A DNA stretch of 64,000 nucleotides from an uncultured bacterium (GCA_963819815.1 CAWFXL010000001.1:800001-864000), one strand, 5' to 3'. Counted from the stretch's first letter, positions 1 to 64,000 are shown. Made by a program: numbers and translations. The notes: a model not told the origin generated them from the letters alone.

Positions 1-926
1 AAGGCCCAGGTAAGCCCACCTTCTTGCGAAGGAACCAGCGCTAACCCAAAATTCTGGCGATAGCTCATGAGCCGATGCTCACCGGTAATATGGACATGAG
101 GAACAATCCCCTTCTCTTTATCCTGTGCCATAGGGCATATGAGCAACTTTCCTTCCGATCCTTTCAAAGCAGGGCATCTGAGTTCTGACGAAGAAGGTAC
201 ATCACTGATCTTAATCACCTGATTACGATCCTGGAGAAACAGCGCACGCGGTAATGTAGAAAAAAATCGTGAAATAGGGGCATCAAGGTTTGTGGATCCC
301 GACCGTTGGATAAGCTCTCTTTTTAGACCATACCCTAACCAGGTATTCTCAGCTTCTTGGCTTCCTGCAATATAGATAACCTGGGATGGATTTACTTTCA
401 TAAGCTCTAAAAGCAGTGTAAGCGTTTCCAAATTAAGTGGCGAGTTATCAACGACGTTCCCAAGTGATACGATAAAGGTATCTGGTTTGGTAATCTTTAA
501 GCTTTCGTCTATGATACCCCGTGCTGCAAGCTCGGTAAGAACGCGTACCAGAGAATGAAATGCCCCATATAAAGGACCGAGCATAATAAATTCTGAGCCC
601 GTACGAGGATTCATAACAAGCTCATACACACCCTGATAGCCCTGCTTTTCACGCGCGAGCGTCACCTCTGAAAGAAGTTGAGTAAATTTCTGAATGGTCC
701 AATGGGAATCTTCAATACCCAAGAACATGAGAGTTCGCGATAGGTACGAAGGGCCCTGCTGCCGATACCAGGATGCATAATCTGGATAAAACTGATTTAC
801 CCCTACCTGGACATGGGGAGCTTCTTGAATAGTCATTGCATAGTTCTGAGCTTGCTTAAGCGTAAAAGTACCTTCAAGAGGAGCTCCCATGATTAAGCCC
901 AGAATCAATATGCTACTTCGTTTCAT
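1..926 (-). CDS. Signal-peptide protein with degenerate PPP/metallophosphoesterase domain (3' end runs off the window)
   Basis: Not in the ORF track; translated by hand from ATG 926: MKRSSILILGLIMG... GPLYGAFHSL, LGNVVDNSP and IAGSQE align to the PPP motifs GDIHG, LGDYVDRG and LRGNHE. Confidence 0.75.
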   Translation of the reverse strand, partial: MKRSSILILGLIMGAPLEGTFTLKQAQNYAMTIQEAPHVQVGVNQFYPDYASWYRQQGPSYLSRTLMFLGIEDSHWTIQKFTQLLSEVTLAREKQGYQGVYELVMNPRTGSEFIMLGPLYGAFHSLVRVLTELAARGIIDESLKITKPDTFIVSLGNVVDNSPLNLETLTLLLELMKVNPSQVIYIAGSQEAENTWLGYGLKRELIQRSGSTNLDAPISRFFSTLPRALFLQDRNQVIKISDVPSSSELRCPALKGSEGKLLICPMAQDKEKGIVPHVHITGEHRLMSYRQNFGLALVPSQEGGLTWA

Positions 927-927
927 A

Positions 928-1977
928 CTAGCCTTTCACAATCCAAATGAATGCGATAATTACGAATGCATGTAACAGGAGCACGATTGTTCGAGGATAC
1001 CTATCTCGAATTCCTGGTATCCCCACATTGATAAAAAAGGCCATACAAACGGCAAACAGAAATAAGAAGAAGAGTGAGTCACTCTCCATAAAATACCCAA
1101 CTTGAGGAGCAAGCCGATCAATCACAAATCGATAGGCCAAAATACCGGTTATAGCTCCTGCCGTTAAGGAAGCAATGGAAGTTTTATAATTTTCCATATC
1201 AAGAGCGAAAGTGAACATCGCCATAAAAAAGAGCAGAAGCAAAGGGAAAATAATCAAAATCGCCTGACGCACCCCCGAATGTACAAAATCTAAAGCAAAG
1301 ATAACTCGTGGGTGAGCTACATCATATTCCCGATGCGATTTGTCCACGCGAGCAACTGAATACCCTGGATACACGCGGGTCCCATAGATTTTCCATCCTG
1401 CATAGGAAAGCTCTGGTGAAAGCACCAGCTCATCATAGGTTGAATCAAATATCACCTCCCCTGGAGAGACATTATTATTATCCATGGTAATACATATCGT
1501 ATGGCTATCAAAAGGAAATGCGGCAAATGTTGGGTTAGCTTTAAAGCTTACTCGAATATCATAGCGCGCGAGTAGCTTCCCTTGCACGATCCTGGTAGAC
1601 GGTTGCGATATTGAGAGAATCTTCCCCTTTTCAAAAGAAAATTTTCCTAAGGTATCGAGCGAAACGATACTCGGATCAAAATAGAACCAGAGGATTCCTG
1701 AAAACTCAAAGCGGTTATCGACGATATTAAACTCTGAAAAGTCCCTGATATACAGACCAACTTTCACCTCTGCAGGTTGCCCCATTTGTTCAATAGTCTT
1801 GGGCAAAATGGGAAGCAGCTCAGGCATCGGGTCAAGGGTATCTGAGGAACTTGAAATAAATTCCTGACTTGCACGATACATAAAAAAGCAGATCAGTACC
1901 GCCGAGAAAAGAATCGTATATACTGAAAAGTATGCCATCGATTCTGATGTGAATACTGGCAGATTTTTTTGCTCCAT
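928..1977 (-). CDS. Pentameric ligand-gated ion channel (GLIC/ELIC-like) homolog with an extra N-terminal TM helix
   Basis: VKVGLYIRDF beta-strand start, FPFD Pro-loop, GW motif, four C-terminal hydrophobic helices with the P-x-V-G-Y M2-M3 loop. Confidence 0.8.
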   Translation of the reverse strand: MEQKNLPVFTSESMAYFSVYTILFSAVLICFFMYRASQEFISSSSDTLDPMPELLPILPKTIEQMGQPAEVKVGLYIRDFSEFNIVDNRFEFSGILWFYFDPSIVSLDTLGKFSFEKGKILSISQPSTRIVQGKLLARYDIRVSFKANPTFAAFPFDSHTICITMDNNNVSPGEVIFDSTYDELVLSPELSYAGWKIYGTRVYPGYSVARVDKSHREYDVAHPRVIFALDFVHSGVRQAILIIFPLLLLFFMAMFTFALDMENYKTSIASLTAGAITGILAYRFVIDRLAPQVGYFMESDSLFFLFLFAVCMAFFINVGIPGIRDRYPRTIVLLLHAFVIIAFIWIVKG

Positions 1978-2004
1978 CTGTTCGATCCTATCACTTCATA
2001 TACT

Positions 2005-3357
2005 CTAAAAAAAATAGAGTGCTTCTAGCAAGATACGGTACACTGCTGTAGGAACAGCATGAACTACCTGCGCTCTATTGTTCAGTCTACCATACGCAGA
2101 CCAAGTAATATCAAGTTCTGCTCCAAATTGGAATAGATTTGTTTTATATCTGATACGTGGCGCAAACCTTCCCAGATAGGCAAGGGTAGGATCTAGAGCA
2201 AATACCACCGGCTGCTTCGTCGTTTTATCAATATAGAGGCGATGCGATGATCCGAGTGCCTTTGTATACCCAAGAAAACCTCCAACGCTCACCGTTTCAT
2301 TATGAAACCAATACGCAGTATCTATCCATGCGCTCACTGCTTGGGTATTTGCAAAGCTTTGCTGACCGGTAACAGGGTTTATAGATCTGACAGCAAAGCC
2401 ACTTAAAAGAAGTAGACTTGCACCATTCTGGTCATAAATAAACTTGGTCCGCACCTGGAATTTTTTGCCATTATAGGCCGCATAGAGCTCGCAACAAGCA
2501 CTATCAATTTTCTCATGAACAGCAAACCCCTTCTCACTCTCTATATGAGGAGCGATCCGTTTATAATTACCGCCCGCCCCTATGACCACATCCGTATAAG
2601 GAAACAAGCGTACTTGAGCATGAATCTCAGGTATCAACCCATTTCTCGTAATGTCTGTCGTCCCAATAGGTCCTAGAACTGGATAATCAGGACCTACAAT
2701 GAAGGCCAGAATAAATTCCTTGTCAGCACCTCGTGCTGTAAGACGTATTTGGGGGTCTCGGTCGAGTGCCTCAATAGGTGCACCATTGGCAAATGAGATC
2801 GTTTCAGGAAAACAATCGGGGACAAACATAGGATGCCAGTACTGTCCTGCAAGGAAACTAAGGCCAGGTCTATTAATCTCTGCATAAGCATGACGCAACC
2901 GAAAGGCTCCCGTTGAGGGATCGGTTATCCCAAGAAAATCACCTTCAATAAGCCCTTTGAGCGTCCCTTCACGCCAGTTCCAAACCCCTTGCAAACCCAA
3001 CCTACTCTGTATAGCAGTAATACCGAAGTGGCCATGAGCATTAATATCTATTTTCATAGGGTCAAGCAGTACCGGCGCTGGCCAAAGAAGGACAAACCCA
3101 TCACGAGGGGCTTCCACCTGACGAGTATCAAAAAAAAGGTCTGCTGCGGCATAGCCGTAGGGAGTTACCTCAATACCACAAAAATCAATGCTTGAACTTG
3201 AGGCACTAAAGAGCAACAAAATAAAAAGAGTTACACAATGTTTTTGAAACATACCACTACTTCGGAAAAATTCGATTCTTTCGACGTAGCATACCATGAA
3301 GAACCCCTCAGGTAAATGTAGATCTCTGCATATGAATATGCTCACTATACTCGACAA
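2005..3357 (-). CDS. DcaP-like outer-membrane porin (true start probably downstream, near MFQKH)
   Basis: YGY..AD, QSRLG, IEGDF, FRLRHAY, LAGQ.W motifs; C-terminal aromatic YFF. Confidence 0.7.
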   Translation of the reverse strand: MSSIVSIFICRDLHLPEGFFMVCYVERIEFFRSSGMFQKHCVTLFILLLFSASSSSIDFCGIEVTPYGYAAADLFFDTRQVEAPRDGFVLLWPAPVLLDPMKIDINAHGHFGITAIQSRLGLQGVWNWREGTLKGLIEGDFLGITDPSTGAFRLRHAYAEINRPGLSFLAGQYWHPMFVPDCFPETISFANGAPIEALDRDPQIRLTARGADKEFILAFIVGPDYPVLGPIGTTDITRNGLIPEIHAQVRLFPYTDVVIGAGGNYKRIAPHIESEKGFAVHEKIDSACCELYAAYNGKKFQVRTKFIYDQNGASLLLLSGFAVRSINPVTGQQSFANTQAVSAWIDTAYWFHNETVSVGGFLGYTKALGSSHRLYIDKTTKQPVVFALDPTLAYLGRFAPRIRYKTNLFQFGAELDITWSAYGRLNNRAQVVHAVPTAVYRILLEALYFF

Positions 3358-3368
3358 CTCAACTGAGA

Positions 3369-4358
3369 CTAGGCTTGTACTGCATTGTAATAATGATCAA
3401 TCCAAGCTTGAGGATTATGCATACGCGTATTACCTCTTTTGAATGCCCTCAAACCAGCATTTAAAAGATTATAGGGGTCTGCATTGCGTCGTGTATCTTT
3501 AGTATCTATAGGAAAAAGGCGACATCCTTGAAGAATACAATTACCAAGAACAATATCATTATGGTCATCACAAGTTTTTCTCAAGCGCAACAACTCTTTC
3601 CTCAGAACGTCATCTCCTGGATATACACCATAGAGCATACAAAATGTTACTAGATTTATGCCGTGCACCCATCTCAAGGGGTATGGAAGACCCTCCTTAT
3701 AAAACTCCTTATGATTGAATGTACTATGCACTTCATAGCGACGTTTTGAAGCGGGACTCTTCATTTGGGTAAACCGGGCAAGATCAAGACCCGTCTTCGG
3801 TATTGATGAAAGATATAATGAGGGGCCGGTACTCAGGGCCTTCGCCACACAAGAAATTCTTGTATTTCTCTGAAGAATCTTTTCAAAAGCTTCCGACTCA
3901 GCACACATAAATACATAATCTCCGAGCGAAGTAAGCGTAGCTATAATTCTCTGCGCGGGCAGAGTGAAGTACTGTGAAAGATCATGCACGATGACCACAT
4001 CAAAGTGCTCACAGCGACTCAAAATATCAAGCATATCAAGAGAAAGACGTGGTGGCACCATTATTGAAACTGCAGTCCTGTATATCGGCTGTACCTGCCT
4101 TATGAGGGCATCGGCATCTCCCCCTATAATAACAAGCTCGCCTATCAGCCGTTTCTGATAGGGAAGTTCGGCCAGATAGATTGAAGACTGTTCACCAATC
4201 TCTAAGAGAGTAAATGGACGCTGATAGTTGCTTATAACAGCCGTCACTGCATCGACATGAGCAGGATCAAGCTTTCCATGAACTACCTGAACTACAAAAA
4301 GTGGTATCCATAACGCGCAGAGTCTGCTCATAGTATTCCTTGCTAGAATTATTTTCAA
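3369..4358 (-). CDS. Hypothetical exported protein with methyltransferase-like N-half and kinase-like HxDxxxxN motif (likely start ATG 4331)
   Basis: LLEIG and CEHFDVVI motifs; HNDIVLGN...PID near the C-terminus. Confidence 0.45.
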   Translation of the reverse strand: MKIILARNTMSRLCALWIPLFVVQVVHGKLDPAHVDAVTAVISNYQRPFTLLEIGEQSSIYLAELPYQKRLIGELVIIGGDADALIRQVQPIYRTAVSIMVPPRLSLDMLDILSRCEHFDVVIVHDLSQYFTLPAQRIIATLTSLGDYVFMCAESEAFEKILQRNTRISCVAKALSTGPSLYLSSIPKTGLDLARFTQMKSPASKRRYEVHSTFNHKEFYKEGLPYPLRWVHGINLVTFCMLYGVYPGDDVLRKELLRLRKTCDDHNDIVLGNCILQGCRLFPIDTKDTRRNADPYNLLNAGLRAFKRGNTRMHNPQAWIDHYYNAVQA

Positions 4359-4671
4359 TCATTGTCTTTGAAATTTAGCGTAAGCTGCTCATTTTGACAA
4401 GAGCCTCCAGCTGCCATGTTAAAATAATGAGCATTTCTATACAGCAGTATTAAAATCTCTAAGAAACTGTAATAGAAAATGCTCAGCTTGATTTCAATGT
4501 TAGATCTAACAAGAGCTTATAACTGAGATGAAGGCTTTACAACTCACTCAATAGATACGGTTACTAATACGTCAAAATGTATCAATTTGTCTTGCAACAT
4601 TTTGTAGATCCTAAAAATTCTGGTACAGTTAGAACAAGTATAGATATACGATACACCAGAAAGGCCTATAT

Positions 4672-5691
4672 ATGATAAATAAACGTCTTATCTTAGTAGC
4701 ACTCACCTGTATCCCCTCAGGGCAGGTGTATACGTGGCCCCTGAGCGACCATACGCTTCGTGAGGGCACGTACCTCACAGCAGCATTGGTAGCCACCGGC
4801 GCACTTGCTTACACCTATATGAATAAAAAAGCTCTGCAGACAAACTATGACGCTCACCTGAAACGATTTAAAAATCAGGAGCTACTCTCTGATGGCTATG
4901 AGAAGGTCCTAGCCGCGCTTGCAGACTATAAGGACTACGTGGAAATTATAGAACGTACTAAAGGACCTGAAGATGCAGCATCTCAACTCTGTCACTATCT
5001 CACTCAGGAATTTTCCTCAAATGCCCAATTACTTCATGCATTTAAGAAAGCTGTTCTTGATAGAAAACAAGAACTTGAGAAGAAGAATAAAGATGTTGAA
5101 CGGGCTCTCCTTGGGTGGCAACATAATAAAAAGAAGGCCCTCCTTACATCACAAGGACCTCTTCTAAAAAATACCTATTCGCTCATTCTTTCAACCCTAG
5201 ACACGTTGCATAAAAATATCCCTTATATCGAAGCACAATTCTTTGCAAAAGATCATAAAGATCTTTACGTAGAAGAGCGTGCACTAGAAAAATATCTTTC
5301 AGATAGCGCACAACTCAAGTACCAGCTTGATAAGCTTATTCGTAGCAAAGCACGCGTCGGAGAAAGGTATCCTTTCCGTGCCTATGCTCAGTGGGTCGAT
5401 CACAATCATGAGCTCATCGGCAGCCTTAAAAAAGAGCTTGAAACCTTTACTTACTATGAGTTCCAGGAACCTATTGTTACCTATGTAACATCAACGTACG
5501 CAATCTTCGATATTCTCAAAAAGCAGATTAAAGGCTCGCCTGAGTTTGAGGCAGAATGCGCGCAATTCAATGCAGAATTGCTTGCACGTGCTCGTGAAGA
5601 TGAGAACCGTAAACTCAAAGAGACACTTGACCATATGAAAAAAGAAATAAATACGCTTAAAAAGCCTGTTGAAGGTTCAATAAAAGCTTAA
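4672..5691 (+). CDS. Hypothetical protein with signal peptide, TM helix and coiled coil
   Basis: 339-aa ORF, hydrophobic N-terminal segments, helical charged body. Confidence 0.7.
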   Translation: MINKRLILVALTCIPSGQVYTWPLSDHTLREGTYLTAALVATGALAYTYMNKKALQTNYDAHLKRFKNQELLSDGYEKVLAALADYKDYVEIIERTKGPEDAASQLCHYLTQEFSSNAQLLHAFKKAVLDRKQELEKKNKDVERALLGWQHNKKKALLTSQGPLLKNTYSLILSTLDTLHKNIPYIEAQFFAKDHKDLYVEERALEKYLSDSAQLKYQLDKLIRSKARVGERYPFRAYAQWVDHNHELIGSLKKELETFTYYEFQEPIVTYVTSTYAIFDILKKQIKGSPEFEAECAQFNAELLARAREDENRKLKETLDHMKKEINTLKKPVEGSIKA

Positions 5692-5800
5692 ATCCTGTCT
5701 TAAAAATGTATCGGCACAGTGATTATGCACGTAGCATAGTATCTGTGCCGATGCTCATAAGAGCACCACGCACTTGTACCTAAGGGAAAGGATTTTACCT

Positions 5801-6241
5801 ATGGCCGGCGTCAATACCACAGCAACTCATAAATTTGTTATTGTGCTCAATGAAAAGTCCCCTATTGGGAAGTTACTGAGCGCAACTGGGCAAATTGCGA
5901 TGTCACTCTATACTGAGGCAAGCCATGAACAACGTACTGCTATGAGCTTTGTACCCTTCATAGGTACAGCCAATGATAGCCTGATTAGCCTATCAACATG
6001 CTCATTCGTGGTTCTTGCAGGTACCGGCAATCAGCTCCAGACTCTCTATACTACAGCCTACAAGCAAGGCTTGCTAACAGCTATCTTCACCAGTACCATG
6101 TCCTACAGTGGTATTGAAGAGGACCTCATCAAAAAGACGGCAACGACTCCGCTCGAGCACGTAGAACCCTACGGAGTGGGACTGTTTGGACAGGTGGAAG
6201 AGCTGGCACCTTTGACGAAGAAATTTTCAGTGTTCAAATAA
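5801..6241 (+). CDS. DUF2000 / PTH2-like fold protein
   Basis: KFVIVLN..GK...ATGQ start and YGVGLFG...LTKKFS end; ATG at 5801 preceded by GGAAAGGA. Confidence 0.7.
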   Translation: MAGVNTTATHKFVIVLNEKSPIGKLLSATGQIAMSLYTEASHEQRTAMSFVPFIGTANDSLISLSTCSFVVLAGTGNQLQTLYTTAYKQGLLTAIFTSTMSYSGIEEDLIKKTATTPLEHVEPYGVGLFGQVEELAPLTKKFSVFK

Positions 6242-6295
6242 GCACCTTATCTGAGCCATTCCAAGGATTGGAAGCTACCTTCTCTTGAAAAGAAA

Positions 6296-6745
6296 CTAAA
6301 GAACGCCCAATCTCTTGAGCTCATTACGCACATGGGAAAAATCGTATGCATGAATGCCAATAATCCCCACTTCTTGTGCCGCAACGATATTCATCTCTTG
6401 GTCATCAATAAAGACTGAGTCGCGAGGTTCAAGGTGGAACCGTGCAAGTAAGTACTGAAATATCGCAAGACTGGGCTTCTTAGCTAAAGCGGTGCTTGGT
6501 GTCACAATACCTTTAAAAGCACCCATAATATCGGGGTATTCTTGTTGGAGAATCTCCATATAAGGGATATGCATATTTGTGCAGATGTAGAGCGTATGAC
6601 CTTGTGTTTCTGCACTAACCATACACTCTTTAAGAACTTCAATGCCCTCCTTGCAAGGAACAAAGAGCTTACCCTGGGTACTGTCCTGAGTACCATGGTC
6701 AAAGAGTACTCCAGTAACATCAAAAATTATATTTTTACGCTTCAT
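6296..6745 (-). CDS. HAD-family phosphatase
   Basis: FDVTGVL motif I, KP motif III, FIDD motif IV. Confidence 0.85.
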   Translation of the reverse strand: MKRKNIIFDVTGVLFDHGTQDSTQGKLFVPCKEGIEVLKECMVSAETQGHTLYICTNMHIPYMEILQQEYPDIMGAFKGIVTPSTALAKKPSLAIFQYLLARFHLEPRDSVFIDDQEMNIVAAQEVGIIGIHAYDFSHVRNELKRLGVL

Positions 6746-6974
6746 ACAATGGTATCTCTTTCGTGGTGAACCACATAATGAACTATTTGGTTATTTTCTG
6801 AAGGCAACCTGGTTTCATACTAGCTACATCCTAATCTGTTCGTCTGAATAGCTACATCTGCAAACTATGGCTTCTCTTGTAAAGTCCATGGATGCCTAAT
6901 GTTCCGTTTCATGAAGAACTCTAGAAGGTATCAGTTTCTTCTAACCATTATTCAGATCATCATACACTGGTCCT

Positions 6975-7175
6975 AATGTTTTTCTCTCTCTTCATATCTC
7001 CATCGAGGCCCGAAGGTAATCGTTCAATTACCGGGACAACGTAAGCTAGTATAGCACAAAAAAGGGAGGTTGTGCCAAGGAATTCTTGGTCTAAGATATG
7101 CTCTATTATCCCTTCTGCAGGTTTAAGAGGCTAACCGTGCGTTGGGCTTGTACGATTTTATAACTGGGTAGGGTT
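6975..7175 (-). pseudogene. Decayed duplicate of the C-terminal half of the 7257..7715 gene
   Basis: Frameshifted pieces IVQAQRTVSL and EHILDQEFLGTTSLFCAILAYVVPVIERLPSGLD match FMEAQRAVIL and EHALYQEYLTKIPLFNAMLRAVLPVIEQLPRGLD. Confidence 0.75.
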
Positions 7176-7256
7176 CTTGCAATTTTTGTTTCAAGCGTGC
7201 CGCTCGAGTATCAGTGAGATTATGAGGTAATGGCAGGAGCTTCTTCATGAAAATCA

Positions 7257-7715
7257 TTATTCTTCTTCATGGTCTCTCTCTTCATATCGAATGTCGAGAC
7301 CCCGAGGCAATTGCTCAATAACGGGAAGTACTGCACGTAGCATAGCATTAAAAAGAGGTATTTTAGTAAGATATTCTTGATATAAAGCATGCTCTTGTAG
7401 GTGTTCTGAACGCCGGAAAAGGATAACCGCGCGTTGGGCCTCCATAAATTCTTCAACAAGGTACGGGGTTACCAGCTTTTCTTGCGCAAGTTCATAGAGA
7501 ACGTGGGCAGCTTGATCTTCTTCGGGAGCTTTTTCAGCACTAAAGTACGCATGGTAGACCTCTTTGAGGAGCTCTTCAGTGATCACCATGCACTCTATGA
7601 ACTCAACAACCGGTTCTGCTCCAGCTTGAAATGGGGAAGAAAGCTTATCTTCTAACCCCTGTAGAGAATCCTGTAACTCAGCAATAATGTTCTGATACGA
7701 TTCTTTTTCATTCAT
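7257..7715 (-). CDS. HEPN/HI0074-like helical protein, degenerate (A-type)
   Basis: Size and helix pattern shared with the upstream array; ends with an SD-ATG overlap like the other A genes. Confidence 0.5.
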   Translation of the reverse strand: MNEKESYQNIIAELQDSLQGLEDKLSSPFQAGAEPVVEFIECMVITEELLKEVYHAYFSAEKAPEEDQAAHVLYELAQEKLVTPYLVEEFMEAQRAVILFRRSEHLQEHALYQEYLTKIPLFNAMLRAVLPVIEQLPRGLDIRYEERDHEEE

Positions 7716-7839
7716 ACTTCGTCCTTTGCATCGACCGACACTCTTTGTGTACCCGACTTCAAACGGAGCTTCGAAGCTCTCTCAAAATCCTTTGCCAACT
7801 TACACTAGTGAGATAGCACATGCATAGTATAAGCGAGCT

Positions 7840-8349
7840 CTAGTGCTGCTCAATTAAGGTGAGCATTTCATGCATCGTTTCGTAGTAGATACAAATCTTC
7901 TTACAACTCTCCTTGAGAAACTCCTGCTCAAGATACGAAACTCCAGGCCATCGAGCGGTCTCTAGGAAAAGTACAAACTTTTTCATATCGAGAAGGACAT
8001 CAACCTGCTGCTGAGTGATTCTCTGGTCTGACTGTAACTCACGTAGCTGCAAAGCCCTCACCTCCCATACCCATGCTGATTGGTCAACTTCAGGATACAG
8101 ACTATCTAAATATTCTGGAAGAATAATCCCATCAAATATCCAGTACGACTCTAAAAAATAGGATATACAGGCAACTTCTTCATCATACGTTAAGTCGGAC
8201 GACTTTTTAACAAGGTCGTCCAATGCGCTAAAATTTTCATTAAAGGTATGAAGGTAGTGTCTATTTGATTGTCTTCGTTGAAGATAGAAATATAAGATGA
8301 TGCCACCTAAGATAACTCCGTAGATAAGTAGTTTCACAATAAGATCCAT
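7840..8349 (-). CDS. Membrane-anchored HEPN/HI0074-like protein
   Basis: N-terminal TM helix, then F..L...ACISYF..SY, IT....LLDM and I..YY..M pattern. Confidence 0.5.
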   Translation of the reverse strand: MDLIVKLLIYGVILGGIILYFYLQRRQSNRHYLHTFNENFSALDDLVKKSSDLTYDEEVACISYFLESYWIFDGIILPEYLDSLYPEVDQSAWVWEVRALQLRELQSDQRITQQQVDVLLDMKKFVLFLETARWPGVSYLEQEFLKESCKKICIYYETMHEMLTLIEQH

Positions 8350-8380
8350 ATCTAACTCCTACAGGTAACTACGAAATTTC

Positions 8381-8815
8381 TTAAAGAGCATGCTTACACA
8401 TAGTAGAATCGACGACTTTTTTAAGGAGCTGGTACAATGGTTCAGCACAAAGTTCAATAATCTTCTCTTCAGAATCAACGTCAACGTGACAAACTCGAGA
8501 TGCCATAGTAATTGCTGTAAGTCTGAGAAATAGCTCCTCATCTTCCCCGTCAAGAACACCTTTCTTTACAAAGTACTCAGCTATCTGCTCAGGATCCATG
8601 TTAGTTTGCTCTTCTTCAGGTAGCCCAGTAATCTCGCAAAGATAGGTAAAAAGAGCCATAAAACCTACGTTAAATCGCCTCATAAGAGCTTGATTCCTAA
8701 TAAATTTTGGCACTTCAGGTGCATCAAGGCTCATAAATTCACCGAATAGCTCTACACTATAAGCAAGATCTGCATGGAGATTTGAAGCTGTTTTCTTTTG
8801 ATTAGAATAGTTCAT
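8381..8815 (-). CDS. HEPN/HI0074-like protein, B-type copy 3
   Basis: ADL..SVELFG, FIRNQALMRRF, YFVKKG shared with 9466..9915. Confidence 0.6.
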   Translation of the reverse strand: MNYSNQKKTASNLHADLAYSVELFGEFMSLDAPEVPKFIRNQALMRRFNVGFMALFTYLCEITGLPEEEQTNMDPEQIAEYFVKKGVLDGEDEELFLRLTAITMASRVCHVDVDSEEKIIELCAEPLYQLLKKVVDSTMCKHAL

Positions 8816-9326
8816 GTTCAGACTCCTCCGTCACTACCGATAATCTTTGAGAAAGCATCCCCGAAAAATTTGTCAGTATATGATAATAGCGAGGCAACTT
8901 CTTGCAATGGTCATCAAATACCTCGAGCTGTTCAGGCATCTCCCACCAACCTTTATCTAGAGATAAAAACTGCGCAGCCCCAATAAACTCAATAATATCA
9001 ACATATTCTTTGTCAGTAAGCAGTCCCTCGTTGTATAGGGCAAAGAGTACTATACTAATAGCCCGGTCTTGTTCCGTTTCCTCTTCATGGTGGTGCCCCT
9101 CTTCTTCCCCAGATGGAAGCATAGGATCATACATCATTTCAAGAAGGTGGGAAAAGGTATAAAAACACCTATTCAAAACTTCAAGTCGAGCCTCAAGGAT
9201 CATGCGTTCAATGAGAGGATCTTTTGGTGACCGTGGCACAGAAGATTCGAACTGCTCTTGAAGGAGGCTTAACCGAGCATTCAGCTCTTGAAAGACATCA
9301 ATGTCTACTTTATTGAGTAATGTCAT
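8802..9326 (-). CDS. HEPN/HI0074-like protein, A-type copy 3
   Basis: ILEAR, D[KR]xW, LPRYYH..FSGMLSQRL..ESEH shared with 9902..10399. Confidence 0.6.
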   Translation of the reverse strand: MTLLNKVDIDVFQELNARLSLLQEQFESSVPRSPKDPLIERMILEARLEVLNRCFYTFSHLLEMMYDPMLPSGEEEGHHHEEETEQDRAISIVLFALYNEGLLTDKEYVDIIEFIGAAQFLSLDKGWWEMPEQLEVFDDHCKKLPRYYHILTNFSGMLSQRLSVVTEESEHELF

Positions 9327-9465
9327 GCTCGTACCCTTTCAACTGCATCCTGGTTTCAGACGAGGTTTGCTAACCAGAACGATTATGTAAACTTCACTAT
9401 ACACGCACTACAATGTACACGATTCTCAAAAAAAACCCAGAACTGTGGCTCCCAAGGATCTGACT

Positions 9466-9915
9466 TTAGAGAGGAGAATGGGAACTACCCAAATCAACAA
9501 CTTTCTTAAGAAATGCATACACCCGCTGAACGTTTATCATAATCTTCTCTTCATCAGGATATTTACCATGAGATGACCATCGAATCGCCATATACATACT
9601 TGCAAGCATGACATACGATTCTTTGTCGCTCTCTTCAAATAAGCCCTTCTTAATAAAATAGTCAGCAAACTCTTCAGGCTGCTTTTGTACAGACCCATCC
9701 TGTTGTACGAAATCATCAGGCATCGATGACGCCTCACGCAGATAGGCAAAAAGAATAACGAAGCTTAAGCTCAGGCGACGCATACATGCTTGATTACGTA
9801 TAAAACTTGGTATATCAGATGGCTCATGATGCAAAAAAGTACCAAAGAGTTCAACCGTCTGCGTAAGATCTGCAATCACTGAAGATGATGCTTTTTCTTT
9901 ATCATGTGCGTGCAT
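9466..9915 (-). CDS. HEPN/HI0074-like protein, B-type copy 2
   Basis: Clear paralog of 8381..8815. Confidence 0.6.
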   Translation of the reverse strand: MHAHDKEKASSSVIADLTQTVELFGTFLHHEPSDIPSFIRNQACMRRLSLSFVILFAYLREASSMPDDFVQQDGSVQKQPEEFADYFIKKGLFEESDKESYVMLASMYMAIRWSSHGKYPDEEKIMINVQRVYAFLKKVVDLGSSHSPL

Positions 9916-10399
9916 GTTCAGACTCCTTGCTAACTACTAATCGTTGAGTAAGCATCCCCGAGAAAGTACTGAGACTATGATAGTAGCGAGATAACCTATT
10001 ACTGCGATCATCAAATATCTTATGTTTTTCAGAACTATTCAGCCAACATCTATCAGCAAACAGAAGCATCCCCGACTCAAAGAGCTCAACAAGAGCATCT
10101 ACTTCTTTTGGCGATAACATTTTCTCCCGGTACATCCAACCGATTAGTTCACCAAGAGCATTCTCGGGATTACTTCCCTCTTTCTTACTCAGATCAGAGC
10201 CGGTATACATAGATAGCAGAAGTTCGCGCAGCGTTGACTGACACTGCCAAAACGCATGAATCCGCGCCTCTAAAATTATGTTTCGGGTAACTGGATTCTT
10301 CGAAGCACGTGGAGCTAACGGTCCAAAGTGCTCTTGAAGACGTGCTAACTGATAATTAAAGTCTTCAAAGAGGCGCATATCAATTTTAAAGATGGCCAT
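9902..10399 (-). CDS. HEPN/HI0074-like protein, A-type copy 2
   Basis: Clear paralog of 8802..9326. Confidence 0.6.
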   Translation of the reverse strand: MAIFKIDMRLFEDFNYQLARLQEHFGPLAPRASKNPVTRNIILEARIHAFWQCQSTLRELLLSMYTGSDLSKKEGSNPENALGELIGWMYREKMLSPKEVDALVELFESGMLLFADRCWLNSSEKHKIFDDRSNRLSRYYHSLSTFSGMLTQRLVVSKESEHART

Positions 10400-10411
10400 G
10401 GCGTATCCTTA

Positions 10412-10864
10412 TTAGAGGGCTGCTTCGAGTCCTGCCCTGGTAACTGGCATAATCGTTTGGAACCCAATAAACTTTTCCACAAAATCACACATACGAGGAA
10501 TATCTTTTAACAGATCATCATTTGAGCCATCAAAACCTTGGTCATAGTAGCTCAAACTTGCATAGATCATACTCATCTGAATCACCATCCGCTCATCATC
10601 AACAGTAAGCACATTGCATCTGCGACATCGGTTGATAATATTTTCCATGCCGAGCGACTCTTTTTCAGGGCTCAAACGTGATATCAAATAATTAAGAAAA
10701 GCAAAATACAGAACACAGTACCGACGTGCAACTGCAAAACGGTATACTTTAGTTCCGCCGTAGAGTCCGGTTGTCTCCTGCTTAAATAAAGAGCGTAATT
10801 TTAAGAGTGAGCTTTGCGCTTGTAATACCTGAAATTCATAAGAATCGTTAATGACCTTCGTCAT
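10412..10864 (-). CDS. HEPN/HI0074-like protein, B-type copy 1
   Basis: YRFAVARRY...FLNYL; DDERMVIQM...SYYD...IP.M pattern of nucleotidyltransferase substrate-binding proteins. Confidence 0.6.
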   Translation of the reverse strand: MTKVINDSYEFQVLQAQSSLLKLRSLFKQETTGLYGGTKVYRFAVARRYCVLYFAFLNYLISRLSPEKESLGMENIINRCRRCNVLTVDDERMVIQMSMIYASLSYYDQGFDGSNDDLLKDIPRMCDFVEKFIGFQTIMPVTRAGLEAAL

Positions 10865-11339
10865 TTTTCTCCTCGTAATCTAGTAGGGTACACTGAGAAC
10901 TTACTTCATGTAGGAGACTACTCATGTTTCTATAATGTAAGGATATTTCCTGGATACCTCCATCAAATATACGGCGGTCTTCGTCAGACTCTAACCAGTT
11001 TCTATCAAGCGTTAAAAATTCTGCTAACTCAAGTTGGTTCAACAAGCTATGGGCCTGCTCATCATCAATAATATCGAGCATACATAACGTAATCACACCG
11101 GTTTCAATATCCCTGGGCATATCATCCTCAGCATTCTGAGTATGGATATCACCTATCATATTTCTCAACACATCGGACGTACGAACAAATGAAAATATTT
11201 GGGCATCTCGGACGAGCGCCCTATAGATGGGATCCTTCTGGAGTACATTAACTGAAAGCACATCATTCAATTCAAATAAAGACTTGCACAAGTCTTCAAT
11301 AACATCACCATGAACAACCACTGCATCTTCTCCAAACAC
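10848..11339 (-). CDS. HEPN/HI0074-like protein, A-type copy 1 (probable start GTG ~11321)
   Basis: RDAQIFSFVRTSDVL resembles HI0074 RDxxIQRFExxxE; GGAG 8 nt before the GTG. Confidence 0.6.
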   Translation of the reverse strand: MFGEDAVVVHGDVIEDLCKSLFELNDVLSVNVLQKDPIYRALVRDAQIFSFVRTSDVLRNMIGDIHTQNAEDDMPRDIETGVITLCMLDIIDDEQAHSLLNQLELAEFLTLDRNWLESDEDRRIFDGGIQEISLHYRNMSSLLHEVSSQCTLLDYEEKNDEGH

Positions 11340-11343
11340 TATG

Positions 11344-11376
11344 AAAAGACCCCAGCCTTACATAGCTGAGGTCCTT
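11344..11376 (-). terminator. Intrinsic terminator after 5S rRNA
   Basis: GACCTCAGC-loop-GCTGGGGTC followed by only TTTT. Confidence 0.7.
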
Positions 11377-11386
11377 CTAAGTTTAA

Positions 11387-11502
11387 CCCTGGCAGTACCT
11401 ACTTTTCCAGGCCGTCACCAGCCAAGTATCATCGGCGCTGTAGACTTAACTTCCGTATTCGGAATGGGAACGGGTGTTTCCCTACAGCTATACCCACCAG
11501 GA
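11387..11502 (-). rRNA. rrf: 5S rRNA
   Basis: Reverse complement contains CCCGTTCCCATTCCGAATACGGAAGTTAAG; terminal helix CCTGGTG/TGCCAGG. Confidence 0.95.
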
Positions 11503-11612
11503 AATTTTCTATGATCATATGTCAAAAGTTTATCTTGCGGATGAAATATTTGTAGAACATGTATATACTTTAATTACTTACATCTCTATAAGGTATGTCT
11601 AATAATATTAAA

Positions 11613-14637
<3,025 letters not shown>

Positions 14638-14791
14638 AAATTTAGCTAGTTACCCATATTAGCTTAAGTACTTAATTTACAAATATTTCAAAGAACACAA
14701 GAAATTTTTTATCACTACAATAATTTCATATAATACTACGAAAATTTTATCAAAATACTTACTAAGAATACATTCTAAAATCAGCTATTAT

Positions 14792-14867
14792 TGGTGGAGA
14801 TGAGCGGATTCGAACCGCTGACCTTCCGCGTGCAAAACGGACGCTCTACCAACTGAGCTACACCCCC
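14792..14867 (-). tRNA. tRNA-Ala(UGC)
   Basis: GGGGGTG...TT TGC AC...TTCGAAT...CATCTCCACCA with G3:U70. Confidence 0.97.
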
Positions 14868-14925
14868 TATAATTTCATCAGAATAAACTCTATAGCCTAC
14901 AGTCAACCAATCATACAAATTTTAT

Positions 14926-15002
14926 TGGTGGGCCTAAGTCGACTCGAACGACTGACCTCCCCGTTATCAGCGGGGTGCTCTAACCACCTGAGCTATAGGC
15001 CC
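14926..15002 (-). tRNA. tRNA-Ile(GAU)
   Basis: GGGCCTA...CT GAT AA...TAGGCCCACCA cloverleaf. Confidence 0.97.
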
Positions 15003-15096
15003 ATGAATCTGAAGCCTACCAGCTTCTATATAGAACTCCATTTAATACACACCTTATATAGAACAAGCTATAAATGCTGTTCAGATTATCTCCCTC

Positions 15097-16646
<1,550 letters not shown>

Positions 16647-16909
16647 AAAATTGTGTTTTAGAGTTCGTTGATCTCAAGCTCAAAGGTTTTTTTGGAATTT
16701 TCGTATATTTCAAAGAAATAATTTTTTAACGATGCCAAAGCAGGCAATATTCTCAAAAGATATTACCCTTCAATGCATCTGGTAAATTTCAGAAATTTTT
16801 TACCCACTACTACTACAAGATATGAACTTAATTATATATAAAAAAACAATGATTTCAAGTTTTTGTTTCTGAGCTGAAACGTGATTCCGAATACGTCAAC
16901 TTGATTCTT

Positions 16910-16937
16910 ATTGTAACATCTTTAACAGGACTGTCAA
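16910..16937 (-). promoter_or_regulatory. rRNA promoter, proximal
   Basis: TTGACA-N16-TACAAT. Confidence 0.8.
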
Positions 16938-17067
16938 CATTATTTCCATATCCTAAAAAGCTTGATCCAGACAGACAAAATGCAAAAACACCTGTGCAGG
17001 TTTGCAAAAAACTTTTGCCTTTGGACGACTTAGGGATAGCAAGCTTGTAGGTATATTTTTTATTCTT

Positions 17068-17095
17068 ATTGTAATAAGTTTATTTGAAATGTCAA
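17068..17095 (-). promoter_or_regulatory. rRNA promoter, distal
   Basis: TTGACA-N16-TACAAT, 158 bp upstream of the proximal copy. Confidence 0.8.
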
Positions 17096-17280
17096 CATTT
17101 CTTTTCGTGGATTAAAAGTTCGATCCAGAGGCAACAAGTGTTATTAGGCATTCCAAAACAATATATAGCTGGCACGGGTCGTCACAGTCTAGCTAAATAT
17201 ACGTTCCACAAAGATATCAACTATGGGGACCTTTAATCAAAGGACAATGTTTTCTACTTTAAAGCTTTATCTCAAACTCA

Positions 17281-19125
17281 TTACTTGAGTAAATCCTGGA
17301 ATCGACCGGTATTAATTTGGGCCTCGCAATAGAGATCTTCATATAAACGATCAAAGATATAAGCACCAAGACGTAATCCTAAAACTACTTTCTTTCGTTG
17401 CTCTGGATCGTCCATACATGGCTCAATGATTTTAAAGAACTCTTCGGCATGGATCTTATCAATGTCCGCATGAAGATTATAGTGCACTAAATCATCTTTC
17501 TTTACCCAACCGCGTCTAACTACCATTTCTGCAAGTAACGCGGAAATATCAGCAAATGCATATTCAATAATTCCATCACAGGCGATCGCAACAATTGGAT
17601 CTTCATGGGAGCAGGTGCCCATCAAGGTAGAGTTGAACATTGTTACCGATGATGCTGGTAACAACTTTTGCATATACTCATTCGTTACCCCAATAGTACT
17701 TAAAAACTTTTTGAAGGTGTTTGAATGGTATGCTTCTTTATTGAAATCACCATGTTCTTCCACGATATTGTGAATAATATCAATTCTAGACTCATGCAAT
17801 GGCAAGCGGGCTACCAAAGCAGCCATGGGTCGAGAAAAATAATCAACCGCATAGAAAAACTGCGCTTGAGCAGATTTAAATGTTTCCTTATCCATAGTTG
17901 ATAAATCTTTAAAGAATGAACCCTCAATAACTGGAATTTCTTGCAATGTAGCATCCGCAAGTTCTTTGACTCGTGGAGCTAAAGGAGCTTTAGGCTTACA
18001 TCCGAGGAAAAAGTTTCGATAAAAGAAGCTTCTATCAGTATCTGAAAATTCTTGTGATGCCTTTAGATCCCACGTAAACATTGATCCAATCTTTGGTATA
18101 TCAATATTTGAATTCAGCTGACGAATAATAATAACGCCACCCGGCTTTAATGCACGGTAGGCAAGCTGCAATGTTTTTTCCGCTTCCTTAGGCGTTAGCC
18201 AATCGAGGATATTTGATACATGAATTACTTCATACTGTTCAGCTTTTGCACCTTCTAAAAAGTTATTCATCAATCCTTGATAATAGGCAATGGGAGGAAG
18301 TGGTCGAATCTGTGACGCCGAAAGCCATGGGAACATAACATCCCCGTGAAAATGGCCCAACAACAAATGAGCTAACCAGGGTGATGAGGATGCTAAATGG
18401 TGCGAAACGTACCGGCGAATTCTTTGAGCAAAGTGGCGAGAAAAGTCCTGAACCCTATTTGCCGTCGCTTTTTCTCCAAATAATTTTACCAAATTATCTT
18501 GAGACATAATCTTATCAAGTCCTGTATCTAGTGCCGATCCTAAGGGAGATTGGGGGGCAAGCATTTTCACCTGATCATCAATAGTAGTGGCGGTAAAAAG
18601 AGCTTCTAGTTCTTTTTTATAGGGAGCAAGTTCATTACGCAAAGCCTCAAAAACCTTTTCATAACGGCCTTCATTATCAAATCCATTGTGCGCAATTTGT
18701 GCCATATCTCCAAAAATTATTGGATTAATATCAAGAGCTTGTAAGTAACCTTGAGTAATAGTTGCACGTTCGGCTGCAGGCAAAGGAAGATACCCCAGAA
18801 TTTCTAATCTTTTTTTCGGAGGAAGAAAAAGTAATTGTATCTTTAATTTTGATAGTGCCAACTGTGCTGGATTTGGATCAACCAGCGTTAAATCCTTAAG
18901 AGGTGCTTGGGCAGCAAGCAATGCGGCGGTGCAACCACCTGATGCCACCATAGCCATAGAAACCGTTTGTTCAGGGAAATATCGTTTTATTATAGCTAGA
19001 TCTTGTACAGAGTCTTCCCGGACAATAGAAAATGCTATAGGTTGTTTACAGGCCTGTTCAGCATAGTTTGCATATACAAAGTTACCTAACAAACAGGGTA
19101 GCGCTAGTGTAATTATTCTTTTCAT
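17281..19125 (-). CDS. DUF3419/BtaA-like SAM-dependent transferase fused to a heme-oxygenase-like (PqqC/TenA/CADD-type) diiron domain
   Basis: VASGGCTA, VDPNPAQL, SNILDW in the N-part; EEHG..H, IIE, HADIDKIH in the C-part; signal-like N-terminus. Confidence 0.75.
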   Translation of the reverse strand: MKRIITLALPCLLGNFVYANYAEQACKQPIAFSIVREDSVQDLAIIKRYFPEQTVSMAMVASGGCTAALLAAQAPLKDLTLVDPNPAQLALSKLKIQLLFLPPKKRLEILGYLPLPAAERATITQGYLQALDINPIIFGDMAQIAHNGFDNEGRYEKVFEALRNELAPYKKELEALFTATTIDDQVKMLAPQSPLGSALDTGLDKIMSQDNLVKLFGEKATANRVQDFSRHFAQRIRRYVSHHLASSSPWLAHLLLGHFHGDVMFPWLSASQIRPLPPIAYYQGLMNNFLEGAKAEQYEVIHVSNILDWLTPKEAEKTLQLAYRALKPGGVIIIRQLNSNIDIPKIGSMFTWDLKASQEFSDTDRSFFYRNFFLGCKPKAPLAPRVKELADATLQEIPVIEGSFFKDLSTMDKETFKSAQAQFFYAVDYFSRPMAALVARLPLHESRIDIIHNIVEEHGDFNKEAYHSNTFKKFLSTIGVTNEYMQKLLPASSVTMFNSTLMGTCSHEDPIVAIACDGIIEYAFADISALLAEMVVRRGWVKKDDLVHYNLHADIDKIHAEEFFKIIEPCMDDPEQRKKVVLGLRLGAYIFDRLYEDLYCEAQINTGRFQDLLK

Positions 19126-19136
19126 AGTTCATCCTC

Positions 19137-20105
19137 TTAAATTTGGTCTGAAGTTAAGCAGTTAAAGTCAACGGTATCCATACCATAACTCACTATTTGT
19201 GCCGTTGATGATGGATGCCCCAGTAGCTCCTTAAAGTCATTATCAAGAGGTGTTCCCTCGACTGCACAAACCATGTGGGTGGCTCCTTCCTGGGGATCAT
19301 ATGTGGCCATTCCCGGCTTAATATGCAACAATTTCCAAGGACGTGTTTCGCCCGTTAGTTTATTCTTGATCACATAATCTTTATTGCCAGATGTTGATAT
19401 CGTCCCAATTGATGCATTCTCGTTCAAATAGCCCGAGCGCTTATAACTTTTTTCAAGTGCACTCCTATGTTCGAGAGCCTGTTCATAAGAAAGATTATAT
19501 AAATTGAGTGTTTCGGTTTTCATTCCAGCAATTTTGCCATGCTTTTTAAAAATTGAAGCTGCTCGAGGATCCCCATCTGCAGGATTCATACAAATTGCAA
19601 AACCTCGTGGACATTGTATAAAACGAACAAGTCCATTTTTATGTGCCATCGTGGTAGGCAAATGTTCACCTTGATATTTTTCATTCACTTTTAAATCGCA
19701 CATATACCAAGCACGTAATGGCCGATTGTCCTTATCTTTTAGAATTCTTAATACGCAGCAACCCACAGCAGCAATCTCACCGGTCATCTGTTGCACCGTC
19801 ACTTCTTGCTCTTGTACTTTTTTAGTAACTGCTTTTTCTTGTTTTGCTGTTGCAACGTAATAATATGGCTTACCTAGCTGTTTGAAGAATGCAAAATAAT
19901 CACCTTTCAGTCCATGCTGAATCGTAAATTCTTCTTGATCACTGAACGGATACGCAAATGTCTTTTCAAATTGCTGTAACTGAGTAATGACTTCAGGGGA
20001 TAGATTATCAGTAGGTACTTGTCTGATATCAAAGCCATTGTTGGGAAATAACCCAATGAACGCTGCTGCCAATAATTTAAAAAGTATAATCAAATTCATA
20101 TTCAA
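19137..20105 (-). CDS. GNAT-like N-acyltransferase
   Basis: AWYMCDLKVNEKYQGEHL motif A; 11 nt upstream of the fusion gene. Confidence 0.6.
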   Translation of the reverse strand: MNMNLIILFKLLAAAFIGLFPNNGFDIRQVPTDNLSPEVITQLQQFEKTFAYPFSDQEEFTIQHGLKGDYFAFFKQLGKPYYYVATAKQEKAVTKKVQEQEVTVQQMTGEIAAVGCCVLRILKDKDNRPLRAWYMCDLKVNEKYQGEHLPTTMAHKNGLVRFIQCPRGFAICMNPADGDPRAASIFKKHGKIAGMKTETLNLYNLSYEQALEHRSALEKSYKRSGYLNENASIGTISTSGNKDYVIKNKLTGETRPWKLLHIKPGMATYDPQEGATHMVCAVEGTPLDNDFKELLGHPSSTAQIVSYGMDTVDFNCLTSDQI

Positions 20106-20508
20106 TCCTTTCTCACATAGAGGTCAGAGGTACATCACTTGATATTTAGATTAGCCATCACATATGCCGTGAAAGCATTTCTATCACGCAAAATCCTCTT
20201 GTATAAAAGTATAGATAATTAATAAAATATATCAATTGGAAAATATTTGGGAGGGCTTTGCATAAAGTTTCTTCTAATTTGTCATATATAGGTTTAGCTT
20301 GTTTTGCTTTGTCCGACCCACTTTAAACTAAGGATATTGATATGGATGGTAAAGGCAACTGGTGCCCTGGTTCATACCATAGGTATCCAGGCAACATGAA
20401 TTGTTCATATTTCTGGTAAAGTGATATGTTCCGCTTTTTTTAGCCTCAATAGCCATCATGGCTCGCTGCACCCTATGCCAAATGGAAATGGGCTAAAGCA
20501 GGCGTCAC

Positions 20509-20567
20509 AATATAAACTTTCTTGAAATTATTACGAAATGCGTCATAATATAAAGGAAACTTATATT
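20509..20567 (+). promoter_or_regulatory. Imperfect inverted repeat over the abiE promoter (likely AbiEi operator)
   Basis: 20511-20535 vs 20541-20565 match at 19/25 as an inverted repeat; overlaps TTGAAA-N16-CATAAT. Confidence 0.7.
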
Positions 20568-20582
20568 ATGATAGGATAAAGT

Positions 20583-21347
20583 ATGGAATACAGATTTATC
20601 AAGCATTTAACGGAGCAGGGGGTGCGTCTCTTCACGACAGAACAGGCACGAGTCTATGCTAAACAGGTAGGTTTGGATGAGAGTACTATTACACCTCGAT
20701 TGTATCGGTTACACAAAAAGGGGCTTATAGAGCGGGTTATGAAGGGTCTTTACTGTCTAGCACCTGAATTTTTGGGAGGAATACCTCTTCATGAATACGA
20801 AATAGCCACAGCACTGACAACGCCAAGCTGCATAGCCTATTTCTCGGCGTACAGTTATCACAAGCTTACCGATCAAATAAGCTCAACTATCTATATCCTT
20901 GCACCTGATACTCCCAATACACCTCATTCCTATAACAGCTACAAGATAAAAGGTATTACCTACAAAATTCTTCGGACCCAAGAAGAGCACTTTTTTGGAT
21001 ATGAAAAACAATGGGTGAACCAAGTACTTATACCTATCACCGATCGAGAGCGCACTCTGATCGATGGTCTCATAAGACCTGATTATTGTGGTGGGTTTAG
21101 AGAAGTACTGGATGCCTACTCGCAAGCTATTAATACACTTGATATACAAAAAATAATCTCGTATGCTCAAAGAATAAACAACGCCACCTGTAAGAGGCTC
21201 GGATGGATACTGAGCACTCTCGAAATTGAAGACCGTCTTCTTACTCCCTTACTTACAAGATCCTCACCAAGTTATTCAAAACTCAATCCATCTGGCCCTC
21301 AAAAGGGGATCTGGAACAAAAAATGGCATATCTTGGAGAATCTATGA
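20583..21347 (+). CDS. abiEi: AbiEi type IV TA antitoxin / transcriptional regulator
   Basis: wHTH with GLIERVMKGLY, SAYSYHKLTDQI, TDRERTLID, KRLGW. Confidence 0.88.
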   Translation: MEYRFIKHLTEQGVRLFTTEQARVYAKQVGLDESTITPRLYRLHKKGLIERVMKGLYCLAPEFLGGIPLHEYEIATALTTPSCIAYFSAYSYHKLTDQISSTIYILAPDTPNTPHSYNSYKIKGITYKILRTQEEHFFGYEKQWVNQVLIPITDRERTLIDGLIRPDYCGGFREVLDAYSQAINTLDIQKIISYAQRINNATCKRLGWILSTLEIEDRLLTPLLTRSSPSYSKLNPSGPQKGIWNKKWHILENL

Positions 21348-22258
21348 CACGCCTTTATGATCGATTACAAGCACTTCGCAGAGAAAAGAATGTAAGCTGG
21401 GAACTTCTTGAGCAAGACTACCTATTATCCTGGATGTTAGCCGGCATTGCTGCAACGCCTGAACTCAAAAAACTTTTAGTCTTTAAAGGAGGAACAGCTC
21501 TTAAGAAGATGTATTTCGGAGACTATAGGTTTTCTCAAGATCTTGATTTCTCTGTCTTAGAAGTCCTACCTGAGGATATCGCTCTTGAAAACCTCATACA
21601 AGAAGCTTGCCATAATGCACAGATATTACAGGGCAAACATGGATACCCATTGAAAATTAGTAGTCAGTGGTACACCGAAAAAAAACCGCATCCTGAAGGA
21701 CAAAAAGCCCTGAGCATCTTAGCACAGTTTCCCTGGCACAGAGACTCCCAAACACGCATCATGATTGAAATAACGATGCAAGAGACTATTATATTACCAC
21801 CTGTAGAAAGGATCATCCTTCATCATGGATATAGTGAAGTACTCACCGGATCCCTCACTGTCTATACCTTAGAAGAGGTAATCGCTGAAAAATGTAGGAC
21901 GATCTTGCAGTATGCGATGAAGCTTCATGAACGAGGATGGGCTCGTTCTCGAGCGCGTGATTATTATGACTTATGGAGCATCCTAACAATGTACAAACAG
22001 CATTTGGATCTTTCAATAATCCCCCATATGGTTATAAAAAAATGTCACTATAAGGATATTGTCTTCTCAGGACCATCAGATCTTTTTACCCCAGTTCTAC
22101 TCGATGATCTCGAAACCGCCTGGGAGCATTGGCTAGGTCCCATCGTGCCCTTTCTTCCCGAGAAAAATAAAATGCTTGGGGAGCTGCGACAGGAGCTTGA
22201 TGTAATCTGGAGCAGATTTTCGCAGTCCAGTAAAGAAGAGAGCCAACAGCAATTGTAA
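21344..22258 (+). CDS. abiEii: AbiEii nucleotidyltransferase toxin
   Basis: LEQDY, FKGGTALKK, RFSQDLDF, AEK, RARDYYDL; ATGA overlap with abiEi. Confidence 0.92.
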   Translation: MTRLYDRLQALRREKNVSWELLEQDYLLSWMLAGIAATPELKKLLVFKGGTALKKMYFGDYRFSQDLDFSVLEVLPEDIALENLIQEACHNAQILQGKHGYPLKISSQWYTEKKPHPEGQKALSILAQFPWHRDSQTRIMIEITMQETIILPPVERIILHHGYSEVLTGSLTVYTLEEVIAEKCRTILQYAMKLHERGWARSRARDYYDLWSILTMYKQHLDLSIIPHMVIKKCHYKDIVFSGPSDLFTPVLLDDLETAWEHWLGPIVPFLPEKNKMLGELRQELDVIWSRFSQSSKEESQQQL

Positions 22259-22535
22259 TGTGACGGACTCACACTGGTCAAAACTTTCGCATTTATAATT
22301 TCCGCAGTAAGCTAAAAGCGCCTTACGTAAAATATAGTTTTTACTCTTACTGCGGAAAACTTTGTGTTTCACGCCATCTATTGCTGAGCATAAATATTTT
22401 AAATAAATGAAGCGTAGAGCCAGAGAACGTAAGCTGCCTTAATTGCTGATTCAATTCCTAGATTTTATCAACTTCTGTTGTGGGTTAAAGTGGTCAGAGC
22501 AACCCCCAGGAGCGATACACGTTGAAACTTTGATT

Positions 22536-24224
22536 TCATTGGCAAGGTGTATCAAATCCATCTATTTTGAGATATTTTTCTAAATGCTTGTAATAGAACG
22601 CACAATCTTCCCCAAAAAAAGCTTCATCTCCAAATACATCGTTAGGCTTCCTTACTGGATATTGTTTGCTTTCTTGAGCCACCCTATCCATAAGACTTGA
22701 ACAGACAATTGGTATGACCTCATTGCCGAGAAATGGCCGAATGTAATTCTCAAGTTTTGAAATGAGTAAAGAGCGCTGTATTTCATCTTTTACCATACAA
22801 CTAATGCTTTGCTCCCACAAGGGAAGAAGTTTGCCGCCGTTACGTTTGTAGAGATAGATCACTTCAAGAGCTTTTTTTAAGGCCTTTGTCCATTGAGGAG
22901 CAACAACTCGGCCTTGCTTATTTCTTTGCTCAGCAGCTGCAAATAAGAGTACCTCATAGATACAATAAGCTGGCAGATTAAGGTGCATACCTAAGATATG
23001 CACAAGTTGTGCAACCATTTGAAGAGCAATTCTCGCCTCGCGCTTGGTCGGCGTGTATCTTCGTGTACATGCCTGGAGAAGCATTTCATAATAGTGGTGC
23101 TTATCAAATTCCTTATATCTAGGCCATATGTGGACAGGAGAATTTACCGGAAAGATACCCATATTAAAAGAATTGGACACAGTGGATCCAGCTCGTTCTG
23201 GAAAACTTCCATCCATCGAAGCCCCTGATTCAAGAAGTCGCTGCCCTGCACGAAGTGATCCCTTGCTACAAGCGACCAGCCAGGGGGTTAATCCGTGCCA
23301 ATTTCTTTGCTCTTTCGGTGCGCCTCCCTCAAGTAAGAGTTGTACCATGCAAGCCCTATCAAGCTCTACGGCAAGGTGAAGTGGCTGCATAGAATCTTTA
23401 TCAACAGAATCAACGGGTGCTCCCGCACGTAAAAGAGCTCTGAAAAGATTTTCATTATCCTCTTTGATTGCAAAACGTAAGAGTCTATCAAGGTGCTTTT
23501 TTTTTCTGAGAATATCTACATCGGTACTCGTACTATCCTCTGAATCTGCACAAACTAACGTGAGATGTTGGGCAATCGAACGCAATGAATCTGCAGATAG
23601 AAAAACCAGATGCGCATGAGTAATCGTTTCTGCTCCAGCAGCTCGTAATTCTTGCTGTAGAACATCATCATCAGATGAAAAGCAACTGAGTACAATGTTC
23701 AGCGAAAGCTGCACCTCTAATCGTCCTAGAATTCGTTGATATGACTGATTGGTAAAGTAAGTATCTATCTGAGCAGTGTCATAAATTTTTTGAATACACT
23801 TGGTAAGTTGAAAAAGGCTCCTGATATTTCTCTGAAAGAACGGTACCATAAGATAGTGCTTTTCCAGATTTGGATGTAGTGCTCGATACACCACATCTGG
23901 ATTTTTCAAGTGAAATGTTTGGTTAGCCTGCAGAATATTGTTTTGAAGTTCGTCAAGAAATAAATATAGGCATTCAATATGCCCATGTATTGCAGCCCAT
24001 TCAAAGGGTGAGTAACCAAACTGATCATGCACTGAAAGTAACGCGCCCCTTTTAAGAAGCTCTCTTGCAAGAGAAGCATCACCCACTTTTGCTGCACCGA
24101 TCAGTCGCTGATTCAGCTCATCTTGTAGTTCTTTTGTTTGTGCAGCCTCAGCCTGTACCACCATGGCACAAAGGCTACCTGAGATAAGGAGCAGGCCAAT
24201 CAGCCCCAGTAAGCGTTCTTTCAT
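22536..24224 (-). CDS. Secreted ankyrin-repeat protein, array copy 4
   Basis: Signal peptide, PLHLA/WAAIHGH ankyrin repeats, conserved C-terminal domain. Confidence 0.9.
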   Translation of the reverse strand: MKERLLGLIGLLLISGSLCAMVVQAEAAQTKELQDELNQRLIGAAKVGDASLARELLKRGALLSVHDQFGYSPFEWAAIHGHIECLYLFLDELQNNILQANQTFHLKNPDVVYRALHPNLEKHYLMVPFFQRNIRSLFQLTKCIQKIYDTAQIDTYFTNQSYQRILGRLEVQLSLNIVLSCFSSDDDVLQQELRAAGAETITHAHLVFLSADSLRSIAQHLTLVCADSEDSTSTDVDILRKKKHLDRLLRFAIKEDNENLFRALLRAGAPVDSVDKDSMQPLHLAVELDRACMVQLLLEGGAPKEQRNWHGLTPWLVACSKGSLRAGQRLLESGASMDGSFPERAGSTVSNSFNMGIFPVNSPVHIWPRYKEFDKHHYYEMLLQACTRRYTPTKREARIALQMVAQLVHILGMHLNLPAYCIYEVLLFAAAEQRNKQGRVVAPQWTKALKKALEVIYLYKRNGGKLLPLWEQSISCMVKDEIQRSLLISKLENYIRPFLGNEVIPIVCSSLMDRVAQESKQYPVRKPNDVFGDEAFFGEDCAFYYKHLEKYLKIDGFDTPCQ

Positions 24225-24273
24225 GGAATTTTCCTTGTAACGTCAATCATTATACCCTCTAACCATCCTCAAC

Positions 24274-25884
24274 TCATAAATCATCTAGTCCATCTATATG
24301 CAGATACCCTGCTAAATGCTTGCAATAAAGCTCATGATCCTGGCCAACTGGTAAAGATTCGCTATCGTCAGCAAATTTCCGCATAAGGCTCAAACAGACA
24401 ATGTTTTTGACATCATTGCCCAAATAGGGCTGCATAAAGTTCACCAGTTTAGCAATGATAAGAGCTTGCTTTTGTGGATCTTTGACGAGACACCTCATGG
24501 TTTGTTCCCATAGGGGAAACAGCTTATTGCCGTTACATTTGTAGAGATAGATTACTTCAAGATCTCTTTTAAATGCCTTCGTCCATTCTGGTGCAACCTC
24601 TTGCCCCTGCGCATCATGTTGTTCTGCAGTTACAAATAAAAGTATCTCATAGATAACATAAGCTGGAAGATTACAGCGCATACCCAAAATATCTATAAGA
24701 CATGCGACATTTTGAAGTGAACGTTTCGCCTCTTTTTTCGTGGGCATATATCTTCGTTTACTTCCCTGGAGAAGCATTTTACAATAAAGCTGTCGATCGG
24801 GTGTACTAAAATCGAGGTACGGCCTTCGAAGGTTGCCCCTATCACCTGAACGAATGCGAGCCCCTGATTCGTAAAGTATTTTTGCTACATCAAATGATCT
24901 ACATGCACAGGCAATTTCAAAAGCGGATCTTTTAGTGGAATCTTTGTCTTCAATCCGTGCTTTTGCATCAAGTAACAATTTTGCCATGCGTGCATTATTA
25001 TTGTGTGCTACATGATGAAGAGGTGTTTTAGAAGAATCGTCAGTATCATTAATATTTGCACCCACCTCTATAAGAGCTCTCAAAAGTTCTTCGTTCTCAA
25101 GCTGAGTAGCAAAATGCACAAGAGAGTTAATATGGATCTGCATAAGATCCTCGGTATTATTTACCTCATCAAAATCATCATCAAGCCTTTCTGCTTGCAT
25201 TAAAACTCGATAAAGGAATGGATAAAGGAATGGGTCTGTCGTACGTAGTTCAGGGAGGCGTTCAAGAAGAGGAGTATCATCAGTATGCTGCGCTCCCGCT
25301 GATACTAACGCTTGCTGTAGAGCAGGCTTATTATTAGAACAGGAAAGCACAAAGTTAAGTGAAAACTGTACTTTTAATCCCGTAAGTATCCGTTCAAGCC
25401 AAGGTATTAAGGGATCGTAATAGTCAAGGTCTTCTTCCATCCATTGACGAATCTTTCTAATACGCTCCACAAGCTCATCAAGACTTCTTTCATCCCTTTG
25501 AAATAAATCTATAATCCACCACCTATTATTTTTCCAGCGCACATTCAACCTTCCAAGAAGTGCATAGTTTCCGGAATGCGTTTGTCTAGCCAGTGGAGTA
25601 TTGCTTTCAAGTTCATCAAGCATAACACCTATGCATTCAGTATGCCCACGTATTGCGGCCCAATCAACGGCTGTAAGACAATAATCTTCCCCAACAATTA
25701 AAGCGCCCCTTTTAAGGAGCCCTTTAATAAGAGATACATTACCCACTTTTGCTGCACTGACCAGTTGCTGATTCAGCTCATTTTGTGCTACTTGTGTTTG
25801 TTGAGCTTCACTCTGTGCGTTCATAGCGCAAAGACTACCTGAGATAAGGAGCAGGCCAATCAGCCCCAATATACGTTCTTTCAT
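24274..25884 (-). CDS. Secreted ankyrin-repeat protein, array copy 3
   Basis: Same architecture, TPLHHVA. Confidence 0.9.
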   Translation of the reverse strand: MKERILGLIGLLLISGSLCAMNAQSEAQQTQVAQNELNQQLVSAAKVGNVSLIKGLLKRGALIVGEDYCLTAVDWAAIRGHTECIGVMLDELESNTPLARQTHSGNYALLGRLNVRWKNNRWWIIDLFQRDERSLDELVERIRKIRQWMEEDLDYYDPLIPWLERILTGLKVQFSLNFVLSCSNNKPALQQALVSAGAQHTDDTPLLERLPELRTTDPFLYPFLYRVLMQAERLDDDFDEVNNTEDLMQIHINSLVHFATQLENEELLRALIEVGANINDTDDSSKTPLHHVAHNNNARMAKLLLDAKARIEDKDSTKRSAFEIACACRSFDVAKILYESGARIRSGDRGNLRRPYLDFSTPDRQLYCKMLLQGSKRRYMPTKKEAKRSLQNVACLIDILGMRCNLPAYVIYEILLFVTAEQHDAQGQEVAPEWTKAFKRDLEVIYLYKCNGNKLFPLWEQTMRCLVKDPQKQALIIAKLVNFMQPYLGNDVKNIVCLSLMRKFADDSESLPVGQDHELYCKHLAGYLHIDGLDDL

Positions 25885-25920
25885 ATTTTCCCATCATATC
25901 TTTATTGGGAAGGTGCTCAC

Positions 25921-27532
25921 CTAACCATTACTATTAATTCCTTCAATGCGCAGGTAGTCGCGCAAATGATTAAAATAAATCGGGTTAGGCTTATTGTCTT
26001 CACCAAAAAGCTCCCCTTCATAATTGAGCCGGTAATAATTTCCATGCATCGTACTTCTTCGTCCACCACCTTCATCAGAAACCTTTCTCATAAGACTCTG
26101 ACAGACAATACCTTTGACTTCATTCCCCATAAAAGGCTCTATATATGCACCAAACTTTGCCATGAGCTCATTCCGTTCCACAGGGTCTTTTGTTAAGCAG
26201 TTAATGATTTTTCTCCACAGCGGAAGAAGATCATTACCATTACATCTATAGCGATAGATAAGATCAAGATCTTTTTTTAATGACAGAGTCCAGTCAACTT
26301 GTTGTTTGTTAGCATTTTCTTGTTCGCCCGCTGCAGATAAAATGATTTCATAGACGATATAAAACGGCAATCGCAGCCGAACCGCAAAGATATACAGTAA
26401 GGTTGCTATGTTTTGTAGGGCCTTTTTCGCTTCTTTCCTTGCATCTTTCCATGTAGGTGCATATCTTCTGACACTTGCCCGTAGAAGCATTTTAAAATAG
26501 GAGTCTTTTTCTGGGGGATCTACATAATATTCTCGATCCATTGTAGCACCTAATTCTAGAAGAAATTGTGCAGTGTCCCATGCTCGGTTACCAAGCGCAC
26601 TTCGAAAAGGGGTTGTTGAATGGCCGCTTTTACTTTCGATAGATGCACCTGCAGCAATTAATAATTTTGCGACAGGCACATTATTCTTCCTCGCTGCAAC
26701 GTGAAGCGCCGTCCTCTTCGATTCATCAGCAGCGTTAGGATTTGCTCCTGCTGCTAAAAGAGCTTTCACAAGATCCTCATTTCCATCAGGTAGCATAACG
26801 AGAAGCTTATCAATATGCTCCTTTACTCGAGCTGCACTTATATTATAGCGGCCATAATCTACTACGCATTCAGGGGCAATAGAATAAAGTGCTTCATGAT
26901 GCCAAATATGCTTAGCACCTGCTGATCGCAATGCCTTGGATAAGGATTCTGATGCAAACCAACTCAGAACAGTGTCTAGAGCAAGCTGCACTTTAGATCT
27001 CCGTGCAATGTCCACCGAGTATATGTAGTAGTTAGGCAAACATAAATTGAAATGTTTATATGTTTTCTCTAGATGTTCACGGATATTCTGTATGCGCCGA
27101 GTTAAGGCGTAATAGTCACGCCCATTTCTTTTAAAGAGAGGTACAACAACATCCCGTTTCTTTTTCAGCTCTTTTAGGTCTAAATATCTTCTATCAAGAG
27201 AATCATCTTTTGGCACAACCCCTGGGTGCGGTTGGTGGAGTGTTATTTTCAAGTTCATCAAGAAATATATTTACACAGTCAATATGCCCATGTATTGCTG
27301 CCCATTCAAAGGCCGTATACCCTAATCGATCTTGTTCTGCTAGTAAAGCACCCTGAGCAAGAAGAGTTTTTATGCGTTCAGTTTCACCAGCTTTTGCAGC
27401 ACTGAAGAGCTGTTGTTGCACATTCTCTACTACTGCAGGAAATGCAACTTCTTTTGTTCGTTCTTGGTTCATAGCACAAAGGCTACTTGAGACGAGGAGC
27501 AGGCCAATCAGGCCCAGTATACGTTCTTTCAT
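25921..27532 (-). pseudogene. Secreted ankyrin-repeat protein, array copy 2, split by a frameshift near 27215-27240
   Basis: N-part 27203..27532 and C-part 25921..27261 together give the full paralog architecture. Confidence 0.8.
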
Positions 27533-27593
27533 CTTTTCCTTTAATATCTTTATTGGCTAGACAAGCTGCTTTATCGGTTAGCTAATCATTTTC

Positions 27594-29210
27594 TCACAGA
27601 TTTACTAATCCATCTATGCCCAAATATCCTGCTAAATGCTTACGATAAAGCTCAGTGTCCTCGCGATAAATTTCTTGACCAACATATAGTACGCTTTCTT
27701 CGGCAACTTTCTGCATAAGGCCCGAGATAACAATCGATATAACTTCATTACCGAGAAAGGGTTGCATAAAACTCTCTAATTTTGAAATGAGAAGAGCCTG
27801 CTGTTGTGGCTCTTTTACTATGCACCTAACCGTTTGCTCCCACAAAGGAAACAGCCTATTGCCATTACATTTGTAGAGATAAAGTATTGCAAGATCTCTT
27901 TTTAATTTCTGAGTCCATTCAGGGGCAATCTTCTGTCCCAGCTCACCACGCTTCTCTGCAGTTGCAAATAAAAGTACTTCATAGATAACATAAGGCGGCA
28001 AACTAAGCTGTATGCCTAACTGATACACAAGGCTTACAATATTTTGAAAAGCAATTTTTGCATCGCGCATTGTAGGCGCATATCTTCGTTTACTGCCCTC
28101 ATGAAGCATTTTAAAATAGAGCTGCCTTTCAGGATCAGTCATAAGCAAATATGGCAGTGATTCGATATGCCGAGGACGTATTTGAGCGCCCGATTCAAAA
28201 AGAAGCCGCACAACTTCAAATGATCTATGAGCACAGGCAATAGCAAAAGGAGTTCTCCGCTCTGGATCTTCACATTCTTTCATTGCTCCTGCAGCAAGTA
28301 ACATTTTTGCCATGTCCGCATTGTTTTTACGAGCTACATGATGAAGAGGCATCTTAAAAGAATCATCAGGATTATTAACACTTGCACCTACATCTATAAG
28401 TGCTTTCAAAAGCTCTTTGTTATCCTGTTGAATAGCAACATGCACAAGCTCGTCGATATGCATATGCATGAGATCTTCGATACTATTTACCTCATCAAAA
28501 TCATCATCATCATTCGTGTCTGATTGCACTAAAGCTCTATAGAGGCTCAGTGCTGTTGCACGTAGTGCGGGAAAGCACCCAAGAGGAGTATCATCAATAT
28601 GCTGTGCTCCAGCTGATACTAACGCTTGCTGCAGAGCAGGTTTGTCTTCAGAACAAGCGAGTACAAAGTTAAGTGAAAACTGCACTTTTAACCCGGTAAG
28701 TATTCGTCTCAATGTGGGTAGTACTAAATAACCTTCATGTGTTGCTTCTTGATGCTTTTGCACCAGCTCACTAATCGCGTATATACGCTCCGCAAGCTGA
28801 GCGAGGCTTCTTACATCCCTTTGAAAGAGAGGCACAAAAATAGCACGTGCTGATCGTACAAGCTGTAGGTCCATATAATGTTCATACATGTGGCCTGTCA
28901 AAAGGCGCCTCAGGGAATGGGAATTCGCTTCAAATGCATCAAGAATAATATTTACACAATCAATATGCCCACGTATTGCCGCCCAATCAAACGCCGTATA
29001 ACCTAACTGATCTTTGCCAAGTTTTAAATCCCCCCTTTTAAGAAGCTCTTTTACAAAAGCGGCATCACCCACTTTTGCTGCACTGATCAATTGCTGAATC
29101 AGTTCATTTTGTGCTACTTGTGTTTGTTTAAGTTCAGCCTGTTCTGTCATAGCACAAAGGCTACTTGAGATAAAGAGTAGGCCAATCAGCCCAAGTATAC
29201 GCTTTTTCAT
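27594..29210 (-). CDS. Secreted ankyrin-repeat protein, array copy 1
   Basis: Same architecture. Confidence 0.9.
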   Translation of the reverse strand: MKKRILGLIGLLFISSSLCAMTEQAELKQTQVAQNELIQQLISAAKVGDAAFVKELLKRGDLKLGKDQLGYTAFDWAAIRGHIDCVNIILDAFEANSHSLRRLLTGHMYEHYMDLQLVRSARAIFVPLFQRDVRSLAQLAERIYAISELVQKHQEATHEGYLVLPTLRRILTGLKVQFSLNFVLACSEDKPALQQALVSAGAQHIDDTPLGCFPALRATALSLYRALVQSDTNDDDDFDEVNSIEDLMHMHIDELVHVAIQQDNKELLKALIDVGASVNNPDDSFKMPLHHVARKNNADMAKMLLAAGAMKECEDPERRTPFAIACAHRSFEVVRLLFESGAQIRPRHIESLPYLLMTDPERQLYFKMLHEGSKRRYAPTMRDAKIAFQNIVSLVYQLGIQLSLPPYVIYEVLLFATAEKRGELGQKIAPEWTQKLKRDLAILYLYKCNGNRLFPLWEQTVRCIVKEPQQQALLISKLESFMQPFLGNEVISIVISGLMQKVAEESVLYVGQEIYREDTELYRKHLAGYLGIDGLVNL

Positions 29211-29265
29211 GAGCTTTTTCCTTTAGCGATATGAATTCTTATAGTATAACTTTAACTTTATTCTT

Positions 29266-29293
29266 ATTGTAATAATTATGCCATTATTGTCAA
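29266..29293 (-). promoter_or_regulatory. Promoter of the ankyrin array
   Basis: TTGACA-N16-TACAAT followed by AAGAAT, as in the rRNA promoters. Confidence 0.75.
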
Positions 29294-29564
29294 TATCTAA
29301 TTTCACATTTGTCGTACGATGCCGACAAAAATCCAATAGTGCCGTCTCAGCAGACATGACCTCTCTAAAGGCTTTCTCACCTATTGGAAACCCAAATGGA
29401 CGTCATGGCAGTTTAAAATAGCGGGCATCTCACTAAGATTGCGTTCTGATAAAAGAAAGGATGTCGCTCCCTCCTGCAACCAGCATGTTTTGGGGGGAGT
29501 CTTAAACGATTGTCTTGCTGCGACTCATTCAGTCTTTTATCAGCCATAAGCACATTGCCGCAGT

Positions 29565-30143
29565 CTAGGCAAGTTCCTTTCTGACGATCGCTTCAAGCTT
29601 CTGGGCTGCATCATCTAGAAGGTCGTTTATGATAATGTATTTAAACAAGCCCTCTTCTAAACAGGCCAACTCATCCTCGGCAAGCCCTAACCGAAAAGCA
29701 ATAGCTGAGGCACTATCCTCAGCCCTTTGCATAAGTCGCTGCTCAAGAACTTGTTGGTCGGGAGGTCTAATGCCTATCAGAATGGCATGTTCAGAATAAG
29801 CTTTAATAGCAGTTGCGCCAGCAACATCAACAATACCCATATAACTTTTCCCTTCAGATAGGAACGTAAATACTTCTTTAGGAAAACCATAATAGGAGCC
29901 ATATGCGGTGCTATGCTCGATAAAAAAACCTTCACCTATACGCTGCTTAAAAGCTTCTTCCTCAAGAAAATGATACTCAATCCCATTCCTCTCACCTTTA
30001 CGAGGTTGCTTCGTTGTATAGGTAATGACTCTCTGGAGCTGATACTCAGGAGAGAGTCGTGCGATAACGTGCTGCACTAACGTTGTTTTACCAGCCCCTG
30101 ATGGAGCGGTCACCACAAAAAGTTTACCCTGTTTTTTTTGCAT
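29565..30143 (-). CDS. gmk: Guanylate kinase
   Basis: APSGAGKTT P-loop, YTT..PRKGE.NG.EYHF, YYG, IINDLL. Confidence 0.95.
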   Translation of the reverse strand: MQKKQGKLFVVTAPSGAGKTTLVQHVIARLSPEYQLQRVITYTTKQPRKGERNGIEYHFLEEEAFKQRIGEGFFIEHSTAYGSYYGFPKEVFTFLSEGKSYMGIVDVAGATAIKAYSEHAILIGIRPPDQQVLEQRLMQRAEDSASAIAFRLGLAEDELACLEEGLFKYIIINDLLDDAAQKLEAIVRKELA

Positions 30144-30303
30144 CGCATCCTCTGCTGAGCTCTGTCATTGCGTACTAAGTATACCACGAAACTGTGCGAG
30201 GTACCAAAACTCTTGACCTAATTGTTTTCAATTTGAAACAATTAACGCATGCCACCTTTATAGAAATTACAAAGAACTGTCCGCTTCCTTCTCAGGAGTC
30301 TCC

Positions 30304-30519
30304 ATGAAAAAGATTCTCTTATGTACACTTACCGCTTTAGCCTGCTCAGCTTCATGCTTTGCTGCCCTTGATTATAAAACTTCAGACATAGACATTGAAG
30401 TGCAAAACAAGGGTAGAAGCCCTAACAGATTTGCTCGTTCAAAAGTTACTGGATCAAACTTGAATTTAAGCGATACTGTTGACCCAGCAGACATTCACGA
30501 GAAATCTCTCCTAGAATAA
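30304..30519 (+). CDS. Small secreted hypothetical protein
   Basis: AGGAG RBS and a signal peptide. Confidence 0.55.
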   Translation: MKKILLCTLTALACSASCFAALDYKTSDIDIEVQNKGRSPNRFARSKVTGSNLNLSDTVDPADIHEKSLLE

Positions 30520-30548
30520 CAGTACAAGGTATCTCACCACGTAAGGTA

Positions 30549-30917
30549 TTACCGAGTAATTTCCTCTTTTTCTACATCATCATTAAAAAAAATAGAAAGT
30601 GAGCGAGTCGCTTCAGATGCAAGCTTATACACTACATACCCTAAAGCAGCCAAGGCAATTACAGAGCAAGCCCTACCTGTAGTAGCATCGTTAGGCGTCC
30701 TTGCCTGCAGAGCATCCATATTTGCCCTCAAGGCTTCGGCATTGGACCATACTCTTTTACCCAAGTGATGAATTGCAGCTACACCGATCAAAGTTGCAAT
30801 CCCTTTTAGTGCCCCAACTCGACCATGAAGAGCTCGTTCATTACAGGTGACCCTGGTCGCAGATAACTCTGCTGTCCCGGTAAGAGCTACAAAAAGAACG
30901 AGCCCAGAACCCTTCAT
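30549..30917 (-). CDS. Small membrane protein, paralog of 30914..31318
   Basis: Signal peptide, VTCNERALHG, two TM-like helices, DDVE. Confidence 0.7.
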   Translation of the reverse strand: MKGSGLVLFVALTGTAELSATRVTCNERALHGRVGALKGIATLIGVAAIHHLGKRVWSNAEALRANMDALQARTPNDATTGRACSVIALAALGYVVYKLASEATRSLSIFFNDDVEKEEITR

Positions 30918-31318
30918 ATATCTTTCCTGTCATGAGGTACAACCATAGACAGCTTCTCTTGGTTAATCTCTTCGATATCATCGTCCAAATATATCTTCAA
31001 CGAATCGTAGCTTGAAGCACCTAACGTCCACGTAACATAGGCTAAAGAGGCCAGTGCGCACAAGGTATACAATGAATTCCAAAGCGCTTCACGCTTTTTA
31101 TCTTCATGAACATGACTATCGGGAATCCTCAATGGCTGCAGCAACTGTTTAAGTTCAGCCACTGTATAGAGTGTGACAGCCGCTCCAACGGCCGCAAGAG
31201 CTCCTTTTGCTAATCCCTTGGGCCCATGGCGCATACGTTCATTGCATGACACCTTGGCAGAGATTGAGTTCCCTATCAGCAATGCCCCGACAACCAGACT
31301 TGTAAGAAACTTGTTCAT
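30914..31318 (-). CDS. Small membrane protein, paralog of 30549..30917
   Basis: Signal peptide, VSCNERMRHG, two TM-like helices, DDIE; ATGA overlap. Confidence 0.7.
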   Translation of the reverse strand: MNKFLTSLVVGALLIGNSISAKVSCNERMRHGPKGLAKGALAAVGAAVTLYTVAELKQLLQPLRIPDSHVHEDKKREALWNSLYTLCALASLAYVTWTLGASSYDSLKIYLDDDIEEINQEKLSMVVPHDRKDI

Positions 31319-31476
31319 ATTCTTCTCTTCCTTTGTATGCCATTACGAGGCTCTACTCTCTACAAAGGTACACATTGTATGCTCCCTAATTCAAGAGATA
31401 ATCAGATTTTAGATCGTGCAAACCTTGCATCCTAACCATTAAAATCTTTAGACTAATCTCAAAAGGAGAGAACATC

Positions 31477-32251
31477 GTGTCACCAAAAGAGCATCTCATA
31501 TGGGATTTAAGCGGTACCCTCTTTATGCCCAGCAAAGAGGGCATGAGCCCAACTGAGCTTGCAGATTACTCATTTCTCTTTCTTATGTGGTCGGGGAAAA
31601 AAGAAGCCACACGCCTTGATATTATCGCCTTTCAAGTCCTTACCCTACTCAACAAACACCTTCAACCTTCTCAGGCAGTCTCATACACCCATACGGGTGC
31701 CATCCTTCCTGAAATTGTCCGTCTCAATCTAGCTGGCATAATGAGCTCTCGGGAAGCATTAACCATAACCTTAGAGTTTTTTAACATCTGGGCTCCACAG
31801 AATCTGTCTGCAAACGATGCACAACAGGTACGCAGAATGCTTGAGATCTTCTTCAATCCTAACTCCCTTGCTCGATGTATGAAACCATTACAGCATGTCG
31901 TAGATCTACTCATGCGTTATGCACAAAAAAATATCCCACACTATATTCTTTCTAACTGGGATAAAGATTCCTTTGGCCCCTTTTACCAAATCTATAAAGA
32001 TTCAGTCCTCTCTTCTTTTCCTCAAGACCATATCGTCATCTCAGCCGATACAGGTTATGTAAAACCCGATCGTAAGATCTACTACCTGGCTTCTCACACA
32101 CAAGCATCTTGACCCTGCATCCTGTCTCTTTTTTGACGATCAACTTGAAAACATTGAAGCCGCTGCATCGGTGGGCATTGAAGGTCTTCATATCCAAAGA
32201 GATCGCTTGGGGCCAGTCAAAGAAGAGTTAGAAAGACGCGGTCTCATCTGA
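31477..32251 (+). pseudogene. HAD hydrolase with a frameshift near 32080
   Basis: WDLSGTL, LSNW and KP in the first frame; missing FFDDQLENIEAA...RRGLI* continues in another frame to TGA 32251. Confidence 0.8.
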
Positions 32252-32452
32252 AGAAAAATACTCACTCTACTTTCAGGAAAGCCTTCAGCCACGTCATATC
32301 ATCTCCTAAAGCAATCTCCTTATGATGCCTTGGGAGCATACATGGTAACTTTTTCACTGCACGGAGGTACCACCACAGGCAAACGATCTTCCTGGTCTAA
32401 GTGAGCATAGTATGCTATACTTATACGTATCATTCATAACTTTGGGTAGTAC

Positions 32453-33538
32453 ATGCTAGTCGATGACCTCCGCGAAAAAATTAAATCCGTTGAACCAGAC
32501 CTTCAGGTCATTAAAACCTTCTGGGAGCAGTCACCTTTTGAAAAGGAATATGATCGCCTACAAAAAGTAACGACTGAAGAGAACTTCTGGCAAAACCCTC
32601 AACAAATAGAGCTTATGAAGGAGCTACAAAAGGTTAAGACTCTGCGTGAGCAGTATATAACCCTCATGCATACAGCCATTGAACTTCCAGAGCTCCTCGA
32701 GTTATTTGCAAATGATGAACAAGAGATTATAAAGATTAAAGATGAGGTGTATAGTTGGGCACGGGGAGTTACTCGATTTAAGATTAACCTCCTTCTTCAA
32801 GATGAAGTGGATGCCCACAACTGCTTTTTCAGCATCAACTCAGGCGCGGGAGGAACCGAATCGCAAGACTGGGCCGAGATTCTTCTTCGTATGTACATAA
32901 GATTCTGTGAGCGAGAGAGCTTTCAGGTAGCTATTACCGATTACCAGGCAGGAGAAACTGCCGGTATAAAGTCCGCGACACTGTTTATCAAAGGCAAAAA
33001 TGCCTACGGTTTTCTGAAAGGTGAAGCAGGAGTTCATAGACTCGTACGAATCTCACCCTATGATGCAAGTAAAAGGCGCCATACTTCATTTGCTGCGGTA
33101 ACCGTCGTCCCTGAAATTCCTACTGAACAAATCACTATCGATCCTAAAGATCTGAGAATAGATACCTACCGTGCAGGTGGAGCTGGAGGTCAGCATGTCA
33201 ATAAGACTGACTCAGCAGTACGTATCACCCATCTTCCTACCAATATCGTTGTGCAATGCCAAAGTGAACGTTCGCAACTTCAAAATAAAGAAACTGCAAT
33301 GAAAATGCTTATGGCTAAGCTTGTACAAAAAGAAAAAGATGAACAAAAGGCTCGAGAAGACTCTATTGAAAGAAAAAAAATCGAATGGGGCTCTCAGATA
33401 CGATCTTACATCCTTCACCCCTATAAAATGGTCAAGGACCATCGCACTGATTGGGAGTCTCCTCAACCAGAGTTGGTACTTGATGGCGATCTTATGGAAT
33501 GCATTGAGGTAAACCTCGTTCGCATGCAAACTCAATAG
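32453..33538 (+). CDS. prfB: Peptide chain release factor 2
   Basis: GAGGTESQDW, HRLVRISPY, GGQHVN, WGSQIRSY. Confidence 0.96.
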   Translation: MLVDDLREKIKSVEPDLQVIKTFWEQSPFEKEYDRLQKVTTEENFWQNPQQIELMKELQKVKTLREQYITLMHTAIELPELLELFANDEQEIIKIKDEVYSWARGVTRFKINLLLQDEVDAHNCFFSINSGAGGTESQDWAEILLRMYIRFCERESFQVAITDYQAGETAGIKSATLFIKGKNAYGFLKGEAGVHRLVRISPYDASKRRHTSFAAVTVVPEIPTEQITIDPKDLRIDTYRAGGAGGQHVNKTDSAVRITHLPTNIVVQCQSERSQLQNKETAMKMLMAKLVQKEKDEQKAREDSIERKKIEWGSQIRSYILHPYKMVKDHRTDWESPQPELVLDGDLMECIEVNLVRMQTQ

Positions 33539-33615
33539 CACCCATTTTACATATGATTCGGTTACTGTTAGGCTAATACTATAACTCTTACCCTCTCTAC
33601 AGAAAGGAATAATCT

Positions 33616-34578
33616 ATGAACCGTTTTATTGCTCAGAGTTCATTCGTTCTCTCCCTATTAATAGTCAGTTTACCCTATGCCTCGGCTATTCAGAAAGCTG
33701 GATCTGTTGCTCAGGAAGTTGATTATTTTAAAAAGGGACAAGAGTTTGGAAAAATGGTACGCGAAGCAGCCACACAACAAATTGAGTCGCTAGCTGGTTT
33801 TGGAGATAAAGAACTTATCCGTCTACAAAATACTCTCTATAATGAAGGTACATCAACAGAAGCTCATAAAATTGCCTTTAAACACTATCAGACTTACTTT
33901 AAAGGTGTAAAAGAGGCTCTTTCAAGTTATATTCCCTCGCAAAATACTGACCCTTTAAGCCTAACGATGAACTATGGCATTAAAATGCATCAGGACATTG
34001 CAGACGCTATTATAACAGCTCCTGATATGGCAACAGTTCGAACAAGCCTTGGGGTCATCGTGTCTAAAGCTATGCAGGATGCAACTAAGCTTGCACCAAA
34101 GATTCCCCAGGTAAACTTTACCCTTAATACTAATCACCCCTATTATAAAGAGGGTTACGCTATTGGGAAAACATCCTGTGAATGGATGGTCCTTGAAGCT
34201 CAAGGAAAACCGACATCTGAGGATGACCAAGTTGCCCTACAAAAAAGAATGCTTGCCTTTATGACAAACTCATCTCAGCCAGGTACTCCTCAAGAGGAAG
34301 CCATAGCTGCATCCTTGCAATATATAAGCGGTATGAAAAAAGCCCTTGAAGAATTAGATCTTGAAGCAACGATCACACGCTATAAGCCCTCTAAAGAGCG
34401 AGCTGAAAAGTTGAGAGTTGGCTATAAACTTGCTATTGATATGGCACAAAACCTCTTCGAATCGATGCAAAATCCTCAAAAAGGATTCGATAGCATTGGT
34501 GAATCTTTCAAAGAAGCTGCAGCCGATATGAACAGACTAGAGGCAGCAGATACAAACAGACCACAGAAAGCAGCGTAG
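33616..34578 (+). CDS. Secreted hypothetical protein
   Basis: AAGGA RBS, signal peptide, 320-aa ORF. Confidence 0.75.
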   Translation: MNRFIAQSSFVLSLLIVSLPYASAIQKAGSVAQEVDYFKKGQEFGKMVREAATQQIESLAGFGDKELIRLQNTLYNEGTSTEAHKIAFKHYQTYFKGVKEALSSYIPSQNTDPLSLTMNYGIKMHQDIADAIITAPDMATVRTSLGVIVSKAMQDATKLAPKIPQVNFTLNTNHPYYKEGYAIGKTSCEWMVLEAQGKPTSEDDQVALQKRMLAFMTNSSQPGTPQEEAIAASLQYISGMKKALEELDLEATITRYKPSKERAEKLRVGYKLAIDMAQNLFESMQNPQKGFDSIGESFKEAAADMNRLEAADTNRPQKAA

Positions 34579-34594
34579 TTTTACAAGATCTCGT

Positions 34595-34627
34595 AAGAAG
34601 GTATCCGTTTGGGTACCTTCTTTTTTT
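34595..34627 (+). terminator. Intrinsic terminator
   Basis: GAAGGTATCC-GTTT-GGGTACCTTC followed by a T run. Confidence 0.8.
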
Positions 34628-34746
34628 ACCCTATGATTTTAGGAATGACTTACATCTGTAGCAAAAGCTTCCTTCTTCAGCTAGAAAAAAACCAGTGTCT
34701 ATGATGAATTAGAAGTCGATTCCAGGCTATAGCGCACTCAACCGAA

Positions 34747-36409
34747 CTACAGAAATGCTCGTGCAAGCATCCAAAGGGAGTTTGAAGCATACACGCCTGA
34801 CCAGAAAGGATAGTATTCCTCTTTATCTTTAAAGAGATAGGTAGAGAGTCCACCAAGAACAAGCATCATAGTGTAGGAAATTGGCATAAGGATACCACCA
34901 AGAAGCAATGCAGGACTTACTTTGGTATATGAAATGAGATGACCAAAGAGCAACCCAAAAAGAAGAGCCCCCACATCAAAGCTTTTTACCGAAATTAAAA
35001 ACGCCCTACTTGCAGCACGTGTCGCTGCTAAGTTCCCCACCTCATTACCTAACCCAAAATGGTTGATAAAAAGCCAAAAGATTCCTCCAATTACCAGGAC
35101 ACTGACAAGCAGACCTAACCACTGCGATGTCACAATAGCCTTTCTACTTATAGAGGCAAGATGGGCCATCTTTCTTCCAAAGAGAGCATCGCAAGCCACC
35201 CCACCTGCAACTTCAACATACAGCGCTACCAAGGTGATTTGTAGGGGGGTATACCCAAAAATCAGTAGGCCCGGCACCATAACAAAGGTGGCAAAACGAC
35301 CCATAGGCGCAAGCCCGAATTTACCGGCAATGATCATAAGCTGGTAAGTACACACCGCCGTAAAGAGAATCAGATACACCTGTGCAAGAAGCGAGAATTG
35401 CAGATAGGTAAGCACTAAGGCATTAAGTATGAGTACACAGCCCGTGAGCAACCATGGAATGGCCTTGCTCTCGCTCTTAGGACCTTTATTAAGTAGCTTA
35501 TGATAGGTAGCTTTCAATACCTTAGGCAGCTCTGAGAATCCTAGTATTGCTCCGTAAAGTACTAACCCACTTGAGAATGCAAGGGTAAAGTCCATAAGTG
35601 AGAGCTCCTTAGGAACGTAGGATACTCCTAAAGAGAGAACCTATTCCATGGGTATATACAAAGGAATAGATTACTGGGTAATAATAATGCAAAGGATCGA
35701 TAACTAACAGCTTGGAAAGGACCCCTACTAGTAAAGGGATAGCAATTACGTGGCCGGTTACAAACCCAATCGCCCAAAACATTGGTATCTGGTCTGCAGG
35801 CATCCCCAATGAGGGTATAGTAAATGGGCCCCAAGAAGAGCTAGAAAGCAACGTAAGGGGTCGAGAGGCATAGGCAGTAAGGGTAAGAAGACCTAAATAC
35901 AGCTGAGTCCCTATAAAGCCACAGGCAAGCATCAGTGCCCTTCCAGCATTGTCGGCAGCCGTCATCATTTTATAGACAAGGTCACCTATAGGAAACGCTA
36001 ACCCTTGCTCATCAAGGAGGCTCTTTTCAAAGTACTGTGCGAGCAGTAAGCCAAAGGCGCCGGCAGCTCCAGCAGAAAGACTCACCAGTAAAGCAAACTT
36101 ATAGGGAGTGGTAAGCAAAGCATTGAATTCTGCAGGTTCAAGGAAGTAATAGGTAGGGAAGGCAAAGCCACACCCCACCGCTAGAATGCCCCCAATTCCT
36201 CCCGCAGCCACCACCAACCCAAGGGCCTTTGTTCGCTGTTCAGTGCTATACCACCGGTGAGCAGCATAGAAAATAAGCATACCAAAGAGCACAAGGGTCG
36301 TTTCTATCCAGGGACCGATCGCCGTGGCCATAGAAATATAGCTCATTATGGCCGTAGCACCTATCGTAAGCAGAATAGCAACGGGTACAATTAGTAGTAG
36401 CATAGACAC
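34747..36409 (-). pseudogene. OPT/YSL-family oligopeptide transporter split by a frameshift near 35630
   Basis: Two co-directional multi-TM ORFs (LAFPIG; GLAPMGRFATFV) joined by a single-base indel at CTCTCTTTAGG. Confidence 0.7.
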
Positions 36410-36636
36410 CTCTAGCTAAGCGTAAACCAAACAAAAGGGAAGGTAAAGTTGAACCATCTTAGAGAAACCACAAATATGTAGCTACGATTTAGCACCACTC
36501 AATCAACGCTTAATGCTAAATTGAAATATTTTACATAAAATTCTTGATTTTTCTTTTTGGAAAGTGACATACTTAGAATTGTATAAGCGCTTATAGGTGT
36601 ATAATATAAACAACAATAACTTTCCAAGGAGAAGGT

Positions 36637-37074
36637 ATGAATAAACTACTATTGGCCGCATTAGCTGGCCTCCTAACTGTGGGAGCTATGGAAGCTCGTT
36701 TTGGTCGTAACGGCGGCGGATGTTGCCCAACTCGTTCATGCGAAACCTCATGTGCTCGTCCATGTGGACGTTCATGCGAACGTTCATGCAAACCAGCTTG
36801 TGGACCTTCATTAAAGCCACCTGTCTGTTGCAAAACAATCGAAGTTCCACGAACAATCATGGAAACTAAGGTAATTGAAATTGCAGCGGAAGAAGTGAGA
36901 ACGCCAAACCCTGACCGTATTGTGCGTCATCCACAACCATGCGAAAAAGTACAAGTACCACTTCCAGTGTGTTATCGCACAGAATTGAGACCTGTACCTG
37001 ATGAAATCGAGTACATAAAAGTACCTGATACAATCAGCTACCGTTGCCCAGCAGACTGCGAAGTCAGAGGCTAA
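36637..37074 (+). CDS. Secreted cysteine-rich protein with CxxxC repeats
   Basis: AAGGAG RBS, signal peptide, 13 Cys. Confidence 0.85.
   Translation: MNKLLLAALAGLLTVGAMEARFGRNGGGCCPTRSCETSCARPCGRSCERSCKPACGPSLKPPVCCKTIEVPRTIMETKVIEIAAEEVRTPNPDRIVRHPQPCEKVQVPLPVCYRTELRPVPDEIEYIKVPDTISYRCPADCEVRG
36733..36804 (+). repeat. 12-bp coding tandem repeat (about 6 units, CGTTCATGCGAA-like)
   Basis: Units cgttcatgcgaa, acctcatgtgct, cgtccatgtgga, cgttcatgcgaa, cgttcatgcaaa, ccagcttgtgga. Confidence 0.8.
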
Positions 37075-37120
37075 GAAAAAGTAGCACATTGATTACTCAA
37101 TAGCGAAATTCTCTATACTC

Positions 37121-37155
37121 AAGCTCCCCAATTCAATGAATTGGGGAGCTTTTTT
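37121..37155 (+). terminator. Intrinsic terminator
   Basis: AGCTCCCCAATTC-AAT-GAATTGGGGAGCT followed by T run. Confidence 0.88.
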
Positions 37156-37299
37156 GGTATAAAACTAATAGAAAAGTCGAGCGGGTCTTAGCTGCTTGCA
37201 TATATAACTGATCAAAACTAGCAGAACAAAGAGCTCCTTAGTAATACAAACATCCCTTGAAAGGACATAGATGGCTAAGAAAAATTGATTGGGGAGGGT

Positions 37300-37554
37300 T
37301 TAACGTACGAGAAAATTCCCTGACCATCCCTCATTGTCTTTGCAGACAAGGGCGCAAGAAATACTCTTTAATTTAATCTGGTTTGAGCAGATACAATCAA
37401 CTCCATCATCCGTCAGAGCCATAGTACCAGAGTCAATTCCACAAATTCCACATTCAGGTCTTACGACTGAATGATCGTTACAGACACACCTGATATCTTT
37501 TGCCTTAATGGAACCAAGAGATAGAAGTGTAAAGAGAAAAAAATACCTTATCAT
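37300..37554 (-). CDS. Small secreted 8-Cys protein
   Basis: AAGGA RBS, signal peptide, CxC..CxxC..CxC..CxxxC. Confidence 0.7.
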   Translation of the reverse strand: MIRYFFLFTLLSLGSIKAKDIRCVCNDHSVVRPECGICGIDSGTMALTDDGVDCICSNQIKLKSISCALVCKDNEGWSGNFLVR

Positions 37555-37760
37555 ACAACTTCCTTATAGTTATAGTATCAGTTATTGTTAGTATACCCAA
37601 AAACATTTCACATAGGCAATGGTTTTATGGGATAAGTTTTCTATAAGAAAAATGCTTGGAGCCTCTATTTCTAAAGCAGCATGCATCTGCCGTGTGGTGC
37701 CCGGTAATTGCCAGGCCCTTAGATTCACGTTATGTGAGAGTGAGAAAAAATACTAGATTT

Positions 37761-38093
37761 TCAAAACTCAGGTATCAGACCACCTGCAAGAAAGTGCATA
37801 TGCAGATGAAATACCCGCTGGCCAGCTTTATAACCATTATTAATGACAAGCCTATACTCCTCTGCTCCAGGAATATTTGCAGATAAAGTACGAGCCATAG
37901 AAAAAAGAGCACACGTAAGGGGACAGTCAGATGCCGACTGCAGATCTTTATAATGAACTTTGGGAATAATTAAATAATGGATAGCCGTCTTAGGGAAAAT
38001 ATCCTTAATAACAATAAGGGTATCATTCTCGGCCACTACTTCTGCAATCACTTCACGAGCTATAATCCTACAGAATATACAATCAGTTTCCAT
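37761..38093 (-). CDS. HIT-family nucleotide hydrolase (HinT-like)
   Basis: DCIFC, GQRVFHLHMH. Confidence 0.92.
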   Translation of the reverse strand: METDCIFCRIIAREVIAEVVAENDTLIVIKDIFPKTAIHYLIIPKVHYKDLQSASDCPLTCALFSMARTLSANIPGAEEYRLVINNGYKAGQRVFHLHMHFLAGGLIPEF

Positions 38094-38116
38094 ATACTAC
38101 CCCCTACAAACAATTT

Positions 38117-38203
38117 TGGTGCCGGAGGTCGGACTCGAACCGACATGGTATTGCTACCGCGGGATTTTGAGTCCCGTGCGTCTACCAATTTCGCCACCCC
38201 GGC
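38117..38203 (-). tRNA. tRNA-Leu(CAA)
   Basis: GCCGGGG...CT CAA AA, long variable arm, CCA end. Confidence 0.95.
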
Positions 38204-38292
38204 ATTACTATGCAATGTAGCAGGTATTAGGGCTTAAGGCAAGATGGTAGAAGATGCCTGAGAGGCATTAATCAGAGTTTATCTACTGGAGC

Positions 38293-39339
38293 TTATATTT
38301 TGATAATCATAACTGATATATTGTCAGAGCTCTCAAGATCATGTGCATTGTCGCGCAATGCTCGAGCTACAAGACGTAACCTTTCATCCGAGCCAGCTTC
38401 TTCTGCATGCTCATCAGCAGGTGTTTGCGCTTCACCATACCAGGTCCGTAGAAAATCTATCGGCCAGTGCATACGATCGGTAATGAATTTGACAACTTCT
38501 TCATTGGTCATAACATCCCAGAGCCCATCACAAGCAAGGACTATATAGTCTCCTTCAGCTACAGGTGTAACCACAATATCGGGTACTGCAGTAATCATGG
38601 GCTGTTTCACTTTGCAGACCCTATCTCCTAAAGTCCGTGAAATCGCTAATGGTCCAATGCGAGCTGGTCCTAGTTTAAGAAGTTTTTGTCCTGGCTCAAG
38701 TGGCGCAGGGTTATGTAAAGGCCTATATACGATAGCATTGAGTCCATCAGCATTTCTAATAATTTGAGTACGCATAACATTCTCCACACCTATCCGCTCA
38801 AGCTCTAGAGGACTGTCTGGCTTATGGTCTATAGTTGCCATTTTAAGTGTGGGCTCTTGCTTTGGTGACACATGAGAAAATATGAGTCCACGTGAGTCAC
38901 CCACCCAGGCAAGATACACACTCTCATCAACAACAAGTCCAATCAGGGCCGTTGTTCCTTGTTTTGAATACTTCAATTGAAGAGCTTGATCTACTAGTAG
39001 GCAGCTCTGCTTCAATCCTTCCTTAAAGACCTCATCAAGTATTCCGGGAGTGCCCGCAGCAGGTATTTCATTTTTTACGTAGGTCGCAAAAAGCGAAGGG
39101 AAGTGCTCAGCAACGTGCTTTGAAGCATGAGGTCCCCCGTGTCCATCAAATAGTCCAAAGCAGGGATATGTTGTGCCCGGACTAATTTCGATCATCTCAT
39201 GAAAGAAGGCATCTTCCATAGTTTCCCGATCACCTTGCCTATCACTAAAACCCCACTCTATAATCGATGGCTTAGTCATAGCCCCCACAAAGCCTCTAGA
39301 CAAGACTATCAGAAGAATGCCGAGTATTTTTTTGATCAT
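38293..39339 (-). CDS. Secreted PP2C-family Ser/Thr phosphatase
   Basis: RETMED, FDGHGG, VGDSR, ISRTLGD, ACDGLWDV, DNISV; signal peptide from MIKK (ATG 39339). Confidence 0.9.
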   Translation of the reverse strand: MIKKILGILLIVLSRGFVGAMTKPSIIEWGFSDRQGDRETMEDAFFHEMIEISPGTTYPCFGLFDGHGGPHASKHVAEHFPSLFATYVKNEIPAAGTPGILDEVFKEGLKQSCLLVDQALQLKYSKQGTTALIGLVVDESVYLAWVGDSRGLIFSHVSPKQEPTLKMATIDHKPDSPLELERIGVENVMRTQIIRNADGLNAIVYRPLHNPAPLEPGQKLLKLGPARIGPLAISRTLGDRVCKVKQPMITAVPDIVVTPVAEGDYIVLACDGLWDVMTNEEVVKFITDRMHWPIDFLRTWYGEAQTPADEHAEEAGSDERLRLVARALRDNAHDLESSDNISVMIIKI

Positions 39340-39476
39340 TTCTATTTCCCCTATGTAAGAAGCTGAAATTTCATCCCCATAAATTATTTTCAATGTGTAT
39401 TTATTCTATCATAGATTTTTCAATCTGGCAAGTGGTCTTATCTAATGAGCGGATCATGCATAGCTGCAGTTCGCTG

Positions 39477-40694
39477 TCAGCAAAGCACCGATGAAAACTC
39501 TAAAAGAGGCATATATATTCCGTAGATGAGGCACCCTATAAGGACAGCTAAAACAAGAAGTAATGTAGGATTTGCATACATAGTTATCAAATGAAGGCGC
39601 TCATAGAGCTTCTTCTCAATACTGTCAGAAGCATGTAGCATTAGGGTACTTACACATCCTGACACCTCTCCCAGTGCAAGAAGCCCCTCAATTTCAGGAT
39701 CTGAAAAATATGACGCATGCCATGCTTGCGTAAAAGTCTCTCCCCGCTCAACAGCCTTTTTAAGCTGAGAGAGCTCTCTTCGATACAGATCATGAAAGGT
39801 CAGAGCTTCAGAAGCCTCTAGAGCCCTAGTTAAAGGAACCTGCTGAGCAAGCAGAATACCCAGGACCTTCAAGGTGCGTGCCTTCATAAAAGAGCGGTGA
39901 AAGGAGCCAATTATCGGCATATATTCAATCACGATCTCTATCATTTCTTTTCCACGACGAGTTGCATAGAGTATACGAAGACACCCAATCATAGCTACAA
40001 TGGCAGCAGCTCCATACCCTACAAGCTTTAAAGTCATATAAGAGCTCAGTCCCATAAGCCATGAGGTTACCCAAGGCATTGGCATATGATTAAGCTCAAA
40101 AAAACGGCCAAATTGAGGGATTATCCAGGTAAACATACCTAACATAACCACACAAAAAAAGCATAACGTCAGCAAAGGCATACTGAGAGCACGTTTTATT
40201 TTGCTTACTGATAGCGCCATTTCTGCACGGTATGAGACAATTTCCTTAAGAAGTGGTCCTAAAGTCCCCGTCGACTCCCCCACCCCAATCAATGCACGAG
40301 AAAGAGGATCGAGAATCTGAGCTTCTTCAAGAACCTCTGTTAACGTAGCGCCCTGGGCAATATGTCGACTAAGCGAATCAAGTAGCAAGACGTGATCAGA
40401 AGATGCCCACGAAGCCTTCATGGTACAGAGAGATTCATATAAGGGAATATGGGCCGAAAGCAACGATGCGAGCTGTGCAAAGAATGCATCTTTTTGACGA
40501 GAAGTAAAAATGCTCCGCTTTGCTACACTCGCCTGAATAAGTCCAAGTGATTTTTTACTGAGATATTCCTGCACCTCATCTACCGAGAATGCATAGAACC
40601 TACCATGATGCTCAACTCCCTCTTGATCAACAGCTCGCCAAACATATAAAGGCATAGGTATCCTAGACGTGAGGAAGTTTCGTCTGAATCGCAA
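39477..40694 (-). CDS. Type II secretion F / PilC-family platform protein
   Basis: Duplicated T2SSF domains (GESTGTL, GEVSG), three TM helices, YMP end; likely start MPLYVW. Confidence 0.88.
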   Translation of the reverse strand: MRFRRNFLTSRIPMPLYVWRAVDQEGVEHHGRFYAFSVDEVQEYLSKKSLGLIQASVAKRSIFTSRQKDAFFAQLASLLSAHIPLYESLCTMKASWASSDHVLLLDSLSRHIAQGATLTEVLEEAQILDPLSRALIGVGESTGTLGPLLKEIVSYRAEMALSVSKIKRALSMPLLTLCFFCVVMLGMFTWIIPQFGRFFELNHMPMPWVTSWLMGLSSYMTLKLVGYGAAAIVAMIGCLRILYATRRGKEMIEIVIEYMPIIGSFHRSFMKARTLKVLGILLAQQVPLTRALEASEALTFHDLYRRELSQLKKAVERGETFTQAWHASYFSDPEIEGLLALGEVSGCVSTLMLHASDSIEKKLYERLHLITMYANPTLLLVLAVLIGCLIYGIYMPLLEFSSVLC

Positions 40695-40962
40695 GTCCTA
40701 GCTTAGACAACATTTCATCGAAGGACAAGGGAATCTCAAGGAGTATTTTCTTGTTACGCGATGTTGCACCCGCAATAATCGTAACCGCTGACTGGGTGCA
40801 TCCGAGCGATTGCGCCAAAAGCTTACAGAGCTCCTTATTAGCTTTCCCGTCTTCAGGAGGGCTTTTCAAAAAGGCCTTGAGTCTTCCCGATTTATCGAGC
40901 ACAAGGGCCGATTTTCCTGAGCTGGGTACAACTTTTATCTCAATGATCAACGAGGTAGGCAA
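40663..40962 (-). CDS. DUF167 (YggU-like) protein
   Basis: VVP, PPEDGKANKEL, GATSRNK. Confidence 0.88.
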   Translation of the reverse strand: MPTSLIIEIKVVPSSGKSALVLDKSGRLKAFLKSPPEDGKANKELCKLLAQSLGCTQSAVTIIAGATSRNKKILLEIPLSFDEMLSKLGLAIQTKLPHV

Positions 40963-41110
40963 CGAAATTCCTTTGATATTCTTCGGTTTGTTGTCATTTT
41001 TTCTTAATTTTATATACTCTTATAAGTAAAGTCTTTTGTCTAGACTCTCGTTGCTCGATACAAAGAGTCCTTCGTGATAAAAGCGTGATACAAGTACACG
41101 TGCTAGTTGT

Positions 41111-41201
41111 GGAGAGATGGCTGAGTGGTCTAAAGCGCTTGCCTGCTAAGCAAGAGTCTCGGAAACGGGGCGCGAGGGTTCGAATCCCTCTCTCTCCACC
41201 A
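41111..41201 (+). tRNA. tRNA-Ser(GCU)
   Basis: GGAGAGA...CT GCT AA, long variable arm, CCA end. Confidence 0.95.
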
Positions 41202-41213
41202 GAAATTATCTAT

Positions 41214-41290
41214 GCGCCTATAGCTCAACTGGATAGAGCGTCAGACTACGGATCTGAAGGTTAGAGGTTCGACTCCTCTTAGGCGCACCA
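41214..41290 (+). tRNA. tRNA-Arg(ACG)
   Basis: GCGCCTA...CT ACG GA...TAGGCGCACCA. Confidence 0.96.
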
Positions 41291-41361
41291 ATTTCTTCCA
41301 CCTATAAATGCTGATCAATGCCGCTACATCATGTTAGACTCTCTTCTCACCCTTACTCCCA

Positions 41362-42168
41362 TCAGTCTTGCTGAGCAAGCTTTGCATACTCAACCTGACC
41401 AATAAGTTCGTCAGGCTTCAAGCTTTTCTTTTCATGAGCACCATATTGCTTGGTAATCTTCCCATTTTCTAGAATCCACACTTTGTTACCGATACTTAAG
41501 GCAATGTGAGGATCATGCGTTATCAGTAACGTAGTTATTCGGTGTTGTCGAATAAACTGGGTCGCATACTGCAGCAATCGTGTCGCTGCCTGAGGATCAA
41601 GAGCTGCCGTAGGCTCATCAAGCAGGAGAACTTTAGGGATGTGACGCGTTGCCATAACAAAGGCAATAAGCTGCCTTTGCCCACCTGATAATGCATCCAT
41701 CGGTTTTTCTAACAGTGAAGGATGAATACCTAGTGCACCGATAATCTGTTCTGCAAGCTCTTGCGGTAGTACCTGCATACCATCGATCAAGCGCGCTCGC
41801 CGGCGACTATAATGTGCTAACGCAAGATTTTGGGCGACCGTAAGTGAGCCGACTGAATTCAACTGCGTATTTTGAAAAAGACGGGTAATCATGCCGGCAC
41901 GTTGTTGCTCACTCAACATGGTAATATCGGCACCTTCCAATTCTATCGTACCATTCTGAGGTTTTGTTTTCCCAGCAATCGTATTAAAGAACGTGCTTTT
42001 CCCAGCGCCATTAGCGCCCACTATCACCACAAAATCTCCCTCAGTAACCTCACAGGAAAGATCCTGTAAAATATGGTTCTGAGAAAGCCAGACATCAATG
42101 TGTTTAAGTGTTAACATAACCATTTCCTTACTTCTTGGGTAACCATTGTTTGATACCGAGCAACACAA
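41362..42168 (-). CDS. ABC transporter ATP-binding subunit
   Basis: GANGAGKS, LSGGQRQ, LLLDEPT; true start probably MVML/MLTL. Confidence 0.93.
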   Translation of the reverse strand: MCCSVSNNGYPRSKEMVMLTLKHIDVWLSQNHILQDLSCEVTEGDFVVIVGANGAGKSTFFNTIAGKTKPQNGTIELEGADITMLSEQQRAGMITRLFQNTQLNSVGSLTVAQNLALAHYSRRRARLIDGMQVLPQELAEQIIGALGIHPSLLEKPMDALSGGQRQLIAFVMATRHIPKVLLLDEPTAALDPQAATRLLQYATQFIRQHRITTLLITHDPHIALSIGNKVWILENGKITKQYGAHEKKSLKPDELIGQVEYAKLAQQD

Positions 42169-42970
42169 CGATAAGCGTTGCCGTAATTAATTTATTCCAA
42201 TCTTGATTGAGCTGTAATTCAAAGGTCAATGCAATCAGTGCTTGATACATAATTGAACCTAGCACAAGTGCAATGCCAAAGTTAGTACTCAGCACTTGGG
42301 CAAGTATCATGCCAGCCAATCCGATGATCAGCACACCAACTCCCGTCCAGATCGAAAAGTACCCCGCATAGTGCACAAATAGGGCACCACTTACTGCAGC
42401 AAGCATATTTGAAAGGACCAATCCAAGAACGAGGTACCCTTCTACACTTTTACCGACATTCGTTACCATCTGTGGTGTATCACCCACTGCACGAAGCAAG
42501 AACCCAACTTCAGTTTTTAAGAACCAACTCATCAGAGAAAAAAGTAGTATGCAAAGAACCCCTAAGACGAGCAACGGCTGATACGGAGCTAATGAGAGGG
42601 ACAGGGAGGAAAAGATAGTCTCCTTGCCTAGGGTCATATTTGATCCTGCTATAAGAAGCATTATCGAAAAGAGCCCTGTGGTAACGACAATACCACTTAT
42701 CAAATTATTGAGCTGCAACCTCGTATGTAACAGTCCCGTGACAACTCCTGAGAGCCCGCCAGCAATTGCTGCAGCTGCAAGAGCTATCCAGGGATTAAGT
42801 CCCCAGCCAATTAAAAGTGCAGTTAATGCCCCACCTATTCCAAAAGCACCTTCCACCGCTACATTATCAAAGTTAATAAGTCGCGAAGAGAGGTACACGC
42901 CTGCAACAACAAATCCAAAAATTATGCCCCGCTCAACGATGCCTTGTGCTATCTCAACTAGTTCAATCAT
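42128..42970 (-). CDS. ABC transporter permease
   Basis: Multi-TM, T..GFLLRAVGD motif. Confidence 0.9.
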   Translation of the reverse strand: MIELVEIAQGIVERGIIFGFVVAGVYLSSRLINFDNVAVEGAFGIGGALTALLIGWGLNPWIALAAAAIAGGLSGVVTGLLHTRLQLNNLISGIVVTTGLFSIMLLIAGSNMTLGKETIFSSLSLSLAPYQPLLVLGVLCILLFSLMSWFLKTEVGFLLRAVGDTPQMVTNVGKSVEGYLVLGLVLSNMLAAVSGALFVHYAGYFSIWTGVGVLIIGLAGMILAQVLSTNFGIALVLGSIMYQALIALTFELQLNQDWNKLITATLIVVLLGIKQWLPKK

Positions 42971-43935
42971 CTTCTCTCCTCAAGCACCACCTGATTGTGA
43001 AGCTCGGTTGGAATGGTTAATCCAAGTGCCTCTAGTGTTGTTTGGTTAATGAATATCTGCTCACATTTTGGTTGCTCAACAGGCACCTCAAAGGGCTTTT
43101 TACCCTCAACGATCACTTCATGAGCAATCTGTGCAGCCCGCTTACCACCTGTTTTGTAATCAACTCCTCGCGCTGCTAAAGCACCTGATTTTACGAGCAT
43201 GTTATCGCTCACAAATAATGGTTTCTTGTGCTTTAAGGCAGTTGCTGCAATAACCGCAATCGTTGAAGCAACCGTGTTATCGGTGGGCGCTAGAATAACA
43301 TCAGCTTTTCTGCATGCTAACTCAACCATCGCATGTACATCTGCTTCGCTACCAAAAGCAAAATCGCTCACCACGATACCGCGTGCTTCAAGCTCTTTAC
43401 GCATAAGCTTACTCAGAGCTCGTGAGTTTACCTCACCTGAGGTATACACCAGCCCAACATGATGAGCATGTGGCACTAAGTGAAGAAGCATATCTATCTC
43501 AGCTTTAACATCGATCATGTCCTTGGTACCACAGACATTCGTCGTCGGATGAATAATTCCCAATGCAAGGGGATCCGTTACTGCAGAAATAATGATCGGT
43601 CTTTCTTTTTCTACAGCGCTCATCGCCTGAGCTGCTGGAGTCGCAATAGCAAAAAAGCCGTTCATCTTCTTGTTTGCATGAAACTGCTGAGCTATTGAAT
43701 GAGCCTGTGAAACCGAACCCTGAGCATTCTGGATGACAAATGCCACCTCATTGCCCAGTGTACTTTGCAACTCTTGCATAAATCCTTCACGAGCAGCATC
43801 AAGTGCCGGATGCGACGCAGTTTGCAAGATACCAATCGTATAGCGAGCATTCTCTGCCGGCTTCTGCAAACGTTTAATAACAAATGCACCTACGAGTGCT
43901 ACTCCTAGTATGCTCATTAACACTATCTTGTTCAT
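42967..43935 (-). CDS. ABC substrate-binding protein (ABC_sub_bind, aromatic amino acid/TrpX-like)
   Basis: HPALD, NAQG, ATPAAQA, AVTDP, EVNS, PTDNT. Confidence 0.88.
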   Translation of the reverse strand: MNKIVLMSILGVALVGAFVIKRLQKPAENARYTIGILQTASHPALDAAREGFMQELQSTLGNEVAFVIQNAQGSVSQAHSIAQQFHANKKMNGFFAIATPAAQAMSAVEKERPIIISAVTDPLALGIIHPTTNVCGTKDMIDVKAEIDMLLHLVPHAHHVGLVYTSGEVNSRALSKLMRKELEARGIVVSDFAFGSEADVHAMVELACRKADVILAPTDNTVASTIAVIAATALKHKKPLFVSDNMLVKSGALAARGVDYKTGGKRAAQIAHEVIVEGKKPFEVPVEQPKCEQIFINQTTLEALGLTIPTELHNQVVLEERR

Positions 43936-44852
43936 AGATTTCCTTCACCGTTTACAAACGTTACCCATGAGCGACTCATCAAAGCCGACTCTTTTCTTTT
44001 TCCTCTAATTGCAATCTGATACTCATTGTGTAGAGCCTGTGTCATACCACCAGGTGCACTAAAATGTTTACTCTCAATACTTTTAATGGGAGTAATTTCA
44101 CTTGCCGTTCCGCACAAAAATGCTTCCGTCGCCTTCTCAATAATCTCGAGGGGCAACGTTTCCACGCGAGTCTCGATACCCAACTCTTTTGCAATACTCA
44201 GTAGTGTTGAGCGCGTTATACCCGGCAAAATCGAAGTCGTTGACGGCGTGATAAGTACTCCATCGACCACAAAAAAAATGTTGGCTACAGAACCTTCTGC
44301 GATAGTGCCCTCATGATCCAAGAGCAATGCCTCATCAAAGCCCCTGCTACGCGCATCATGAAATGCAAGAATCGAGTTAACGTAGAAGCCGTTTATTTTA
44401 TGGTGTATCGGCATCGATTCTGGATGAATACGCTTGACCGATGATATGCCCATCCTAATAGCTTCTTTGCCTAAATATTTTTCCATATCCATCACAAGTA
44501 TGGCGCAGTGAACCGACAATTCCCCAGGACTGAGTAATAACGACTCTCCCCCAAAAAATATAATCGGCCTGATATAACAATCTTCAAAGGTATTGGCTTT
44601 GATAGTAGCTATAATCGCCTGCTCAATTGTCTCTTTGCTCCAAGGAAATGGTACTCCAAAGCAGGAAAATGAATGTAATAATCTCTCTACATGATCAGAG
44701 AGTCTAAAAACAGCCGGGCCATTATCCGTTGCATAGCATCGGATCCCTTCAAAAGCTCCTGAGCCATAATGGAGAGTATGGGTGGTAAGAGGAATGGAAG
44801 CCTCTTTTTGGGGAACCAATGCCCCATCTAACCATATAACTGTGTTCTTCAT
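43932..44852 (-). CDS. ilvE: Class IV PLP aminotransferase (branched-chain type)
   Basis: LHYGSGAFEG.R, YIRP, EGS..NIF, LPGITR, GTASE. Confidence 0.9.
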   Translation of the reverse strand: MKNTVIWLDGALVPQKEASIPLTTHTLHYGSGAFEGIRCYATDNGPAVFRLSDHVERLLHSFSCFGVPFPWSKETIEQAIIATIKANTFEDCYIRPIIFFGGESLLLSPGELSVHCAILVMDMEKYLGKEAIRMGISSVKRIHPESMPIHHKINGFYVNSILAFHDARSRGFDEALLLDHEGTIAEGSVANIFFVVDGVLITPSTTSILPGITRSTLLSIAKELGIETRVETLPLEIIEKATEAFLCGTASEITPIKSIESKHFSAPGGMTQALHNEYQIAIRGKRKESALMSRSWVTFVNGEGNL

Positions 44853-44896
44853 GATAGAATCCTTCGAATCCTAGGTTACTTTTTAAAAATTTGGCA

Positions 44897-44928
44897 ACAA
44901 AAAAACCCCGGTTAAAAACCTAGGGTTG
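44897..44928 (-). terminator. Attenuator terminator upstream of ilvE
   Basis: AACCCTAGGTT-TTT-AACCGGGGTT followed by a U tract, about 45 nt before the ATG. Confidence 0.8.
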
Positions 44929-44962
44929 CACGTAGAGCCTGATATTCTTATTCGTTCATCAT

Positions 44963-45100
44963 TTAGCCATACGCACCCCTCGACATATAATAATATGAAT
45001 ATGAATAAGAAAGGGCACAGTTAGGGCTTTTGGCGCTGGTAAGGCCAGAGAGAATAGTATTCGTGACTGAGGCGTTCAAACATCTTAACGTAATCTTCAT
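44963..45100 (-). CDS. Putative leaderless leader peptide, Tyr-rich (45 aa)
   Basis: MKITLRCLNASVTNTILSGLTSAKSPNCALSYSYSYYYMSRGAYG*; ATG 7 nt after the -10 box. Confidence 0.7.
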   Translation of the reverse strand: MKITLRCLNASVTNTILSGLTSAKSPNCALSYSYSYYYMSRGAYG

Positions 45101-45107
45101 ACTGATA

Positions 45108-45136
45108 ATCCTAGCATGAAATTTTACAAATAGCAA
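45108..45136 (-). promoter_or_regulatory. Promoter of the leader/ilvE/ABC operon
   Basis: TTGCTA-N17-TAGGAT with extended TG. Confidence 0.65.
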
Positions 45137-45292
45137 GCTTACGTGTAAATCTAATTTTTTTTATGGATTTTCTGAAGGAAGACTTCTCCCTTTGGGTCTA
45201 TTGATTAAAAGGGGCACTGGATGCTTCTCATGAAAATTATTAAGACTACGATTGCGTTTTACGCAAAAGCAAAGTATAGTAATAAAATGCCA

Positions 45293-45384
45293 GGAGAGAT
45301 GGCTGAGTGGTTGAAGGCGGCGGTCTTGAAAACCGTTATCTCGAGCGATCGGGATCGAGGGTTCGAATCCCTCTCTCTCCTCCA
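45293..45384 (+). tRNA. tRNA-Ser(UGA)
   Basis: GGAGAGA...CT TGA AA, long variable arm, CCA end. Confidence 0.95.
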
Positions 45385-45553
45385 AAGAATTCCCAGCTTA
45401 CTCTAGCACAGAGTAAGTTTTCAATGTCCATTAAGGGCCAATATCATATAGCACATGAGTCTTCTTACCAACACTATTGACTTTCCATGGCCTCTTTCTT
45501 CATAGTTATAGAAAGAATGTCTAGATCAATTTTTTTGCTTAGGGAGAACTCTG

Positions 45554-45928
45554 ATGAAATTTTTCAACGAAAATACTACGCAACTCGCTCGACAAAACAC
45601 AAATTATCGCAAAGTACTTTTCACTGATGATAAAACTCAGTTCGTCCTTATGTCGATCCCAACAGGTGAAGAAATCCCTAAGGAAATTCATAAAGCTGAT
45701 CAGATTATCCTTATCGTAGAAGGCTCGGGGCAAGCTATCTTAAATGGCATTACCACTCAATTCTCTGCAGGGCATACGCTTATTATTCCTTTGGGAACAA
45801 CCCATACGATCATGAATACTGGATCTTCTGATCTTAAGTTAGTTACCATTTACGCCCCACCACAGCATGCACCGGGTACTATCGATAAAACCAAAGCTGA
45901 TGAAGAAAGAAGAGAAAAGGCTGGGTAG
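45554..45928 (+). CDS. Cupin-domain protein
   Basis: EIH..DQ...VEG, IP.GT.H...NTG, IYAPPQH. Confidence 0.88.
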   Translation: MKFFNENTTQLARQNTNYRKVLFTDDKTQFVLMSIPTGEEIPKEIHKADQIILIVEGSGQAILNGITTQFSAGHTLIIPLGTTHTIMNTGSSDLKLVTIYAPPQHAPGTIDKTKADEERREKAG

Positions 45929-46008
45929 AAGGTTGAAAGAGGCCGGTTTGTTAGACCAGCCCCTTTTTGGATCATGCAGAATATACATTATCTTTTCATC
46001 ACTTTGGA

Positions 46009-46842
46009 TTAATAGGTATCTGCATCGAGCGCAAGATTAATGAAATTAAGATTGTACTGTACCACGGTATCAACACGCTTGTCCCCAGAAGATTGATATT
46101 TTTCTAAAGCGTTCTTAGAACCGCGAAGATAGGCTTTATACAGCTTAAATGCATTTTCATGGGCAAGGCTATCTTTTTCAGTAATTTTCAGAACATCTAC
46201 CAAATATTGAATACCGGTATAAAGCTCAACACTCAGGTGAAATTCGATATCCGTTACATCGGTAAATGGAATCCGCTGAATCCTCGTTATGTTACCCTTT
46301 TCATCGTAAGAGGTCTGGACCCCTGAGAAAAGTTCATCTGCAGGTAGTGCAAGCATCCTCGTAAAGACCTCTTCACCACCCATAAACATCCGTGTACACA
46401 TTTCATTAAGCTCCGCCGGTGAATAATTCGCAATATCTTTTTCAAGTTTCACTCTTTGGGCTACTGAATGTTCAAATCCTTTAAGTATTACCTCTAATTC
46501 GCGACATTCAATTACGTCTTCGACGTTATAGCTCACGATACCTATTCCTTTATAGGAAAAAGAATATTTTGTGCTCAAATCAGAAAGTTCTAGAAGCGGT
46601 ACGAGTGACTTGTTTTGAGCATCTACAAAACAAAATGTATATTCGGGATGTTTTTCAGCAACTTCGACAAATGCCTGATTCTTCCCAAGAGGCTCTCTTG
46701 AAAAGAGCGTAACTAATAGGTGATTATGGTAAAGCTTCGTGTACTCTTCAACACTCGTAGGAATAACAACCTTGGCAAACATTCCCGACGAGAAAGATAG
46801 CAACGTGGTCAAGACAAGATTTTTTAGAAGTTTCGATTTCAT
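46009..46842 (-). CDS. Secreted hypothetical protein, tandem paralog 1
   Basis: Signal peptide; AEKHPEYTFCFVDA thioredoxin-like segment without CxxC. Confidence 0.8.
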   Translation of the reverse strand: MKSKLLKNLVLTTLLSFSSGMFAKVVIPTSVEEYTKLYHNHLLVTLFSREPLGKNQAFVEVAEKHPEYTFCFVDAQNKSLVPLLELSDLSTKYSFSYKGIGIVSYNVEDVIECRELEVILKGFEHSVAQRVKLEKDIANYSPAELNEMCTRMFMGGEEVFTRMLALPADELFSGVQTSYDEKGNITRIQRIPFTDVTDIEFHLSVELYTGIQYLVDVLKITEKDSLAHENAFKLYKAYLRGSKNALEKYQSSGDKRVDTVVQYNLNFINLALDADTY

Positions 46843-47044
46843 GGAATAACCCTCAATATGTGTTAGTTTGTTTATAAGGTAGGTTAAAGGAATGGCAGTG
46901 CTTTTTGCGTTGAAAGCGCGAGTACCTCCTGCATGTATGATTTTTATAGCTGTAATCGTACCCAGCCTAAACTCTATTCATTATGTTTTCAACAGCCTCC
47001 AGGCTCAGCCTTCTTGAAAGCCCCGATTACAAAGCTGTTTTGGA

Positions 47045-47866
47045 TTAATAGCTGTCCGCATCGAGCGCAAGATTAATAAAGTTGACACTATATTCAACAA
47101 AACTATCAACTCGTTTGTCACCTGATGATGTATAGGTATCTAATGCACTTTTTGCACCTCGAAGATACGCTTTATACAGGTATAATCCATTTTTATATGC
47201 GGCAGTATCCTTTTCAGTTGTCTTAAGTAGGTCTACCAAATAAGCAATATCAATAGAGCTTTCAAGATAGAGATGAAGTTGAATATTCAGATCTTCACTA
47301 TATGGAATCTCATAAACCGTGTTCACCTCATTACCCTTTTCATCCCACTCAGTTTGTACTCTCGAAAAAAGAGATGACCCTGGAAGCGCAAGCAACTTAT
47401 TAAAAGTCTCTGCACCCTTCTTAAACATTTCTTGACGTTGCGCTTTTCGCGCTCTAGGAGAAAGCTTCGCCATATCCTTTTCAAAGTGAATTCGCTTAGT
47501 TACTGCATCTTTAAAAACTTCTATAGCTTGTTCTAAGCCAGCACGATCTTCGATATAACTACCTCCCATAATATCTATGCCTTTATACGAAAAATGATAA
47601 TCAAAAGTGCCGTGCAGTGTATCTTCTAAAGACAAGCTATGAGCATCTATAAAACAAAACGTATATTCAGGATGTTTTTCAGCAGCTTCAACAAACGGCT
47701 TATACTTCTCAAGAGGTTCTGTTGACAACAAGGCAATCAATACGTGCTTTTGGTAAAGGTTCATCAACTCTTCCGTATTTGCAGGAGTAACAACCTTTGC
47801 AAAAATTCCTGAAGAGAACGATACCAAAGCGGCTAAGACAAGATTTTTTAGAAGTTTCGATTCCAT
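47045..47866 (-). CDS. Secreted hypothetical protein, tandem paralog 2
   Basis: Start moved to MESKLL by homology with paralog 1. Confidence 0.8.
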   Translation of the reverse strand: MESKLLKNLVLAALVSFSSGIFAKVVTPANTEELMNLYQKHVLIALLSTEPLEKYKPFVEAAEKHPEYTFCFIDAHSLSLEDTLHGTFDYHFSYKGIDIMGGSYIEDRAGLEQAIEVFKDAVTKRIHFEKDMAKLSPRARKAQRQEMFKKGAETFNKLLALPGSSLFSRVQTEWDEKGNEVNTVYEIPYSEDLNIQLHLYLESSIDIAYLVDLLKTTEKDTAAYKNGLYLYKAYLRGAKSALDTYTSSGDKRVDSFVEYSVNFINLALDADSY

Positions 47867-48104
47867 GGAATAACCCTCAATATATGTTAATTTGTTTAGA
47901 TGGTAGGTTAAAAGATCGATAGTGCTCCTTTGTGAAGCTATGAACACCTCCGGCATGTGAGATTTTTTAGATGATCATATCTATGGTAAACACAATTCAT
48001 TACGTTTTCAACAGCCCCGAAGAATAGAGCTTATGCGCATATAAGCCACTCTTTTTCATTGATACGTAGCCAGAGAGGTTCATATGTCCCGCCGAAATCG
48101 GTTA

Positions 48105-48287
48105 CTCAGAAAAATCATGGCATGTTTAGGCAAAAAAATGTAGATTTTTCGGGCATGATTTGAGAAAAATCTCGCATTTCAAAAAGTCCTCCAGCTGGCA
48201 TTATGTATATTTATGGGGGCAACTTTACCTAAGAAATGTATAAAAATCAGGGCAAAAAATGGGCTTTGATGTATAAAAATAGGATCA
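48105..48287. repeat. 33-bp-period array A of an 18-bp motif TGTAKAWWWWT..GGCA
   Basis: Units at 48105, 48139, (48171 degenerate), 48204, 48237, 48270. Confidence 0.8.
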
Positions 48288-48423
48288 TGTAATTTTAAAA
48301 ACACTAATACTATCTTCCTCATCAATGTTCTGCAAAACTTTAGACTCGTGAACAACATGGTGTGAGTCCTTTACACAGATAATGACAAATCTTAAGAAAA
48401 AAGATCAGTACGAAACTATAGCA

Positions 48424-49767
48424 TTAGCCAATGAGATGAAGAAGCGCCTCTTTGACAATGCTTTTTGAATTCAATATTGGAATAGAAACCCCGTAAAGAG
48501 GGTATGAATGGAGGTTTTCCTCAATATGCCTATTATTACTCCAAATTCTTATGCCATAGGGAGTGTTCTTATGATATTGTAAAAAGGCATGCATGCTTCT
48601 TAAGTGTAGGCTTTTACCAGACTTAACTTCAATTGGTATAATCTTTCCTTCAATCTGAACAAGATAATCTATCTCTGCTTGAGCCGAGTGTTCTGCTCGC
48701 ACCCAGTAATAGAGGTTTTCTTTTTTAATGGGATCTGAGTACGCAAGGAGCTCTTGCCCAACGAAGGCTTCAACCAATTCCCCTTTATTGTGGAACGCTG
48801 ATAACGGGTCTATAAGCCATGAGCTGATGTCATAATCAAGCAGAGCTTGACAGAGACCAATATCAAGAAAAATTACTTTGAATGCATCTAATTTTGCATC
48901 GGCTCCTAGCGGTATCCCTTGACCCGAGGTCTGATATACTTTGTACATAAGGCCTGCTCTCACGAGAAGATCTAAGGCGGGTTCCAACTCTCTTTTTTGG
49001 TATTCTCCAAGCCGCGAATACATGAATTTTTTTGATAATTGCTTAAGCCCACTTTCAAAGACAGTATTCAAATATTTTATTTGGTGTCTCCGACCATACT
49101 TATCAAAATCCTCGATATAGGTAGCAGTAATATCTTCTTGTGCTATTCGTACAGAACGTGACGACTGCTCTTCAACCCAGGCAGCAACAGCCTCAGGTAA
49201 ACCCCCAACTGCAAGATATATACCAACAAGATCAATTATTTTATGGTGAAGCTCCTCAAAAAGCTGAGAATTTTTTGTGATAATCAACTGAACCCACTCT
49301 TCATATCCTAAAGCTGCTAGGAATTCTAAAAAGGAAAGTGGATACATATATAGCATGGTTATTCGGCCAACAGGCAGTCCAACCTTTGCAATTGCAAATT
49401 CAAGAAGTGATCCCGCACCGATAACATGAAGTCCCGGGAACTTTTCATAGAAATAGCGCAGGGCAAGTATTGCCTGTGGAGAGGCCTGCATTTCGTCGAT
49501 AAACAGGAGCGTTTCACCCGCTATGATGGGAGTTCGCGTATGGGCAACCAGCTGCATTTTAATACGATTGACATCTAAATCTTTTTCGAAAATTGCTCGC
49601 GCAACAGAATCTTCTTCTAGATTGACCTCTACAAAATGGGTAAACGTCTTACCCAGAGTACGTGCAGCATAGGTTTTTCCTACCTGCCGAGCTCCACGCA
49701 AAAGAAGAGGCTTGTTTGTTTTACGATTTTTCCATTCGAGTAAGTAATAATCTACAATACGCTTCAT
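48424..49767 (-). CDS. AAA_14 ATPase with DUF4143 and C-terminal PD-(D/E)xK-like domain
   Basis: GARQVGKT, FIDEMQ, AGSLL, GGLPE, D.GL, EIDY...PIEVKS. Confidence 0.9.
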   Translation of the reverse strand: MKRIVDYYLLEWKNRKTNKPLLLRGARQVGKTYAARTLGKTFTHFVEVNLEEDSVARAIFEKDLDVNRIKMQLVAHTRTPIIAGETLLFIDEMQASPQAILALRYFYEKFPGLHVIGAGSLLEFAIAKVGLPVGRITMLYMYPLSFLEFLAALGYEEWVQLIITKNSQLFEELHHKIIDLVGIYLAVGGLPEAVAAWVEEQSSRSVRIAQEDITATYIEDFDKYGRRHQIKYLNTVFESGLKQLSKKFMYSRLGEYQKRELEPALDLLVRAGLMYKVYQTSGQGIPLGADAKLDAFKVIFLDIGLCQALLDYDISSWLIDPLSAFHNKGELVEAFVGQELLAYSDPIKKENLYYWVRAEHSAQAEIDYLVQIEGKIIPIEVKSGKSLHLRSMHAFLQYHKNTPYGIRIWSNNRHIEENLHSYPLYGVSIPILNSKSIVKEALLHLIG

Positions 49768-49847
49768 TTATTTTTTCAACGGTGGTGGGGTATTATTTTG
49801 AAAGCCATATTACTCATGATACGTCTAAGAGAATGATACCTCAATTA

Positions 49848-50063
49848 TGTAGAAAAATCAAGGCAACTTCGGTAGCAAAATGTAGATTTTTCTGGGCATG
49901 ACTTGAGAAAATTCTTGCATATCAAAAAGCAGTCCATCAGGCATTATGCATATTTATAGGGGCAACCTTGCCTAAGAATTGTACAAAAACAAGGGCAACT
50001 TTGGCTGGAAAATGTATAAAAATCGGTCCATAAAACGTGCTTTTATGTATAAAAATAGGACCA
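49848..50063. repeat. 33-bp-period array B of the same 18-bp motif
   Basis: Units at 49848, 49881, (49914 degenerate), 49947, 49980, 50013, 50046. Confidence 0.85.
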
Positions 50064-50310
50064 TGTAGATTTATAATCAGCAAAATCGCCTATTCATGGC
50101 CACTCCCCTCTAAAAAAGTTTAAAAAAAGCTTTCAAGATGGGCCATTTGAGCGATCGCCAACACCAATAAATCCTCAATACTCCCTTCCAATCGTATAAA
50201 CTCAGCATTGTTACATGAAAAAAACTAGAGAAACTTATGCCGCAAATACTTGCCAAAATATCTAATAATAACTCTTGAAGATAAGATTTTTTCTAATTTT
50301 CGAGAGACAA

Positions 50311-50556
50311 ATGAAGAATAAAGAGAGCCTACTTCAGGCCCTATTACGTTCACCCAAAACGGTTTTTTCAATGAACGAGGTGGTATTGCTCTGTCATATA
50401 GATACGGCAAAACTTATGTCTAATTTAAGATATTATGTTAAAAAAGGATATTTGTATCATATCAAACGTGGGCTGTATGCTAAAGATAAGAACTATGACA
50501 GGGGTGTTAGTACAGTCCATAAAGTCACATACGTGACCTTGAAGGTACTTGTTTAA
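50311..50556 (+). pseudogene. Truncated AbiEi-like antitoxin (N-terminal wHTH only)
   Basis: TVFS..EV...LRYYVKKGYLYHIKRGLYA then abrupt end; no toxin follows. Confidence 0.65.
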
Positions 50557-50693
50557 AAAAAGAATGCCTGGTCAATCTATGTGGGCAATACTATTTCACA
50601 GCCTAAAGAACTCTCCTCTGCTCACCTGAGTATCGCCATGAGACCTCGTCCGTGCTAGGCTTAGCATAAGCACCCGATCGAGCAAGGTAATCA

Positions 50694-51383
50694 ATGACCA
50701 ATGAACTTATTTTCTTAGGATCTATTTTCGCAGTAAGCACCGCAGCTCTCACCGCATTACGGCTCGGAAGGGACTATCTTATAGGCCTCATAAGTACCCT
50801 AGCAGTCGTTGTTAATCTCTTTGTCATTAAGCAGATTACGCTCTTTGGATTTACCGCTACTGCCTCCGACGCGCTAGCAGTAGGTATCACTCTGAGCTTA
50901 AATCTCATGCAAGAGTATTATGGTAAACCCTCTGCACTACAAGCTATCTGGGTGGGATTCTTTTGCGCACTTTTTTATTGCCTCATGAGCCTGCTCCATC
51001 TTGCCTATATACCCGCTTTACTAGATGTAAGCTCTGTGCATTATGAAGCACTTCTTTCGATGATGCCACGAACCATTATCGCTTCTTTGACGGTATATCT
51101 TATAGTGCAGTATATCGATGCACAGCTGTATGGCTTTATGAAAAGAAGATTTGAGGGTCGCTTTTTCATACTGCGCAACTACAGTACCCTTGCATGCACC
51201 CAACTACTTGATACCGTACTCTTTAGCTTCCTTGGGCTCTATAAACTAAACGCCGCCTATAGCTCCCTGAGCGTCCTTGGTGAAATTATTCTGGTCAGTA
51301 CCCTGATTAAACTTACCGTCATCCTGATCGCAGTTCCCTATGTACGACTTGCTAAAACCTTTTACCCGGTACCTACCTCATGA
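50694..51383 (+). CDS. yhhQ: Queuosine precursor transporter (YhhQ/VUT family)
   Basis: NLFVIKQI, QEYYG, PR..IAS, Q..D, RN..T...QLLDT; ATGA overlap with tgt. Confidence 0.88.
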   Translation: MTNELIFLGSIFAVSTAALTALRLGRDYLIGLISTLAVVVNLFVIKQITLFGFTATASDALAVGITLSLNLMQEYYGKPSALQAIWVGFFCALFYCLMSLLHLAYIPALLDVSSVHYEALLSMMPRTIIASLTVYLIVQYIDAQLYGFMKRRFEGRFFILRNYSTLACTQLLDTVLFSFLGLYKLNAAYSSLSVLGEIILVSTLIKLTVILIAVPYVRLAKTFYPVPTS

Positions 51384-52513
51384 GTTACTTTAGCTTTGAA
51401 GTTCTTCATGCCTCAAAAAAATCTCAAGCTCGTGTAGGGAGAATCCATACTCCTCATGGGATCATCGATACACCAAACTTTGTAGCCGTGGGTACCAATG
51501 GAACTCTCAAAGCTCTTGATAATGTGCAGGTTAACAAGCTTGGACTCCAGCTCATGTTTTGCAATACCTATCACCTGCTTGTTCATCCAGGAACCGATGT
51601 CATCAAATCAGCCGGAGGCCTCCATACCTATATCAATAGGCCCTATCCTATTATTACCGACTCAGGGGGGTTTCAAGTCTTTAGCTTAGCCTATGGTACC
51701 GTCAAAGAAGAATTAAAAAGCAAAGGCTTGAATCGCCATGCTGAAGCCGTTATTAAGATATCAGAAGAAGGAGTTCTCTTTAGATCCTATCGTGATGGGA
51801 GCCCCATTTTGCTTACTCCTGAATCATCAATTAAAGCCCAAAAAGCTCTCGGTGCCGATATTATTATTCCCTTTGACGAACTACCACCCTATCACATTGA
51901 TCCTAAAAAGCTGAAACAGTCTCTTGATCGGACACATCGTTGGGAAGAGCGCTCTCTTATGGAGCACCGCAAAGATCCACAGCAACAAGCTATCTATGCT
52001 GTCGTGCATGGCGGAGTCGATAAAGTATTGCGCACCTTAAGCTGCCAAGTACTTTCAGATCTCCCCTTCGATGGCTATGCTATCGGAGGCAGTGTCGGCA
52101 AAAATAGACAGGAAATGGTAGAGATGCTTACCCATACCGTTCCTCAGTTACCTAAAAATCTACCGAATCATCTCTTAGGGATCGCCGACCTACCCTCAAT
52201 AGATGAGATTGTAAAACTTGGAATCGATACATTCGATAGCTCATATCCTACGAGGAGCGCACGCCATGGCTCAGTTTTTGTTAGCAACGGCCAGCAACTT
52301 AAGCTTCTGCAAACAAAGTATAAAGACTTTCATGAACCGATTGAAAGAACGTGCGAATGTTATACCTGTCTTAACTATACCATTTCCTACATTCATCATC
52401 TTTATAAAGCAAAAGAGCTTGCAGGACTTACTCTTGCAACGCTGCATAATGTACATTTTATGATACAGTTGATGAAGAACTATCAAGAAGCTATTTTAAA
52501 CGATGAGCTCTAA
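51380..52513 (+). CDS. tgt: tRNA-guanine transglycosylase
   Basis: NTYHL, TDSGGFQVFSL, HLLG, CECYTC, HN. Confidence 0.95.
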   Translation: MSYFSFEVLHASKKSQARVGRIHTPHGIIDTPNFVAVGTNGTLKALDNVQVNKLGLQLMFCNTYHLLVHPGTDVIKSAGGLHTYINRPYPIITDSGGFQVFSLAYGTVKEELKSKGLNRHAEAVIKISEEGVLFRSYRDGSPILLTPESSIKAQKALGADIIIPFDELPPYHIDPKKLKQSLDRTHRWEERSLMEHRKDPQQQAIYAVVHGGVDKVLRTLSCQVLSDLPFDGYAIGGSVGKNRQEMVEMLTHTVPQLPKNLPNHLLGIADLPSIDEIVKLGIDTFDSSYPTRSARHGSVFVSNGQQLKLLQTKYKDFHEPIERTCECYTCLNYTISYIHHLYKAKELAGLTLATLHNVHFMIQLMKNYQEAILNDEL

Positions 52514-53269
52514 ATGACCTATAAAAAGATTTCCTCAGCTACTAACCCCGTTATTAAGGCCATCGTAAAGCTCCATACCGCCTCAGAGCGTAAGAAAAGA
52601 GGCCTATTTATTATAGAAGGACAACGAGCCCTAAGCACGGCACTTACGAAGCTACCTCCTGAAGCTCTCTACTGCACTGAAAAAATGCTCCCCCAAGCAG
52701 AAAAGCTCATCCAAAATGGTGAGATCTTCCTCGTAACTGATAGCATCATGAAAAAGATCAGCACAACTAGTTCACCGAGCGGTCTCCTTGCTATCGTTCC
52801 TATTCCTCAAGAACCTTCTCCTGAGAAGCTTGGTCCTGGCTTAGTACTTGCTGACATTACCGATCCGGGTAATATGGGGACCCTCCTACGTACGGCAGTC
52901 GCCTGTAAGGTGTCATCAGTCATTATCATCGGAGGTTGTGATCCCTGGTCACCCAAGGTAGTACAGGCCACAGCAGGAACGAGTGTGCAACTCACTATCT
53001 TTGACTGGAGCTGGGAACAGCTCATCTCCCTAAAAAAATCACTCATTCTCTATGGGCTTGTCGTGCATGGTGGGCAGCCTCCACAGGAGATAGATCCTAC
53101 CAAAGCATTGCTCATTATCGGTAATGAAGCTCGGGGCATACCCCAACAATGGCTTGAGCAATGCAATGCTCAGATTACCCTCCCAATGCCAGGAGGTGCT
53201 GAAAGTCTTAATGCCGCGGTAGCGGGATCTATTGCAACCTATCTCACCTTTGTGCAACCCGCTGGGTAG
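52514..53269 (+). CDS. TrmH/SpoU-family RNA methyltransferase
   Basis: DPGNMGTLLRTA, GNEARG, ESLNAAVA. Confidence 0.92.
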   Translation: MTYKKISSATNPVIKAIVKLHTASERKKRGLFIIEGQRALSTALTKLPPEALYCTEKMLPQAEKLIQNGEIFLVTDSIMKKISTTSSPSGLLAIVPIPQEPSPEKLGPGLVLADITDPGNMGTLLRTAVACKVSSVIIIGGCDPWSPKVVQATAGTSVQLTIFDWSWEQLISLKKSLILYGLVVHGGQPPQEIDPTKALLIIGNEARGIPQQWLEQCNAQITLPMPGGAESLNAAVAGSIATYLTFVQPAG

Positions 53270-53402
53270 CTAGGCAAAAAAGAACAAAAAAACTCTCTAA
53301 AAAAGTCCTTAAACTCTTGCAATCATAGTTTGCACTAGAGTAATCTGACAGTAAACGGGAAGAAAGCCCGTAAAATCAGTTTTGATAAAGGGGAGAAAAC
53401 AT

Positions 53403-54222
53403 ATGAAGTTCTTAGTAAAATCTCTAGGGTTACTACTAACCCTTACCGTACTTGCACCTGCGTTAGCAAAATCGGAAAAGTGTCACGATAAAGAAGAAAT
53501 TGTAAAATATGTCCAAGGTGGTGCCGCTCCAGGTGGCAATGGCAGCAGAAAACATCCTTTTGCATTACTTGCAGACGCACAAAGTGCTTCATGGGATGTA
53601 CTTATTGTCCTCTCATGGCACCTTCTATAATACAAGTACAGGCAGTTCTTCTGCAGTAGAGCTCAGTACTCTAGAAGGAAATACCTTTAATGGTTCAACA
53701 GGCTTCGTAGTTGAATCACCTCCTGCTGGTGTTGCATGGAAGTTATTGAATATTACTGCGGAAGATAATTGTTTCAATGGAGGCAACGCTGCAGGAAGTA
53801 ATGCTTTTCTTGTTCAGTCAAGAAACAGTGGGAATATTGTCATTAACGCCCATGAAAACTCATTTTCAGAATTCTCTGTTGATATTGTTGATCAAGGGAC
53901 CAACACAAACTATCTTGTAAGCAAGAACTTTTGGGGCACCCCTACTGTTTCATGTACAAGTACAAGCATGTGCGGCAAATACCAAGTCTGTAAGAAGAAT
54001 TCTTGCTTTGGCCCAACAGTAACGACAACTGGCACGGCCTTCATAGATGCCAGCAACCCTCTTTTATCCTCTATTAAATGTCCTCCTAACTGCTCTGATT
54101 CACCTTTTACCGCATCAAACCCTCCCTTAGAAAGAATCAAGCTTTCTAGTGAAGAGATGCTTCAAATGATTGAAAGCAATAAAGCTCGGCTTCAGTTCGT
54201 TGAGGCTGATAAGGCTTCTTAA
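53403..54222 (+). pseudogene. Internally deleted, frameshifted paralog of the 54543..56390 beta-helix protein
   Basis: N-terminus to WDVLIVLS joined at ~53616 to GTFY...; about 1 kb of the paralog's middle is missing. Confidence 0.85.
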
Positions 54223-54230
54223 AAACTGTA

Positions 54231-54272
54231 TCAGTCCTACCTATGACGCCAGAAACTCATAGGTAGGACTGA
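54231..54272. terminator. Long hairpin after the deleted paralog
   Basis: TCAGTCCTACCTATGA...TCATAGGTAGGACTGA. Confidence 0.6.
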
Positions 54273-54542
54273 CAACGTTAATTAGCAGAATTTCTTTAGA
54301 TATACATTCTTCCTGCATCCCAGCGCTGTAAAGAGCACATAGTCTTCTATCAATCCCACAATGATGACGACCCCCGCGTAGCTTACCCTTTTACATCAAA
54401 GCATTAGGCGCTGATAGTATTTATTATACCCTTGAATGAAGTGCCTATCACTTACTCTTGCAATCTTAATTTTCAATCGGATATAGTAGAAGTAACTGGG
54501 TAGTAAGCTCAGGAAATCAATTGTATAAAGGGGAGAAAACAT

Positions 54543-56390
54543 ATGAAATTATCATCCAAATCTTTAGTCTTGCTGCTAGCCTTTACCGTACTTGCACCTG
54601 TGTTAGCAAAATCGGAAAATGGTCACGAAGTTGTCAAATATGTGCAAGGCGGTGCCACCCCAGGTGGCAACGGCAGCAAAAAGCGTCCATTTTCAACACT
54701 TGCAGATGCAGAGCAACATAGCTGGGATGTACTTTTTGTCCTTTCATCACCATTAGACCTTGATGGAGGTATCACCCTCAAGCCAGGACAAAAACTTGTT
54801 GGTGAGGAAGATCCAACCGGTATAGCCGTATCGCCTACACAACCTACTATTATAAACACGGGTACTACTAATGGTGGAAATGGGGTTGTTGTTACTGGTG
54901 ATGCTACTATTAAGAACATCTTTATTAACGATACTAATAATAGTGGGATCAATACTGATCAAGCAGAAAATCTTACTGTGCAAAATGTCCGCATTACCGG
55001 TTTTAATCAAAATCCAGCTCTTAGATCATCGGGAATAAGCGGATTTGAACAAAAATCAGGAAAAACTCATCTCGAAAGGGTTATTATCAGCAATTCGAGC
55101 GGGAGGGGAATTGAGGGTATTCAAGAAAGTCTCTCATCAAATGGTATCCATAGGAAATTATCACTATGCAATTGTGAATTTACTCAACTCCATAGAGGCG
55201 TCTTTACCCAACTTGTAAATCCCGATACGTCATCTATCGTAGTGATTGAAAATTCATATTTTCATGACTTTTTTGCAAATGGCAATGGCATTGAATCTGT
55301 TCACCTTAATAACAGTCAACAAACTATGCTCGTAAAGAATTCAATATTTCATAACGTTGGTGTTGGCAATGGGAATGCACTATTGCTCCTACCACAACAG
55401 AATTCCCAGCTAAAACTGAAAGTTGATTCATGCTCATTTGAAGAAACCCTAACACCCAATTTAGTAGACGGGGTAATTGTACAGAGTTCTGAGAGTTCAA
55501 CTAGCACAACTTGTGTAATAAATTCAACCTTTAATAATACCAATTATGCCATACAGCCCGTTAGTTCTGGTACCTCTTCTAACAAAACGGTTGTGGAATA
55601 TTCAACATTTAATAATACCCCATTTGCAATACAACCCAATAGTAATGACACTTCTTTTACGGAAACGATTGTAACATGCTCACTAGGTAACAACGTTGGA
55701 GATTTCTTCAACCCATTCTTATCTGGCGGTCAACAAAAGAACAACATTTGCGGAAACACGGTTACCGGTGGTACCTTCTATAAAACTGGTACAGACGGAG
55801 CTACGGCAGAGCAAAGTTTTATCGAGGGAAATATCTTTAATGGCTCAACAGGCTTTCTAGTTCAATCATCTCCGGCTGGTATTGCATGGAAGCTGTTGGA
55901 AATAAACGCGAATCATAATTGTTTCAATGGAGGCAATGCCACTGGTAGTATTGCTTTTAATGTTCAGTCGGGTAATCGCGGTAGTATAGCAATTAGAGCC
56001 CATGAAAACTCATTTGCGGGCTTCTTAAGCGATATTACAGATGGTGGAAGCAGTGCAAGCTATCTAGTAAGCAAGAACTTCTGGGGTACCCCTACTGTTG
56101 CATGTACAAGTACAAGCATGTGTGGCAAGTACCAAGTCTGTGAGAATGGTTTTTGCTTTGGCCCAACGACTAACCTTACAATTCCAGGTTTCACAGGCTT
56201 TATAGATGCAAGCAATCCGCTTTCAACTTCAATTAACTGTCCTTCAAGCTGTTGCCCTTCACAGTCTGGCACACTAACCTCCCTTCCACAGACTATCAAG
56301 CTCTCTGCTGAAGAGATGCGTAAAATGCTTGAAAAGAAGAAAGCTGTTCCAGCACACTATCAACCAACTGAAACAGTTCAGATTCCTTAA
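54543..56390 (+). CDS. Secreted right-handed beta-helix protein with Cys-rich C-terminus
   Basis: Signal peptide, GNGS..RPF.TL, GITLKPGQKLVG, N/S/T/G-rich repeats. Confidence 0.8.
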   Translation: MKLSSKSLVLLLAFTVLAPVLAKSENGHEVVKYVQGGATPGGNGSKKRPFSTLADAEQHSWDVLFVLSSPLDLDGGITLKPGQKLVGEEDPTGIAVSPTQPTIINTGTTNGGNGVVVTGDATIKNIFINDTNNSGINTDQAENLTVQNVRITGFNQNPALRSSGISGFEQKSGKTHLERVIISNSSGRGIEGIQESLSSNGIHRKLSLCNCEFTQLHRGVFTQLVNPDTSSIVVIENSYFHDFFANGNGIESVHLNNSQQTMLVKNSIFHNVGVGNGNALLLLPQQNSQLKLKVDSCSFEETLTPNLVDGVIVQSSESSTSTTCVINSTFNNTNYAIQPVSSGTSSNKTVVEYSTFNNTPFAIQPNSNDTSFTETIVTCSLGNNVGDFFNPFLSGGQQKNNICGNTVTGGTFYKTGTDGATAEQSFIEGNIFNGSTGFLVQSSPAGIAWKLLEINANHNCFNGGNATGSIAFNVQSGNRGSIAIRAHENSFAGFLSDITDGGSSASYLVSKNFWGTPTVACTSTSMCGKYQVCENGFCFGPTTNLTIPGFTGFIDASNPLSTSINCPSSCCPSQSGTLTSLPQTIKLSAEEMRKMLEKKKAVPAHYQPTETVQIP

Positions 56391-56402
56391 GAGGCTGTCT
56401 TT

Positions 56403-56438
56403 CTCCTGCCTATGATATATAAATATCATAGGCAGGAG
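56403..56438. terminator. Long hairpin after the beta-helix gene
   Basis: CTCCTGCCTATGATAT-ATAA-ATATCATAGGCAGGAG. Confidence 0.6.
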
Positions 56439-56760
56439 CTGATCCTGGTGAAATCAGAGGTGCGTTGTATCGATTATATGCGATGCTACCAGATCTAACA
56501 GAGAATTTAAACAGAAAAGAGCTTGATCTTTCGCATTTCCCATAGCACCTAAGCCTTAATTTGAAGCATCAGATGCCACCATTCAGACAGAGCATCTCCA
56601 ACAAAGCAATGTAACCTATATGCCCTTTTCCTCGATTGAATTGATTAAAAGGGCATAATAAGATTCCAAAGTCCGCCCCCCTGATGATACCTTGCAAACA
56701 ACTAGGCATCTTCGATCGGTTGTATTAGACTACAAAAAAGATGTACTTGGAAAGGCGCAG

Positions 56761-58080
56761 ATGTCCAGACATAAAATCTCCTTGTTCGCGGCTATATTTA
56801 TTAACATTAATATTATGTTAGGTACCGGTTTTTTCATAAATACCGTCGTGCTTACAAAAGAAGCAGGAAGCCTTTCTCCTGTCGTCTATCTGTTGGTAGC
56901 TACTTTATTACTCCCCTTAATTATGACCATGGCCACCCTTATTAGGCAAACACCCCATTCGGGAACCTTTTATGATTTTGGACGACATATAAGCCCCTTC
57001 TTTGGATTTCTGACAAGCTGGGCATACTTTACCGCAAAGCTTACCTCAACCGCTCTTGGAATTCACGTATGTCTTTCTTTTATACAAAAAATCATTCCCC
57101 TACTTCAGACATTTCCCATCCTAGTACTCGATGTGGTTGCCATCATACTTTTCACTCTCTTAAATCTCCTTAACTTGCGCATCGGCAAACAGATACAATT
57201 TGCATTCATCTGCCTCAAAGTTATTCCGATTATCTTTGTGATACTTAGCGGGCTCTATCTTTTCAACGGTGCTTACTTTACCCCTGATACCTTTATTATC
57301 TCTGGAGTCCCGCTTACGGTGCCTCTCGTGCTGTACGTCTTTACCGGATTTGAGGCGAGTTGTTCACTCAGTTCTCATATCATTGACTCTGAACGAAATG
57401 GACCACGTGCTATCTTTATTTCGTACGGAATAGCCGTGGCAATCGTCTTTCTCTATCAACTCTTTTTCTATGGAAGTTTAGGTATGTATTTAGGTACCCT
57501 TGCAGGAGGCTACTTAGACATGTTCCCTGAGCTCTTCAACACACTTGCTCACCATGGAATAGCTATTAAGAAAAGTGCTCTCTCACTTTTTTATCTTGCT
57601 ATCGCTTCATCTTCCTTGGGAAGTGCCTATGGCATTATGTTTAGCAACTGTTGGAATCTTTATACCCTTGCATCGCATAACCATACCTTCGGGAAAAATC
57701 TCTTCACCTCGCTCAATAAGCACGGCGTTCCCTTCGCAAGCGTTATCACTGAGGGCCTTCTTGCAATTATCTATCTTCTGATCACCCAAGGGTACCAGAT
57801 CCCCTTACAGCAAGTATCAAGCCTCGGCGCTACGATCGCGTATACCTTTAGCTCGATTGCACTCTTAGTACTTCTTTCAAGAAAGAAAAATTCTTTGATT
57901 ATACCGATCCTAAGCCTCATAAGTTGCTCACTCTTGATTAGTTCATTTATATGGACTGTAACCGTACAAGGGCCAACCATCATGCTTCTGGTATTTCTAG
58001 GATTGCTTATCTTTGGAAGCTTTATGTTCTATAGAAAGCATCTTCTTGAAAGACCGGAAAACCTCTTTGAAAAGATCTAA
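56761..58080 (+). CDS. APC-family amino acid permease
   Basis: INIMLGTGFF, FTGFE, about 12 TM helices; ATG 56761. Confidence 0.88.
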   Translation: MSRHKISLFAAIFININIMLGTGFFINTVVLTKEAGSLSPVVYLLVATLLLPLIMTMATLIRQTPHSGTFYDFGRHISPFFGFLTSWAYFTAKLTSTALGIHVCLSFIQKIIPLLQTFPILVLDVVAIILFTLLNLLNLRIGKQIQFAFICLKVIPIIFVILSGLYLFNGAYFTPDTFIISGVPLTVPLVLYVFTGFEASCSLSSHIIDSERNGPRAIFISYGIAVAIVFLYQLFFYGSLGMYLGTLAGGYLDMFPELFNTLAHHGIAIKKSALSLFYLAIASSSLGSAYGIMFSNCWNLYTLASHNHTFGKNLFTSLNKHGVPFASVITEGLLAIIYLLITQGYQIPLQQVSSLGATIAYTFSSIALLVLLSRKKNSLIIPILSLISCSLLISSFIWTVTVQGPTIMLLVFLGLLIFGSFMFYRKHLLERPENLFEKI

Positions 58081-59183
58081 CGGGCTAGAAGAGTGCTCAG
58101 CGCAATAACACATAAAAGCCCAGTAATGATACCAAAGCGGGTCGTAATATGTGTCTCAGGCCATCCTGCTAATTCAAAATGATGATGAATAGGAGCCATC
58201 TTAAAGAGGCGCCTTTTTAAGAATTTATACGAGGCTACTTGCAGCATCACAGAAACCGTCTCTGCAACAAATACCCCGCCGGTAATAGCTAGAAGCAATT
58301 CTTGACGCGCCATTAAAGCCATTAACGCTAATCCACTTCCCAAAGCTAACGAACCAACGTCACCCATAAATACCTGTGCAGGATAAGCGTTATACCACAA
58401 AAATCCTAATGAGGCACCGACTAATATACCCCCTATGAGAGCAATCTCAGAGGTGTGCACATATGATATGGAAAGCTGCTGAGCATAGACATAAGAGCCA
58501 GAAAGATAACATATCACTGCAAAGGTGCCATAGTTAGTAAGCAACGAACCTATTGCAAGCCCGTCAAGACCATCGGTTAGGTTAACAGCATTACTTGTTC
58601 CAATGAGAATGTAGGTTGCCCAAGGAATAAGAAATAACCCCAGAGAAATCTGCAAAGAAGGTACCAGAGGAATTGAAATCTCTGTAGAGGGAGTAAGCAC
58701 CAGATACCACAGCACTGTTACAAGCAATCCTACAAGTATTTGGGCAAGAAACTTATGCTTTTCCTTTATCCCTTTTTTGAAACGGATTTTCATGACATCG
58801 TCCCAGAAACCGATAGCTCCATAGCCTGCTAAGCAGCCCATGAAAATCCATACTTCTGGGCGGGTAAGATCGCACCACAGAAAAGTAGTTGCAAACACAG
58901 AACCAAGAACAAAAAGGCCTCCCATAGTCGGAGTATCATTTTTTGCCTGGTGCGATTGGGGAGTATCCTCCCGTACCTGTGAACGGAAACGTGCAGATTC
59001 TTTAATAAACCAGGCTCCTCCTAGGAGTGACAGTAGAAAGCCTGTACCTAGCCCTAAAAGCGTTCGAAGAAGAACAGAATGGAAAACACTAAAAAAAGGC
59101 ACAGAGTACGTTAGCCACTGAAAACCATGATACAGCATAGATCCTCGCTCAAATCTATCAAAAATTTGTGCCCAGTCTAGCAT
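58077..59183 (-). CDS. mraY: Phospho-N-acetylmuramoyl-pentapeptide transferase
   Basis: TPTMGG, GFWDD, NAVNLTDGLDGL, FMGDVGS, APIHHHFE. Confidence 0.96.
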   Translation of the reverse strand: MLDWAQIFDRFERGSMLYHGFQWLTYSVPFFSVFHSVLLRTLLGLGTGFLLSLLGGAWFIKESARFRSQVREDTPQSHQAKNDTPTMGGLFVLGSVFATTFLWCDLTRPEVWIFMGCLAGYGAIGFWDDVMKIRFKKGIKEKHKFLAQILVGLLVTVLWYLVLTPSTEISIPLVPSLQISLGLFLIPWATYILIGTSNAVNLTDGLDGLAIGSLLTNYGTFAVICYLSGSYVYAQQLSISYVHTSEIALIGGILVGASLGFLWYNAYPAQVFMGDVGSLALGSGLALMALMARQELLLAITGGVFVAETVSVMLQVASYKFLKRRLFKMAPIHHHFELAGWPETHITTRFGIITGLLCVIALSTLLAR

Positions 59184-59275
59184 AATATCGGCCCTTTTGA
59201 CAGGTGTACTCTTGAAAACTTACAATAATAGTATAATCACAGAATAACTCGAAATAAGAACAAGAAGGAAATTGT

Positions 59276-59839
59276 ATGAAATATCTAGTACTACTCGTAG
59301 CCACATCAAGTATGATGATGCCATTCCTGCATGCAGGAAAACCTCACTACAAGTCTGCTCCTGCACTTATGAAAGATTTCATGAATCTTTCGGTGCAAAC
59401 GGACAAAAACTTTGAGTTTTGGATAGAAGAGCTGAGGCACCATGCGCCAAATAAAGAGAAGTTCGCCGCTTTTGAAAAGCAGTTACGTAAAAGCCTTGAG
59501 AATAAACAGGATCCATTGAACGTATTTAATGAGCATAAAGGTCTTTTTAACCAAACAACCCAAATAGAGCTTTTAAAGCTCGGACTACCAAAGTTAAAAG
59601 CTGCATTTAAAGCTCGACTTGCACTGCATCGCCGTCTTCCTGCAGTCCCAAAGGAAGCAAATCCCGAACTTCAGCGTTGGCTCCTACTTATGAGGATGAT
59701 ACGGCATCATTATATACCTACTCAAGGTGATGCCCTAAACAGCACACCCCAGAAGCTACCCGTGTGGCTTGAAGGCAGCTATCCGATATTTTTCGCAGCA
59801 TACCAGCTACAACAAAAGAACCATGGGACCTCTTCCTAA
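59276..59839 (+). CDS. Secreted hypothetical protein, paralog of 59939..60421
   Basis: YKSAPALMKDFMNLSVQTDKNFEFW. Confidence 0.7.
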   Translation: MKYLVLLVATSSMMMPFLHAGKPHYKSAPALMKDFMNLSVQTDKNFEFWIEELRHHAPNKEKFAAFEKQLRKSLENKQDPLNVFNEHKGLFNQTTQIELLKLGLPKLKAAFKARLALHRRLPAVPKEANPELQRWLLLMRMIRHHYIPTQGDALNSTPQKLPVWLEGSYPIFFAAYQLQQKNHGTSS

Positions 59840-59938
59840 CCTTTTGACATCCCCTCTAGCTGTTATACACTAGAGGCTAGATAGACTGGGAAGAAAAACC
59901 TAATCTTCTCTTCCCCCTACCATTAAGGAAATATTTCT

Positions 59939-60421
59939 ATGAATGACCTACTGAAAAGAAACCTAACCCTCTGTACTCTGACTCTTCTTATAAGTGTGCC
60001 ACTTTCTTTGAAAGCTGTTACTAACCCTTTACGTTCAAGTTCAACTGATTTGGTATCTGCTCCTGTTGACCTTGTACCTATGAGTGAAGAGAAACTAGAT
60101 TATGAGAATGCATTTCAACTCATGAAAGACTTTCTCGATCTTTCGGTAAAACCAGAAAAATCGATGAACTATTGGGTAAAGCAACTTATGGGCCTCATCA
60201 AGAAAAAAGGGGATGACAAGGTCGAATCTCTTAAACCTTTTTTAAAAGAGTTCAATACCGCTCTGAGAAGTCGCCAACCAGCACTTATCGGTTTAGCATT
60301 TAAGAATCACAAAGAAAGATTTGGCGAACCTGCGCTCACCAAGCATGTTAAAGATATGCTTAACCAACCAAATGGTCTCACCAAAATTACCACTATTCTC
60401 CAAGCACGACTCCAAAAATAA
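59939..60421 (+). CDS. Secreted hypothetical protein, paralog of 59276..59839
   Basis: YENAFQLMKDFLDLSVKPEKSMNYW. Confidence 0.7.
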   Translation: MNDLLKRNLTLCTLTLLISVPLSLKAVTNPLRSSSTDLVSAPVDLVPMSEEKLDYENAFQLMKDFLDLSVKPEKSMNYWVKQLMGLIKKKGDDKVESLKPFLKEFNTALRSRQPALIGLAFKNHKERFGEPALTKHVKDMLNQPNGLTKITTILQARLQK

Positions 60422-60630
60422 CTGATAGCCCTAGCTAAAAAAGCCGGGGCTATTATTTCTCTTGCTCTGTTGATTCTCAACCAGGTTATACAATCCAATG
60501 CATTCTTTGTGCCTTAATCGGTAATCATTCAATTATAGAGAGTACAAGCAACTTTTACTGCTCTTTTTCATGAGACCTACATGCAAAAGAGCACCGGAAG
60601 ATCATTCCAGCGCCCTTTTTTAACTTGTTT

Positions 60631-60834
60631 TTAGTCCTTGGTTTCTTTTGCTTTTTGCTTAGGAGCTTGTTGAGCAGGCTTTTGCTGTTCTACAGGCTTC
60701 TGTTGCCCCTTCCCATATTTATTTTGAATATATTGATGTATCGGGTTAACGGGCTTGCCTTTTTCCATTGCGGACATCTGCACCATTATACAAGCAATGC
60801 TAGCCACTATAAGGCTTTTACCTACAAAATTCAT
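60631..60834 (-). CDS. Small secreted Q/K-rich protein
   Basis: GGAG RBS, signal peptide ending SAM. Confidence 0.6.
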   Translation of the reverse strand: MNFVGKSLIVASIACIMVQMSAMEKGKPVNPIHQYIQNKYGKGQQKPVEQQKPAQQAPKQKAKETKD

Positions 60835-60956
60835 AGTCGTTTCTCCAGTGAATTACTCTTATTATTGATTACTGTTATAATAGTAACATAATATTAAAAT
60901 TTATTCAATGTTTCAAATAGAAACAACTCGTCGAGACGTTCCTGGTACAGAGATCT

Positions 60957-62083
60957 TTAATCCTGTGGTTCTCTAGGGAAAGCTCTCATTGCTTGATGTT
61001 CTAAAATTCTGGGCGCAACAACACCGTTAATGAGTGAAGTGGTGATTATATTTTCATTGGTCGCTAAAGCCGCGTCTTGAATGCTTCTGACAAGACATAT
61101 AATGTTACGTGGCACAAATCCTTCAAGCCTATCAGCTAATGCATCGAGAACCGCGTCAGAAAGAGCTCCTTCTTCTATAGTAGGTGGCACTATCTTTGTA
61201 TCTCTCCCAAACCAATACTTCCAGCTCATACGTGAAGAGGTAGCATGTTGTAAGTCCACTGAACGTACTACTATCTTATCAACAGCGTCTTTAAGAATTG
61301 CAAGACGTACATTTTTATCGGGAGCTTTAACATGAATACGTTGAGCGCAACTGTTTACAATTGCTCCAGGGATATTTTCTTCACGATTTGTGATAAGGAT
61401 TACCATGCAGCTCCTGTTTTTTTTGGTCATGTACTCTTGAACAAGTTTAATCATCTTACGCCTTATCTCGGCAGCCCTAGCGTAATTTCGAAACAATACG
61501 TCAGCATCATCAATAACAAGTGCCCTTATGCAGGGTAAGATTTCAGCATAGTGAATGAGCCTTTGTACGAGAACTGTCGCCTGTTCAGCATTCCATTTAA
61601 AAGATAAGCTGCATCAAGATAGATATATTCCATAAACTGCGGAACTAACCGCTTTGCAAACATGGTTTTACCGGTACCCGGTCTTCCTGAGATCAGCACA
61701 TTGAAAGGCGCTCCATTGCTTGCGCTTATTGATTCGATAATGCTCTTTTCTTCCGCAGCCAGTTCAGGGCTCAAAAATATCTCCGAGCCTTCATCTTTAC
61801 CGGAGATATGAATCATCGATCGAAGAAGTCTATCCATCTCCTCTACATACAGCTCATGCTTATACACGTCAAGTATGGCATCGAGCAAACCAGGCCGTCT
61901 CACAAGCGCATGCCTCTCACCATTAAGCTCAAAAACAAGTAATTCCACCCTTCTCCTTTGCTGAAGGGCCTCCCCACCTAGTCGAAAAATAGGTATAGTA
62001 TCGTTAACCATATCCATTGTATAGAGTGGTGTGCATGAGCTTGCAATTAAAGCAGTTATAAAGCTTATACGTAAAAATTTCAT
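60957..62083 (-). pseudogene. Signal-peptide AAA ATPase (ATAD3-like), split by a 1-bp deletion near 61597
   Basis: Walker A GRPGTGKT in 61526..62083; adding one A at TTAAATGG restores LKW...ALVIDDAD (Walker B) in frame with 60957..61496. Confidence 0.78.
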
Positions 62084-62289
62084 AGTCTGTCTCCATAGGA
62101 ACTATCAGTCGTTATATTAATATCCTAATTGTAACATAATAAACTATTTTCTCAAGCTCTTTCTTTGGTCGGTTAACAGGACCTATCGGCATAGAAGACC
62201 TATATCCACCCGCACGACATTGACAAATTGAAAATACATGCTAGTTTTATATTCATATGTGCGACCCAAAAAAATTAAAGGAATTGGAT

Positions 62290-63762
62290 ATGAAAAAGTT
62301 TTTAAGTACAGTCATGCTTTGCATGGCATGTTCACAACCTCTCTATGGAATGGAAGACGTCAAATCTCATGATCGTCTATTATGGCAGCTTTTAGATGCA
62401 GCTGATGAGCTTCTTGAGAAACGACAACGTGATGATGATTCCGAAGACCAGAAGGTTAAGAAAAGAGCAGTAGAAAATGATCGTATACGGAAAATTTTGA
62501 TAGATTCTTTGGATAAAAAGAATATCACCCTAGAAAAATTAGTCGATCAGCTCAAGGATGTGGACAGTTCATTAGATCAGAAATCTATTCGTTCTTTTGC
62601 GCTGGCAGAATTACTAAAAGGTTCTGTCAATGCTGCCCTTTGGAAACGCTTTATTAAAGAAAAATGCAACACTACCCCTCTACGTATTGCTGCATGGGAT
62701 GGCAACAGCAACGCGCTAAGGCTCCTTTTGGATCAAGGAGAAGTAATTAATGCGAAAAATATGGACCGAGAAACAGCACTACATCTCGCTGCACAACAAG
62801 GTCATACTGATGCAGTACGACTTCTCATAGCAAGACAAGCAGACCTTGAGGCCGAAAACAATTCGGGACATACTCCACTGCATAAGGCTGCTGCTAATGG
62901 TGATTTAAATGTGATGACCGCTCTTTTAGATAGTGGCGCACACATCGGCCAAAATCAGCATGGATGCTGTGCACTTTTTCAGGCTGCTTCTTTCGGACAG
63001 AAAAAGGCACTTGAGCTTCTCCTTACAAGAGGTGCCTCAATTCAAGAAAAAGATCCTTGCGAAAAGACAGTACTTCATCATGCTGTTTCGCAGCATGGTC
63101 GCGTAGAAGCAATAGAGTTTCTGTTAGATCGAGATCCTCAGATGATCACTATGACAGATGATCTTGGAAGAACAGCCCTCCATGTAGCTAGCGAAAGTGG
63201 TCATGTAGATATCATTAAGCTTCTCTTAGCAAGAGGAGCACAAATCGCACTGGCAGATACTGGTGGAAAAACAGCCCTTCACCTTGCAGCTTACTTTAAT
63301 CGGACAGAAGCCCTAAAACTGCTATTAGGCAGTGGCGCACAGATCGATGCGTGCGACAATCAATGGAAGACAGCCCTCCACGATGCAGCTAATAATGATA
63401 GTGTAAAAGCGCTAGAACTTCTCTTAGAGAGAGGTGCCCACATCGATGCCGCTGATAATGAAGGAAATACTGCACTCCATTATTGCGCAGGAAGAGATTG
63501 CGTAGAAGGCATAGAACTTCTCTTAGATAGAAGAGCACAGATTGCTCTCGCCAATAACGAGGGAAGAACAGCCCTCCATACGGCAGCATGGTCTTCTCAA
63601 GCAAAAGCAGTGCAACTTCTCTTAAAAAGAGGAGCCCCTACAGAGAACAAAGACAATGAAGGAAAAACGGCACTTCAGTGTGTTGATGACTTTAGTGATG
63701 ATATAAGAACTATTTTTGCTACGCATTTCATGGCCCAGAAAAATAGAGATAGAGCCCGCTAG
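62290..63762 (+). CDS. Secreted ankyrin-repeat protein (about 10 repeats)
   Basis: Signal peptide MKKFLS..LYGM, repeated G.TALH.AA; TTGACA promoter at 62221. Confidence 0.92.
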   Translation: MKKFLSTVMLCMACSQPLYGMEDVKSHDRLLWQLLDAADELLEKRQRDDDSEDQKVKKRAVENDRIRKILIDSLDKKNITLEKLVDQLKDVDSSLDQKSIRSFALAELLKGSVNAALWKRFIKEKCNTTPLRIAAWDGNSNALRLLLDQGEVINAKNMDRETALHLAAQQGHTDAVRLLIARQADLEAENNSGHTPLHKAAANGDLNVMTALLDSGAHIGQNQHGCCALFQAASFGQKKALELLLTRGASIQEKDPCEKTVLHHAVSQHGRVEAIEFLLDRDPQMITMTDDLGRTALHVASESGHVDIIKLLLARGAQIALADTGGKTALHLAAYFNRTEALKLLLGSGAQIDACDNQWKTALHDAANNDSVKALELLLERGAHIDAADNEGNTALHYCAGRDCVEGIELLLDRRAQIALANNEGRTALHTAAWSSQAKAVQLLLKRGAPTENKDNEGKTALQCVDDFSDDIRTIFATHFMAQKNRDRAR

Positions 63763-64000
63763 ATGCATTGCAACTATCATTGTAATGTGATCTAGCAAAC
63801 TTCTTTTAGACTAAGAAATGTACAATGCAGTACTATTGTTATTGCTAAGCATCTAACAATAGTACTGCAGACACCTGATGTGATCGCAAAGTCGCTCGAT
63901 CAATTGCACACAAAGGCATCACCTTTCTAAAGGTGGTACGTCGAACCTTTTTTGATGGAGGAAACATCAAAAAAGGTCCAAAAACGATGCCAGCACCATC

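Follow-up and report, generated by a model that had tools for sequence, protein, structure and literature searches.

Gene array behind the rRNA operon

The window analyzed here is a 64,000-nucleotide stretch of DNA from an uncultured Dependentiae bacterium. Positions 7257-11339 are filled by eight consecutive minus-strand ORFs of 144-174 amino acids, which lie directly behind the rRNA operon, on the same strand and after the 5S rRNA gene. The gene labels are our own. In the direction of transcription, the features are:

11387-11501, minus strand: 5S rRNA, last gene of the 16S-tRNA-tRNA-23S-5S operon (11387-16646)
11344-11377, minus strand: terminator-like hairpin, 14 pairs and then a T run, between the 5S rRNA and the start of A1
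10848-11339, minus strand: A1, 163 aa, A-type degenerate HEPN-M protein, DRNW motif, pI 4.25
10412-10864, minus strand: B1, 150 aa, B-type degenerate HEPN-M protein, A..RR, motif Tyr kept in SYYD
9902-10399, minus strand: A2, 165 aa, A-type, D116-R117-C118-W119
9466-9915, minus strand: B2, 149 aa, B-type, R46-R47, predicted partner of A2
8802-9326, minus strand: A3, 174 aa, A-type, DKGW, recent paralogue of A2 (36% identity)
8381-8815, minus strand: B3, 144 aa, B-type, recent paralogue of B2 (39% identity)
7840-8349, minus strand: C7, 169 aa, hydrophobic N-terminal segment, family membership tentative
7257-7715, minus strand: D8, 152 aa, divergent A-like protein, pI 4.53, without a B partner
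6296-6745, minus strand: short gene for a HAD-family hydrolase, 511 nt downstream of the array

Each B gene overlaps the A gene before it (by 17 nt in B1/A1, and by 14 nt in both B2/A2 and B3/A3). The listed start of A1 is a GTG, and an in-frame GTG at 11321 with GGAG before it is an alternative. The HAD gene is the conserved downstream neighbor in four of the eight genomes that carry an A-B pair (see below); we regard it as context and claim no part for it in the system.

An earlier sequence-only reading of this DNA had described eight ORFs of this size, with A- and B-types alternating three times before two more divergent members. The ORF listing bears this out, with one refinement: the last two genes are A-like (C7 weakly so) and do not form a fourth pair. 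When C7 and D8 were scored against A and B profiles built without them, both matched the A profile and neither matched the B profile. The A-like assignment of D8 is moderately supported by these comparisons (25.6 bits; hhalign 62%, E 7.5e-5, 117 columns). That of C7 is weakly supported (13.3 bits; hhalign 21%, E 0.001, 63 columns), and the likeness is confined to the C-terminal half with its ARW and IYY motifs. Among the paired genes, similarity is clear for A2/A3 (E 1e-32), B2/B3 (E 7e-33), and A1/A2 (24% identity, E 1e-9), and weak for B1/B3 (E 0.003). The D[RK]xW motif proposed for the A-types occurs in all three (DRNW, DRCW, and DKGW), whereas the R.[QF]A..RR proposed for the B-types is exact in B2 and B3 only; B1 (YRFAVARR) fits the shorter A..RR.

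Compared with a 98%-identical relative (G027), all eight genes are under purifying selection (pN/pS 0.07-0.29, pooled 0.14; 0.08 for the neighboring HAD gene), and the eight ORFs are real genes. None of the eight proteins matched Pfam or NCBIfam; Pfam was searched to E 1, so there is no match to the PF08780 model either. None had a meaningful E-value in PADLOC or PHROGs, and a literature search returned nothing on an A/B family, in line with the proposal that the family is undescribed.

Fold, homology, and loss of the catalytic motif

The AlphaFold models of A2 (pLDDT 87.4, pTM 0.81) and B2 (pLDDT 87.2) share one fold, a four-to-five-helix up-down bundle of the HEPN type. The best match of A2 was 8xdj_A (Z 13.4, with 129 of 130 residues aligned), followed by HI0074 (1jog_A, Z 12.8), 1wwp (Z 12.3), 7ae2 (Z 11.7), 5yep (Z 11.3), and 1ylm (Z 10.3), and the next chain had Z 8.4. 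The same six chains were on top for B2 (Z 12.5-14.3, again with 8xdj as the best at 14.3 and with HI0074 at 12.6), ahead of an aminoglycoside nucleotidyltransferase (6nlt, Z 9.8) and unrelated chains (at most 9.4). All six are of HEPN-M type and are matched nearly at full length (117 to 138 residues covered, in targets of 119 to 143); these Z-scores of 10.3-14.3 are to be read with the caveat that arrangement alone can give helical bundles a Z of about 13, but the HEPN matches stand about 2 to 3 units above the next chains. Foldseek also ranked the same HEPN proteins first for both models (E 0.01-0.1).

Homology to the NTase_sub_bind/HI0074 family is demonstrable for both subfamilies at the profile level. 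With hhalign, the profile of canonical Dependentiae NTase_sub_bind proteins (28 sequences) aligned with B (49 sequences) at 96.5% probability (E 8e-10, 132 columns) and with A at 94.0% (E 1.5e-7, 134 columns), and A aligned with B at 88% (E 3e-6). Searched over 1.84 billion representatives, the B profile retrieved a true Pfam NTase_sub_bind protein (P0067, E 2.6e-4; 49.4 bits in Pfam), the one PF08780 member among 55 remote matches. In other genomes, it finds canonical PF08780 genes (E 1e-8 to 7e-6) in the same places as a separate canonical PF08780 search. The HEPN/HI0074 likeness proposed in the sequence-only reading is thus supported by both structure and profile comparison, the kind of check suggested there.

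Conserved features align in register with the HI0074 family. In place of the alpha-2 I-Q-R-F-E, A has A-R-I-x-A-F and B has A-x-x-R-R-F; in A, D-R-N is replaced by D-[RK]-x, and I-x-x-Y-Y of the last helix is retained. Of I-Q-R-F-E and R-N-x-x-x-H-x-Y, however, only parts remain in A and B. In the canonical Dependentiae proteins, R101, N, H106, and Y108 are each present in 27 of 28 sequences, and alpha-2 has Q43 in 27, R in 23, F in 28, and E46 in 26; as a control, R-x4-H-x-Y occurs in 30 of 31 such proteins. In the corresponding alignment columns, the A family shows R/K in 13/19, H in 1/19, Y in 0/19, Q in 2/19, and E in 0/19, and B has R in 0/49, H in 4/49, Y in 30/49, and E in 1/49, with the alpha-2 Arg in 38/49. 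The loss is complementary: A keeps Asp-Arg and has lost His and Tyr, and B keeps alpha-2 Arg-Phe and often Tyr and has lost Arg and His. The motif Tyr, the AMPylation acceptor of Rx4HxY, is kept in B1 and absent from B2, B3, and all A. The segments IYASLSYY, AIRWSSH, ASRVCH, and LTLDRNW, singled out earlier as occupying the motif position, do align with the canonical RNxxxHxY. At this position, neither A nor B has the Rx4-6H endoRNase motif, which is typical of HEPN proteins but not obligatory and stands where the last long helix or loop begins; other Rx4-6H strings in the proteins are chance occurrences without conservation.

Residues of Rx4HxY and the alpha-2 Q/E pair are never kept together in A or B, in agreement with the earlier view of mostly non-catalytic proteins. 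Since neither subunit has a full catalytic set and the Gln/Glu pair is gone from both, an A-B dimer is, judging from the alignments, very probably not an RNase, and it may well not be AMPylation-regulated either. For the 8xdj protein, the best structural match of both models, RNase activity is reported to have fallen on mutation of Q44 or E47, and AMPylation is reported on the motif Tyr (PMC11586414); the equivalent Q and E are gone from A and B, and the Tyr is left in part of B only. Inactive members are to be expected in HEPN-M, because the motif is conserved in 83% of this group according to a table in PMC3710099. The same source predicts that HEPN domains without the motif, such as MtlR, are non-catalytic RNA binders. 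MtlR and the Swt1 HEPN dyad described there resemble A and B in having a HEPN scaffold that lost Rx4-6H and is proposed to bind and not to cut. However, they are single proteins or fused dyads, whereas A/B is a two-gene pair from the MNT-associated branch, and we saw no sequence relationship between A/B and MtlR or Swt1. Another non-RNase likeness is the HEPN-like C-terminal domain of kanamycin/aminoglycoside nucleotidyltransferase (6nlt; Z 7.9 for A2 and 9.8 for B2), which shapes the substrate site; it is fused to its nucleotidyltransferase, whereas A/B have none fused or adjacent. As a side observation, the conserved polar residues left are D, R/K, W, and E in A and RR and Y in B, and an alternative active site is conceivable.

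Pairing, distribution, and genomic context

The A-B pair was found in 8 of 261 Dependentiae genomes, the outcome of a search for the array that the sequence-only reading had called for, and A and B are adjacent in all eight. Expanded arrays occur in G000 and G027 (three pairs plus two genes each) and in G032 (three pairs plus one). Trees of A and of B are congruent: the second and third pairs are sisters (99/98 in A and 95/94 in B), and the first pair of G000 groups with that of G032 (93/94 and 91/92), which indicates that the pairs were duplicated as units.

The A2-B2 complex model reached ipSAE 0.82 in all three runs (best of three controls, 0.01), with at least 89% shared contacts and partner pLDDT of at least 80. 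The mark applied admits 116 of 157 solved complexes and 2 of 215 mismatched pairs, although the predictor may pass A-B from its likeness to solved HEPN homodimers. Predicted contacts are made by alpha-1, alpha-2, and the loop in which toxins carry RNxxxHxY, and the residues that each family conserves best fall in the interface (positions 44-49 and 115-119 in A, 45-47 and 114-119 in B). Taken together, the model and the genetics make a HEPN-type heterodimer the most likely assembly of A and B. The heterodimer suggested earlier has thus become a prediction backed by a complex model with controls, obligate adjacency, gene overlap, and congruent trees. The predicted dimer uses the same helices as HI0074, with the motif loops brought together, but HI0074-type proteins are homodimers and A/B are two diverged subunits.

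A further difference from the HI0074/MNT system is that A/B have no adjacent MNT (GSx10DxD) gene and are chromosomal, tandem-amplified, and placed behind the rRNA operon. No nucleotidyltransferase lies in or beside the array, as had been noted: its flanks are the 5S rRNA and the HAD hydrolase, and every ORF between them is A- or B-like (C7 tentatively). The PF01909 matches of this genome fall outside the window (C1:513 kb and 1,194 kb), and one canonical MNT plus HI0074-like pair lies about 290 kb away. Canonical NTase_sub_bind genes occur in 166 of 261 Dependentiae genomes, often in several copies. Among the pair-bearing genomes, a canonical PF08780 match was found in three (G000, G024, and G034) and in none of the other five, three of which are 91-96% complete.

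The pair follows the 5S terminator immediately in five of the eight genomes, with the hairpin directly before A in all five, and lacks this position in three. The position behind the operon may be synteny inherited within one bacterial family. A YbaK-like tRNA-editing domain adjoins or is fused to the pair in three loci: a tRNA_edit gene follows it in G030 and G032, and on a metagenome contig (L083) the tRNA_edit domain forms an in-frame fusion with B, which is preceded by an A gene (4-nt overlap). This link comprises two of eight genomes and one fusion, all of one lineage. The orthologue lies next to rRNA in none of 14 other loci, so its adjacency to the pair is not a by-product of rRNA-operon synteny. 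It is about 28 kb from the pair in G029 and 12 kb in G034, and was not found in the present genome with that query.

Origin and possible role of the A-B pairs

We regard A/B as a new, probably non-catalytic and putatively heterodimeric branch of HEPN-M within the known superfamily, found in one family of Candidatus Dependentiae. The explanation that we favor, and consider somewhat more probable than all others combined, is that the array is a lineage-specific offshoot of HI0074/NTase_sub_bind (HEPN-M) that forms a non-catalytic A-B pair with a translation-linked role. Its structural and evolutionary part appears highly likely. An ancestral HEPN gene would have duplicated into subfamilies A and B, whose genes always stand as a translationally coupled pair with A first, and in the present genome this unit would have been copied to three pairs, with two extra A-like genes. 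The array may be expressed via read-through of the rRNA-operon terminator, since A begins a few bases after it; the hairpin adjoins the start of A1 and leaves no room for a promoter ahead of it.

The non-enzymatic binding function linked to translation is a much more tentative part, suggested by the rRNA-operon position in five of eight genomes and the YbaK-like adjacency or fusion in three loci. The ligand of the dimer might be the end of a tRNA or rRNA, or a protein acting on such an end. Simple RNA binding is made less likely by the acidity of most members (pI 4.54 in A3 and 4.71 in B3, in addition to A1 and D8; family medians of 4.78 in A and 5.44 in B). Also against this explanation, housekeeping factors less often expand into paralogue arrays than do conflict or effector genes.

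A less probable role is that of decoys or dominant negatives, in which A and B would bind canonical HEPN toxins as dead mixed dimers or occupy the RNA targets of the toxins, shielding the rRNA and tRNA of the cell from its own or foreign HI0074-type RNases. Canonical NTase_sub_bind genes are abundant in the phylum, one intact MNT plus HEPN pair is present in this genome, and A and B keep the dimerization helices and are mostly acidic, like many immunity proteins. Moreover, the 8xdj protein reportedly cleaves 23S and 16S rRNA (PMC11586414), and the array stands behind the rRNA operon. However, only three of the eight pair-bearing genomes have a canonical HI0074-type gene, such toxins already have their own MNT antidotes, and the strict pairing, co-duplication, and confident A-B interface point to each other, not a third HEPN protein, as the partner.

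Two other readings seem slightly less probable still. In one, the dimer would be a cryptic enzyme with a composite active site (Arg from A; Arg-Arg and Tyr from B), an RNase or otherwise nucleotide-directed, or B would be a non-catalytic toxin neutralized by A. The retained residues are complementary and at or near the predicted interface, the overlapping two-gene layout resembles toxin-antitoxin modules, and toxicity of motif-less HEPN proteins has been reported from a genome-scale screen (cited in PMC3710099). Yet the His and the Q/E pair are essentially absent, no PADLOC model matched, and the pair is chromosomal, under purifying selection, and vertically kept behind the operon across three genera, neither patchy nor mobile. 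In the other, A and B would be fast-diverging helical effectors sent into the eukaryotic host of an intracellular bacterium, their HEPN scaffold having been turned to protein binding. Consistent with this, ankyrin and WD40 genes abound in the window, paralogue arrays are lineage-specific, C-terminal tails are acidic, and A1 (32% identity) and B1 (30%) diverge faster between G000 and G030 than the neighboring HAD gene (54%). However, none of the proteins has a signal peptide, and the single hydrophobic N-terminus, that of C7, resembles a membrane anchor. Nor would effector genes usually be coupled in obligate A-B pairs or read from the rRNA operon.

Finally, that the family is an unrelated orphan with a generic helical-bundle resemblance is very improbable: the Foldseek E-values are weak, Z-scores can be inflated by helical arrangement, and Pfam gave no direct match, but the six top matches of both models are HEPN-M-type, the profiles align the IQRFE, DRN, and I..YY elements in register, and the B profile retrieves canonical PF08780 genes elsewhere.

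Gene content and evolution of the array

We found eight consecutive ORFs immediately downstream of a complete rRNA operon and on the same strand. The features of this region are as follows.

15098-16646, minus strand: 16S rRNA
Between 16S and 23S rRNA: two tRNAs
11613-14635, minus strand: 23S rRNA
11387-11501, minus strand: 5S rRNA
11377-11344: hairpin, with the ORF of the first array gene (A1) starting at 11339
7257-11339, minus strand: array of eight consecutive ORFs of 144-174 aa
6296-6745: short HAD-family hydrolase gene, after a 511-nt gap downstream of the array

In order of transcription, the genes are A1, B1, A2, B2, A3, B3, C7, and D8. Each A gene overlaps the B gene that follows it (by 17, 14, and 14 nt), and all other neighboring genes are separated by 12 to 139 nt. 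Paralogy by BLASTP is clear for A2/A3 (36% identity, E 1e-32), B2/B3 (39%, E 7e-33), and A1/A2 (24%, E 1e-9), and the similarity of B1 to B3 is weak (E 0.003). C7 and D8 were placed with A and B profiles from which both proteins had been left out. D8 matched the A profile with 25.6 bits (hhalign 62%, E 7.5e-5, 117 columns), and C7 matched it in the C-terminal half only (13.3 bits; hhalign 21%, E 0.001, 63 columns). Neither had any likeness to the B profile in hhalign, such that the order of the array reads A-B, A-B, A-B, A′, A″. These BLASTP and profile matches agree with the sequence-only reading, which had described three A-B alternations followed by two divergent members; the membership of C7 is tentative. 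In the ESM Atlas, the nearest named clusters of D8 are HEPN-type (score 0.84-0.85, a lead only), and no informative neighbor was found for C7 (best score 0.86). The first ~25 residues of C7 (7840-8349, minus strand) are hydrophobic and resemble a membrane anchor, the sole such segment among the eight proteins.

Compared with the 98%-identical relative G027, pN/pS is 0.07-0.29 across all eight genes (pooled 0.14) and 0.08 for the neighboring HAD gene. All eight are under purifying selection and are real coding genes. With a cutoff of E 1, Pfam and NCBIfam gave no match to any of the eight proteins, and PADLOC and PHROGs (E cutoff 0.1) returned just two chance-level rows (QatB, 0.018; phrog_4338, 0.043). 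Five of the eight are strongly acidic (pI 4.25-4.7).

The family is rare. In a collection of 5.8 billion proteins, the A2 query matched 8 proteins among 60 candidates and the B2 query 5 among 17; of 1.84 billion representatives, 55 matched a B-family profile at E up to 1e-3. A search of other Dependentiae for the array had been proposed, and adjacent A-B genes were found in 8 of 261 genomes, all in one family. A2 matches these eight, including the genome studied here (G000); 7 of the 40 other family members are positive, and the twenty remaining families yielded none (0 of 220 genomes). Strong B-profile hits (E 2.4e-17 or better) were confined to the same eight, and a B gene immediately follows an A gene in every one. 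Five of these genomes have a single pair, G032 has three pairs and one A-like gene, and G000 and G027 each have three pairs and two further genes. Pairs 2 and 3 of G000 are sisters in both trees (support 99/98 for A and 95/94 for B), and its pair 1 clusters with pair 1 of G032 (93/94 and 91/92, respectively); many other branches of the two trees are long or without support. This agreement shows that A and B were duplicated together, as a pair. With three cognate pairs, this genome may offer a route to studying how heterodimer specificity evolves once genes have duplicated.

Relationship to HI0074-type HEPN proteins

HEPN domains are known above all from toxins that cut RNA and from defense effectors. 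A and B very probably derive from the HI0074-type HEPN toxin as a two-subunit, catalytically degenerate form that lacks the minimal nucleotidyltransferase (MNT) antitoxin and is kept under selection. AlphaFold2 models based on family alignments are confident and all-helical for both A2 (pLDDT 87.4, pTM 0.81) and B2 (pLDDT 87.2, pTM 0.81). In Foldseek searches of the PDB, the top matches of A2 were HEPN toxins, HI0074, 1wwp, and YutE, with weak E of 0.01-0.1 and TM up to 0.72 by target length; the same proteins headed the matches of B2 (TM up to 0.75 by target length). Among 48,161 chains compared by VIA-align, the best match of A2 was 8xdj_A (Z 13.4, 129 of 130 residues aligned), followed by 1jog_A (HI0074; 12.8), 1wwp (12.3), 7ae2 (11.7), 5yep (11.3), and 1ylm (10.3), and the first chain beyond these six had Z 8.4. 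The B2 model found the same six chains in the same set (Z 12.5-14.3), followed by an aminoglycoside nucleotidyltransferase (Z 9.8) and unrelated chains at Z 9.4 or lower. One rival explanation is a chance resemblance among helical proteins; helical bundles can score comparable Z through arrangement alone, and weight was therefore put on the six consistent top matches, the full-length coverage, and the independent sequence evidence. Las1, the eukaryotic pre-rRNA HEPN nuclease, was considered and set aside as a fold-level likeness (just Z 7.1-8.5, amid unrelated rows).

For that sequence evidence, we compared family profiles with 28 canonical proteins, namely, Dependentiae members of NTase_sub_bind (PF08780). 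The hhalign probabilities were 96.5% for B (E 8e-10, 132 columns) and 94.0% for A (E 1.5e-7, 134 columns), and A and B matched each other at 88% (E 3e-6). These values supersede the low probabilities (31% and 6%) from profile comparisons with a single canonical sequence. The B profile also reached a true NTase_sub_bind protein of Pfam in the full library (P0067, E 2.6e-4) and, in searches by genome, matched canonical genes at PF08780 positions (e.g., G010, G108, G153, and G166). Against PDB sequences, a first B profile matched 1wwp_A below threshold (E 0.065), and the A profile and a wider B profile had no related match. The proposal that the array proteins are HEPN/HI0074-like is thus supported by the top structural matches of both models and by both hhalign comparisons.

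PF08780 proteins are encoded by 166 of 261 Dependentiae genomes, commonly in multiple copies, which makes the phylum unusually rich in this MNT/HEPN toxin-antitoxin type. G000 itself has an intact canonical pair of MNT (97 aa) and HI0074-type HEPN (134 aa) genes at G000:C1:513 kb (L026 1196-1489 and 1477-1881); the latter has IQRFEF and RNLTSHTY motifs and scores 97.4 bits to PF08780. R-x4-H-x-Y is found in 30 of 31 canonical Dependentiae proteins. The residues of A and B at the aligned columns are listed below.

Residues at aligned columns (number of proteins: canonical, n = 28; A family, n = 19; B family, n = 49)
Alpha-2 Gln (Q43): canonical 27; A 2; B 1 (Arg in 42)
Alpha-2 Arg (R44): canonical 23; A 0 (mostly Ala); B 38
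Alpha-2 Phe (F45): canonical 28; A 16; B 27
Alpha-2 Glu (E46): canonical 26; A 0; B 1
Motif Asp (D100): canonical 17; A 16; B varied
Motif Arg (R101): canonical 27; A 13 (as R or K); B 0
Motif His (H106): canonical 27; A 1; B 4
Motif Tyr (Y108): canonical 27; A 0; B 30 (present in B1, not in B2 and B3)

The loss of residues is complementary: A keeps the motif Arg, B keeps the alpha-2 Arg and often the Tyr, and neither keeps the His. For the best structural match (PMC11586414), the motif Arg and His are presumed to act in metal-independent RNA cleavage, the motif Tyr accepts AMP, and mutation of Q44 or E47 lowered RNase activity. None of these residue constellations is retained in A or B, which makes it very unlikely, judging from the alignments, that A-B is an RNase of either known kind. 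The idea that the array is non-catalytic is accordingly supported for both families (n = 19 and n = 49), with the Rx4HxY residues and the alpha-2 Q/E pair degenerate.

A and B are predicted to form a heterodimer. With a separate alignment for each chain, the A2-B2 complex model had ipSAE 0.82 in three of three runs (best of three controls, 0.01), with at least 89% of contacts in common and partner pLDDT of at least 80. Of 157 solved complexes, 116 reached the mark used, as did 2 of 215 mismatched pairs; this calibration is only roughly valid here because our own alignments were supplied. The predicted interface (A 9-59 and 115-119; B 16-54 and 114-119) consists of helices alpha-1 and alpha-2 and the degenerate motif loops, and conservation in both families peaks in these helices (A45 to F50 in A; R46 and R47 in B). 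This layout is that described for HEPN dimers in PMC11586414, and since HEPN homodimers have been solved, the model may partly reflect this likeness.

Inactive HEPN domains as such are already in print: PMC3710099 tabulates the motif as conserved in 83% of HEPN-M and proposes that domains lacking it, MtlR among them, bind RNA without catalysis. Our literature search, with subscription journals outside its coverage, found nothing on the A/B family, HEPN in Dependentiae, or a HEPN-YbaK link. A/B would be a clear natural case of an MNT-associated toxin branch that lost both antidote and catalytic residues and then split into two complementary subunits, which purifying selection maintains as an obligate pair in a bacterium that is reduced and lives inside cells. 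As two small soluble proteins, A-B would also be a tractable system for asking what a dead HEPN dimer binds.

Genomic neighborhood and possible link to translation

In five of the eight genomes (G000, G027, G024, G030, and G034), an A gene starts just 3′ of the 5S rRNA on the same strand; no rRNA was found in the 16-kb loci of G029, G032, and G013. The HAD gene lies 3′ of the array in G000, G027, G024, and G030. All five rRNA-adjacent loci have a strong GC-rich hairpin and a T run between 5S and A, and in the window the hairpin (11377-11344) leaves no promoter space before A1 (11339). We infer that transcription reaches the array by reading through the rRNA terminator. This placement raises the question of whether read-through tunes the expression of genes located immediately after such a terminator.

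A second link concerns aminoacyl-tRNA editing. In G030 and G032, a YbaK-like editing gene (tRNA_edit, PF04073) follows the last B/A gene. Furthermore, P0061 (289 aa), a B-family representative, has a B domain fused in frame to a tRNA_edit domain, and on its metagenome contig (L083) an A-type gene (hhalign 95.5%) overlaps its start by 4 nt. Of the 41 genomes in the family, 16 have an ortholog of the editing gene, which adjoins A-B only in G030 and G032; it lies ~28 kb away in G029 and ~12 kb away in G034, and the query used for it had no match in G000. The editing gene is not an ordinary neighbor of rRNA operons, with rRNA within about 1.5 kb of 0 of 14 other ortholog loci, where neither A- nor B-like ORFs adjoin it. 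A tblastn search for a tRNA_edit remnant in the 511 nt separating D8 from the HAD gene found none; the best matches (E 0.77-9.6) fell in other parts of the window. The association, though specific, is rare.

The position behind the rRNA operon, the adjacency and fusion to tRNA editing, and the action of the parent family on tRNA and rRNA favor A-B as a non-enzymatic binding module linked to the translation apparatus. This reading is the preferred one, with low confidence. Two points weigh on the other side: the strong acidity of most members, and the small number of links, all of them from a single lineage. A more specific version is a long shot, namely, that a toxin fold was domesticated and the dead A-B dimer became a translation-quality factor. 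A-B would then be made in step with rRNA synthesis via leaky termination behind 5S, bind the tRNA acceptor end or a precursor rRNA end, and act as an adaptor that recognizes RNA for a free-standing YbaK-like aminoacyl-tRNA deacylase; the B-tRNA_edit fusion that occurs naturally on L083 would be the single-chain version of this complex. If this link is functional, toxin-derived scaffolds would be joined to translation quality control; if not, A/B would be another lineage-specific inactive HEPN group. Rival explanations are that A-B is a cryptic enzyme or toxin-antitoxin pair, or that A/B are host-directed effectors. The suggestion that A/B are decoys of canonical HEPN toxins is weakened because only three of the eight genomes with an A-B pair have a canonical gene.

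Several other features were observed around these loci. Just past the HAD gene, on the opposite strand, is a DUF2000 protein (5774-6241, plus strand; PF09391, E 2e-19). Just upstream of the rRNA operon, a 614-aa protein (17281-19125, minus strand) is an unusual fusion of DUF3419, methyltransferase-like, and Haem_oxygenas_2 (iron-containing redox enzyme) regions. Group I introns were found in the 23S rRNA of relatives, one in G027 and two in G030 (L015 4099-4371; L019 10460-10951), and none over threshold in that of the window (11613-14635), the array proteins of G027 being ~98% identical. At 20583-22258 (plus strand), ~10 kb from the array, an AbiEi antitoxin-like gene (PF13338) precedes a gene for an AbiEii nucleotidyltransferase toxin (PF08843, E 3e-31); the two make up a separate type IV toxin-antitoxin pair, and a comparable AbiEii gene is close to the G024 array (L017 9836-10621). 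The G032 array copy, without adjoining rRNA, is bordered by mobile elements: serine resolvase/MerR-type and TnpB-like (Cas12f1-like TNB) genes lie just downstream of the array and tRNA_edit (L016 10186-12186). Ankyrin-repeat and WD40 proteins recur near the array in several genomes (window 22536-24224, minus strand; L017 8992-9753; L019 4342-5424; L020 5240-6397 and 9203-10276), which is consistent with a eukaryotic-host-associated lifestyle.
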